Assembly (NCBI GenBank): GCA_951406725.2
Contig: OX597817.1
Location: 111,104,001-111,168,000, forward strand
From: Octopus vulgaris
Taxonomy: Eukaryota
DNA length: 64,000 nt
Direction of reading: 5' to 3'
Shown here: one piece after another, positions 1-64,000 of the stretch
Numbering within the stretch: the stretch's first letter is position 1
How the letters are laid out: every line of letters begins with the position of its first letter
Notes under the pieces: generated by a model
Database searches by the model: none
The model's input: the letters and a program-made list of their open reading frames with translations, nothing else
What the model was told of the DNA's origin: nothing
Position numbers and translations under genes: made by a program

Positions 1-232
1 GCACTACTTCAGTTTTACTTGGCAGGTCACCATTTGTACTTACCAGCCGTTCAGCATACAAAAGCTACAATGATATGGACACTGGAACAAGGAAAATAGA
101 AAAAGGGCCAGCCCAAGAATGTCTGGCATCACACATTCAAGTGAAATCTCAAATGCACAAAGACTAGTTGAACAGGAGTAGAAAGAACTTCAGCAGATTG
201 ATTGTACATGAAGAGGACCTAACTCTAAGTAA
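1..232 (+). mobile_element. Decayed 3' end of an RTE-clade LINE
   Basis: Frame +1 reads LAGHHLYLPAVQHTKATMIWTLEQGK*KKGQPKNVWHHTFK*NL...VERTSAD*. This matches the RTE ORF C-terminal pattern (W.GH..R......W...G.R.RGRP..TW....DL....A.DR..W), with in-frame stops. Confidence 0.75.
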
Positions 233-1459
233 TACACTGATTTATATAATTGGTGAGAGTAATTAGAATAACAATTATTGTCTGTTTTTGCCTCACCATA
301 AAATTCTATGAAAATAGGCATTTTGTTACCCCATTTAATCCAAAATTATTTATGTTTAGAAGATTAGATAATACAACATCAGTAATTGCTCCACTATCAT
401 CCAATTTAGCATCTCATATATATTAAGGTCAATTAAATTCACTCGTGTTCCCAAGCTTTTGTTTCTCAGCAAGAAATCACCATCCTCACTGTCATTATTA
501 GGTCAGTAGTGTGGCAATACATACCTTTACATTTTGGGTTAATAAAATAACGTAACAGTTAAGAACTTGAGTCAATTTAAATTACTACACTCTGTCCTCA
601 AAATCTGTGAGAAACTGAGTTTAAAACCTATAAATGTCAGCTTTTCCTTTCACTGTTAAAGCAAGTTCTAGTCAAATACTGGGATTGATTACATTTACTT
701 ACCTTTACTATACAATGAATGATCATGTGCCAAATTTATGTGTTATATTCTGGAGGAATAATGTAGGGATAATGTATAATTATCAGAAATTCTTGACCTG
801 GAAGTGCTACTGAGAGGCAATACTGGTTTGAGATAAACTTTACAGGCATGGAATTGCCATGAATAAGCCTGTCCAAGATACATACAGAGCAACAAAATCA
901 TTCCGCATGCACTCATTCTTTGTTCTAGCATTACCGTTTTATGGAGTTATGTTCATCAACTGGTGTTGTGTATAGGAAAGATTTAGTTATCAACTGAATC
1001 TATTGAGAAAATTGCTCCACCACCTCTTTCCTTTAACTGTCAGAGGTGGGCAGTTTTTCTCTGGTAGCAAATGTGAAATAGGTGCTGAAAGCACTTTCCT
1101 CTTCAACCCTTAAATTTAGAAAAAAATGTGAGGGTAGAGAAGAAAGTGCTATATTGCAGCAAATTTATTAAAAGGTGAGTTTCTGGTGAGAATGGCATGA
1201 GTGAATGGGTGTAATTTCAGCATGCATCGATTGGTTAAAGAATGTCATTTTGAAAGTTGATAGTTGAGGTTATCTTGACTCTGAGGAGTTATTTGATTGG
1301 CCCTAGTTGCCTCTTTTTTCTATTGGCTATAACATTTTTATCCTGTGTCTACTATTTTTATCTCATTCCATTTTTTTCATCCTATTTTCATGTAAACCAC
1401 CATATTTGTCTTTTTAATGTCTCATCCAACTGGCTTCCTCAAGACATATGATACCTCCA

Positions 1460-2025
1460 ATCCCTGTGGGGTTGATAAAATAAGGTACCAGTCATGTAAT
1501 AGATTCAATCTAATAGACTAACCCCCTTCTTCAAAATTTCAGGCCCTTTGCTTTATGCTAGAAACAATTATTTTCATCATTATCATCATCATCAAGACAG
1601 CAAGTTTGCAGATGCATTAGCATTCCAACAAAATGCTTAGTGGCATTTCGTCTGTTTTTACATCCTGAGTTCAAATTCTGCCTAGGTTGGCTTTGCATTT
1701 TATCTTTTCAAGATTAAAAGAATATCTACCAGTTGAGTACTGATGGGGAGGAGGTGGTCGATGTAATCAACTTGCCCCTCCTTCAGAATTACTGAACTTA
1801 ATATTATTAAGGTGGCAATCTAGCAGGATTGTTAGCACACCGGACAAAATGCTTAGCGACATTTCATCCGTCTTTACGTTCTGAGTTCAAATTCCACTGA
1901 GGTCGACTTTGCCTTTCATTCTTTTGAGGTCAATGAAATAAGTATCAGATATGCACTGGGATCAATGTAATTTAACTTACTCCTATCTCCCAAATTTCAG
2001 GCCTTGTGGTTTTAGGAGGAAGGAT
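1460..2025 (+). mobile_element. Three tandem copies of tRNA-derived SINE family A (1460-1570 partial, 1592-1800, 1808-2025)
   Basis: Shared motifs tggcagaa..gttagc, ctgagttcaaattc (B-box-like), gtcgactttgcctttcat, gataaaataagtaccag and aaatttcaggccttgtg, ending in TTA-type triplet tails. Confidence 0.85.
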
Positions 2026-2069
2026 TGTTGTTGTTGTTGTCATCGTCGTCGTCCTCCTCCTCCTCATTG

Positions 2070-2534
2070 TTCACCATTTGGTAGTTTCAGGTAAATTTCT
2101 ATTTCATCACCTGCTCCACCTCCACGTTGCTGGGATGTGTGCAGCATTGTGTATTCTTTTTTGTTGTTGGGATTGTGCAGACTCTTTGTATTGCATCAGT
2201 TTCTTTTTTTTATGGAGTGTGGTGCAATCTTTTGTTGTATATATGTTTGTATTATGTGTAATGCATTGGGTAGTTGGCATGCTGGTGGTAGTTTATTTTA
2301 TTGGATATTTTCTATATAGAGCCTGTCTTGTGTTTGTGAATTGTTTTGTTTTGGTTGTATTATCGAATTGATAGTCTCTTGTGTAGGATATGGGTTGTTC
2401 CTAACAGGCCTATTTTTGGATAGTGTGTAGTGTTGTGGATCCAGGTATAGCTTCTACGTTTTTGTTCATGTGATTTTTATCATGCCTAATGTTCTAATTA
2501 TTACTGGTATTGTTTTCACCTTCATGCCCCACAT
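2070..2534 (-). mobile_element. 5'-truncated R4/Dong-like LINE: C-terminus of the restriction-like endonuclease region plus 3' UTR
   Basis: Minus strand 2534-2360 reads MWGMKVKTIPVIIRTLGMIK/NKNVEAIPGSTTLHTIQK/LLGTTHILHKRLSIR* across frameshifts. This matches the R4/Dong C-terminus (IPVIIGALG...IQK..LLGTAHILR). Both sides are flanked by triplet microsatellite. Confidence 0.8.
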
Positions 2535-3943
2535 ATTATTATTACTATCATTTGTTATTATAAACCTTACTTTTTATACTGCTTACTGTATTATTTAAAA
2601 TGGTATGAATGTTCAGAATTTCTACCGGAAACAATTTTGTAAAACAAAAACGAATTACAGCATTCTACTGTTGAAATTCTGCTATGACTTATTTACTATT
2701 CTATTTCTTCCATCTTTTCAAAAATGTCGTGAATATTACTTGCAACTTACAACTTACACAGCTCTCAACTTTTATAGTGTTCAGGATTTTATTAGCTACC
2801 AATTTCATTGGTTATTTTCTAGTTTCTTGAATTTTTCTGTGGCTTGACGGAGTATTTCATTGGATGGCCACAGACATTCCTGTGTGTTATTTGCCATCGT
2901 CTGAATATCTAGATATCAGTGACTGTTGCACCTCCCATGATTAATGATATGAAGGTGCAGTTGTTTAAAACTAACACCATGTATTAATCACTAAAGAACC
3001 CTTTCTAAAAATGTAATTCTGAACAGCATGTCTTCACTTCATAGAATGCAGTACCTTTGCTGCAGATAATACCATGTCTCAGCATGAAGGGGAGAAAATA
3101 AATATATGCTCTTCATGGTTACATTTCAAGAAAAGACCCATGGAGCGAAGCAGATAGTTGTTAGGTTCATTTGTAACATTTGATTTAGTTTTAAACTGTT
3201 GTGCTTAAATATAGTTATAGATGGGAAGAAGGATGGGAAGAGTGTTTCTGCCTTCATAAGTTTCTTGTAGATCAACAAAAGTGTGTCATGAAAGCAGTGG
3301 TATAGTGCATCATGGTCTTAATTTTACCATTTCTTCAGTTGGGATAAGAAATTTACCCTCTTCCTGTCACAAGCAATGTTAAGATGTGATGAAATAACAA
3401 AGGCAACTAATGTGTAACAGTATAGAGACTATACATGCATTTCTTATCTTTTATAGTTTCATTTCATTGATCAGTTCAGTTATCCAATAAAGATATTGAT
3501 TGAGATTGCAACAGCAGTGTTTACTAATAAATCTCAGTTGGAAATAAAAATATCTCAAATCTTTATATTTATCATTTTGAGTTCTTGATGTGTATTTTAG
3601 TTACAAAAGTCATACTGCTTATGAAAATATGGAAGCTACAATAAAATAGACTGGAATATAAAAACAAAATCAGAAGGTAAATGTAGCCAAAACTATATAA
3701 TATTAGTCTGTAGTAATCTTTCGAACCCTAACATGTTCAGAACAAAGGAAAACGATAATCTGTTAACAAAGTGTTAGCGCTAAGCAGTGTTTAGACATGA
3801 GTAGAATTAGTTAAGTTGAAATATGTTTGTCATATATTTCAACTGCTAAAAGACCAATACACTGAAGTTACCCTGGAGAATATATCTCTCTTATGGTAAG
3901 GTGTGAAAACACTCAATTTGTTCAGTGTCCCCATCTATTAGAA

Positions 3944-3990
3944 ATCTCAGACATCGATGTTTCGTACTTCTTGGCTCTTGTCAATGAGAT
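3944..3990 (-). ncRNA. Minimal type I hammerhead ribozyme, U3-A8 core variant
   Basis: Minus strand: AUCUCA-UUGACAA-GAGC caagaa GUAC-GAAA-CAUCGAUG-UC-UGAGAU. Stem I is 6 bp, stem III is the palindrome ACAUCGAUGU, the cleavage triplet is GUC, and stem II has one mismatch. Confidence 0.75.
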
Positions 3991-4201
3991 GTACCTAAGA
4001 GAGGCGACTCTGAATGAACTTATAAAGCCATAACTTTATGTATAATTCAGTCAACACGTTGACTGATTTGCGCTAGTAGATCACCTGACCAAGGGAAAAT
4101 AACAAAGTTTTAGTGCTAAGCAGTGTTTAGGCATAGTTTGACTGAATTATACATAAAGCTATGGTTTTATAAGTTCGTTCAGAGTTGCTTCTCCTTGGTA
4201 C

Positions 4202-4248
4202 ATCTCATTGACAAGAGCCAAGAAGCTTGAAACATCAATGTCTGAGAT
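4202..4248 (+). ncRNA. Minimal type I hammerhead ribozyme, U3-A8 core variant
   Basis: AUCUCA(4202-07) UUGACAA(4208-14) GAGC caagaa GCUU(4215-28) GAAA(4229-32) CAUCAAUG UC|UGAGAU(4243-48). Predicted cleavage is after 4242. Confidence 0.75.
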
Positions 4249-4589
4249 TCCTAATAGATGGCAACACTGAATAAACCAGGAGTTTTCACACCTTTTTACC
4301 ATAAGAGAGATATATTCTCCACAGTAACTGCAGTGTATTTGCCTTTTAGCAGTTGAAATATGTGACAAACATATTTCAACTTACCTAATTTCTCTCAATA
4401 ATCTATTAATTTAATATGTTATAAGACAAAAATTGCTGTGGGTTTGCTGCTGATAATGTTGCAGAGAATTAACATAAGCTGTACAGAAGTACAGCTTACA
4501 CTATGAGTAACCAAGACCTCAAGAGATTAATTGTCCTAATTGTCTGATTAAATTATTAGATAAAACATGCTTTTGAAGTATTATAATTG

Positions 4590-4960
4590 AGACTGGCTGT
4601 TGAGTGAGTGATAGTATAGTGACATCAGTATGGGATATTTGGAAGAAAGTGAGGACATCTATCTCATTTGCAAACAAAGAAATTCTTTTATGAAAGGTAA
4701 ATTTTATTACAAGTGCATTAAATATTTTCATGGTGTGAAGAATTTTCGCAATATAGTCAGATGACTGGAGAAAAATATGGTAGGAAAAGTAAAAAATAAA
4801 CATGTGAGGTAGATTAAATGAAAATATGTCAAAGTAAGTGATTGGAAATCAGAAGCATTAGATATTATCTGCTAGAGAACACCGCAACATAATTACGTGA
4901 GCATTACACACAGGGTTGAGTAGTAAAATTGAATGAAAGTGTATTGACCTGAAGCAGTTA
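4590..4960 (+). mobile_element. Heavily decayed RTE-like LINE fragment
   Basis: Fragmentary translation (GC..S.V....WKK.R...MKGK.Y..C.....HG) resembles the RTE post-RT region, with many frameshifts. Confidence 0.4.
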
Positions 4961-6725
4961 CATGAGAATAGAAATAATTAGGTTTCACAAATGATATGTT
5001 GGAACACATGTGGAGATACTCTCTATTTACAGCATTTTAATATATTTCACCAAGAAGAAAGATATATTAAACCAGTATTTAGGGTAATGATTGTCATATA
5101 TTATTGCTGATTTTTATGAGTATAATAAAAGTTAATGCTAGTATATGTATGTACATTGTACATGATATACCGACATTATAAATATGGATTTTCTGTATTA
5201 TATAGCTCTTCATATAATATTAACACTGAAGTCTTGAGAAACTATTGTTAATCATTTGCAATTTCTCTATAGTTAAAGAAATGTTTTTCAGTATTTTTGT
5301 ACTTTCAATAGGACAGTGGTGTGATTGCTATTTTAGAACAGTTCTTCTGAAATGTTTCTCATCTAGACCAATGACTTTCAAAATTTCTTAGATATCGACT
5401 ACACTGTTCAATAGATCATTTATAAAAACATATTTTTACTTTATTATTTTCATTTGTATTTTGATTAGTGATCTGCATGTTAAATGTGCAGAATACAATA
5501 ATAATAATTATAATTTATTGAGCACAATGCAACTTTTTAGTAAAAATATGTATAATATTTTCCATGTTAGTCAGGTTTATAATTCATCTATTGATGTTTT
5601 TATCTTCATTCATCTGTATTACAGTGAATTAACTTGTTCTGAACTTTAGACACTGATAACTGATGCAGGCTTTCCCTATTTTCAATGGACTCTAATTGTT
5701 TCACTTCAAGTCAGCTCTGATTGACAGACCTTTGGTTAAAGACTGTTCAGTTGTAACTATCCCTCCCTTTGGTGGGTATCTTGGACTATATTATTTAATG
5801 TGTGCCTTTGTAAGATGATGGAATATGAATTGTAAGAGATTTTGGCTGTTGTTCTAGCAAACTGATACCAGTATTCCTCTGTGGAATTTCATGTTTTCAC
5901 TATTTAAATGATTGAAGTGAAAGAGTATAAATACTGCTTTGATATTCTGCTTCTAATCTGGAGGATACTTCAAAATTTGTCTAAAATTAGCCATTAGTTT
6001 TCAAAAATTTTTTTAATATTTCTTCTTTAATAAAAAGTGAAAATGCTATATTTATTTATATAATTCATGCTTTCGCTATATCTCATTATTGCATAGTTGT
6101 TTTAGCCTTCCTGAAAGAATGGTTCAAATGATAATATTTTTCAGACATTTTATGATGTAACTGTTATGGTATTTCTCACCAAATCTAAAATATTTTCTCC
6201 TATGTTGTATGCACTCACATGTTCTGGCTTTGTATCTCCTTTGAATTCTATCATTTGCAAGGCATAAATATTTCAATAATTGATCACTGGTTGTATCTCC
6301 AATGGTTATTATTTTCCTCTTTCTATGATGCTTCTGATAATGGTTAGCCTTCATTTATGTTTGGCCACAGGTTTGGAATACTTCGTGCACTCAGGAGGCA
6401 TATGGTTGGGCAAACTTCCATGTCATAAAGAGCTATATTTACTTCATAGAGGATAGCTTATCTTCACTATTTACAAAGTTAAGATTCATCTAAATCAGAT
6501 TAAATACTAAATTACTTCTCTTTTTATAGTACTTTTGTGTTTGTTGCCTTCCAGAGCTGCCCTACACTATTTTCTCTACCATTCATTACATCTATTTTTT
6601 TTTTTCGTATTCACCATTCTTCATCTGCATTGTTTACTTGCTATTTGTTTTCATTTGTTAGATTAACATTCTGGTTTTTTTTTTCTGGTTCCTGAATTCT
6701 GCTAGTAAGTTTTCTTTCTGATATT

Positions 6726-6729
<4 letters not shown>

Positions 6730-6765
<36 letters not shown>
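6730..6765. repeat. (TG)n microsatellite
   Basis: Perfect dinucleotide run. Confidence 0.95.
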
Positions 6766-6767
<2 letters not shown>

Positions 6768-7225
6768 CTACATCTTTGCTTATTTATGTTTTTTGTTTGT
6801 TGGATTTTGTAAGCATATGGGTCTAAGCGTAGTGAGGAATTTAAAAAGATCATTCCACAGCCATATGGGGGTTGGGGTGTCATGTCCAATTTAAACTGCA
6901 TGGAACCTAGGACAGATATCTTGTGCCATTGCTGCAGATTGACTGATACCTTCTGAATGGAATTTAGTAGACAGAAATTGATATGGAAATGTGTCATACA
7001 CACATGCATGTACATATGTGTGTGCACACGTGCATGTGTGCTTGAGTATTTTTGTTTATGTACGTGAAAGATATAAACACAGACAAAAACCCAACAACTT
7101 TTACTGTAGAAAATGCAGTGAACCAGTGACTAGTGTATTTGAGGTCTATTATCAATGATAGTAATTGTTCATAAATAGTGATACATAATAAATATATATG
7201 CTTAAGATTTATTTTGTCTTGTTTA

Positions 7226-7279
7226 ATTTAGAAACAGCATTTTTTTACATGCATATATGCATATTTGTATGAGTCCATT
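7226..7279 (+). repeat. ~53-bp direct duplicate of 11010-11062
   Basis: atttagaaac(a/g)gcatttttt(t)acatgcatatat(g/a)catatttgtatgagtccatt occurs at both sites. Confidence 0.9.
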
Positions 7280-8180
7280 GCCTTCTGATTTATTGCAGTC
7301 CTTTGTCATTTTCTTTGCATGTTCAACTTATTGAAATCAGTTTTCACCACTTCTTCCCATGTTTTCCTTGGCGTTTTTTTTTTTATATTTTATTTTATAG
7401 GTTCCTTTCATACAGGTTGCTTAGATACTTCTTTACCCAACTGTCATCCTTTATATGCACTGCATGTCCATACCAATGTAGTCTTCTCTCTTGCAGGCTA
7501 CATCTGATTCCTCTTGTACCTAATTTTTCTGTCAGCTCACTTATGCTCTGTGATTCATAACATGAATTGTCCAGAAAAGCTTACTCTCTTCATTTCATTC
7601 CCTGTACTTAGCTTGCACTGCTCACATTAGTTACTTATCAACATCTAGTTTTCTTAGTGATCAACAGATGACAAAGCATAATACCTTTCCAAAAGCTTTC
7701 TCTGTATTGACAGTTACTAGGAATGGTAATTATCTCTTAACTAAGAACTTTTCCTGTAGTGTTCTCACTAGGAAGTGGACATTAGTGTTACCTAGTCTTG
7801 GAACAAAAATGATACTGCATTTCATCTAAAATAATTTCTCTTCTTAATTAGTTGTGCTATAATTCTTTTATAATTTGCATAATCTGGTCTGTTAATTTCA
7901 TGCCTGTGTAACCTCTCTTTTGTCCTTCATAATGATGCTATTCCAATCATTGGATATGGCACCTCCTTGATTGGCATGCATGTAAGTTGTACATTTCTTA
8001 CTTTGCTGAATATTTTGGCATCTCAATAACTGATTCAGTAACTTTTCTTGCTTTTATAACTTTGTATTTTCAACCCTAGAGCTGTTAATTTCCATATGTG
8101 GTTCCCATGTTGTACCTATTTGAGTTGGTCTCTCTGTCCCCGTCCCCCATGTATTATTGACATTGAGCAACATCTCTTAC
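7280..8180 (-). mobile_element. Internally deleted RTE-clade LINE (RT domains joined to C-terminus)
   Basis: Minus strand reads YTGMKLTDQIMQ..., LDEMQY/FVPRLGNTNVHFLVRTLQEKFLVKR*LPFLVTVNTEKAFGKV...SLRKLDVDK (the RT FVDLEKAFD region). It then jumps to ELTEKLGTRGIRCSLQERRLHWYGH...PRKTWEEVVKTD. Confidence 0.85.
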
Positions 8181-8535
8181 TCAAAACTTGTTCAGAACAA
8201 TACTTAGAAATTGCTAAAATGCTTTTGCCTTTTGTTTCACTAACATATACCACATTTTAAAATATCGAATATTAATATTTTGTTTGTCAAGCTAACAAGG
8301 GACTCTGTATAATGTTTTGCTTATTAGAAATTAAATGCAGCCTGCCATTTGAAAAACAAACAAAATGAAGAACATCTTATATAATGTGGTTCTTGATACA
8401 CCATGTCTGAATAAAAAAAATGAATGATGATAGCTGGAAGATCTTTGACTATACACCTACTGGATCTGGCATGACCTGGGTCGAAACAACAACGATAAAA
8501 ATACCTGTTGTTGATTCTTATTATATTAAAAGGCT

Positions 8536-8685
8536 ACCAAATTTAGGACAATGAATATTTTATCAATCATTATGTGTTGATGTATTAAGCATGTGTTATT
8601 CTTTAAAGCAAAAAACATTTCAACATTGAAAACTGCAGATATAAAATACATGAAAAAATTAAAATCAAACACATTCCAAAAAATA
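8536..8685 (+). repeat. ~150-bp inverted duplicate of 11241-11389
   Basis: accaaatttaggacaatg...aactgcagatataaaatacatgaaaaaattaaaatcaaacacatt is the reverse complement of 11241-11389, with only a few mismatches. Confidence 0.92.
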
Positions 8686-11600
8686 AACTGACCACAAAAA
8701 CAAAATAATAATAATAGAGCCTTTTGTTCTCAGTTTATTAAGATGCTTACCAACAAGCCATTAGTTTTTATGACACTGCCTTTTTGACAAGTATGTGTAA
8801 TGAGCAACAATGGCAGAGGGAGGCGGGCAAGATAAATATATGACAAATTATGCAAAAAGTTAAATCATCAGTCTTTTATTCTTTTCCTTGCCATACTCAT
8901 TCTACTGTAGCCATAACTTGAGTACTGCTTTCAAAGGCATAGTTGATTATATCAACAACAGTAGTTGACTGGCACTTATTTTATCAACTTTGGAAGGTAA
9001 CAGGCAAAATATACCTAAGAGAGTACAGAGGACAAAAGAGGTGTAACCATATTTTACAAGTTTTTTTTTGTTTTAAGCATAACTGTTTCTACTATTCACT
9101 TGCCATACAATACTCAAAAATATTAGGCAAGTTCACCCATTCCAAATCAGTAATACTTGGAATCCCATTAGCTAAATATTTTAACAATAAAGAATCATTG
9201 TGATGATATTTAACATTTGTTTATTTGTTTTTTAATTAAGACAATTAAGTAGCCAGGAGATGCATTGAGCAAGCTGACAGGACAACAGAGAAGGCACAAA
9301 TTAATTTTGTTGTTGATGGATTCATTTCAGTAATATGAGAAAAGGAGTAACCTTATTGATTCAGAAATAACCTGAGCAAGCTTTCACATAATGCCTTATT
9401 TAGTAACCTGACAATGAGTCAGTTTGAATGAACAAGTATTTATTAATGTTTCTGTGATGGAGAAATTTAACTGCATACATTTATGTGCTTACATGCGTGT
9501 GTGTGTATGAATGTGCAATATATCGTGATTATATTAATTTCATATTAAAGAAATCTATTGGAGAGTACTTCCTGTAAATATTGGTATTTTATCAGGAATG
9601 CAACAAAAGCAATTGAGATAATCTTTTCAGACAGAAATAATAACAACAAATTTCACAGCTACTGATTTCCCATAGAATTCTCTCTCGCCCCCAAAAAATT
9701 GAATATAGAGGAGACATAATACATAAAATTTATAGGGAATGTTATACACCTGTTCTATGCACAGAATGGTGTGTGTTATGAGAGCATATTAATATTGGAG
9801 AAAACTTAATATTGCATAGATGAACTTCTGTCTCATTTCCTTTCATTCTTAATGACTTTTTTTTACAATAGTCACTAATATTGCAATATTAACTAATTGT
9901 AATGAACATCTCAATCTAATTTAAATGTATTGAGCCAATGAGAAAACCTTTATATTTCCCCTTGATCTATTAGAAAGTGTAGCCAAATTTTTCCTTTATC
10001 ACACTATGTCTTATAAAAAGAAGGACATATTGGATAATGATGCAGTTCTAAGCATTATCATCCAATGTGCTGTAACCTTCAAGGGTTATTAGCACCTTGA
10101 AATTGCAAAATTTGGAGCTAATAATCAGTGAAGTGCCATTCTGCAGCAGATGTTAACTTACTACTGGCAAAGTGGACAGGAGGAATGTGAAATGAAGTGT
10201 CTTTTGTAAGGACACACAGCACACTGCCCAGTCTAGAAACTGAACCCATGATCCTATAATTGTAAATCCCACAGCATATACTTGCAATAAAAAAGTGTAT
10301 AAATGGATACAATTTAATCATAGGTCAGTTAGATTAGTGCTAATCTGAGATGAGACAACAAAATTTTAATAGATAGAAAGAAATGTAGGTAATGGTATTC
10401 CCCTGATCATGATCGTCAACTTAAGAAATATGGTTGTTAGAAAACCTTTTATATAACATGTATATTCTGATGACTCTTGTGAGAAATTTTCTGCAAAATG
10501 TGCTAAAATTTCCTGTTTTACAAAATTTCCTTCTCATCCCAGAAATCCCACAAATCTAGTCTCAGATTCCCACACATTTTTATTTATTTATTTATTGTTT
10601 CAATGATTTCAGAAATAACGGAAAGATTTGATATGGATTCAAAATAATGCTTATCATTATTTCAATGACTCTACATGAGAAACAAGCCATAAATATTGGG
10701 TATCATTCCATTCTGATATATGCCATTTGTTAACTTATATCTGGGACTTAGCTGCTTTTTATAGCAGTTCGAACAAAAACATAGAAGTTCCCTTCTTGGC
10801 TTGCTATTTTCAAATGATCGATCCTATCAGAATATTGTTCTGTCATTTCTAATGAGCTACACACCACATAGTAATAAAATAATTGAAATAAAAGTGTTTG
10901 TTCTTTATCAAAGATACAAAGATTTGATATTTGTAATTTATCATCAGAGAAGTGATAGTTATGCAAAATTTTCAAGTCAGAAGAATATTGTAACTAGTTA
11001 AATTGATTTATTTAGAAACGGCATTTTTTACATGCATATATACATATTTGTATGAGTCCATTTATTCACCATGAAATTGTTTGAAGCTGAAAATAGCCCT
11101 GGAATCTTCATCTTTAATGGAACAGAAGTTAATGAAAAATGGTTAGAAAGATGCACTGAGATGGAAAACAGAAAACCATAGTGGTGATGATAACATAGAA
11201 TTATATCTAGTCACACACAAAACATTTACCAAAAGCTACATATTTTTTGAAATGTGTTTGATTTTAATTTTTTCATGTATTTTATATCTGCAGTTTTCAA
11301 TGTTGAAATGTTTTTGCTTTATAGAATAACACATGCTTAATACATCCACACATAATAATTGATAAAATATACATTGTCCTAAATTTGGTTTAATCTTTGG
11401 AATTAGCAGCAGAACTATGTCACTTTGAATTCTCATCTGTCATTTATGTCTCCTTAGGAACAGTTTTTGCTTTTGGATTTTTGTATTTAATCTTAAAGAA
11501 TATGGCTATTCTTAGCAATTTATGGAATATTGAACATACAACCAGACGTTGCTTTAGTCTTGCCAGTAAGAAAGTTTCTAAATGAATAATTAACACTTTG

Positions 11601-13502
11601 ATGGATTATTGTTTTCTGTTTGGATATCAGGTCATGGTTGATTAAGTCTTTAATTTCACAGTGCTGTAACTTAGGATACTGAATTTGATGGTTGGAATTG
11701 ACATGTCATATTTATAAGATATTTGGTTTCTTCTTTGTTGCATTAGTGTTCATATTGAGCTAACCATCATTGGTTAACATGCACAACAGTAAAACTGAAG
11801 CAGGAAATTAGCAGAGTTATTAAGTATGTTAGACAGAATGCTTTGTAGTATTTGTTCCAATGCTCTGTACTCTAAGTTCAAAACCTATTGACTTTATCTT
11901 TCATGCTTTTGAGGTTGATAAAACATACCAGTCAAGAGTGATAAGATTGGCAGAACTTGTGGAGCATTTGATGAGATTCCATGTGGTAACTGTACTGGCC
12001 TGTGATAATATGGTGCCAAGCTATATCATAACCCAAGTCAATAGCCTTTCCTTTGGACAAACATTGGTAGCATAGAATGGGAAAACTTGCAAGCATGAAC
12101 TGCTGGTCTTTCTTAAAAGATTTTATTCCAGTGTGCAGGTGCATGGGTCAACATTGATCAACAGAGACCCTAATAAAGCCAATAATGAGTACTTCTATGT
12201 AGTTGTTTCAGTTGTTCATAATCTCAGGCAAAAGTTTCTCTTTTAGCATCATATTGGAAGTTTGGAATTTCTGAATTTTAGGATAGCACATCCGTAATAG
12301 AGATAGAGTCTCACAGACTAGATAGACTGGTGGCTGATTATTGAAGTTTAAGCCACATCAACACATTGAAGGTCTTATATCTTTTCATGTTAAGTGCTGA
12401 ACTTGAGAGTTGGCCTTTGGTGTTTAATTGGCTGTGTTCCTAAAAAGGGTCTGCTTAGAGGTGATAGGGAAGGAGTGATATACTCAATGACACTGACATC
12501 ATTAACTAACTAACTAACAAATATTACTTCTGTATTCTTAATTTATGATAGTGAACTGGAAGAATTTTGTGTATTGAACAAAATACCTTGTGGTATTTGT
12601 TCTGACTTTTTAATTCTGAGTTCAGATCCCACCATGGTCAACATTGCTTTTTATCCAGAGATGGTGAAGGTTAGCACTTGCTGTGGTTAAAAAAAAAATT
12701 GCTTTTCACATGACTAGGTGGTCATCCATTTTGAAGGCATTTGTTTGATTGTGTTGTGGTTTTACCTGTAAAGATGTGAAGTGCACTATTTTGTGTTGTA
12801 GTTTGTTCAAGTCTTTTGTAGAGAGATTAAAGGTCAAACAAGAATGGTTTAATTCATGATGAAGCTAATATATACTTTTATACATTAGTGTTGTTGTTTC
12901 TGTGTGATGACCAAATATACTCCCTGTGAAAGTTTCTTATTTGTGTATTGTTTAGTTTTTTTTTAATTATTTTTTCCCATCTATATGTGGTGTAGATGCT
13001 GCAGGTAATTTCTAGTAGATTGTTATCTTGAACACCATATGTGTGTGTGGTATGCTTATGCATTTAATGTGTTGTTATCCATGTCAGCTGAGATTAAATA
13101 GATAAGGTTTGGAGGGAGTGTTTTATGGTTGGCTATAAACCACTTGACTTTAAAGTGCTACCTATTTTTCACTTAAGATAACAAAACCTTAGGAAATGTC
13201 TTGCTTCAAAACATTTGGATAAACTTACAATAAAATTTCAATTTGAGTCATCAGTCCAACCCTCATTACTCTTTTTAGCATCCCCCTTGAAAATAATGCT
13301 GTATAAATATTACATATTACTTTTTTTTTCTTTTTCTGGTTTCAATAAATGACTATCCATACTGAGGTATTGTCTTTGGGTGTTTTAGTCAGTTGTGATC
13401 AAACTCAGAAAATATTTTAGTCTTGTATTTATTTTGCAAAAAGGCTAAGTTACTGATTTTTAGATAAAAGGTGTGCAACATTGGTTCACATCAGTAAATC
13501 TG

Positions 13503-13505
<3 letters not shown>

Positions 13506-13545
<40 letters not shown>

Positions 13546-13553
13546 TGTGTGTG
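13506..13553. repeat. (AG)n(TG)n compound microsatellite
   Basis: Direct reading. Confidence 0.95.
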
Positions 13554-13763
13554 TTGAAGATAATTTCAACAAGTCAAGAATTTTTTCCTATGGTCTGTTT
13601 AAGTATTCCTTTCTTTGCCCTTGTCATCCAACTTCATGCCATTGTCCATTCTGAGTTATTTCTCTTTGCCCATTTTTGTTTTAAATATGCAAATTACCCT
13701 ATGTCATAAATGTTCTCTTTTTGAATTTGTGTCTAAGTCTTATGTCTGGCTTGGGCCAAGGTA

Positions 13764-13825
13764 GGGCAACTCTGTGCTGACGACATCCATTGATACAGAA
13801 CTATATGTTCACAGATCTCTTGTCT
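13764..13825 (+). ncRNA. Possible degenerate type I hammerhead
   Basis: UCUGUG-CUGACGA-cAUC cauu GAUac-AGAA-C uauau G-UU-CACAGA. Stem I is a perfect 6 bp, extended by GGGCAA/UUGUCU. The GAAA box is altered to AGAA. Confidence 0.4.
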
Positions 13826-14064
13826 CCAGAGAGAGAGAGAGAGAGAGAGAGAAGAGAGAAGAAAAGACTGTCATGCTAATTCTGGAGAATTGTTGATTGC
13901 TTGAGATTATCACCCCATTTCATTGTCAGGCACAAATGCCACTAGATGCTAGTTTAATATTCTCTCAGAGCAAAGATAATTTCAATAAATTACAGTGTAT
14001 CAATTTGTTCTTGGCCAAAGGTTTTCTTAGCAATTATGGAACCACACATCCATACCTACACTTA

Positions 14065-14360
14065 TACTGATTCATTAGTGATTAGAAACATTCAGCTCAT
14101 GTTTGTAAGGTCATGAGTTCAATTCCTGGTGGTGTATTATGACCTTGAGTAAGACACTTTATTTCACATTGCTCTAGTCCACTCAGCTGACAAATATGAG
14201 TAGTATATATATTTCAAAGTGCAGCCGTGTCACATTCTGTCACACTGAATCTCACTAACTGAGGAGTCCTCAGCCACTCGCACATTAATTTCATGAGCAG
14301 GCTGTTCCAGTGATCAGATCAACTGGAACCCTCATCATCGTAACCGACAGAATGCTAGTT
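14065..14360 (+). mobile_element. tRNA-derived SINE (head, conserved central domain, tail type 1)
   Basis: A/B-box-like tagtgattaga...gagttcaattcc; central domain ccttgagtaagacacttt..ctagtccactcagctg; tail gatcagatcaactggaaccctcatcatcgtaaccgac. Confidence 0.8.
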
Positions 14361-15246
14361 ACACTGATTCATACACATATGTGCTTTTGACCTGATTTTA
14401 GGTACATTTCTTAAGCAGGTATTTCATTTTCTTGTGGAATTGCTTTTGCAAAGAAGGAAAAGTTGCTTCAAAATATTTAAGATGTATAGACTAAGATTAT
14501 CTACATAACTATAAAGTAGAAGCAGCATTTCCAAGTGAATATAACATTTGAAAAACTATGTGATACATCTTGTGTTCAATTCGACTGCAGGTTTTCCATT
14601 GTGTATTTAGACAGAAGATTTAAGTCTGCATGCTACAGTTGACAGATTTGTCAGTAATAAATAGCATATCATCCGGGAATGCTATCTCAAAGGAAGATTT
14701 TTCAAATGCTTCATGCCAAGGAATTAAAGTTAATCGGGATTTCAGAAACTTTAAATTTACCTAAGCTAGGACATAGGTAGAGGAAATGAAGGCGAATCCT
14801 CCTCACCAATAGACACAGCTCAGTATTTTCAGCCAAGAGAATAATAATGTTCTTATTTATTGTGGATAGCAAAATTATTGCTCTTAGTTTAGAAATAAAG
14901 ATCCCTACTTTTAAATCCAAGTTGTGACTTGAACTTGGACCATGTATATGTACCCACCAGATATGATGACTGGAGATCAAAATGAAATGTTGTGTGTGTG
15001 TGTGTGTTTACATACAGTACATATAGACTCTGAAAATTAGGTTTAATAATCTGGAAAATTATAGTCTTATTAACTCATTGCAAAATGTAACTATATAATC
15101 CATAATTTTAAACCCCAATATCTCATGTGCTTAGCCTTTGAATAGCTTTTCTTTGAATGTAAATATCTGTATTCAATCCATGAACATTGAGAGCTGAAAA
15201 CTTTTAAAGGTGAAATTTTCAAAATGAAACAGATATGGGTTTAAGA

Positions 15247-15571
15247 TATAGGTTCTCAAAGTGGGCACTACCACTCCCTGGTGGGCATTGAGACAGTCCA
15301 GATGGGGACTGGTGCCTAAGGGGACGGTAGAGAAAAAGGAGGCGTTGAGAGGAAGGCAGTAAATTGGGGGACGCTATAAATTTATTATAATATTATTATA
15401 GTACTGTATACGAATTATATAATATTATATTAAATATCAAATGATTTGTAATATATATATAAATTAATAACATATAAAATATTTATTTCTACATAAAAAT
15501 AGGGGTGGGAGTGCTGAGGGTATTATGTGGCCATGAGGGTAGCTGTGGCCCAAAAAGTTTGAGAACCTCTG
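15247..15571. mobile_element. hAT (Charlie-like) MITE with 8-bp TSD
   Basis: TIRs (ta)taggttctcaaa / tttgagaacctctg. The identical 8-bp flanking duplication gtttaaga lies at 15239-15246 and 15572-15579. Confidence 0.9.
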
Positions 15572-16789
15572 GTTTAAGATAAAGCATTGTGATCAGGTTC
15601 TTTGTTTGAAAAAATTGTAATTTTATGGAAAATGCTTTGTAGTTTTCTAAGCTAATACACTTATTTGAAATATGTGTTTGATACTGATTTCACTGAGCCA
15701 CTCTCTATTGGAATAAATTTAGTTCAAATTACCACATTTGTTGATTTCTCTTTTTGTCAGCTTTTAATAAATAGTTTTTGTTTCGCTTGTAAACAATATT
15801 TTTTTTATTTATGTTGGCTGGGTCAAATGTATACAAAAAGATAGGTCAAGATTTCTGATAGCCTTTAAAACCTAAGGACAAATAATGTAACTTAAAGACA
15901 CAAATTAAACTTTTCTGCAGTCATTATATATCTATCACTTGATAAGCATTGTGTCATTGTAGTTCGATATAAAATTTCACACATTGGTTTATTGTTACTC
16001 TTTTCATAGTTACAATTGATATTTGATGGACTAGTCAAGCCTTTAGTAGCTAATTTCTCTAGGAGTAATTTTTACTCCAATAGTATTGTTTTTTCTTTTC
16101 TTTCCACTTCTCAAACACAAGTCATGGTGATTAACTGGCTTCAAATATGTTCTGTTGTGTTATTTATACTGTTGATATCCCATTAACTAATTCAGCTGTG
16201 GAAATGTAACTGTAAGATATCAATTTACTAAGCTTTAGCAAGCTTTAATGTTGTACTGGTGGGAAAATTAAACTTATTTTATTCATTGTTCAAACCATAA
16301 ACATTAGCAGGAAAAGACACAATTAGCTATTTTTAAACAATAAAGAAACTATCTTTATACACTTGAATGAACAGGAAAAAATATTCCTAAACATTTATCT
16401 TCTACTTGGAGCCCAATAAAATCTTTTAAAGGTGATTAAACTACATGAACCTGAACTTTTGATCTTTTCTCATATTAAATACATAAATTTCACACACATT
16501 TTACAACTCCTTATTATGCACGTTTTATTTCACACATAAATAATTAGAGAGTTTTGTGGAAAAAAGAAAATAAGAAAAAGAAATGAAATGGTAATTTCTA
16601 ATCCTTAAGTTATCCTCTTTCAAAATTAATTTAATATGTTTACTCGCATTAATTACCTCAGTAAACAGTGCAAGTGTTCAGAATCAAAATCATCATCATT
16701 ATCGTATCATCATTTTATGCCTATTATTTTTTCTATTTTTCTGTTGGCATGACTTGGACAGGTCTCCCAACGCCATGCTACATGTGAAA

Positions 16790-16980
16790 GCCCCTACATG
16801 ATCACTCCACCTATAAGAAATAGTAGCCAAATCTCCCCCTAAAAAAACATACTTTACTGTATTAGAAACAAAAACGATACATAAGATAATGTATTTCTAA
16901 AAACTCATAAAGATATGAAATGGTCTCAGCTGGAACGATTATGTCTAATTGATTCATGTTGACCTGGGGCTACACCACAG
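16790..16980 (+). mobile_element. Representative copy of abundant old SINE-tail family B
   Basis: Motifs gaaatagcagccaaatctccc...gataatgta...gacctggggcta. Related decayed copies lie near 5700, 8340, 9960, 17410, 18540, 22790, 24410, 30620, 36530, 37925, 45020, 45170, 46370, 47550, 49650, 51520 and 61450, in both orientations. Confidence 0.75.
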
Positions 16981-18264
16981 CAACCACTACCAATCTTTGT
17001 TGTGAATGTTGTTTTTCTTTTCTGACACAGAATTCAGTGGACAAAAGATGCTTCTGTCATTGGAGTTTGAGGGAAAAATACACTGCTTTTGTTAATTATA
17101 CAGTACATTAACATTACTCTTTTAGATCATGTCATTATTCTAAACCAGCAGTTCTTAACTTGAAGAAAATTTCTCACCCAAAGGGAAAATCCAGGATCCC
17201 AGGGGAAATTTGGGTGACTTCAGCCAGAGTAATTTTTTTAGTTTGAAAAGTTCTTTATCATTTTTCTCTTTCTTTTTTCTATTAGATTTAGAGTCCTAAC
17301 TGTTGATTTTAAACAGTTTTTAACAAATTGTGTTGTATACAAAACTGCTTTTTTCTTATCACATGTAGAGAAGGGAATTAGAATGGTGACCTGACAAAGG
17401 CAAGTGGAATGCAAAAAAATCTCACACTACTAGCCCAAATCTTTGACTTATTGGATAATTTAGTCCTAGTTATATACTATGATGAGTTGATTAATGTTGG
17501 AATACTTTTGATCATAAGTCTGGTTGGCTAGAACTGACCTGAGGTCAAATAGCAGCATGTTAAAAAGCAATTTAAAAATAATAATTAATCAAAATGTAAC
17601 AGAAAGACGAGTGAAGTAAAAAGGGAAGACCATTTATGAATTATTGTTTTGTAGCATTTAAAAAACCCACATGATTGTGCATTCAATATTTTGACTAATT
17701 GACATTAAGTGGTTGAATATTCCACAGACCGATGTCCTTTAATGTACTTCTCAAGCTGAATCAGCTTGACACATTGTGTCAAGGTTGTACCTTAGAATTA
17801 CAGGTATGAAGAGAGAGAGAGAGAGAGATCAGTACCTGATTCATATTTTATTTATTAACCCTGAAGGATGTAAAGTTAAATTGACCTCAGCAAGATTTGA
17901 ATTCAGAATAGTGCAGAGAGCCAGAACAAATGATGCAATTTGTTCCAACACACTAATGATTCTGTCAATTCATCAATAATGAACCTAAGATAATAAAAAA
18001 TGGAACTGATCTGCAATTGATAGAGAAGTTTCATTAGAATTTTTCTACTCTTCCTGTAAGATATTAAAGATTCATAGCAGAGTGTTTTCTAGAGGTTTTC
18101 TGAATGCTTTTGGTGCCAACCTGCTGTGTTTGTTGCAGTATTTTTGTCATTGCTAATATTTAACTCCAGGTCAAGTGTGGCTGAACAAACCTCTGAACAA
18201 AGACATTTCAGCCACAACCATCTCATACTATTTATGCTATTATATTATTGCATAATACATTGCC

Positions 18265-18500
18265 CATCATCATCATATGCTTGTTTTCCATGCTGGTATG
18301 GGTTGACAGGAATGGTTTGATAGGAATTGGTAAGACCAGGGGTTGCACCTGATCTCATAGTCTATTTTGGCATAGTTTCTACTGCTGGATGCCCTTCCTA
18401 ATGCCAACCACTTTACAGAGAGTACTTGGTGCTTCTTACATGGCACCATCACCAGTGATTTTTATGTAACACCAGCGCCAGTGCTTTTTACATGGTATAT
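18265..18500 (-). mobile_element. SINE/RTE-related repeat with GGAAGGGCATCC motif and (GAT)n tail
   Basis: catcatcat..ttttccatgctggtatgggttg...ctggatgcccttcctaatgccaacc. Related copies lie near 16700, 24310, 29710, 42410 (opposite strand) and 44450. Confidence 0.7.
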
Positions 18501-19715
18501 TATAAAGTGTTTATCATGTATTCACATTATAAACATTGTATATTATCCACTCAGGACTACATTAAATAATGTGTCCTTTCTGTTTAATTAAGACAATAAG
18601 TAATTATTTGTGGGAAATTTGGTTACTGTTTCTAACAGATTAAATGATCATGTAGAAGTCTTCTTGTTGATTTGTATAAGTTTGGATGTTGTGGTGGAGA
18701 CAAATTTTCAGGTTGGGTCCGTCATAAAAAAGTATATTCTGTAATCAACTTTTATTGGGAAATATGTAATTGTTTTTCACTATGTTATATTTGCATTCAA
18801 GTAAAGCAAAAAAGATGAAACTATTGATTTTAGCATTCACTTAAAGTTCATTGATAGCAAACCACTACTTGCTTTATTTTTTTTTTAGTTGTTAAAATAT
18901 CCACCAGTTTATTTTACTATTTTCATACTATTTTTACTTCATATTGTTCTTGAGTCCCATGCAAGTCCTAAGTTTGCCCTAATCAAAGACTCCCATTTAT
19001 CATTAATGGTTTATCTTTATTTTTTAAAGTTTAGAATGTCATTTGTGGGTGATTTAGTTGCTATTTCTACTAGATCAAGCAACCAAGGAAAGCTTTTATC
19101 ATTGGTGCATGTTTTACTTCTTGTGCAAAGGCTTTTTTATTAATGTAATTCTGGTGTATATGTGTCAGTGATGATGTATTCTTGATATTAAAATGTATTC
19201 CAAGTATTTTTAAGGTAATCTCTCTAAAATCTCTGTGGAGCCGTTAGCTACATCAATAATTGTTACTATTCTAGTCTTGACAGCTTCACATATTTCCTTA
19301 TCACTCTTCCATTTCCATATGGTACTAGGAAAGTTATTCAGTTATAAAACTTTTCTAATTAGATGTGTATGCATCAGTGAACATAATGTTACTTTACCCA
19401 CATAGATTAATATTCTGTCTGTACTATATATACAATTGTCTAACCCTTAACATGATTCTATAGTTATAAATGATAGTTGTGATCATTATTTTTCGCAGAC
19501 TCTGGAAAGTTTAAAATGTCTTGATGTATTTAGTTATGTGACCTTACAGTTTGAGTTCACATCTTGCTCACAATGACTTTGTATTCTGTATTTGTGGAAT
19601 CGATAAAATATATTTTAGTCAAATACTGGGATATATTTGACTTTATCTGTGCTCCCCAAAAATCTAGGACCATATACTTAATGTTAGTTATCATTTTATT
19701 ATTATGCCAAACAGC

Positions 19716-19920
19716 AAGGTGGTGAGGTGGCAGAATTGTTAGCATGCCAGGCTTAGTGGCATTTCATCTCTCTTTACATTCTGAGTTCAAATTCCACTGA
19801 GGCCCACTTTGCCTTTCATCTTTTTGGAGTTGATAAAACAAGTACCAGTTGAGCACTAGGGTTGACTTATTCTCTCCCTCAAACTTGCTGACCTTGTGCC
19901 AAAATTTGAAACCCTTATTA
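19716..19920 (+). mobile_element. Near full-length SINE family A copy
   Basis: aaggtggtgaggtggcagaattgttagc...ctgagttcaaattcc...cttgtgccaaaatttgaaaccc. Other copies lie near 11800, 12550, 17830(-), 23400-23660(-), 28185 (internally deleted), 47340(-) and 56540(-). Confidence 0.85.
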
Positions 19921-20185
19921 TGTCAAATAGCTGCTCTCATATGTAATACAAATTCAGATACCAGCCAACTTCATCGTAAGGATTACTCAGCTGCCATCTT
20001 TTAACTTCAAAGAGCAATCAGTTTTCTTTTGTCTGTAGTTATAGTGAAAATGGTTGTATGGTGGACAATATATAAGGGGCTGAGGATAGATAGTTTACTC
20101 TTGGATAATATGGTTGAAGGAAAATAGTTTAAGAGAGCACTTAGCATACCAAATAAAAATATGATAGGGCCTGACATATGTAATA

Positions 20186-20696
20186 TATAGGAATCACTTG
20201 CCATGTCGTGGTTCACCTATCATACCCTCATGGATTTTTCTGGCTAATATATGGAAATTTATATTGTGTACTTCTCAGTATATTGCCGTCAATAGGTATT
20301 TATATTTTTCCGATTTTAATTATTTCTGTGATAAAATGAACATTTTCACATCTAAAAATTAACAAATAAAAATACAGTACTGCACTGTATAACACATTAA
20401 TTAAAATATATTATAAGAAAGTACATAGTGTACCATAGATGAGTAAACAAAGAATCGCACATACTGTATGGAAAACGGAACTCGGGAGGTGAAAGAAGAG
20501 AAGATATGGGTACTCCTAAGAGTGTGGGGAGAGTTTATAAAAGCTTAAATATATAAAAATAATAAAATGAATGTATACAAATTATAAAAATAATAAAAAG
20601 ATGTACAGTACAGTACTGTTTCTACTTCACTGATTTTCACCTATCGTGTTTTTTTTTTTTTAACGTAACACACACAATAGTTGAAGGAATACTGCA
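20186..20696. mobile_element. Tc1/mariner-superfamily (pogo/Tigger-like) MITE
   Basis: Degenerate TIRs tataggaatcacttg / tgaaggaatactgca (CAGTAATCCCTCG-type), and the subterminal repeat ttcacctatc near both ends. Confidence 0.7.
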
Positions 20697-22344
20697 GTGA
20701 GCTGTTAAACTTCAACTAGCTGAGATTATCCAAGCAATTTGTAGCTCAAAACTCCTAAGGATATTTAAAATTTTAATAATAGCAAACAAAAGAGTTAATT
20801 CTCATCAGAGCAGATTACTGAAATATTTGATTTAGATTGACAATACTGATAAACTTCCTTACCTAGTACTACAATAATCAGACTCATTGGCCGGAGTTTA
20901 TCTACCTCCGACCAACAAGTCTGATGAGTTGCCAATACAGCTAAGTGTTTTATAGGTGCAAAATCAATGGTCACTCTCTGACCAGCAATAACTAACAACC
21001 TTCTAAGTGTGTGTGTGTAATATAATGATATATCTAAATAAAATGATGAAGCAATTTCTTTCTGACTTATGAAGGGGTCTTTTTTTTTTTTGCAGTCAAA
21101 CTAATTATTAGTAGTAGACTTCACTATATTAATATTTAAAGACTTGCTATGGGAAATTAGTTGCTTGACTGATATTAACAATTGTGCAGTATATATAGCA
21201 AAACTTATACATTTCCATTTTGAAAAGTCTTGGTAAAACTTAAAGTGACCAATAATGGATCCAATTAAATTTTATCAATTCTGAAAAGTGATATTAGTTA
21301 TGAAATGAAATGTGATGTCCTTAATTAGTTTGTAAGCTTTAGTGTACTGTAAAAGGAATTCCATATGTCTGTTTTAATATGTTGGTTATAATAAGTTATA
21401 ATGCTCATAAGCAGTTATATTTTAGAAAATATAGCATTGTTTGCAAGTTAGTCATTTGTTACACAAAACCCTCTATGTAGTTTCTATATTATATTTCTTT
21501 TTCATAAATACTTTTTTAAAAATCATATTTCTTAAAACTCTCATTTTGTTTAAGATAAAAGTGACTGTTTTATTTTAACTCTTTTTCTCCTCCAATAGCT
21601 GCTACCACTGCCTATTGAGTACTTTATACCTTTAGATTGTCCCTCCTCAATAAAGATGTAAGCATGTTTGAGTTCAGTACATTTTTTTTAGGGCTTTTAG
21701 TCCACCTGGAAGAGATTTATAATAGTCTCTAGGCAAGATTCTGAACTTAGATGTCACAGAGCTGTATTACGAGACATCCTATCCAATGCTTGATAATTCT
21801 GCAGTCCACCATCATGGACTGGTAATACGATAAGTTGTACTTTTCATACTAGGTAGGAATATTCTATAAATACTCCTTTGTCTTTTATTTACTGGTAATA
21901 TTATATATTTATCTTGTCAACCATTAACTGCAATTACTTGCATGCTAAAAATATTTAATGCATCAATCATGGATGGAAATAGAATGACCTCAATCAATCA
22001 AGTTAAAATATGATATAGGCCGTAGGTGGAATATGATATATACTGCAGTTGTCTATAGATCTGCATTGTTCTCACTGGCCAGCATCCTATCCTGCTTGTT
22101 TTAACAACAGAATTCCGTGATGTTAATCCTCAGTAAAGTGTAACCATGCTTAATTAATAAATGACTGTCCATCTCCAGCAGTGCTGTGCACACAAGTAGC
22201 AGAGTACAGTTTTGTTGTAATTCATTGAAGGAGGACAACTGATTTTATTCAATGTTGTTATTATGTTTATAAGGCATGGGAGACTGAGAAGTTTAGATGA
22301 TCACAGGTTAACCTTTATGTGTATATGCATATATAAAAGTTAAC

Positions 22345-22377
<33 letters not shown>

Positions 22378-22379
<2 letters not shown>

Positions 22380-22572
22380 AGAGTTCACAAAAAGAAACAA
22401 AAGACGAAGACAGGCGGTGTACAAAACAAACAGATGTATTAGTATAACGCTCAGGAATAGAAAAAGTCTTTTATGTTTCGAGCCTACGCTCTTCTACAGA
22501 AAGGGACATAGAGAAAAAAAAAAAACAAGGAGAGAAAAAAATGTGTGTAGGGCTACCGATCTATCATGGCGA
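22378..22572 (-). mobile_element. Short CpG-retaining element inserted beside (TA)n, carrying a hammerhead-like motif (probable Penelope pLTR fragment)
   Basis: Flanked by (TA)n at 22347-22377 and by (TG)n. Minus strand 22503-22468 reads CUUU-CUGUAGA-A-GAGC guag GCUC-GAAA-CAUA-AAAG. Confidence 0.55.
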
Positions 22573-22984
22573 CTGATATGTGTGTGTGTGTTAATTTTCT
22601 ATTAATTTTTATAAACATGATGATGACTAAATTTCTCATATTAATTTTTGGAACTAACACCAGATGACTTAAAAATTGTTAAGATACCATATCAAATTAG
22701 AAAGATCATTTCTAAACTAATTTGATGGCAATGCCCCAGCATGGCCACTGCCCTTGAGCTGGAACTAGTAAAAAAAGTATCTAATATGCCTTCAACAAGT
22801 CAACCTATGATCAAAGGAATTTTAACCACGATCATCTTTTTCACTCAAGATTTTCCTATCTAGGGCTACATCATCATATAATATATCTCTCCTACAAAAA
22901 AGTAGGACATAATTTAAGGAAGATTTTGGTGCTATTTCTAGCTGGTTGAGGAACCTTAAAGCAGTTACTTTGTTGACTCTAATT

Positions 22985-23220
22985 CATCATCACATGCCAA
23001 ACTCAGTGTCAGAACTATAGCAACTACTTTCTTCCATTGCGATTCTATTGGCATTTAAACATCTTACATCTCTAGGGGTAAGGCTAATCCACTTTTTGAT
23101 ATTGTCAATCCATGTAGTTATCTGTGTCCTTGGAAAAAACAACAACTTCTTTTCAGTGTACCTTCAGCTCTAATTATGTGTTGCTTAAATATAGTTACCT
23201 CATCAAAACGAAACCTTCAT
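22985..23220 (-). mobile_element. RTE-like LINE 3' fragment
   Basis: Minus strand EGTLKR/..TWIDNIKKWISLT matches the RTE C-terminal WIDNIK.W motif. It ends in a GAT-type tail. Confidence 0.55.
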
Positions 23221-23958
23221 CTTCACCAGTATACAGGAAAATATCCTTATATCATTGTTTAAAAGTTAAGTATTAACCTTTATAAAGATATCAATTGTGC
23301 TGTCTATCTTTTATACCTTGTCACTTGGCAGTCATTTGCAATCATTATGACTTGGATCCAGTATACATCATGCCTTTACTCTTGTTTTAAAGGCTTGAGT
23401 AGAGAGGATGGTACCCCAGAACTTTGCCTGATACTTTATTTAATTGAGTTCAGAAGGACTAAATATCATAAGCCATACTCTCTGATGTTCTACTAATTGT
23501 GCCAATCCACCAACCAAGACTAGTACTTTATTTTATCTATTCTACCCTGCTTCCGTTATAGAAGGATGAAAGCCAAAGGTGGAATATAAACTCTGAATGT
23601 AAAGAGATAGATGGTACTTTATCTTATGCTCTAATGATTCTGTCAGTTCACTGCCCTAGTTTTCTGCAAATTAACAAGGTCTGTGATATCAATCATTTGT
23701 AATAAACTTTGTTGTGCACATGTATATATGTGCTGTTTTTCTCTCCCGCTAAGGTGTGATAGTCAGAGAAAGGGAGACAAGAACAAAAGGCAAATGATGC
23801 CATAGGTGAATCTGAAGTAACAATAAAATTTTTAAATTTTTCCCTTTCAACTCTGGTGTCTTTGAAATTTAAGCTGAACAAAAAAAATCATTCTGACCAG
23901 TATTTCACATCTGGAAGGAAAAATATTGTCAATATCTCTCTCTCTCTCTCTCTCTCTC

Positions 23959-24233
23959 AACTGTTTTCCCCAACCTTTTTGTAAGTTATAGGGAATAAGG
24001 CACTAAACAGATTATGACATTCATTAATGGTTTTATATATAAACAATAATTTTAAAACAGAGATTGTTACATACATTGCAAATTAATACACATGCACCAG
24101 CATAGTGCATTACAGACAGTTGGATTTTCTAAATGTTTTGACATTTTTGGATTTTCCTCATGAATTTACAAGCATACTTGTAGGCCATATGTAGTACACA
24201 AATATACTTGGACACAGTGGTTAAAAACATATG
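23959..24233. mobile_element. Decayed hAT-like MITE
   Basis: Degenerate TIRs ctgttttccccaacc / ggttaaaaacatatg. Confidence 0.45.
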
Positions 24234-25167
24234 GTCTAAATAATAATTATTTGCTAATTAATTAAATACTACCTAATTAAAAGGTGCTGTGTTACTATCA
24301 TCACTATCATCATCATCATCATTTTACGTCTGCCCTCCATTCTGGCATGGGTTGGATGGTTTGTCAGGAGCTAGCCAGGCATGAACCTGTACTACATGTA
24401 TATAGTTGTTGACGTCTAGATTAGTCCTCATTGCAAAGACCTTCGACCAAAGGCTTAGCAGCAGTGGTCATTTTTTTTAAAAACCCATAGGGTCTCTCAT
24501 ACTATATAATTCAAAGTGTTCTTCCATTTTTTTTCTAAGACATAGAAGTGTAATTTGAAGGAATTGCTATTTCTTACAGGTTTGCTCAACCATGTAGGAT
24601 TTTTTTTTTTGCTGCTAGAGTGTTACTATCTGCATTTTACTATGAGGTGAACTGAGTGAACAAATCTTAAACATAAACAACTGTTATTTTAATTTGAGCC
24701 AAGAGATCTAGTTATCTGCAATGCACTAATGTCGAAATGTGCATGTGCATACTGTTGTGCAGGAATAAAAACGTCTGTGAGAAAGAGATACAGATGAAGA
24801 AATTTCTGCAAGGTTAATGTCAATTGCTCATTAACAATATTGAGGTAATTCACTATAATTGATATTTTTCTATTCTCTTGGACTCAGTTTCTGAGTTGCA
24901 AGCTTAAATAATTGAATTCATATTTCCTTGAATTTCGATTTGAAAGTAAGAATTCTTCTGTCTCTCTCCCTCCCCTTCTCCCCTTTATCCTCCACCCTAT
25001 CCTCACATGCACTTTCTTCTCCCTCTCTCTTACATGTTCTATCACTTTTCTGCTTCTTTTTATATCCAATTCTCTCTCTCTCCTGTCCCCTCATTTTCTT
25101 GCATTTGCCTTTTTATATTCAACTTCAGTACTCATTAGCCAATTTATTCTTTATGAGTCTCTCCTTC

Positions 25168-25203
<36 letters not shown>

Positions 25204-26629
25204 ACGCTCTCACTCCCCCCTGCTTTTTAGATTCAATGTTTATTTTCCTCAGCTAACTTCTATTACTTTCATTTTTTTTGTTTTTAATCTTTATCTTCCT
25301 CTGCTTGTCATCTTCCATCTCTGCACATCCTCTCTAAAGAAACAAATTAAATTTTAAATAAGTTATAAGAAACAACTTACTATTGAACTGAATCAGAGCA
25401 AAAATGGGTGCTTTAGTTGAAAATTTTACTTCATATAGAAATTTTAAGTCATTATTATATCAGTATGCTAGAAGATGAAAATCAATATTTCTTTTCACCA
25501 GTGCTTTTACATTGCACACGTACATGCATGTGTGCAAACACACACATACACACAATGTATGTAATTTATATATTATTTAATGAAAAGCACAATTCTGCTT
25601 TTCATTGTTGCATTGATGTATTAGAAGTTAGCTGAGAAGATTCAACTTTCCATGATATAAACTGATTTAATATCATTGTGAGATAGCATCAGTTAGAGAA
25701 AGAAGTTGCAGACAAAGTAATTAATGAAAAATGCAATTCAAGGGACCTTTTATCTAATCACTTGACTTGCATAATGTAGCACCAAATCAATTTTACCAAA
25801 TTCTATTAGGTTTTTTTAAAAAATGATGCCTGCATATTTTAAGTTCTAAACCTTAGGATAAGATACTCATGACAAAAAAGAAAGAATTTTCATTTTCTTC
25901 AGCTAACTTGGTACCATGGGCCTATTTGGATATTGATGAAATAATGTTCTTTACAGCATTAAAGTTTCACAAGTTTCACATAGTACTTTTTTATACATAG
26001 TACATAACTAAACTCTCTCACTCATCATCCATTACAAATATAATAAGCAATAACCATTGAATATATTAGCAAAGCTGTAATTTCATTTAATAGGATGCGT
26101 TATTAATCATTCATCTGTTTTTTTCTCTTGTGGAAAGATTCAGTTTTATCACAGCAAATCAACTAAACAACAATGATTTCCAATTTATTTAATGTTGCAC
26201 CAACTCTCATGTAACTTTCCCCTTTTGTCTTAACCATTCAACTGACAGATGTATCATGTATAAAATTGTGCTTTGGACAAAAGAAACCTCTGACCATTAA
26301 CAAGATGTAAACTATTCAATTACCCTTTAACCACTACAGTTTCTCAACTTATAATGAAGTAATAATTTTGTCTTTTGCTCTGTGAATAGGTTAGTTAAAA
26401 TAAATTATTGTTTCAAACTTTAGTTGTTAAACAAAGATGATTTAAGAAGTAGGCATGCTAGAGAAAGAGGGAGAGAGAGAGAACTGTTGGAGAGATCATA
26501 TAAGAGACTGTTAAGTAATTAAGGACATGAAGAGTAACTGTGATGCAGAAATTATTATGGGTTGTTTTCACACCTGATTGTACAGAAATCTGTTATCTTG
26601 AATTACTGATTTACAAAGTCTGTCATCTG

Positions 26630-26770
26630 TTACTAAGAGAAGAAGCTATAATTGGTAGTTTGCCTGGAGATTACAAAAATATTAACTGAATATAAGTTAA
26701 GGAGATGATAGGGATATTAGGAAGTTAGTGTTGGATACAATCCAATTTGGATTTGTTCCAAGCATAAAAA
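26630..26770 (+). mobile_element. RTE RT fragment
   Basis: Reads LDTIQFGFVPS, matching the RTE LDEMQFGFVP motif. Confidence 0.5.
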
Positions 26771-27717
26771 TTATTATACAGACTGGTTAAATACCTATTT
26801 ATCCCATGCACTAGTGCAATAAATATTCATAGTCAGCAAATTTAACAGGGTATTAGTTTTATTAATTTAAATAGCTACAGCTGGATATTGAACCCAAATC
26901 ACAAACTGTACATGGCACACATAATAGAATGGTTTATCTTTTGCAAGGTTAGCAGTAAAAGATGGTTAGATTGCGGATGAAAATGTGTGTTACTCTAGTT
27001 TCTACCTATAATATTCTTCATTTATCTGTTTCCGTTCTTTGACTTTTACCTTCAAACAACTGTAAATTGGAAGACCAAATCTGCAATCTCTATCAAAACT
27101 ATGTAGAAAGTGACCTATTTTCTGAGATAATACTTTTAGGGGAAAGCATCAATGTTACTATTTTTCTCATTTCTTCCTCTCTTCTGATTTTGAGGGACGG
27201 TGTCACATTATCATTTATTGGAGGGGTAAAAAATAATGTCAGACTTAATGTCTTTTGCAGTATTTAGTTACATACATTTGATATTGTCTTCTGTTTCTCA
27301 TTAATATATGTACCAGTAGCAGACAGTAGTTGATTTGACTGACTTCATTCCTTACTTACTAATTTTTAGCCTTATACTAAAAGAAACCCTTATTTACCAA
27401 GTATTTGTTTACCTTATATTTTTTTTTAGTTCAATACCTACTGGGGTGAGGGGGGTATAAGTTTGTCTGGAAGTGTTTGAATAGATATCACTCATTCATT
27501 TTGGCTTAAACAATTGGATACTTTTCCAATCATGAATGTTTTACCTGTTTTTCAAGTAGTGATTTTTTCCATTTTAGTGGAAACTGAAATTACAAAGCTA
27601 GTGAATGAATTGTAAACAATTATGTTCCATCTCTTAAATCTTCCCACAAGATGCCTCACAATGAGACTAAACACAAAACTACGTGGTTGAGAAGTAGACT
27701 TTTAGCATTCCCTCCCC

Positions 27718-28078
27718 ACACATACATACATGCATACATGCATAAATACATCATACATACATACATGCATACATACATCATACATACATACATGCATGCA
27801 TGCATGCATGCATACATATACATACATACATACATACATACATACATACATACATACATACATACATACATACATACATACATACATACATACATACATA
27901 CATACATACATACATACATACATACATGCATGCATGCATATATACATACATACATGCATGCATGCATATATACATACATACATGCATGCATGCATATATA
28001 CATACATACATGCATGCATGCATATATACATACATACATGCATGCATGCATATATACATACATACATGCATGCATGCA
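27718..28078. repeat. (CATA)n/(CATG)n array with a 28-bp higher-order unit
   Basis: A (CATA)n run is followed by 5.5 perfect copies of catgcatgcatgcatatatacatacata starting at 27925. This explains the overlapping MHAC/YIHT pseudo-ORFs. Confidence 0.97.
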
Positions 28079-31000
28079 ATTGTCACTTGGTTTACATGGT
28101 AGATTGGTTCCACAATTTTCCATGCAAATTGAAATCATGTAAAACAAGGGAAATACATTTTTGATATTACTAATAAAGTGTGTAGGGTGGCAAGCTGGCA
28201 GAATTATTAGCAAGTACTCTCTCCCTCAAAACTGTTGGACTTGTACCAAAATTTGAAACCATTATTAATAGAGTGTGTGTGTGCACATACTCATGCATGC
28301 ATACACTGTCAAGTAATATTGTTTGGCAATTTTCTGATATAGGGACAAAGTAGATATCACTTGAAGAATTCAACAGTAATTAAGATAGTTACTAATTTTT
28401 CCTATAAATGCATTCAAAGATGAAATAATATTTCTCCAGATACTAAATATGAATTAGCTCTTTATGAGAAAAAAGATATTCCGATAGATTCTTGGTGAAA
28501 TTTGGGTTGGTCTGTAAAAGGAAGTAACTTAGGAAGTATTGCTTTCATGACTTCTGCTTCCTGTAACATCTTTTAACTATGTTCTTTTATTTTGCTTCTG
28601 TAATCTTTATTTTGAAATTTATCCCTTTTTATGTGTGTGTATGATGATATTGTTTATAGCATTTTACACTTGTATTTCTAAATCTGTTAATTGATGACCT
28701 GTGTCTGTTTACTTGTCATTCTCAGTATTTAGGTTAGCTTAGCTTTTTTGCAGTTATAGATACCCTGTTTATTCCTCTGACTTACTAACAAGCTATCAAG
28801 GATTAAAATTGTTTCTATAAGTTTTCAGTTTCTTGTGTTTTTATAACTACAAGGAGATTATTAGTGAAATTTGTTTCTGTATATCCCAGAGAGTAAGAAA
28901 CAGAAAATAAACTTTTAATTTTGCAAAAACTCTCTGCATGTTGCTTGGTTAAGAAAGAATTAACAACAGCATACGACAGATATATCCTTTATTTAAATAT
29001 GACTCAACCAGCTACAAGTAAATTTCAGTAGTTTTTGATTGGAAGGTAAGTTCAACTCAGTTTGAAATAACAGGCTGTGCAGTCTGTCATATTGTTTTGG
29101 ATTGCATGGAATGCAGCTTGAACTTGGATATGTTATGTGAGGTGAGTAAATCTTTGACAATCAACTGGATGGTCTTTTTCTGGATGGATGCAGTTTAGGA
29201 TATGTATGTATGTGTTGATTTGTAATCAGTACTGTGTTGCATAATTTGCACTCATACTTTATATAAAGATCAGTAACTGTTCTGGGCTGATATAGAGTGT
29301 CTCTTGTAATGCAGTTTTGGCAGTGAAAGCTTGTTAGAAATTGTGAAAACTAACATTTGTAGAAAGTTTAATGATTCTGGTTACATATTGTTCATGGTTA
29401 GGGAAGTGTAGGATTGTTTCTTTCATATATGATGTGACTGTAACTTGATCTTCTTGAAGGAGATGAGGTTGCTAAGCTACCATATGACAATAGTTGATGC
29501 AATGAGTTTATCATTGGCAAGACCTACTTTTGCAAGGGCCACATGAATTTGATTGGTGTATGACAGTAGCTGATACACTTCCTGTCTAAGTAGTCTTTGA
29601 ATTCAAGTATTTTTGTCCCTCTAGATCTATGATCTACAGATGTAGAGTGTGTGTGTTCAGCATCTTTTATGAGGAAGAGAGCTTGGTTTTACATTTTGTT
29701 ATTTCACTAGCATCATCATCATCATTTAACACCCGTTTTCTATGCTGGCATGGGTTGGGCAATAATTATTTGTTTGTGATAAAGTATGATCTGGTTTGAT
29801 GTATATATTGTGGATCATAATATATTATATATTATTGAAGTATTGGTGAATGTTATCTAGTTCTTAGTTCTTATGTATCTTTTGATATTTGAAAGAAATC
29901 TTTCCCATTGTTGACATAGTCTCAATGTGTCAAAACTATATTAAAATAATGAGTTTCTAGCCTAGTAGTAAACTCAAAAAGGATTAACTTGATACAAATC
30001 TTAATTTAAATAAATAGATGTTTCTTATTTTCACAAGTTATAGAATGTCTTTGAAAACCATTCCTCAAGTCTAGTTTTATGGTATGAAGCAAATGGATAT
30101 TATAAATCTCCATTGGTCAGGACACTAGTCTATTGTGGACAATATTTCCAGAACCTGTACAGAGTGGCTATTTCCATAATGGATAATCTTTAATTTGATT
30201 ACAAACTAGATGTATGAAGTAATTATCTTCATAGCTCAAGTTTACGACTCATTTCTTTACATTTTCACTGGTTTACCTTCTTTGCTTTAAAGAATGTAAT
30301 TTATACTTCTTCTTTTCAAACTCTTGTCATCTTATTGCCAACAACTTCCTTTCCTATTCTGTACTAGTCAAAATAAAGATCTTATGATACCAACATATCT
30401 CTTGATTTTGTATGTTGTATTTATTACATCTTAAGACTATCAGTTGTAATGTTGCTTAAAATATATTAAAAACTGGGTTATTTCCTCATTTGTTTTCCTT
30501 ATTGTTTCTAATGACCACACAATCAAACTCTATTTGGAAATATAACAGTAGCTACCATAGTTATTTTAGAGAAAGATGGAGTTTTACAGGAGTTTTAGAA
30601 GAGGTGGGTCTTGTGTAATCCCAGGGCTACTGTGATTTAATAAACCTTTGATGAAAGACATTCCAGCCATCACCTTGCCACCTTTGTTTAAGTCGTAGTA
30701 GTGTCTCAGAAACTACATTATCTGAGATGCCTTCTTTTGTTTTTAAGACAATAGAATGTGATTCGAGGGAGATTAGGATGTTATATTTATTAGGCAAGTG
30801 ACCACTTATAGCAGCAGTTCTTAACATGGATGGCAGTGCCTCTTTATGAGAATTGTGAGCACACACAGGAGAGCAAACATCAAGGAGACATTTTGTATAT
30901 ACAGAGGTTGTGATTTTTTAGAATTAAAATATTTAAACCAGGAACAATACTTAAGTTTCAAACACATTTTGAAAAAAAAAATGTTGAAATTAGAATATGA

Positions 31001-32332
31001 GTAGGACAATAAGTAGAAATATGACTGATGCATCAAGATCCAGTATAATTTCATTATATAAGTTTTTGCCTTCTTTAGTAATTTACATAAGAATTTAACA
31101 CAGAGACACTATTCAATGCATTATCTGCAAAGAGGTATATACTGGACAGGATTATATGAGAAAATATGGATTATAAACCACTATTCAAAATTAGCTTTTT
31201 TTCGATTAAAATATTCTGCCTTCTTTTTGACAGGGTGGAGAAAGTGAAGTTAAATATAAGGAGTAGGTATTTAGAAAATGCCGTTTGATGACAGGGATAC
31301 TGAGGCCCGAATAGTTGAGAATCACTAACATAGAGGCTGCTATTTCTCACAGATAAGGAAGTTATTTGACTATGTAGAAGTCCCTATGTTGACTTATGCT
31401 TATTGTTTTCATGAAGGAAAGACTGCAATTATTTTTTGAAGATGTAGTTATAGCAAAGTTGGCTTGTTGATGGTAAAGATGTTTCTTGCTGGTGAACAAA
31501 ATGACAATGATAAAAATTTTTCAGAAATGTTAAATGTCTTTTAATATTCAAATTAATCATGAGTCATTTATAATAAAAAAAAAAAAAATTGTGCTAGCTT
31601 TAGTTTTTGTATTCAAAATTGTTCCATTCCAAAGTATTTTAAGAGCACAAGTGATATAAAATTATAGCCAATATTGTAGTTTTAACCCTCTTATTTTATT
31701 ATTAGATTTCTTGTTGCTCTTTGGAGTTTATATATACATAGGTTGATATGCACATCAAATTCAAGTAATATCTTCTGAAGTATGCAGCTGCATAATGATT
31801 GTTTAACATGATTTGAGGTCCTGTTGTAATTTGATGATATTAGGTAACTTTCAAACCATTGATAAAATTTGGCCAGGAAACCTTATCACATAAAAATAGA
31901 TAAAGCATCCGTCTGAAAAATAGAGTAAATATAGAAAAACCTAAGCGAACATGAAAGAAAAATGCTTTCTCTCTCTGATAAAAGTAAAATGTAAATGAAT
32001 TTCCATTGGTTTTAATGATGAATATTCCAGTTCTCAATCAACTAAACTACCTACAAGTGCTTATGATTATTAAGTGTGACTAAATTGTCTCTGTACACTT
32101 GTACCCTTAACATAATTCTCAGAAAATTTCAATTATTGTCAATTAAAGTCCATCTTATAGGCTTCTGAAGTTTCCATCAACCTAAATTTCACAAGACACT
32201 TGTGCAAGATCCCATATACTGGGATCAAATCCTGGACCCTCATGATTAGACTTTTTAACCACTCAGCTGTGCTTGCATCCATTCATATCTCTCTCTCTCT
32301 CTCTCTCTCTCTCATGCACGCACACACACACA

Positions 32333-32376
<44 letters not shown>

Positions 32377-33164
32377 TAAGTGCATGTATGCATATGCATG
32401 CTTTTATTTAGCTTCAGATCATTCCTGAAAAAGCAGACTTACAGGCAAAAGCATTCCAGAAATGACTGTCCCATCATACCTATTTAGGCATAATACACAT
32501 AGAACTATATTATCAATTACATTTATCAATTCCTTTTGCAATATTCCTGATGTGAAATCGTGTATGGTCATTTTTTTTTTTTTTTCTGCCAAATAGATAC
32601 ATGCACTATATATTTTTTTTCTTCTTTATTTATTACTGTTCTTATTTTATTATTTAACTCATGTCTATTGTCCGGAAATCTTTAAAGTTAAGGTTAATTA
32701 GCTTTGATAAAACTATCACTAGGGTAAATTTGTTTAAATATGTCATTTACATATAATTCTATTTAGGTATTAGTATAATTTTTCAAAATTAAATTCTGTC
32801 TGTGCTTGATTGTTATGATTTCTCCAACATTAGGATAGGTACATTTCGAAAAATATAGAATACCTCATAAGTAATATAAATGTCCTAAATTCAGTGGCAG
32901 TGTTAATGAAGATGCTATGCATTAATCTAATGTGTTAAATGTATATTTATTAATGTATGTCAAATTATACATACATACATATATACAAGATTTACACAGA
33001 TACAAGAGTCAGAACTTGTGATCTGCCTGCGGACCTTTTCTTTGGAAATTTTTGCTCACCACATTAAAAAGTTTCCCCATCCCTAGTCTAAATGTTGTTG
33101 TTTTTCACTATCAGACAACACCTCCTTCACTTAGGCTATGTAATGAACTAGTTCACTGGTGCAA

Positions 33165-33226
33165 GAGTGCTTTGAGACACCACAGTGTTTCAACCTCAAT
33201 GTATGTCTCCTCAGTTGAAGCTACTC
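33165..33226 (-). ncRNA. Type I hammerhead ribozyme (CpG-decayed), copy 1
   Basis: Minus strand: GAGU a GCUUCAA-CUGAGGA-GAC auacauugag GUU-GAAA-CAC ugug GUG-UC|UCAAAGC ACUC. The core is intact with a GUC site. The stem I mismatches are CpG-type changes. Confidence 0.8.
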
Positions 33227-33502
33227 CATGGCTGGGCCTATGAAACTCACAAACTATTGTTTATAAGAATCAGCAAACTATTTGCTATTGATTCAGGTGT
33301 CTGTCAAACAGACAATAATTCATAAGATGCATGCAGAACAGTGAGAATACAAGCAATAAAATATCTATTCAATCTCAATACAATCTGACAGATTAAAATA
33401 TGAATATCTGATTTCTTTTCTTTTACACCACCAAAGAATGTCTCCTTTCTTTAGGAGATGTGTGGTCATGACACACATGATTCACTAGTTTACCAGTGTA
33501 AA

Positions 33503-33560
33503 GAGATTTCAAGATACTGTGGTGTTTCAATCTTGTATATTTTTTCAGTCAAGGCTACTC
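33503..33560 (-). ncRNA. Type I hammerhead ribozyme (decayed), copy 2
   Basis: Minus strand: GAGUAGCCUUGA-CUGAAAA-AAU auacaag AUU-GAAA-CAC caca GUA-UC|UUGAAAUCUC. Homologous to copy 1, with G8 mutated. Confidence 0.7.
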
Positions 33561-33669
33561 TATGGCCATACATTTTCTGGCGGCATAAAACAACAGTGTT
33601 CAGATATTCAAGTTTGAATCTGCCAAAACATATCATAAACAAACAGATTATTGTTTGGATTCTCATTGT

Positions 33670-34070
33670 TTTGCATGCACTCTATTTCATCCATCTGAGT
33701 TCAAAATTCTGCAATGGTTGACTTTGCCTTTCATCCTTTCTGGGTCAATGAAATATATATATCAGTTGATCAATGGGGTCAAGGTACCTGACTTGCCCCC
33801 TCCCCCAGAATTTTAGGCCTTTTGTCTATATTAGAAAGGATTATTATTCTGCTGCTGCTATTGTAGTTTCAAGCATCTATGCAAGGCCACAAATTTTAAT
33901 GAGAAGTGGCTAGTCCATTCGACTGACTCCAGTACTTGACTGATGTTTACTTTTATCAATCCTGGAATGAGAAAAGTTAAGTTGAACATGGCAGAATTTG
34001 AATTCAGAACGGGAAGAGCTGGGGGAAAATATCACTGGGCATTTTGTATGATGTTCAAATGACCTTGCTT
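33670..34070. mobile_element. Tail-to-tail inverted pair of SINE family A (33670-33848 +, 33883-34070 -)
   Basis: ctgagttcaaaattctgc on the + copy pairs with gcagaatttgaattcaga on the - copy. Confidence 0.8.
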
Positions 34071-37000
34071 GTAAAAGTGAATATAATGTGTGGTGTTGTT
34101 AATGGTTATGATAGCTCTACCACAATAACATTGTTTGCATCCAGACATATGCTTTCTCTCAGACAGAATCACTTATGGACTCATGAATGTCATCAACTGC
34201 TTCAATTCTAATGCATAATAAGTACTAGAGCTTATAGATATTTAGGCTGTAACAGCAAAAATGATTGAAGAAAGATACTAGCTGTAGTCCAACTATGTTA
34301 GGTCTTACAAAAGAATCTTCTGTAACTTATAGGGTTTATATTATCTTCAAAGAAATGATACCCTCCCCTGCATGTTGATTACCTTGTCACTTTTTGACAG
34401 AAGAAGCACTTAGTGACAACTTATGATATAAATGAAAAGTATATAATAATATATAATAATACATATATATTAAATTAGCAAAGATTTTCAAATGTCATTC
34501 TAGACAAAGTTTTCCTAAAAAGAAATAATTACCATATTTTAAAACATGTTATTCATATTTTTCTCGCTTGAAAATATCTTGGATAAAGTATGTCAGACAT
34601 CCAAAAAAAAAAAAAAAAAAGAAGTGAACACATCCTGTTAGATAAAATTAGCTTGTTTGTTTTTCTACTTTGAGGTTACATTGTAGCATTTTTACATTGG
34701 ATTTAAGGAGGATTTGTTAATGATACCAGTTGTAATGGTAAAGTAAATTTATAGATTTTTCTTTCTTTTTATACTGCATAAAATATTTGTGAACTTATAA
34801 TGTGAAAAACTTTAATACTTTCAACTCTCATAAAATCATGGTAAAGAAAATTATTGTAACAAGCAGAATGATATTATGATTATACTATTCCTCCTTTAAA
34901 CAAAACTTTTTTTAAAAATTGGTCTTGTTCTTGCATAATGAAATGAAATATCCATTTCTTTTATATGATATTTTCTTTATTTTACAACTTTTTAGAACAA
35001 TCAATATTTTTTCATATTTAGATAGTCGGTTTGTATTTCAAGGGCCCCTCAAGAGTAAAGGTTGGAAAAATGCTGCTTTAAAATGTACTTTAAAATTTTA
35101 CTCTGGTTATGAAATTTAAAATCCTAATTTAATAATTTCCTATCCAGCTATTTCCCTATCATTCTATCTACATTTGTATCTCAGTTCATGTGAATGTTCA
35201 TCACAATACTCATATAACAGATCTAAATATACTTCTGCTCACTAATTTTTTTTAAATGTCCATTCAGTATTGATAAATTTTTAATGGTTGTCATGTTAAC
35301 ATAACATGAAAATTTAGTTCTCTCTGAGAATTAAGACTTAATTTTGGTATGGTTATAAACCGATCTTTCTTGATTGGAGATTAAATATACTCTAACAGCA
35401 GCTTAATGTTTGAAATCTTGCCTAGGCAGTCTAATATTCATGACATGTTGCTAAGAACTCAGTGTATACTTCCCAAGCCCATTTAAGTTTCATTCTACAT
35501 GACTATAATGTTTCCTGTATTAAATATACTATCACTATTGTTTTTCTTGAGCAGGTGGCATCTCTGAATTATTTATTTTCTAAACAATACTGTTTTCACT
35601 CACCAACCAATGTGTGTTATTGTATATTTAATTAAGGATTCTTTCATTACTAACTTGGGAAGCACAATGAAGGCTATGCTTTGCTGATGAGGGTATAATA
35701 AGACTCAATCATAGGCAAAGTTGTCTCCTGTGCTTACCTAAAGATTGAAAATAATATCAGACTTTGACTAAAATTTTGCTTCTTTTCTTCAGTGCATCTA
35801 GTTAACAGTTTTTATATCTTTCATTAAATATGTTAACCCTAACTCAATTACACAAACATTTTTCATATAACAACATTAAAAAAATTTGACTGCTGTTTTA
35901 GATACATATGCAGATAGATTTAAAAAGAAAGTAGCCTGAGACTGTAACTTGTAATAACAAATTACATCTTAACAGAATAATTTTACATTTAAGTTAAAAT
36001 ATCTTCTTTCTGAAAATGAAATTACAGCATGATTCCTGTTTCTCTTAAATTTCTCCATAAAGTGCTCTCCCCCTCCAGTTTTTCTTTTTTCTTTTTTTTT
36101 TTAATCCTACCTTTGAGCATAAGAATAGAATTTATAACTGACAACTGTTTATTATCCTTCACATTGTCTGTCTGCTGCTGTTAGTTTTAATAGGTTGTTT
36201 TCTCTTCATTTTCACTTGTTCCTTGAGTGACTCTTTCTATAATTAGATCAGATGCGCTACAGGTATTAGTTTTTCCCATAGTTTTGGTTCAATTCATGGG
36301 TCAGCGAGCATAGACAGTTATTTGAATATTGAGAGCTAGCATTTTTTTAAATATATAGTTAAGTACCCCTCCAAATGCAACAACTCTGTGATGAAGTGAA
36401 ATTAGTTATCAATTTTATTGCGGCATGTGGCTTGATCAAGATCACCGTGTTTAAAACTGTGGTTAGTGGACCCCCATCATGCACTCTTTTCATAGCCACC
36501 TACTAAATCTCAAGTAGGAGCTTCTATACAACTTTTAGAAATAGCAACTAATCTCCCTCAAAACAACACTCTATTATTTTGAAAATATTCTAGATACTTT
36601 GTCTGGGTGGTTCATGGCTTGACTATTTTTATCATAGCTCTAACTGCTCAGTCAGTGCTGACCTATTGCTGACCTATTGAACAGTGACAAGTTTAGTTCT
36701 GTAACACCTCATCTACTGGGACAAGATTCTAGCAATTTGATTTCAGCCCTTAACCTCAGATCTACATATTTGGTCATATATTCAGCACCTTAAGAATTTC
36801 TACTTAGCAACAAGTTTATCAATGTAATGGTGGTCAGTACTCACTGTCTTTTGATATCAAAATTTAACATATGACCTCTGAGCAAAAATCCTTTGTGTTG
36901 TAAGCCTAACATGTTACCTGGTTAAATACCATACCACCATCTGGTCCTTGGGTGTCTTTAAATATGTTTACTCTGTTGCAAGCATTTGGACCAATACCCT

Positions 37001-38207
37001 TATGTTTTTTTTACAGACAATGACTTGTAGATGCATAAGTAGAGAATCAACTATATTAATTTTTCCAGTCTAACATAGCGAAGGTCAAAGGGAGTATCTC
37101 TCCTCCTCTGACTAATTTATTTAAATATATTTTGTTAAAAATTTATGAATAAAAACAAAAACAGTGTGAGATTATTTTTGTTAAAAAAATTTTTATTTTC
37201 AGTTTTTCTACAATGTATTATAGTGTATTATCTAACTTGAATATTGTTCTACACAGATTATGTGAATTTCAGTAAAGACAGATTGCTTCCTGGCACACTG
37301 TTTTTTTACCAGTCTAGTCAGTTATTTGCATTTTCTTCCTGTGTGTGTGTACATGTAAATATGAATGATTGTGTTTATATATATAAACACACACACAAAA
37401 TGTATATGTACATCACTGACACATTCATATGAATGTGCTTTTTTTTTCCTTTTCAAATTTTTACTCTGATGGCCATGACTAACATGATTGATTGATCATT
37501 CTCAAATAGCCTAAGTTGAGGTGAAAAGACAGAGTTTACAAACCAGAAAAGTCTTATGCAGCTGTTTAAATGAGCAATAAAGGTTTTTGTGCGTTGAAGT
37601 GTTGATCTTCTGGATTTATCTACTTACTTCACTCCCACTAGAAAACTGTTGACTCTTCTTTGAAGCAGAACAAGCATATAAAATCAGAGACTAATCTGAA
37701 AATATTTTACAACTTTCACATGTTCAAATAGACATATCTTAGAACATTATTTGTTGACTACAAAACCTCTAACAAAGCTTCTATTTTCATATAAGAAAAA
37801 CTTGACAATAACAACAATGACAAAAACCATCTCCTTGTTTATTACTGTTGTTTTATTCTTAATGCTTTACAAACTGAACATTGCTCTCTCACTTACAAAT
37901 ATAAATGATTTGTATTACTGTTATTGTATAGCCCCAAGACAGTCCCGATTCAGTAGACCTATGGTAAAAGATGTTCTAGCCTGGTTCATCTTTCAGCTTC
38001 ATTCAATTTATTAGGGTTTTTTAAGATGGTAGGATTTTATTTGTGGAAGATTTTGCTATTTCTTGCAGGTTGAACAGCCATACAATGGTTCCTTGAGTGG
38101 CTCATTCATTTGTATGATTTCATATGTGGAAATTATCTCTAACTGAGTCTCCTGTTTTTTGATAATACTCTATACATAGTTTCTCTCTATTATATATATA
38201 TATATAT

Positions 38208-38336
38208 AAATAATCAGCTGAAATTGCGAGGATGATCCGGTTCTTCACTGAAGATAAAAGGCTTCGAATGACCCGTCTGTGTTTTTTTGTATCGCCTATC
38301 TGGATATTTTGCGTTCTTGTCCCATTTTGTATTTTA
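38208..38336. mobile_element. Short CpG-retaining interspersed repeat embedded in (TA)n
   Basis: (TA)n on both sides and several intact CpGs, unlike its surroundings. Confidence 0.5.
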
Positions 38337-38469
38337 TATATATATATATATATATATAAGACCCATTGTGGCCCAAAGCACTTAAAAGATTTTGGTGCTC
38401 CATAAAATATTATGTAATTCAAATTATTAACAATAACAAACCATAAAATTCATTTTTATTTTTCAAAAC

Positions 38470-38570
38470 TGTTGTATGGGAAATCTGTACACCCCCATGA
38501 TTGGCTAAATGAGCTATACTAGTTAGTATAAATGAGCATGCACAGAACAATCTGGAAAGAGTGTCATGTG
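38470..38570 (+). repeat. Truncated 5' LTR
   Basis: Aligns to 41672-41765 with about 10 substitutions and a 6-bp indel. Contains ATTGG (38500) and TATAAA (38527). Confidence 0.9.
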
Positions 38571-38744
38571 CTTTTTTGGTGTTGGTAGTGGTTTCTTTAA
38601 CATGAGTTTGATTTGTTACACATTGTTATTATATATATGTTCAAGGTCTCCCCGTGTGGATGTACCATGATTTGTTAAACTGTTAATTTTGTTGAATTTT
38701 CTGTCACTGTTTTTGCATGTTATATGAATTTGTTTGTTCCCCAT

Positions 38745-39065
38745 CTATGGGAGAAGTGGAGAAAGGAGGAGAGATCGAGTGTGGACAAAGTTACGTATCT
38801 GCAACAACTCAATGTAAAATTACCAACACCCTCAAAGTACGGGAAATAAAAATTGAGCCAAAGAAATGGAAGGAAGGAAGCAGATTGCTGGAAAAGGAAG
38901 GAGCAAGTCTAAGGCTGACTCCTCCAGAAGAATTGAGAAATAATGTGGCAAAACGGATGGTAGAATACAGGACATAGTCCACGTCCTCGAACAAGATAGA
39001 GGTTGCCCCGATAGAGGCAATAGAGAAGTGCCTTGAAAATTTAAAAGGTTGGACCACTTTTCAGA
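38745..39065 (+). mobile_element. Foreign coding-like fragment (possibly LINE ORF1) replacing most of gag
   Basis: Near-open frame SATTQCKITNTLKVREIK...MVEYRT*STSSNKIEVAPIEAIEKCLENLKG. It is purine-rich, retains CpGs, and has no gag-like motifs. Confidence 0.4.
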
Positions 39066-39173
39066 CACATGGAAGAAAGTACAACACAGAAGAATGTCAA
39101 TGTATTATTAACCTATGGTAAGATACTGAAAAAAATGGAAAATATTAATATAAATGTACAGGTATGTTGACCT

Positions 39174-41560
39174 ATGAGAAATATGAAAATAAAACAAACA
39201 AGGCCCAAACTGTGTTATGGTTGTGGTAAGATGCACTTCAAAAGGGACTGCTCCTTTAGGAATAAAGAATGTTTTGCTTGTGGAAAAATGGGGCTTAAAC
39301 AGTCGCAGTGTTGGGTGAAAAAGAAAAGGTCAAACAGAAAAACAAATAAAGTGTTTGCAATGAAAGCAGATAGTGAAACAAAAAAACGAAAATTTGTACC
39401 AGTAAAAATTAATAATGTACACACAAGATGGCAACTAGACACATGGAGCGATATCTCAATAATAAATACTGAAACTTGGAAGACCTATGTTCAAGAAAAC
39501 AACGCAAATAGCTCGTGGAGTCTCTGGATAGCAAGTTCAATTCCTGGGTGAATTGATGCTAGATGTAACATTTCATGGGAAGACGTTCAAAGCAAAGGTT
39601 TACATATCAGAAAATACCATGAATCTGTTTGGTACAGATTGGATGGAGACAGTTAATTTGTGGGATTTGCCCATAAACATTTTCTGCAATAATGTGAATA
39701 CATCGCATGCCAGTTTGAACAAGGCATCTGAAAAGTTAAAAATGAAATTTAAAAAAATATATCCTGATGCTTTTTTGGAAGAACTTGGTACATGTACAAA
39801 AGTAAAAGTGAAATTCCAACTAAAAGAAAATGCCATTCCAGTTTTTAAACCAGAGAGAGCTGTGCCTTTTGTGGCACTGAATCAAGTAGAAAAAGACTTG
39901 AAAAACTTGAGAATATTAGTGTAATACAAAAATTAGAATATTCAGAATAGGCAGCACCAACTGTGTACATAAAAAAGAGAAATAACAAAATAAGGGTCTG
40001 TGCCAATTTTTCAATGTGATTAAATGAATGTCTGAAAACTTATAACTATCCATTACCAAGTCTAGAAGAGATTTTTACCAAGCTTGATGGAGGCAAATTC
40101 TTTTCTAAATTGGATTTATTGGAAGCTTATATACAGCTGCTGGTCGAAGAAGAATGTTCCAAGCTGTTAAAGATAAACACACACAAAGGGTTATACAAGT
40201 TTAACTGACTTCCTTTTGGAATAAAAGTCACACCTGCAATTTTTTAACAGGTTATGGATACAATGTTAGCAGACTGTGAATTTGCAATTCCATACCTGGA
40301 TGATATATTAATTAAAAGTGAACCTCATGATCAGCATGTCAAGCACATAAAGTGTTTTTGAAAAAATAAGAGATTACAGTTTCACACTGAGGTAAAATGT
40401 GAATTTTTCTTACCTGAAATTAAGTATTTAGGACAAATTATCGACTGGAATGGATGATGACTGGACCCGTTGAGGGTAGACACAATTAAAGATATGCCTC
40501 CTCTGACTAATATAACAACCTTACAAGCTTTTCTAGATCTTGTGAATTACCAAATGTATATTCCAAAAATGCACAAGCTAAGAGCACCTTTAAACAATCT
40601 TTTGGAAAAAGATGTGAAATGGTGTTGGACTGACGAATGCCAAAAAGCATTTGAAAGGATTAAAAAGGTGTTAACGTCAGAGCTATCTCTAGCACATTTT
40701 GATCCAAAAGTAAAAATGATTGTAGCATCAGATGCTAGTGAGTCTGGGATAGGAGCAATAATCTTACTTAAGTTGGAAAATGGTAACATAAAGCGGTGCA
40801 TATTATCTGGTAGTGGCCTGAAATTTGTAAGTGCAGAAAACCAACTACGAAAATAACTATTGAATTTTTGGATGAAATATTTGCATGTTTTAGTGTACTG
40901 GACACTATAGTGTCTGATAATGGCATGCACTTTACAGCAAAAGAGTTCAAAGATTTTTGTAAGAAACATCAAATGGAACATGTCACTACCCCACCATATC
41001 ATCTGAGGTCAAATGGATTTGTGGAGAGGTTCATAGATACGTTTAAAAGAGCACTGAGGAAAACCAGAAACGAACCATTAGTGGATAATACTGACAAAAC
41101 TTTTACATGTCTATAGAATAACACCAAACCCCAACAGAGAGTTGGGTGTGTCACCCGCTGAATTAATGTTTGCCAGAAAGGTACAATCAGTAAATTGTAC
41201 TAGGAAGGAAACAACAAAAACAGAAGAATACTGTTAATAATACAAACTATCTCTATATAGATGACACAATATTTTTTTAAATGTACAAATATGGAAAATA
41301 AAGTTAGGAACAAGGACGATTAACCAAATGTCTTAGTAGAGTAATATATATGGTGAAAGGGCAGATATGTGAGCATGAGACATGTAAATCAAATAAAAAA
41401 AAGATACACAGAAGGACGAAAAAGGCAGGAAGAGCCTATGGAACTACTTTATTACATATTTGATATTCTGGTGCCACAGGAAAGGGTTGAACCAGTGCGC
41501 AAGTCAACTAGAAAGAGAAAGAAGATGGAGATGGTAGAGATTGATTCTAAGCTAACAAAT
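39174..41560 (+). pseudogene. Gypsy gag-pol pseudogene (frameshifts, stops, internal deletion)
   Basis: Knuckles CYGCGKMHFKRDC and CFACGKMGLKQSQC; protease LDTWSDISII; RT YLDD at 40293-40304; RNase H ASDASESGIGA; integrase SDNGMHFTAKEF...SNGFVERF. The RNase H C-half and the integrase HHCC are missing near 40790. Confidence 0.92.
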
Positions 41561-41671
41561 ATACCAATTTCTTCCCAAGGAAGTAATAAAATGTATGTAT
41601 GTGAGAGGAAGTAATAAAATGAAAAAAATAAATAAATAAACAAAGGGAAAGCCAATCTCAAAGGGGGGAGG

Positions 41672-41918
41672 TGTTGTGTGGGGAATCTGCACACTCCCAT
41701 GATTGGCTAAGTGAACAATACTAGTTAGTATAAATAAGCAGAACAGTCTGGAAAGAGTGTCATATGTGCAGTCATAGTGTACAGGTCATTGCAATTATTG
41801 AATAGAGGTATTGCGGAATGCTTGTTGAAGATACACAGTTGGAGAGTAATAAAAGAACATCAGGAATGTTTGATATTATAACAGTTTAGATATAACTGAC
41901 AAGTTGTACATCATATCA
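41672..41918 (+). repeat. 3' LTR (~247 bp)
   Basis: TG...CA termini, TATAAA at 41729, AATAAA at 41848, preceded by the PPT. Confidence 0.88.
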
Positions 41919-42219
41919 AAAATGAAACAAAACTGTAAGAGGGAAAATAATGATTATTTTTGGATATTTCCAGTTTATTTATATTTGAAAAGTTTCCTCT
42001 TACTTTTTTGAATTGCAAAGTCTTTGATCAGGTCCTCAAAATTAATCTTAGGTAACACATCTGCGTCTGTATTTAGTAGAGATAAAATCATCCTGAACAT
42101 CATCTTAGCTAGTTTAAAGTGATTTCTTTAGTGCCATAAACCATTTACCATTTCTATGGTGCCCCCTCCTTAACTTGATGCCCTAAGCATGTGCTTATTT
42201 TGGTAAATGATTAATCCAG

Positions 42220-42260
<41 letters not shown>

Positions 42261-43304
42261 GCTGTGTGTGTGAATGTTTGTCTTACTGTCTCCTTGCCTC
42301 CTTGCCCTGACATGGTAGTAAACAAGTGTCATAGTCATGCAAGAGGTGTTTCTCATTTCCAATCTGCCATGTAAACATGTATGGGCATGGTGAAATATTA
42401 CTTGAGAATAAGCGAGGATTGGTAACAGGAAGGCCATCCAGCCATACAAAATATGTTCAATCCATGCAAGCAGGGAAAACTGCATGTTTCACACACACAC
42501 ACATGTTATGTGGCCAATATTTTCAACCGAGACTTTACTACCATATCTGATTCTTCAAGTGCTTCAATTCTATGTATATACATATGTCTACTTGATTGCT
42601 GACATTTATCAATGGTTTCTCTCATCGTTTTGATAATGCCATTTTCTCTCAATAGTAACTGTTGGCATTTTTGATGACACGAGTATACTAGTAAATAAAT
42701 ATAAGGCAACTGATTCAGTAAATCTGCTGTTTTACATATGTTGGTAGAATACTCTTTAATACAAGATTATGACTTTCTGTTAAACTTCAAACTCAGTTTG
42801 AAAATCAAAATTAAATTAAACCAAATATTTATAGGGAGAAATTATAGGAGGGAATGATTATTAAAAAGGGAGAAAATGGCTTTTATATTGGTCATTTAAT
42901 TTATAATTTTTTTAAAATGTCAAATATATTTTCAACAGTGGGTGGGTATTTGATTTTAAATGGTGATCAATAAACTATACCTTTCGAATAATTTACTCTA
43001 CACCCACCCACACTTGCTACTTTCTCTCTCCCCTCATTAACCTAAACTTCCTAGCAAGCAATGTAATAGGGTAGTGATGAATTATTGCATGAAATTATTA
43101 TCAAGCTAATTTCTATCGTGTGTGTACATGTGAGTGTGTAATATAGCATTATTGAAAATCATAGACTAATATTTTGCATTCATTGCCAGTCATAATTCCT
43201 TAGGTTAGTAAAACAAAGCAAAAAAAAAACACTGGTCTAAAGATGTGGGTATTTATAACCATGTGTTCTTGTGTTTCTAATACGTATGTGTGTGTATATG
43301 CATA

Positions 43305-43305
43305 T

Positions 43306-43344
<39 letters not shown>

Positions 43345-43382
43345 CACATATATATTAAGTGTCCACTCCACTCCGTAAATAT

Positions 43383-43430
<48 letters not shown>
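43305..43430. repeat. (CA)n/(TA)n microsatellite cluster
   Basis: Direct reading. Confidence 0.9.
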
Positions 43431-43432
<2 letters not shown>

Positions 43433-46400
43433 AGGGATGCTTTAAAAAAGAAGTCTTTACATTCTGTTGTTCCTTTGATGTGTTGTGTATGTGGGACGTG
43501 GTCGATGAATTCTATACTTACATTCTTTTATTGTTTTCTTTGATGACTGTACATGTATGCATATGTCTGTTTGTCTTTGATTTTTTTCTGATTGTTGCTG
43601 CTTTATTTGAGTTGTATATTTAAGTATTTGTATATTCTACACTCATGTGGGTGTGTGAGTGTATGCATGCATGCATGTGTGTGCACATATATAGCCTTAG
43701 AGCCTTATGTGTGTTGTAAAATGCACAGATGTATGTATTTCTCTACTTTAGGCTTTATTTTATTATAAGATTTTTGTTTCTGCTTTCCAATAAAATGCAT
43801 GAATATCTAGTGTCTGTGTGTGCACATGTGCATGCATGGCATGTGTGGGTATGTGCAGGTGTGTGTGCATGCACATGTGTGTATGTGTAATTCTCTGTCT
43901 GGGCATATTTAATTTCTTCAGTGTGAATGTATGTATGAGAGAATGAGTGGAACTCTGTGTGTGCATTCAATTGTTGATTCATTGATGTGCAACAAAGCTT
44001 CTGCCTGTCTCTCTCTCTTTCTTTCAGTCACTTTCTCTGTCTTTCTATCTCTCTCTCACTCTCTCTCTCTCTCTGTTGGATCCTTATTAAATACTTTTAG
44101 AAGGCATGATAGTTAGCTATGATGACCAGGCATAGATGAGTATTTATTGATTTGTTATTGCTCATTAGTCAGAAAGACTTGCCTTTCCAATATGTCCAGC
44201 CTCTCTGGCACCATTCTGACTCACCACAATTCTGTTGAAGATTATTATTTTTTTTTTCTTCATTTTTAAAAAATATCTCCTTTATAATCTTCTTTCATCA
44301 TTCTCTGTGCATTAGAAATTTTTTTTTTTCATTTTATTTTTGCATTATTTCGTTTTGTGTTTAGAGGAGTTGATAAAGGGATGGTTATTGATAAAAAAAA
44401 AATGGTGGATAGATTTATCCTCCTCCTCCTCCTCATCATCATCATCATCATCATTGTCGTCATGGTCATTGATATTTTACATCTGAGTTTTCCATGTTAG
44501 CATGGGCTGGATGAGCATATTTAAGCAGTATTTTTACAGCTGGATGCCCTTCATGTCAACAACCATTATTTATTTTTCGAGTAAGCTATTCCATTACTCA
44601 TCACATGTTGGAAAAGACAAGCCATGAGATGTATTGTTTATGGGAGTTTTAACATCATAGCTTGCACGATGTCAGTGTTAAGACAGGCAGAGCAAACTCT
44701 CCCAGATCTCTCTCTCTCCCTCGCTCTTTCACACAGACACACATACATATGCATATGATGAACTTCTGTACAGTTTCCATCTACCAAATTTCACTCATAA
44801 AGCATTGGCTAGCTTGAGGCTATAGTAGAAGACACTTGTTGAAAATACCATGCAATGGATGCAGCCAAAAACTGCCTGGTTGTAAAGCAACCTTTGTAAC
44901 CACACACTCATGCCTGCATCTGAGTAAAATGTATATTAACAATATAATGAATAAAAGAAATCTTACTACCTTCTTCTGTATACTGCTTAAACATAAAGCC
45001 TTGGCTTATTCTCTTCACCCACTAGAAATAGCAGACACTAAACTCCTTGAAATCCTGTTCTATTGAAAGGAAATATTCAATTCTCTAGTCCCAAAGCCAT
45101 TACATCTGATAAATAGGACCGTATGGACACTGTTGGATCAGAAGCCCTTTTGATGATTGTTGTGAATGTTTAGCCCCAGATCAGTCTTGTGTACCTTGGA
45201 CTACATTATCCAATGTATCCAATTTGTTTAAATTTGTATAGTTTGATGGAGGTTCAACTGCTATTTCTAGCAGGTTAAGCTACCACATCATACTCTCTTG
45301 CCCTGATTGGCTGTTGTTATTGCTTAGCCTTATGACAGTTCAGTTGTGCAGGTATATGATACAAAAGTCATTCTGCCTATGATATTCTAAATTCTTATCA
45401 ACCATGTAAAGATTCCCTTTGGTTGCTGTTGATACTGCTATTGATGATTTGGTGCATTTCTATATTCTAAAGTTATATCTGACTGATACAGATGATAAAT
45501 GGCAACAAGGAAGAGAAAACCTTGGTGAAGTCCCCTTATGTTTAATGACATTACACATACTGTCAATTCCTTTTGCATCAGTGACCCTTGAAATGTTTGT
45601 GCTGTTTAATATCATTTACTTCCTATTCAAAAACCACCTCAATTTATGCTGGCAAGGATAATCTTAAACACAGATGTTGACACTTACATAATAGTTTTAC
45701 ACGTACACACATATGCACACACACACACTCATTGCCACTTAGATCTAATTATAGTGACAAATATTTTCCTTCTGAGATAAATACATACATTTATGAAAAC
45801 ATTTACACGAGTTTATGTATGTCCAAATATCCAACTGAATATGTATCCATATTGTGATGTACAAATGCCCCTTTCCTCCTCATAAAAAATATCATTTTGT
45901 CTCAGCTTTGGTTTTATTTATTATCTTTTTACTCTGCTTTTCAGTTGTAGCTGTTTTAATTTATACATATATTGGAATTCTTTATTGTATTGTTTGATTG
46001 CTTACTTACTTTAATCTGTATGTGTGTGTATGTGTTTTGATATGAAAGCTTTTTTTTTTTTTGAAAATGTATGATTACAAAACTAAGTGTTGTTCAACAG
46101 AATCACTCAACATTATATCTATAATCAGAATGTACTTTTATGGAATATCTTCCTCTGAGTGCCTTATATTTTCTGCAGTATTATTTCCCTAATTTGACTA
46201 AATGAACCAACCAAGTTATAGAATTTGCTTAGTTCAGAACTCAGTGAACTGGTTTAAATCCAATTACTGGTTACAATGCTATTTTTATTTAATATTACAT
46301 GGGCAACACATACATTAACTGTCTGTCAGTACAAATGCTCTTGAAATACAAAAAAGTCATCTCTGTATTTGCTCAACTTGCTAGAATGGCAACTAAATTC

Positions 46401-48951
46401 CTTACCATCTTTAAAAAAAAGGACATATTATTCCTACATATATGAAAGACTGGAAGGTCTTTGATCATACAAATCTGCTCAGTCAGAGCTTACCTGGAGG
46501 CTTCAGTTATTTATTTCTTGCCTCACTAAGTAGTGTATTTTTAATAAAGAAAATATATAAATGAAGTATAACTTATGCAAGCAAGACAAGCTTTTTAGCT
46601 GTTGTTGCAATGTGCAATGGAATACATTGGACAAATATAACTAAATGTCTTTTTTTCATACAAATGTCTAATACTGTATATTTGGCTACAATGGTTAAAT
46701 GCTGCTTGAATTAAGTATACCTTATTGCTTCATTATGCATTTGCTATTCTTGCATTATAACCACCTGACACACAATCTAATCCATTAAAATGTAATGTCA
46801 GTGCCTTTATAACCATGGAACAAATGTCATTTCTACAGTTGTGATCAGATAGACATGAAGTGGTTGCATCATAAGAAAAGCCAAAACTCATATTCATTTC
46901 TTTCAGTCTATATTTCGTTGGCAGGAAGATGAATCCCTGCTGCCTCTCGCATTTTAGTGTCCATTATTGATAAGACCAAACAAGGCCAAAATCATGTGAT
47001 CGAGGGGTTTTGGTGTTGGAGGTAGTGAGAATTTATCTCCCCACTAGGGGGCATTTTGCATCAAAAAGCCCAATGTGAGAGTTTCTCTTATGGAAGCTAC
47101 CACAGTATAGCTTGTTCTAGTAGCACATCCATGTTTAGTGGGGCTAAATATTACCCCTAGGTTAATTTATGTTCCCTCTGTCACTAAAATATATATATTT
47201 CTTTTATCATCCATTCTGTGCAATATGGAGTATTAGTTCTTTTCCACACTCATTATGTTCCCTTTATGCAATCCTTTTCCATTTCTGGAAGAAATGGACA
47301 CTGTGACTGGGATGCATAACATTCTGTCAGCACTGCATAGCTGAATTTGAGAGGGACTGGGGAGAGAAAGGGAAGTGGGTGCAATAAATCTCAAAACTTA
47401 ACTGGTACATATCAACTCCATACAGATAAGCCAAAAGTTGAATTTTGTTAGATTTAGGCTCAAAATGCAAAGTGCTGCAATATTCACTTCAAGATATTTG
47501 TGCCAATCAACATAAGTATTTACTATGGAGAAAAAACAACATGCTATTTATTGTTGTTCATTAGATGTCTGTCAGCTATGAGATCAACTGGATCTCTAAT
47601 CAAAGGTATTCCAGTTGTGCTGATCCTACTTTTAAGTTATGATTTCAAAATAGAAATTTTCCAATTAGTCCTTTTTTTTTTTTTTAAAGTGATAAGGATG
47701 TCATTTTGAGGGATATTTGGCTGCTATTTCTAGCAGTTTGAGCAATTGCTTAGAAGCTATTTTGTTGATTTGATGCACTTGTGAATTATGGTGGTGATGG
47801 TGGCACTGGTGGCTGTGGAAGGGTGTGTGTGTTTGTATGTATGAGTGCTTGCTCCTTAAAATATCTAATAATAGGTCAACCCATAATGCTAAATATTCTT
47901 GTAACATTGCGTCTTATCTAGGAAAAAATATAGGCAGATATAACTGAAAGTTCTTTGCATGTGTGTATTGATGGATATCTCCTTAGGAATAGTCTTTAGT
48001 CCCAGATTGTTACTATTTCAGTCAAAATTATAAATGTCACAGACTGAATTCTTTTAGCCTGCTCAACCAAGAATGCTTTAATGCTTTCCTTCCTACGAAT
48101 ATCACCAAAAGAGAAATATTTTTCATTCAGGAGCTGTGTATACATTGACATATTTTCTTTGAATTCCATCCATTTCACTGGGGGTAACACTAAAACACCA
48201 TTCTCTTTTAACACTACACTGAGACAAAAAAAACTGTTACAAAAAGATTTTCTTTCTAATTTTGATTTTGATGGAATCTGAACTACTGTTGAAATATCGC
48301 TACACATGCCTAGTCTTTCATTTCACTTGTCAATCACCATTTATTTATTTTTCATGTGATAGTTTCTGTATGTGCTGTTTGGCTTTATTTCTTTATATAT
48401 ATATATATATATATATGCAAAATCAAAATAAAATTTAACTGAAAGGAAATTCAAAGACAAATATCAACATTGTGAGACATACAACCAGTAGTTACATTGC
48501 TGGGTTATAAACCAAAATATATATGACATTGCAAATGTAGAGTTCCTTCATTTCAGATGTGTTAACCTTTGCTAAAGTTTGTTTTATGCTACAGCTGTGA
48601 TATTGAGAAAATTGTTGTGTGTAGTTACATATAAAATGTTTGGTATCTTTCTAAAATTGACAATTTACAATTTGGAACTGAAATCATTCTTGTCCGTTTG
48701 ACTATATGAAAGTGTGTATGTGTGTGTATATTTATATTATCAGTTAGTTGCCAATATGTCAGAAGAAAAGAACACTCAATATGTGTATATATTTTTATTT
48801 ATCATCAAGTAGTATATTACCAGTTATAGCATATAGCTTGTCAGATTTTGACCAATGGTTTCAAGCCAACTGTTGCAATAGGCAATATTGACAATTTAGC
48901 CATGCTGGTTGGAAGTGCATAACCTCTTTTATGCTGAAAAAAATATATATA

Positions 48952-49340
48952 TAGGTGCAGGCATGGCTGTGTGGTAAGAAGCTTGTTTTCCAATCACATG
49001 GTTCTGGGTTCAGTTCCACTGCATGGCACCTTGGGCAAATGTCTTCTACTATAGCCTTGAGCTGACCATATCCTTGTGAGTGGATTTGGTAAACAGAAAC
49101 TAAAAGAAACTTGTCATGTGTATGTGTGTGTGTGTGTCTGTGTTTGTCCCCCCACCATCGATTGAAAACCAATGTCGGTGTGTTTACATTCCTATAATGT
49201 AGCAGTTTGGCAAAAGAGACTGATAAAATAAGTACTAGGCTTACAAAGAATAAGTCCTGGGGTTGATTTGTTCAACTAAAGGCAGTGCTCTAGCATGGCC
49301 GCAGTCAAATGACTGAAACAAATAAAAGAATAAGAGAATA
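48952..49340 (+). mobile_element. Full-length tRNA-derived SINE with internal (TG)n microsatellite
   Basis: tRNA-like head tggctgtgtggtaaga...gggttcagttcca; core ccttgggcaaatgtcttc; internal TG run; tail gcatggccgcagtcaaatgactgaaac-aaagaata. Partial copies lie near 32160(-), 44745(-), 51040(-) and 53915(+). Confidence 0.88.
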
Positions 49341-49466
49341 AGCTCTGAATGGCTCAGTGTTGAAAAGAAATGTAATGAAACATAGTGAAAAATTATAGCA
49401 TCTTTTGTGGTGGGTGGGGAATGAGTTATTTCTCATGGGTTTATGTTAGCTTGTTAGTTGTGTGTG

Positions 49467-49499
<33 letters not shown>

Positions 49500-50900
49500 A
49501 CATATGTTTCCTAATCCAAAAATGGACACAATCATATCACTAAAATGAATTTCCACTCATGAGAACAGCATTTACTTTTCACTCTACCCTTATTGAAGGA
49601 TCTACTATGCTATTCTTTCCATTAGTGATTGTTGGTATTTATCACCCTGTCAGTCTTGTTTAAGCTGACATGTGATTTTAGGCATTCTAGCTATGACCAT
49701 CATTTTGTATGCCACTTACTTGTCCAATGCATCTTTCCTGTTTCTAAAAATAGCAGGATGTGATCTGAAGGATTTGGCTGTTATTTCTTGCAGATTGAGT
49801 GATCATTTAGAAAACCTCTCATTCAGAGGATATAATGACTTTGAACCCAAAGCAGTGAACTTCCAAATAAATATGTCAAACATCCAGTAAACTTAAAATC
49901 TCATTCACAAATTGCCTCTCTCATTTTTGTGAATCTAGAGTGCACCGTATGACTCCTACATTTAAGATTTGATCAATAGGACTATGGGCTTGATATATCC
50001 AATTATTAATTCAATAAATGTTTGAATGTGAGCCTATCAAGACAACACTTGAACTATTCAACAAAATATAGCCTCAGTAGTATAATTATTAATCTCAGTT
50101 CTCAACTCAAGCATACACATACACTTATTTAGTACACCAGCCGAGAACAAAGAAAGACGCAATTCTTGTATTACTGTAGAATGAAACCCAGGTTGTCAAT
50201 AGCAAACACAACTATTGAATTTTTCAAAATAATCCTATTCGTTCAGTTATTTACTCCTGTAGCTAGATAGTCTTTTTTATCCTTCTGCTTGATATATGTT
50301 GACATTTTTATTTTCCATTTAAAAAAAAGAATAAATTTAATTTAACAGGTCTTTAGTTATTCTAATGTTGTTAATAGATTAACGATAGATTATGTTAACA
50401 TATTAATTTGTGGGCTTGTGCTATTTAAGATTAAGTATTATTTTCCACCAAGTCTACTTTATTATATGTAACACGTATCTATCCTTTGAAAATATCCCAT
50501 TATTTTATTTGGTTATCTATTTAAATACTGTAGATTTTATCTGCAATATTGACATTGAGTGATTCATATGAATGTATAATGTGGACAATGGACCAATTGT
50601 ATGAGAGGTTTGTTTTTGATACAAAACTACATACATATGTGTGTGCACATGTGTGTGTAAAGAAAATTGCAAAATTCTAACAAAGTTTACTTAAAATGAA
50701 TTGTAGCATAATATGACAAAGAATATAAAAAAATAGTTTGTTCAATTCTAGTTAATTAATTCCCAAATCTGTATGTTCATATATGACACTTGCTTGTGAA
50801 ACAGAAATTAACTGTTTCAAGTAAGGCAATATTTTGGCATGGCCAGATATGTTTTTGCAGGAGATTGAAAATATAACTATTGTATGACATCAAGACAAGA

Positions 50901-51015
50901 GCATGCATGCACACACACATGCATGCACACACACATGCATGCACACACACATGCATGCACACACACATGCACACACACATGCATGCACACACACATGCAT
51001 GCACACACATGCATG
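50901..51015. repeat. 16-bp catgcatgcacacaca minisatellite (internal repeat of a minus-strand SINE at ~51040-51165)
   Basis: Direct reading. It explains the local HACTHT ORFs. Confidence 0.85.
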
Positions 51016-54000
51016 CTTGTACACATGCACCCAGACACACATGGTAGGCTTCTTTCAGTTTTCTATCTATCAAATCTACCTACAAAGCTTTGATCAATTC
51101 AGCTAAAGTCCCACACAGTTGGAATGAACCCAAAACCATGTGGTTGAGAAGTTTTCTAACCATAGAGCTTTTGTTGGGTTTTTTAATGCTAGCAAAGATG
51201 GCATGCACTTGATTAAATTTTAACATTTGCCTAGAAGTACCTATTTTGTGGGTAAGTGACACAGCACCATAACATGATAGTCAGCTACCCAAACTACCCA
51301 GTTTTCCACAAAATCTAAATTGTGACTTAAAATGGGAACTTCAGAATGTTCATTATTTTGTCAGTTTCATAAGGGAATGAAAATGAAATGTTTTCAAAAA
51401 TAGGCTAATGCTTTAAGAGCCAATTGCTTTTGATTTTTGACAATTCAGCTCTAGAAATTAATTCATCTCATATTCAGTGGTGGTAGTGATGGTGGTGTTG
51501 TTTTTACTTATTGTTGCAATTTACCTCAGGTTTGTCATGACCATTTTTTTTTTACTTTTAATTCTGGCATAGTGTATCTTGGACCACATTAACCAATGTA
51601 TCTATCCTTTTCCTAAGATGATAACATGTAATTTGTGGGTGGCACTGCTACTGCTATTTCCAGCAGGTCAAATGACATTGTGGAGACTCTGTATTATGGT
51701 TGTATAGAGATAGAATAGAAGAATGCATAAGATATTAGACCAACTGCTCATAGGCCATGATTTCAAAATGTTTGTTCAAAATGTATTTTCTTGTAACTTT
51801 GGTCAAGACACTATTTTATTTGGTTGCTATGAGAAATAGATTATAAATCACCTGAGAATGTTAGCTGTGACAAATTGGTTTCCTCTCCATGATGAGATTT
51901 ATCTTTTCATCTGCTAACACACTGAATTGTGCTTTTCTTTGATACCTAACTAAAGTGAATTTTATTGTTACTGCTGAGTATCCTGATTATGAATACAAGA
52001 CAGTGACAGTGACAAGATAAATGGATATAATCATGTCCATTGAATTGATGATGGTGGTAGTAGAGATGGATTGTCTAGTTGTCAGGACACTAGGTAATAA
52101 ACAGAAAGATTAGATCTACTTACACTGTTTATGATTTTGTTTTGTCTTCACAATTATGTCACTTAACTCTCCAACAACAACAAAGGTCCTCTTAACTGTA
52201 AGTACCTCAGAGTAGTTGAACTCTCTGCCTTTAATGAATACAGCATTGTATGATTTGTAAGTGTTTCATCAGATTGTAGTGTTGAATTCATCTCTCTCTC
52301 TCTCTCTTTCTCTCCCCTCTCTCTCTCCTCACCCCCACCAAGAAATAGTACTCTTCTGCAGAGGAAATGGAATTGCAACCTATTCCTGTAAAAAGGAAAT
52401 GCTGGAAGAATCTAGTGATATCATGGCAAAAATATTAGAGCCAATGGCAAAAGTATTTGCGATCAGAAATTTTGTAATAATGATGTAAGAAAATGCAGAG
52501 CTTATGATAAAAATCCAAGTACAAATTATTGATGTGAAAAGTGATTTATTTGATGAAGAAAACAAATAAATCAAAGAAAACATTTCTAAATCTAGCATTT
52601 TGACTGTAGAATTAGATATCAGTTAGTATTGTTAGATAGAATAAAATTATATTACAGCATAATTCTATCTTCCTTTTAATTATTCTCCATGGCTTAGTCG
52701 GAAGAGCACCTATAATCTTTTTGTGACACCCTCAAGACTGTTGGGGTAAAAGGAAGAGTTGTCTTCAGACCAGAGAACTATACTGAATGCCTGCAACCAA
52801 GTTGATTCTGCTAAAGGCACCTAAAAGCTAGGCAGTGGTGTTAAACCTGGGAAATGGAGTGGAAGTGGAATAGTAATGTCCCTATTTTGGTTCCATTCTT
52901 AATACTGTAACTATTACTATATGCTACTATGATTTTTTTCCTTGGTTATATTAGTAGCAATACTATTTTCTCTGGATAAAGATCCTCCATATGCATAAAT
53001 CTAAAATTTCCTTATACTTATAATTAACATACATCTCTGTTTTGTGTGTGTGTGAGAGAGAGAGAGAGAGGGGGGGGAGTGTGTGTGTGTGTGCATATGT
53101 ATGAATATGTATGTATGTATGTATTAGTTGTTCATATCTAAAATGTTGATGCCTTGATAAAGTTTAGAAACTGACATTGCCATGATGTCTCATATTCGAA
53201 CTGTCCGCTTTTAGATTGTTAGCTTCACGGGAGCATTATGTTATGGAAAGAAGAAGGAAATGTAAAATGTTTGTGTGTTTCATTTGTCTAGTAGTTCACT
53301 TATTTATTTATATATTTATTTGTTTATTTATTCTTATATCCAAAGGATTACATCCATTTCAAAAACACTATGTTAATAGTACAACTATTTAACACATTTC
53401 TGTATTTTCAGATGGCTGTGAATGTTGTTTGTAGTTAGTTTTGGTTGAAGAGTGTGTGTGCCTGTGTGTCTGTCTATCTGTATGTTTATGTGCATGTGTA
53501 TTATATCTATGTATTTGTGTATGCTTGTATGCATACGTGTATAAACACATACAGGCATATATGTTTGGGAAGAGAGAGAGAGAAAGAAAGAGATAAATTG
53601 AGCTATATCATTACATAGATTGTATCTGTTGTAGTCACATTCTCACACATGTATTCATTTTTAGAGATCCAGATGTGGAGTAAACAACATATGAAAATAA
53701 AAGAAGCACTTAGTTCTTGTTGATTTTTTTTTTCTTTCTAATTTCTTAAATAATATTTCAGCTAGTTTTGTTGTAAAGTATTTTTGATAAAACAGTATCA
53801 TGTATTATTTAGTCACAGAAGTAAAGATAATGGAGGAGAGGGTTTAAGAATGAAGGAATAGTGGAACTGTTAAAACTTTTATCAGTTAATAAATGATCTA
53901 TTTCTTCCAGCAGAGTGTATGCTTGACGAAATGGTTAAATAGTTCACTATGCAATGTTAAGGTTCAAGGTTTGATCCCACTGAGAGGTATTTTGGAAAAG

Positions 54001-54028
54001 TGTTTTCTATCAAGCCTTGTGAACAAAG

Positions 54029-54371
54029 TGAAGGCACATGGCTCAGTGGTTAGGGCATCAGGCTCACAATCATGAAGTAGTGAATTTGTCTCCTGGACCA
54101 GGCTGTGTTGTATTCTTGAGCAAGATACTTCATTTCATGTTGCTCCAGTTCACTCAGCTATAGAAATGAGTTGCAACATCACTGGTGCCAAGCTGTATTG
54201 GCTTTTGCCTTTCTCTTGGATAACATTGGTGGCATGGAGAAGGGAGTTTGGTATGCATGGGTGACTGCTGGTTTCCAGAAACAACCTTGCCCGGACTTGT
54301 GCCTCAGAGGGCAACTTTTTAGGTACAATCCCATGGTCTTTCTTGACTGAAGTGGATCTTTACCCTTACCC
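54029..54371 (+). mobile_element. tRNA-derived SINE (same head/core as 14065, tail type 2)
   Basis: tggctcagtggttaggg head; cttgagcaagatacttcattt..ctccagttcactcagct core; tail ggtgccaagctgt...ctttacccttaccc. The tail is also seen decayed at ~12010-12170. Confidence 0.8.
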
Positions 54372-55903
54372 TGTGAACAAAACTGTTCTACAGATAAAGC
54401 ATACCTTTTTTTTTAATTCAAAAGGTCTTATCACTCACTGTGTTATACAGATTATGTCTATATTAAGGGTACATGTCTCTGGAGAATAACTTAGTCATAT
54501 ATCATTATTTAATGAGTAAGTAGTTCTGTTGATTGGACAACTGACGAGTTCCATTTATTTCTTCCAGTTTGGTAGGAAGGTTTTATTGGCTTCAATTTAA
54601 ATCAGTTGGTTGTTTTGAATCTGTTATCATACTGTCCTAAGAACATTATTCCTACTTCACAAAGGATTTGACAGCATAGTGAGAAATTTATGAATTGCTG
54701 TTATTTACATTTTCTCAATACTTATTTCAAGTCATAAAACTGTTGATGTTGGTAATGATGATGTTATTTTGAAGATCATTCAAAAGGAATTTCATAATTC
54801 ACATACTGCTAGCATTTTATTATGTATATAAAAAAAAAAGAGTGGTATGATGAATCGAATCAGCTTTGATACATAGATTACTAGTTTTTATTTTATTGAA
54901 TAAATGGCATAAAAAGAGAAACATTTGATTGTGATATTTTGATTTGAGAATATATTAATTCGTAGGAATTTTGATTTACTAAGAAGATTCTGAATATAAT
55001 AAGACAGCTAGCTAGTAAATATGCTTCAGTATTAAGTTAAATATTTTATTTGCTAAACATCTGCTACCCAAAGATCTGTAAGTTAATTTTCCCTGCCTTA
55101 TTACTACTATATGACAGATTCTTAAGATTCTTACCTCCTGGGCTTTATGGTTCCACTGTTTTCCTCTGATATAAAATCACCAACCACTGTGCATCTAATC
55201 TTAGAACACAATTTTCTCAAATCCAACAGTTAATCCTTTTCTAATTCACAAGGACCCATTAGGAGTTTATCTTATCTCTGGTTAAGTAGATGAGAGATGA
55301 CTCATTCATTGGTTAGCACACAGATCTATTTCAGGTAACCTTTTCCATCAGAACTAGATCCTTTTAAATACAAGCAATATTCATTAATTCTATGTTGCAA
55401 TGTTGTTTGTAATTTTCCCTCAAATGTTACCTACTTAGAGTTGGTGAACTTAGCTTCTAATCTGTGATTATGAGTCAGTTATAGTGAGGATAAGTGAGAA
55501 AGACATGAACATCTTCAAACCCATATATTTTCTCCTTGGGTGTCATGGTTATCTCTATAGATAACAAATCAGTGCTGGCTATAATTTCTATAGTAAACCT
55601 ATAAAGATAACCTTAACAAGTGATTTGATAGCACTGCTAACACACTAGAACACTGTATTGACTTATAAAAGCATTTAATAGTCTTTCTAGTATATTATGG
55701 TTACATAACAAAATATGGTGTCTCTACTAGTCATTAGGTGCCATGGATTTCACACTTCACCAGAGAAGTAAACACTGCAGTTCATTCTCTCTAAAAAAAA
55801 TTTTATTTCATTCATCACCAATAGATGTGTTTTGATCTTTGGTAATAATTTCTATTTTCATATATTGTACAGCAATAAAATTTTCATTTGAAATGAATAT
55901 TAA

Positions 55904-55976
55904 TTTTTTTTTCTTTTTACTTTTACAGGTAAGTTGGAGTTTGATGTTATTTTATTACATGCAAGGAAAGGTAATT
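55904..55976 (+). other. Candidate recursive splice site / 42-nt RS-exon or microexon (55929-55970)
   Basis: Polypyrimidine tract 55904-55924, then CAG|GTAAGT at 55926-55934, and a downstream donor AAG|GTAATT at 55968-55976. Confidence 0.5.
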
Positions 55977-57054
55977 TTTATGCAATACTTATTTTTTACT
56001 TTTTGAATATATAACATTCAGTATAAAGTTTGATATCCTGTTACAAATGTATAACTACATTTAACTAATTTAATTTTCAAGTGTGCATGCATGACAAAAG
56101 ATCTAGTTACCTCACTCTGTCATTTTGTTTTTTGAATATCACAAAAGACCTTTCTCAGACATGTAATCTTTTTAACTTCCTCAATTTTAATGTTGGTAAC
56201 AAAATACTATCCATATTTTAAAGTAAATGCTTGGATCTAAGGATATAAATGATGGTCTGTTAGCAATTAGGAAGCACAAAGAGTTTCAAAATGAACTAAA
56301 CCAGCTTACTACCAGGAAGAAGGAAAACTTTCCTTTTTTTTCTCAGACAGAACCTTTAGTCTGACAGTATGTGTGCATGGGTACACGTGCACACACACAC
56401 ACTTATTTTCTTATGTTACTATCTATATCAACAGCTTGAATATATGATGGTAAAGAAAATTAAGGTTTATTATATAGTGCTCTGCTCTTTCAGTCAAATA
56501 ACTTTTTCTTTTTAAGAACTACTCATTCTTAACAGACAGGCAAGTTCATTATATCAGCTCTAGTACTTGATTGATACTTACTTTATTGGCCCCAGATGGA
56601 AAGATGCAAGAGAAAGTCGACCTCAGTGACATTATGAGAACATAAAAAGGTGCAAATAAATACCACAAGGAATTTTCTCTGATACTCTACTGATTTATTA
56701 AGAAATATTAAAAATACATGAAAAGCATTCTATAACTGATTCTATAACATATGTGCTAAAATTAAGGTTTCCTCGTGTATATAAATATAGAATTTTTGTT
56801 CTGAATTCTAAATCCATTATGGTTGAAAGATTTTGAGATGATGAAAAAGTCAGACATGAACATAATATGTTTCAAGAGTACTAAAAATATTTACTGAAAA
56901 TACCTCTACTCACACAAACACCTATTTAATTTCACCTATTAAATTTACAGGTCCTCTAATGGCTGTAAAATTCCAAAATACAGAGAAATACAGAGGCTGT
57001 TATGAAATGCATTGGCAGAGAATAGTTAATTATTATGATATTCATATTTTGCAA

Positions 57055-57097
<43 letters not shown>
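57055..57097. repeat. (AAT)n microsatellite
   Basis: Direct reading. Confidence 0.95.
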
Positions 57098-57475
57098 GCT
57101 CTCTCTTTTTCTTTTAACATCATTGTTAAAAATGCTCAGCATGTACCATGTAGTAACAATCTGGTTTCAAGGAATGCATTACATGCTGGTAATTTTATTT
57201 TTCACAAACTGTGCACACCTCTCTTCAGGGATGCTTTTTTTCTCTTTGTATGGTATTAGAAAAAAAAAAAAAAAAGGCTAGGCTAATGTTTAGGACTTAC
57301 ATGCACATGCATGAAAAACATATGCCAGACAATACAAGGAGATGTTTCTTCCAATGACTATCATACATACAGTCCCTCATTTCTGAAAGTGTCATTTTAC
57401 CCTTTCTGAGCTTTTCATGTATGTACGTACGTACGTACATACGTACGTACATACGTACGCACACATGCATGCATG

Positions 57476-58325
57476 CAGGGTGTGATGGGTAAATTATCAT
57501 TTTATATTTTTAATTTCATGCATGCTCATTGTTTGTTTTTGATTTTGTCAGCTACACAGTATAGTAGGCGCAGTTGGGCACCATCTGTGAGAAAAACAAC
57601 ACCATGATGCAATTCACTCTGCCAGAAATTTGGAAACAACATGCTGTACTGCTTGGCATTCATGCTGGAAGCTGCAGTATGAACATTGCAGAGTGTTTGG
57701 GTGTCAGTCTGAAGACATTTACTGAGAGTGATAAAAATCAAACATCCAGTCAACATCATGGTGTTTGAAGTGATCACTAGTGATGGCAATGTTATGCCCC
57801 CATTCATCTTCTCACATGGCCTCAGACTCAATATGGAGGCCTACATCAAGTGCCTGGAGGAGGTAGTGCTGCCTTGGGTGAAGAGGATAGCTGCTGGAAG
57901 ACCCTGTGTCTGGCAATAGGACTTTGCACCATGTCACACAAGCAGGAGAACCCAGTCATGGCTGTCAGACAATTTCTGTGACCACATCACCCCTAACATC
58001 AGACCACCTAACTCCCCAGGCTGTAATCCCCTTGGTTATTATATGTGGGGCACAGTTAAGTGAGAGACCAACAAAATTCCTTGTAACACCAAAGGCAAGG
58101 ACTATAGCAGCATTCACCAACTTAAGCAAGGAGATCATCCCAAAGAGTTGCAGGAGATTTTGAAATTGTTTGGTGGCCGTGGTTGAAGTCAATGGTGATT
58201 TTATTGAATAAATTTACTCTTTAGTATTTCAAGATATTGTTATGTAATTTAGGTAAATGTATCTGTTAAAATGAGATGTCAGTATTATTTTCATTTTTGT
58301 GTAATTTAGATGACAGTTTATTTAT
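57476..58325 (+). mobile_element. Internally deleted maT (DD37D) Tc1/mariner element
   Basis: Starts cagggtg. Reads KHPVNIMVFEVITSDG...VWQ*DFAPCHTSRRTQSWL...PPNSPGCNPLGYYMWG, with 37 residues between the second catalytic D and the mutated third D position. Confidence 0.87.
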
Positions 58326-58439
58326 GTGTGTGTGTGTATAAACACACACTTGCATGCATGCATGCACACATTCTGTGCACATACACACACATACACTGAA
58401 AGTAATGCATAAGTAGGCTTCACTTTTTTATGAACTGGT

Positions 58440-59520
58440 ATGTCATACATAGCATGTATGTTGGTGGAATACCTAATCCCTTATACAAAGAGACTTCTCA
58501 ACATAGTCTCGGTTACAAGTGATGCATTTGTGCCATCACTGAACCCCTATCTGAAATTCACTTTGAAAAGATTCAGGTATGCACTATTGTACCTACTTCT
58601 TCACAGCTGCTTTCATTTCATCTGTGTCATGAAATCATAGTCCATGAAGACTGACCTTCATTGGACTGAACAGGTGAAAATCAGACAGTGCCAGATCTGA
58701 GTTGTGTAGTGAACAGAGTATCACTGACCATCATAGTTTGCAGAGTGCCTGATTTATTGCTAAAGATGTGTGTGGTTGCACATTGTATGGTGAATGTAGA
58801 TCGTTTTCAGATTCTTATTCAGTTTCTCCTTCTTCCTGGTTTTTTCTAAGCTTTTTGAATATCTCAGTGTATTTCTGGCTGTTCTTGATACAGCCACATT
58901 CCAGAAAAATCAAAGAGAAGGATGCTCTTATCATCTCCAGAAACAGTCACCATTACTTTCTGTGTTCTTGGACTTCTTAGGCTTTGCATAAGAGGTATGA
59001 CATCATTCTATGGCCTGAGCCTTCATTTCTTGATCATAAAGATATACCTGTTTTGTTTTGTTCCCTGTCATTTGATCAGGTTGAAAAAATAAAGGGGGTC
59101 TTCATTGGCTTCAAATGTTTCCAGCAGATTGGAGTGAACGTCTCTCTATCTCTTTCAAATCAGGTGTCAACTGCCAAGCTATCCACTTTGCACATACTTT
59201 CTGATACTCCAAAGTCTTCCATCATCTGTAATGCTTTGTGACGACAATCTAGTTGATCAACAGCTCTGGGTTGTGTCTTATCTGCCTGTGCAAATCAATT
59301 TGTTCCCTTGCTGGTGATTCATATAAACAGTCACAATTGATGCACTCCTACTTCGTGATTTGTCTTCAATGCTGCTTTTCCTTTCTTTAAACTTCATCCA
59401 TCTATGCACATTGCTCATGATAATAGTGTCATCTCCATAAACAACTTGTATCCTTCTGTGAATGTCAGACAGCCAGTACTCCTTCCTGAAGAACTCAATA
59501 GTACATTGCTTGCAGCTGTG
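58440..59520 (-). mobile_element. Decayed mariner (DD34D-type) transposase
   Basis: Minus strand NVQPHTS...HNSDLALSDFHLFSPMKVSLHG..FHDTDEMKAAV matches HDNARPH...YSPDLAPSDFHLF. Confidence 0.8.
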
Positions 59521-59581
59521 TAATACTTAAATTTTTTCAGTAATTTTAATTTACTCTGCTGTGCATAGCACACATGTGCAT

Positions 59582-59617
<36 letters not shown>

Positions 59618-59859
59618 CAAGTTACTTTATATAAACTGATGGCAGAATTTATTATGTATGCAAAATATCCTGCTATCTGTATTCTGTTTGTGACTTTTTA
59701 AAGTGTACTTGGTTTTCAAATACTTGTTTTTTGATACACTATTATATGCTCATGACATATGATATACTAAACTGGTATTTTTTATATACATGACAAATCA
59801 TGCATGTGTGTGTGTGAGTGTATGTGCGAGTGTGTGTGTGTGTGCATCTGCGTGTGGAG

Positions 59860-60160
59860 GTTCCAGAAAAAGAGCTTTGAGATCAACCCGACACCTTAGG
59901 AATACAAGCATAAGACCACTGTGTCTGGCAAAGCTGCACCAACAGGGGTGTCACCTCTTATGAACAGAAAAGGATTGCAGGGACACAAGAAAACAAAACT
60001 GTACTAGAGCCAATTCCTTGCTTCAGTCCCAGCAGACTACCAAAGCCTGATCTGCAGCAGAACCCTCCAAGCACTCATTGGTCTGATCAGCCACAGCCAG
60101 ACACACTATACCCTATCTTTTCCTATGTAATGTCTTGGTCATCATCAACAATGAATGAAC
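59860..60160 (+). mobile_element. RTE (BovB-like) LINE 3' end
   Basis: Reads KSFEINPDT..QA*DHCVWQSCTNRGVTSYEQKRI...CSRTLQALIGLISHSQTH (terminal C2H2-like motif), followed by a short UTR. Confidence 0.75.
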
Positions 60161-60174
60161 TAATTATAATAATA

Positions 60175-60403
60175 AGGGACCTTTTGAGCAGGATGGGCTA
60201 TTAAACTTGAAAATTCTAACTGGGCCCCATCTGCAAGGTTGTGCACTGTTTATCTTGATATGAGATCACCATGTTGCACACTTATGGTTGTGATGCATGT
60301 GCCTAGTGTACCCTTATCAGATGGCTAGTCATGATGGGTATATTGGGCTTCATATATTTGTAGTCCAGTATCACTTTGATGGCATGCACTGCTCTCTCAC
60401 TCA
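60175..60403 (+). mobile_element. 5'-truncated copy of a (TAA)n-flanked non-LTR repeat
   Basis: Aligns to 60984-61215 and ends gcactgctctctcactca+(TAA)n. Confidence 0.85.
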
Positions 60404-60416
60404 GTAATAATAATAA

Positions 60417-60632
60417 TCTTTTCTACAATAAGCACAATGCCTGAAATTTGTGGAGAGGGGGTAAGTTGATCACATCAACTGCAGTACTTCACCAGTACTT
60501 AATTTATTGACCCTGAAAGGATGAAAGGCAAACTTGAACTCGGCAGAATTTGAACTCAGAACACAAAGATAGGTGAAATACCACTAGGCATTTTGCCCAG
60601 CATGCTAATTATTTTGCCAGCTTGCCACCTTA
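60417..60632 (-). mobile_element. Full-length SINE family A copy
   Basis: Reverse complement of aaggtggcaagctggcaaaa...ctgagttcaaattctgccgag... Confidence 0.88.
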
Positions 60633-60657
60633 ATAATAATAATAATAATAATAATAA

Positions 60658-61215
60658 ATACCCTGATGCAGTACCAGGCAGTGGCTCTCATGGCTTCTGA
60701 TCTTAACTGGTTGGAAGTGTTATTATGTTCATTGTTTTGTCTTGATATGAAAGATGGGTTACAGCAAATATTCTGCTCAATACCACAGCTTTGCTTGTCA
60801 GTTGTTTGACCATAACCAGTTGAACATGTCCCATAGTGGCTGAGGATATGTGCATCTCAGATCATGAGCAGAAGTAGTGGGTGAGCATCATAGCCATGTG
60901 TTGAGAGGAATTCTTTGAGGTTTGGATAAATCATCTTTGGAAACATGGGTGTTTCTTTCAACATCCCTAAACAACCCTTTTTCAGGGACCTTTTGAGCAG
61001 GATGAGCGACTCAACCCGAAGAAAATTCTAACTGGGCCCCACCTGCAAGGTCATGCACTGTTTATCTTGATATGAGATCACCATGTCATGCACATATGGT
61101 TGTGATGCATGTGCCTGGTGTACTCTTATCAGATGGGAAGTCATGATGGGTATACTGGGCTTTGTATATTTGTATCCCAGTGTCACTTTGATGGCATGCA
61201 CTGCTCTCTCTCTCA
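60658..61215 (+). mobile_element. Longer copy of the (TAA)n-flanked non-LTR repeat
   Basis: Preceded by (TAA)n at 60631-60657 and shares its 3' end with 60175-60403. Confidence 0.85.
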
Positions 61216-62639
61216 ATAATAGTGTGTGTGTGTATTTATCCTTGGAAACTAATGATCCAATGTTTAGTTGTGCATTCAGCTAAGATCTTTGAATTGTGTT
61301 TTTTATTGTATATAGTTGTATAACAAGGATTTAAAATTTCCAGCTATACTTGAAAGCTTACTAATTTGGCTAGAATACATCACTGTTATTATTTTCTATG
61401 ACTACTACATTGGTTCATTGCATCCTCTTCTTTATTAAAAAGTTGGGTATTAGTTGATGTAGATCTAGCTGCTATTTCTAGCAGGCTGAACAAAAGTATA
61501 GAGTTTGTTTTGGTTGAAACCAAAGCAATATGGTATAGCATGTTGCAAAATCTTAAAGCTTTGCTACAATAAAATGGGTAAATATTTAGTAAACAACAGT
61601 TAAAAAATTGATCTGAGAGCTATATTTCTTAGCTGAAATTTAATTAATAAAGAACAATTTTCTTGTATTTTGTTTTGTGGGAACAAAGTAAAAATTTAAG
61701 AGTAACTATTATGTGCTTTTATTTATTCACAAGTGAGTTCTTTCAGGTTTAATGTATTCAATTGTAGCTACTTTTGTGAGATAAGGGTCCTGGACTGATT
61801 TTTTGCTTGTTTTTTTCATGTTAGACCAGCTTTTACATCAAAAGAGCAACACTTAGATTTTAAAGTGACATTGGCCTAAATATATTTCTTGAAAAATAAG
61901 TTATATTGCCTCTTTTTTGTTCTTTTTTCCCTTTTTTCAATATTTTCTGTTGCTTTATTTTTATAGTTTTTTTTTTTTATCTTTTATTGTCTCTTTCTAA
62001 CTTATCAACCAACCTATTTTTTGGCATGACAGTTTCTTACTAATCTCATTAACATGAATTTTTATTTATTTTTTTTCTTCTCAATTACCTACTCTGACTT
62101 CATCTTAAAAGCTATTAGAATTAATTGCAGCACTGAATTTCTGAAGTTATTTTTTCCTTTTTATTGTTTGACAGCTGGTTGTCATTTCCCCATTGCTTTG
62201 GTAGCATATAACTATTCTATGAAGATTCTACTTGTTCTAGTTTTATTCTCTTTTAATATAAATCCCATAGTTTACCTAACTTTGGGTGTGGATGAGTGAA
62301 GTACCAAGACAGTTGAACAAAAACCATCACAGATGATTCTAACCACCTGCTTTTATCTCTTAGCATCATGCCTTCACAGAAAGGGATTTTGCAAATACCC
62401 TGTCAAATAGCAGCTAATTTTGCTCAGTGGTTTATTATCCATATTTTCTTATGCTATCCCATCCAGTATGTTCCAGCTTTTAGATATTTGTGGGGATTAG
62501 TGCAATACTTATATTGAGACCTACTAGATATTCATATTTTTTATTCTCTCTCATAATAACCTTTTTACTTCCACATTTTTGATTTTGCTTAAAATTCAAG
62601 CCTACATGTATAAATTAGATATATATATATACACAGTAT

Positions 62640-62845
62640 AATAATAATAATGAAATTATTGTATACAGTGCTCAGGTGCACCACAACTTGTCAAAAGTGC
62701 ATATAAAGAATATGCAGTAATGTACAAATGTCTGGAAAGGGAACAGTGTATGAGTCAGATACATGCTTGCGTGTGCATGGAGGGGAGAAAATCAGGTGTA
62801 GTTTTGGCGAATCTCAGGAAGCATGGAAGTTTTGAAGGATGCAGT
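62640..62845 (-). mobile_element. CR1-like LINE 3' end
   Basis: Minus strand ends gacaagttgtggtgcacctgagcactgtatacaataatttcattattat, homologous to 63903-63952. Confidence 0.8.
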
Positions 62846-63269
62846 ATATGTTAGAAAACTGAAGATAGAATTTAAAATAGTTTATCTACAGTTTTTAAAC
62901 CTTTTTGCTGCTGAATTGTAAATAAACTTAACTACCTCTTATTATTATCTTCCTGCATTGGAAAATAAAAGAGATTATCCTGGCATGTTTTGCAGTTAGC
63001 TGAACACTCATTGGAGAACAAGTACCTACCTCATTCCTCTCTTCACAAAAATATTTAAATCAAATGTAAACTAAAAGTTGCCTAATATTCATACTGTGTG
63101 TTTGTCAGAAGCATAATTGAATAGTAAATATTGATGCACAACACAGTATGTATTTGAAAATTTAAGATAAATTTGTGGTTAGACTACAGCTTTTAAACCT
63201 TTTGCTGTGGGAATTTAAACAGATGTGAGTACATTTATTCTCTTCAAACACAGAAAACTAAGAGGTTGT

Positions 63270-63952
63270 CTTGACATCATTCTGTATGATCTTTATCAGC
63301 CACTCACCAAACTATCTATTCAAAGTTATATAGGCTATGGTACAACCACACCTGTTGTTTGCATTTCCTGTCTGGAAATCCCCATCTTGTCCAGAATATT
63401 GATCTGCTGGAAGCTGTCCAGAGATGTGCAACCAGGCAAAAATCCTCAGTCAGTCACTTACCATAACTTGAACATATTGGTTTTCTGGGCATTGACACAA
63501 AAATTCTGACATCTAGCACTTGACTTGGTAAGCACCAACTTTCCATCAGTAACTTTGGCCACTTTATTGAATTCAGTATCTTTATCAGCCATGGACATGC
63601 TTATAAGATTTAAAAAAAAAAAAAAAGCACAGCACCCATGACTTTCTGCAACATCTTTTTATGCTCATAATTGTTGAAGCATGGAATAAACTGCCCGCAT
63701 TCATTTTTAACTGACAGGACACTGGTTCCAGAAATTCACCAACACTGCCACTGACGTACCTATATACCCTTATTCTTTATAATTTTTAATATTCACTTTT
63801 TCTCTGTTTTTGCTTTATTCGGTGTACTATACCCTATACTTCTAACTTTTGTTGCTGTCATTCTTTACTTATATATCTGCACTCGGCTCTTTTAACTTTT
63901 TCTGACAAGTAGAAGTGCACTGAGCACTGTATACAAGAAGCTCATTATATTA
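63270..63952 (+). mobile_element. CR1-clade LINE 3' region
   Basis: MVQPHL.FAFPVW...QNIDLLEAVQRCATR...GHAYKI...EAWNKLPAF matches CR1 (VRPHLEY...W.P....I..LE.VQRRATR...WN.LP). Confidence 0.85.
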
Positions 63953-64000
63953 TCTGGGCATGTGTGTGTGTGCATACACATGCACATACACACACATGCA

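Follow-up and report, generated by a model that had tools for sequence, protein, structure and literature searches.

A decayed octopus insertion with an extended U3-A8 hammerhead motif on each strand: a likely non-LTR retrozyme, probably copied by a Penelope-like element enzyme

A single insertion of a 336-bp repeat without ORFs lies at positions 3764-4399 of the window, that is, the whole stretch of 64,000 nucleotides of Octopus vulgaris DNA that was analysed, and it carries one hammerhead ribozyme motif with a U3-A8 core on each strand. Direct observation covers the motif and the covariation of its helices, as well as the repeat family and the insertion footprint. The locus is probably an old, decayed copy of a non-coding element with an extended U3-A8 hammerhead, likely copied by the enzyme of a Penelope-like element (PLE), and thus likely a non-LTR retrozyme. 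Its features are given below, with the unit numbered in the ribozyme sense from u1 (window 4099) to u336 (window 3764).

3755-3766, plus strand: probable left target-site duplication, 12 bp, of which 11 match 4398-4409; it overlaps the element end by 3 nt
3764-4099, minus strand: one full 336-bp unit, ORF-less, 37% GC, 90% identical to the family majority
3764-3796, minus strand: 33-bp PLE-type tail (u304-u336), only at this end of the insertion
3938-3998, minus strand: extended type I hammerhead with its U3-A8 core at 3984-3978; the cut is predicted after 3950, the helix III palindrome is perfect and helix II contains an A.A mismatch
3990-3944, minus strand: parts of this motif, AUCUCA 3990-3985, UUGACAA 3984-3978, stem II GAGC/GUAC, GAAA, palindrome ACAUCGAUGU, C17 at 3950, UGAGAU 3949-3944
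4100-4134, minus strand: 35-nt 3′ end of an upstream unit (u302-u336), a partial tandem and direct repeat of 3764-3798
4138-4399, plus strand: inverted 5′-truncated copy (u46-u303) that lacks the tail; identity is 93% with the family majority and 89% with the direct copy
4194-4254, plus strand: extended type I hammerhead with its U3-A8 core at 4208-4214; the cut is predicted after 4242, the helix III palindrome is broken and helix Ib is weakened
4202-4248, plus strand: parts of this motif, stem I AUCUCA 4202-4207, UUGACAA 4208-4214, stem II GAGC/GCUU 4215-4228, GAAA 4229-4232, C17 at 4242, UGAGAU 4243-4248
4398-4409, plus strand: probable right target-site duplication, 12 bp; 2 nt overlap the element end

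The original prediction had placed a hammerhead on each strand within 3944-4248, and direct reading bears this out, with the minus motif at 3990-3944, the plus motif at 4202-4248 and the core UUGACAA in both. A type I core was defined by Y3-U4-G5-A6-N7-R8-A9, G12-A13-A14, A15.1-U16.1, H17 and a Watson-Crick 3-8 pair; UUGACAA, GAAA, A15.1-U16.1 and C17 are present in both window motifs. A relaxed descriptor matched the 64-kb window twice, exactly at these two motifs, and matched none of 300 shuffled 64-kb windows. The prediction was also right that stem III of the minus copy is the perfect palindrome ACAUCGAUGU, for which a self-duplex energy of -12.9 kcal/mol was calculated. It had further held that such a ribozyme would be missed by CUGANGA searches, as follows from the core UUGACAA, and the same applies to Rfam: no hammerhead family was matched in window 1-10000 and 3700-4450 up to E = 10, the only matches at the locus being sub-threshold ones to plant miRNA hairpin models. 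Elsewhere in the window, 46950-47016 on the plus strand gave a weak covariance-model match (17.8 bits, E 0.018) with a UUGAUAA core and no intact GAAA, which is possibly a decayed relative or a chance match.

The predicted motifs had been called minimal, and in this respect the description does not hold. Stem I of both motifs extends past a UAC/U internal loop into a second helix, and the full motifs span 4194-4254 and 3998-3938. In the alignment, helix Ia has 6 bp and is followed by the conserved UAC/U internal loop and a helix Ib of 5 bp, while a 4-bp helix II is closed by a 6-nt loop of the CAANAA type and a 3-bp helix III by a UCGA loop. In the min-HHR definition of PMC4209133, helix I has 4-5 bp with an ill-defined loop 1, helix II has 7-8 bp and an unpaired base lies between 9 and 10.1. 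In contrast, helix I here comprises 6 + 5 bp, helix II 4 bp, and there is no extra base. To judge from its sequence, the motif is thus of the canonical metazoan type I form, extended rather than min-HHR, and its layout suggests a contact between loop 1 and loop 2.

Both motifs belong to the same insertion, whose inverted repeat (arms 3798-4054 and 4138-4397) extends beyond the interval 3944-4248 noted at first. Similar 12-bp flanking repeats were read by eye at three other loci (L009, L173 and L192). The 336-bp unit has stops in all three sense frames, there is no 100-aa ORF at the locus, and tblastn gave no match within the 64-kb window. Consequently, as no ORF with a reverse transcriptase (RT) and GIY-YIG is present at the locus, the element is non-autonomous. 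A retrozyme unit is taken to be a non-coding sequence of 150-450 bp, with a GC content below 50% and a canonical type I hammerhead, a description that fits the present unit at 336 bp and 37% GC.

Each copy of the motif in the window is damaged. In the plus copy, the palindrome is broken, with a self-duplex of -3.8 as opposed to -12.9 kcal/mol, and helix Ib contains two mismatches, while the minus copy, whose 10-nt palindrome is perfect, has an A.A mismatch in helix II. In addition, whichever strand of the locus is transcribed, the antisense arm comes first, and the transcript is predicted to form a 250-bp hairpin, arm on arm, that buries the motif. Within the family, conservation of the core (0.88) does not exceed that of its flanks (0.87-0.90), and the genomic copies decay neutrally. 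The lesion in each copy, the hairpin and the conservation values together indicate that the presence of one motif per strand is a by-product of PLE inversion and not the outcome of selection for a ribozyme pair, and that the locus is likely dead now. The two motifs were also considered as a dimer acting in cis. This was ruled out, as they lie on opposite strands and therefore cannot partner within one RNA, and as the predicted fold of each whole-locus transcript pairs one arm with the other.

The unit belongs to a repeat family, here termed family A, with hundreds of copies in the genome (2.8 Gb in 227 contigs searched). A DNA search with the unit returned 1,773 candidates, 40 of which were scored. 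Exact motif patterns had 242, 137, 313, 244 and 179 matches, as compared with 0-1 for the reversed controls; the first of these counts comes from a pattern for the 3′ half of the motif (1 control match), and the third from a pattern with a free Y3/R8 core (1 control match). The U3-A8 core itself, as predicted, extends across the family: in the first 100 sites listed of the 313, read by eye, 88 are U3-A8, 8 are C3-A8, 4 are U3-G8 and none is C3-G8. An origin of A8 by CpG decay of a canonical core was considered and ruled out, given that C3-G8 occurs in 0 of these 100 sites, and U3-A8 is the ancestral state of family A. A second known core variant, with C at position 4, is present in 18 of the first 100 motifs listed and segregates as a subfamily. 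Mean divergence among 106 copies of the family is 12%, and the two window arms share 90% and 93% of their positions with the family majority; the family is consequently old. Among the listed sequences that contain the motif, none is recorded as RNA. Pieces of the family are found in contigs from runs tentatively taken to be RNA, often inside longer contigs; these gave no sign of circles, and contigs cannot show RNA ends.

Three sister families, A2 (L031, L042, L057, L103 and L119), B (L039, L047, L052 and L061) and C (L146-L165), share the U3-A8 core and the 10-nt palindrome of family A, with different helix sequences. Inverted copies occur among these families, and direct-repeat periods are 319-356 bp in B and C. 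A fifth family, D (L084:10-72 and L266-L291), has an extended U3-A8 hammerhead in which loop II is often CAAAUA. Its layout is that of the other families, with a palindrome of 6 nt, a period of 360-365 bp and 95-98% identity between tandem units, and it makes up most of the 774 matches of another pattern. Family D is younger than family A and a better substrate for cleavage tests than the window copies. No PLE ORF was found between widely spaced pairs of D.

Covariation was assessed in 46 motifs, hand-picked from 101, that sample families A, A2, B and C. Both sides have changed in 15 of the 19 pairs, in 173 cells (0 of 500 shuffles gave as many), counts that stem from four lineages with non-independent cells and not from 46 independent events. 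Pairing is retained in 88% of cells, against 30-42% when the partners are slid. All the changed pairs lie in helices Ia (6/6), Ib (5/5) and II (4/4), while helix III, which was partly selected by the search pattern, is invariant. The stems therefore covary across sister families. No covariation between U3-A8 and C3-G8 was seen within the four families.

Marks of EN+ PLE insertion are a partial tandem, an inverted 5′-truncated copy and a one-sided tail of 30-40 bp (PMC8557442, PMC3846280, PMC11167929), and in an Anolis PLE the tail has been explained by RT starting at two internal sites (Frangieh et al. 2024, PMC11167929). Among 141 distinct insertions of family A, 67 are head-to-head, 70 single and 4 of other types. 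Forty-six exceed one unit (the longest measures 549 nt, and the extent reaches 1.6 units), and the unit's own 3′ end directly precedes u1 in 46 of the 141. Two full motifs in direct tandem occur in two insertions (L035 and L205), and two full units in none. The 3′ ends peak at u303 (18) and u336 (31) among 143 alignment ends, a set that includes some duplicate loci and tandem-internal ends. Of the 13 head-to-head insertions whose two ends could both be placed, 10 have the 33-bp tail at a single end, as in the window, and TA-rich DNA adjoins 50 of 93 placed 3′ ends. The inversion point varies between copies, and the 5′ ends are ragged. At some loci, the inversion junction folds back at the helix III palindrome, exactly so at L210:781-1125 and also at L186 and L200. 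The 5′ ends of family copies have no clear peak at the predicted cut. Alignments start within the predicted cut region (u151-156) in 5 of 98 cases, and exactly at u151 in 1 of 23 inspected (L228); the other near-cut cases are L251, which starts at u151-153, and L255, which ends at u150, i.e., C17, numbers too small to serve as evidence. A cluster of starts at u137-140 has two sources, the trimming of alignments where helix II varies and fold-back at the palindrome.

These insertions resemble those of EN+ PLEs (PMC8557442, Craig et al. 2021; PMC3846280, Arkhipova et al. 2013; PMC11167929) in the partial tandem, the inverted and truncated copy at the 5′ end, the one-sided tail, the short target duplication, AT-rich or (TA)n targets and two RT start sites. 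They differ from those insertions in the absence of an ORF and in a unit junction that joins the tail straight to the unit's own start. The attribution to a PLE family made in the original prediction therefore stands in part: the insertion footprint is of the PLE type, but the unit is a 336-bp, ORF-less and non-autonomous one and not a coding PLE family.

The genome contains coding PLEs, whose 781-aa frame combines RT and GIY-YIG with a CxxxxCxxC linker, the linker motif suggesting a Neptune or Nematis type; at least 15 of 150 scored GIY-YIG matches fall in a 781-aa frame. A motif of the form UUGAUAA...GAAACAUG was found in 19 of 30 GIY-YIG loci, in 18 of them downstream on the ORF strand. It is U3-A8, like the motif of the unit, but simpler. 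One PLE (L126:1-5172 / L127) is young and apparently intact, with a separate 333-359-aa frame upstream of the 781-aa RT-GIY-YIG frame and pLTRs that are 99% identical. Its 3′ region contains CCAAT/TATA-like motifs, and a U3-A8 hammerhead motif lies some 100 nt from its 3′ end. The search for an autonomous partner was shallow, covering these 30 loci and about 200 family loci. Unit DNA had no significant match in the 30 loci, which are mostly young families, the unit being about 12% decayed. PLE proteins matched the family loci only in adjacent, separate PLE remnants (L114/L142 and L156) or over short lengths, and no shared ORF-derived sequence was found upstream of the copies, where tblastn matches were short or set apart by microsatellites or other repeats. 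As no autonomous element alignable to the unit was found, the PLE enzyme is deduced from the footprints.

Other accounts of the unit have been weighed against this evidence. It could be the pLTR of a coding PLE that is extinct or has escaped the search, its copies being 5′-truncated stubs, with no independent non-autonomous RNA. Such an account would explain why the footprint equals that of coding PLEs, and opposite-strand hammerhead pairs 100-700 bp apart have indeed been ascribed to truncated PLEs (PMC4209133); the shallow partner search also leaves it room. Nevertheless, it is rather improbable: what lies upstream of u1 in those 46 insertions is the unit's own 3′ end, for up to 1.6 units, the copies showed no common ORF-derived upstream sequence in the loci searched, and families B, C and D have periods of their own, of 319-365 bp. 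Far less credible is a DNA transposon of the MITE or foldback type, with terminal inverted repeats of 260 bp, or else a microRNA-like hairpin, either of which would resemble a hammerhead by chance. Although the long inverted arms and the sub-threshold Rfam matches are in keeping with it, the inversion point varies by copy, an inverted arm is missing from 70 of 141 insertions and the 5′ ends are ragged, so that the insertion survey largely refutes this reading, while covariation and the 0 matches in shuffles argue against chance.

The remaining alternative concerns function, namely that the motif is a structural relic or a binding signal for the PLE enzyme that does not cut in vivo, in which case the template would be uncut read-through RNA. 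In the Anolis PLE, hammerhead mutants had no effect on in vitro insertion and RNA-seq contained no reads starting at the cut site (PMC11167929), and 8 of 9 Xenopus dimers did not cleave (bioRxiv 10.64898/2026.07.22.740005). In general, poor or absent cleavage is common among published PLE and retrozyme hammerheads. Furthermore, the copies of family A read through the cut site and lack a clear 5′ end peak there. On the other hand, four families whose helix sequences differ have retained all catalytic positions together with the 3-8 pair and the helix III palindrome, and the layout is kept in the fifth. This retention points to selection on catalysis in the source lineages, and U3-A8 has been reported as active in vitro (PMC3088659). 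A motif that does not cut is, in our opinion, unlikely.

Under the preferred reading, that of a non-LTR retrozyme, an active ancestor would have been transcribed as more than one unit. Two hammerheads would then pair through the 10-nt helix III palindrome, which is present in family A and in the minus window copy and broken in the plus copy, and cut after C17. Consistent with this, helix I forms in the predicted fold of the monomer, whereas helices II and III do not (pair probabilities of about 0.1 and 0), which fits activation by dimerisation through the palindrome, as in axolotl retrozymes (PMC7229834). A PLE reverse transcriptase-endonuclease would nick AT-rich DNA, and cDNA would start at either of two sites 33 nt apart, u336 or u303. 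The enzyme would read across the unit junction and the cut site, and a second, truncated cDNA would join in inverted orientation. Because the copies read through both the junction and the cut site, the template would be either a ligated circle or an uncut multimer, and the data fit both. As a circle, the majority unit has a folding z of about -11 against 25 shuffles, and its antisense about -7. Evidence against this model is that no insertion of two full units occurs among the 141, unlike the long arrays of published retrozymes. The absence of helices II and III from the monomer fold, the failure to find an alignable coding partner in the loci searched, the neutral decay of the core and the want of a clear 5′ end peak at the cut also count against it.

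A broader reading, possible but somewhat doubtful, is that at least five extended U3-A8 families, with more than 1,000 exact motif matches invisible to Rfam and CUGANGA searches, make RNA circles that Neptune-type PLE enzymes copy by internal priming. The two priming sites would lie next to a hairpin that forms solely where one unit joins the next; in the predicted fold, the tail pairs with u15-u30 across this junction. If circles were indeed the template, the copies of 1.0-1.6 units that pass through the cut site would be direct footprints of reverse transcription on circular ribozyme RNA, and the same U3-A8 core in coding PLEs would mark the source of the ribozyme.

The original prediction implied that U3-A8 was new, but the variant is already in print. 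Natural covariation of the core pair to U3-A8, in rare examples stated to be active in vitro, was described by Perreault et al. 2011 (PMC3088659), and minimal PLE hammerheads of Schistosoma mansoni, with about 1,300 matches, include U3-A8 (Cervera and de la Pena 2014, PMC4209133). The covariation of the 3-8 pair is alike in the former, but in this one genome several abundant repeat families, and one coding PLE family as well, have U3-A8 as their core. The PLE hammerheads of PMC4209133 share with ours U3-A8, a palindromic helix III region, opposite-strand pairs and predicted action as dimers; they differ from the 6-bp helix I followed by an internal loop and second helix, the 6-nt loop II and the 3-bp helix III found here. 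Metazoan non-LTR retrozymes (Cervera and de la Pena 2020, PMC7229834; Li, Clavereau and Pollet, bioRxiv 10.64898/2026.07.22.740005) provide the closest frame for the unit. They are likewise non-coding, low-GC units of 150-450 bp with a canonical type I hammerhead, a weak palindromic helix III, a highly self-paired predicted RNA and head-to-tail repeats, and PLEs have been proposed as their mobilising enzyme. In contrast to those retrozymes, the present family has a U3-A8 core, forms dispersed partial tandems of at most 1.6 units and not arrays, is known from DNA alone, carries an explicit PLE tail and inversion footprints, and has no alignable autonomous pLTR among the loci searched.

In the parts of the literature that were searched, neither the 336-bp family nor an extended retrozyme hammerhead with U3-A8 is described. 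As the core variant and the mirror-image layout are known, the family is a new example built from published parts, and the window locus, as a decayed copy of that variant and layout, has its value as a test case. The insertions of the family, with their full PLE footprint, support the standing proposal that PLE enzymes mobilise animal retrozymes. In addition, hammerhead counts based on CUGANGA or Rfam overlook abundant families in this genome, as illustrated by the 313 + 774 exact matches, mostly U3-A8 among those listed.

The window also contains other repeats. A family at 1568-2035 recurs at 19685, 33694 and 60406, an inverted pair at 8536-8685 and 11241-11389 is 96% identical, and a direct pair at 60175-61221 is 88% identical. 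At 39171-41116 on the plus strand, broken frames were seen by eye that resemble the zinc-knuckle, protease, RT and integrase of an LTR retrotransposon.
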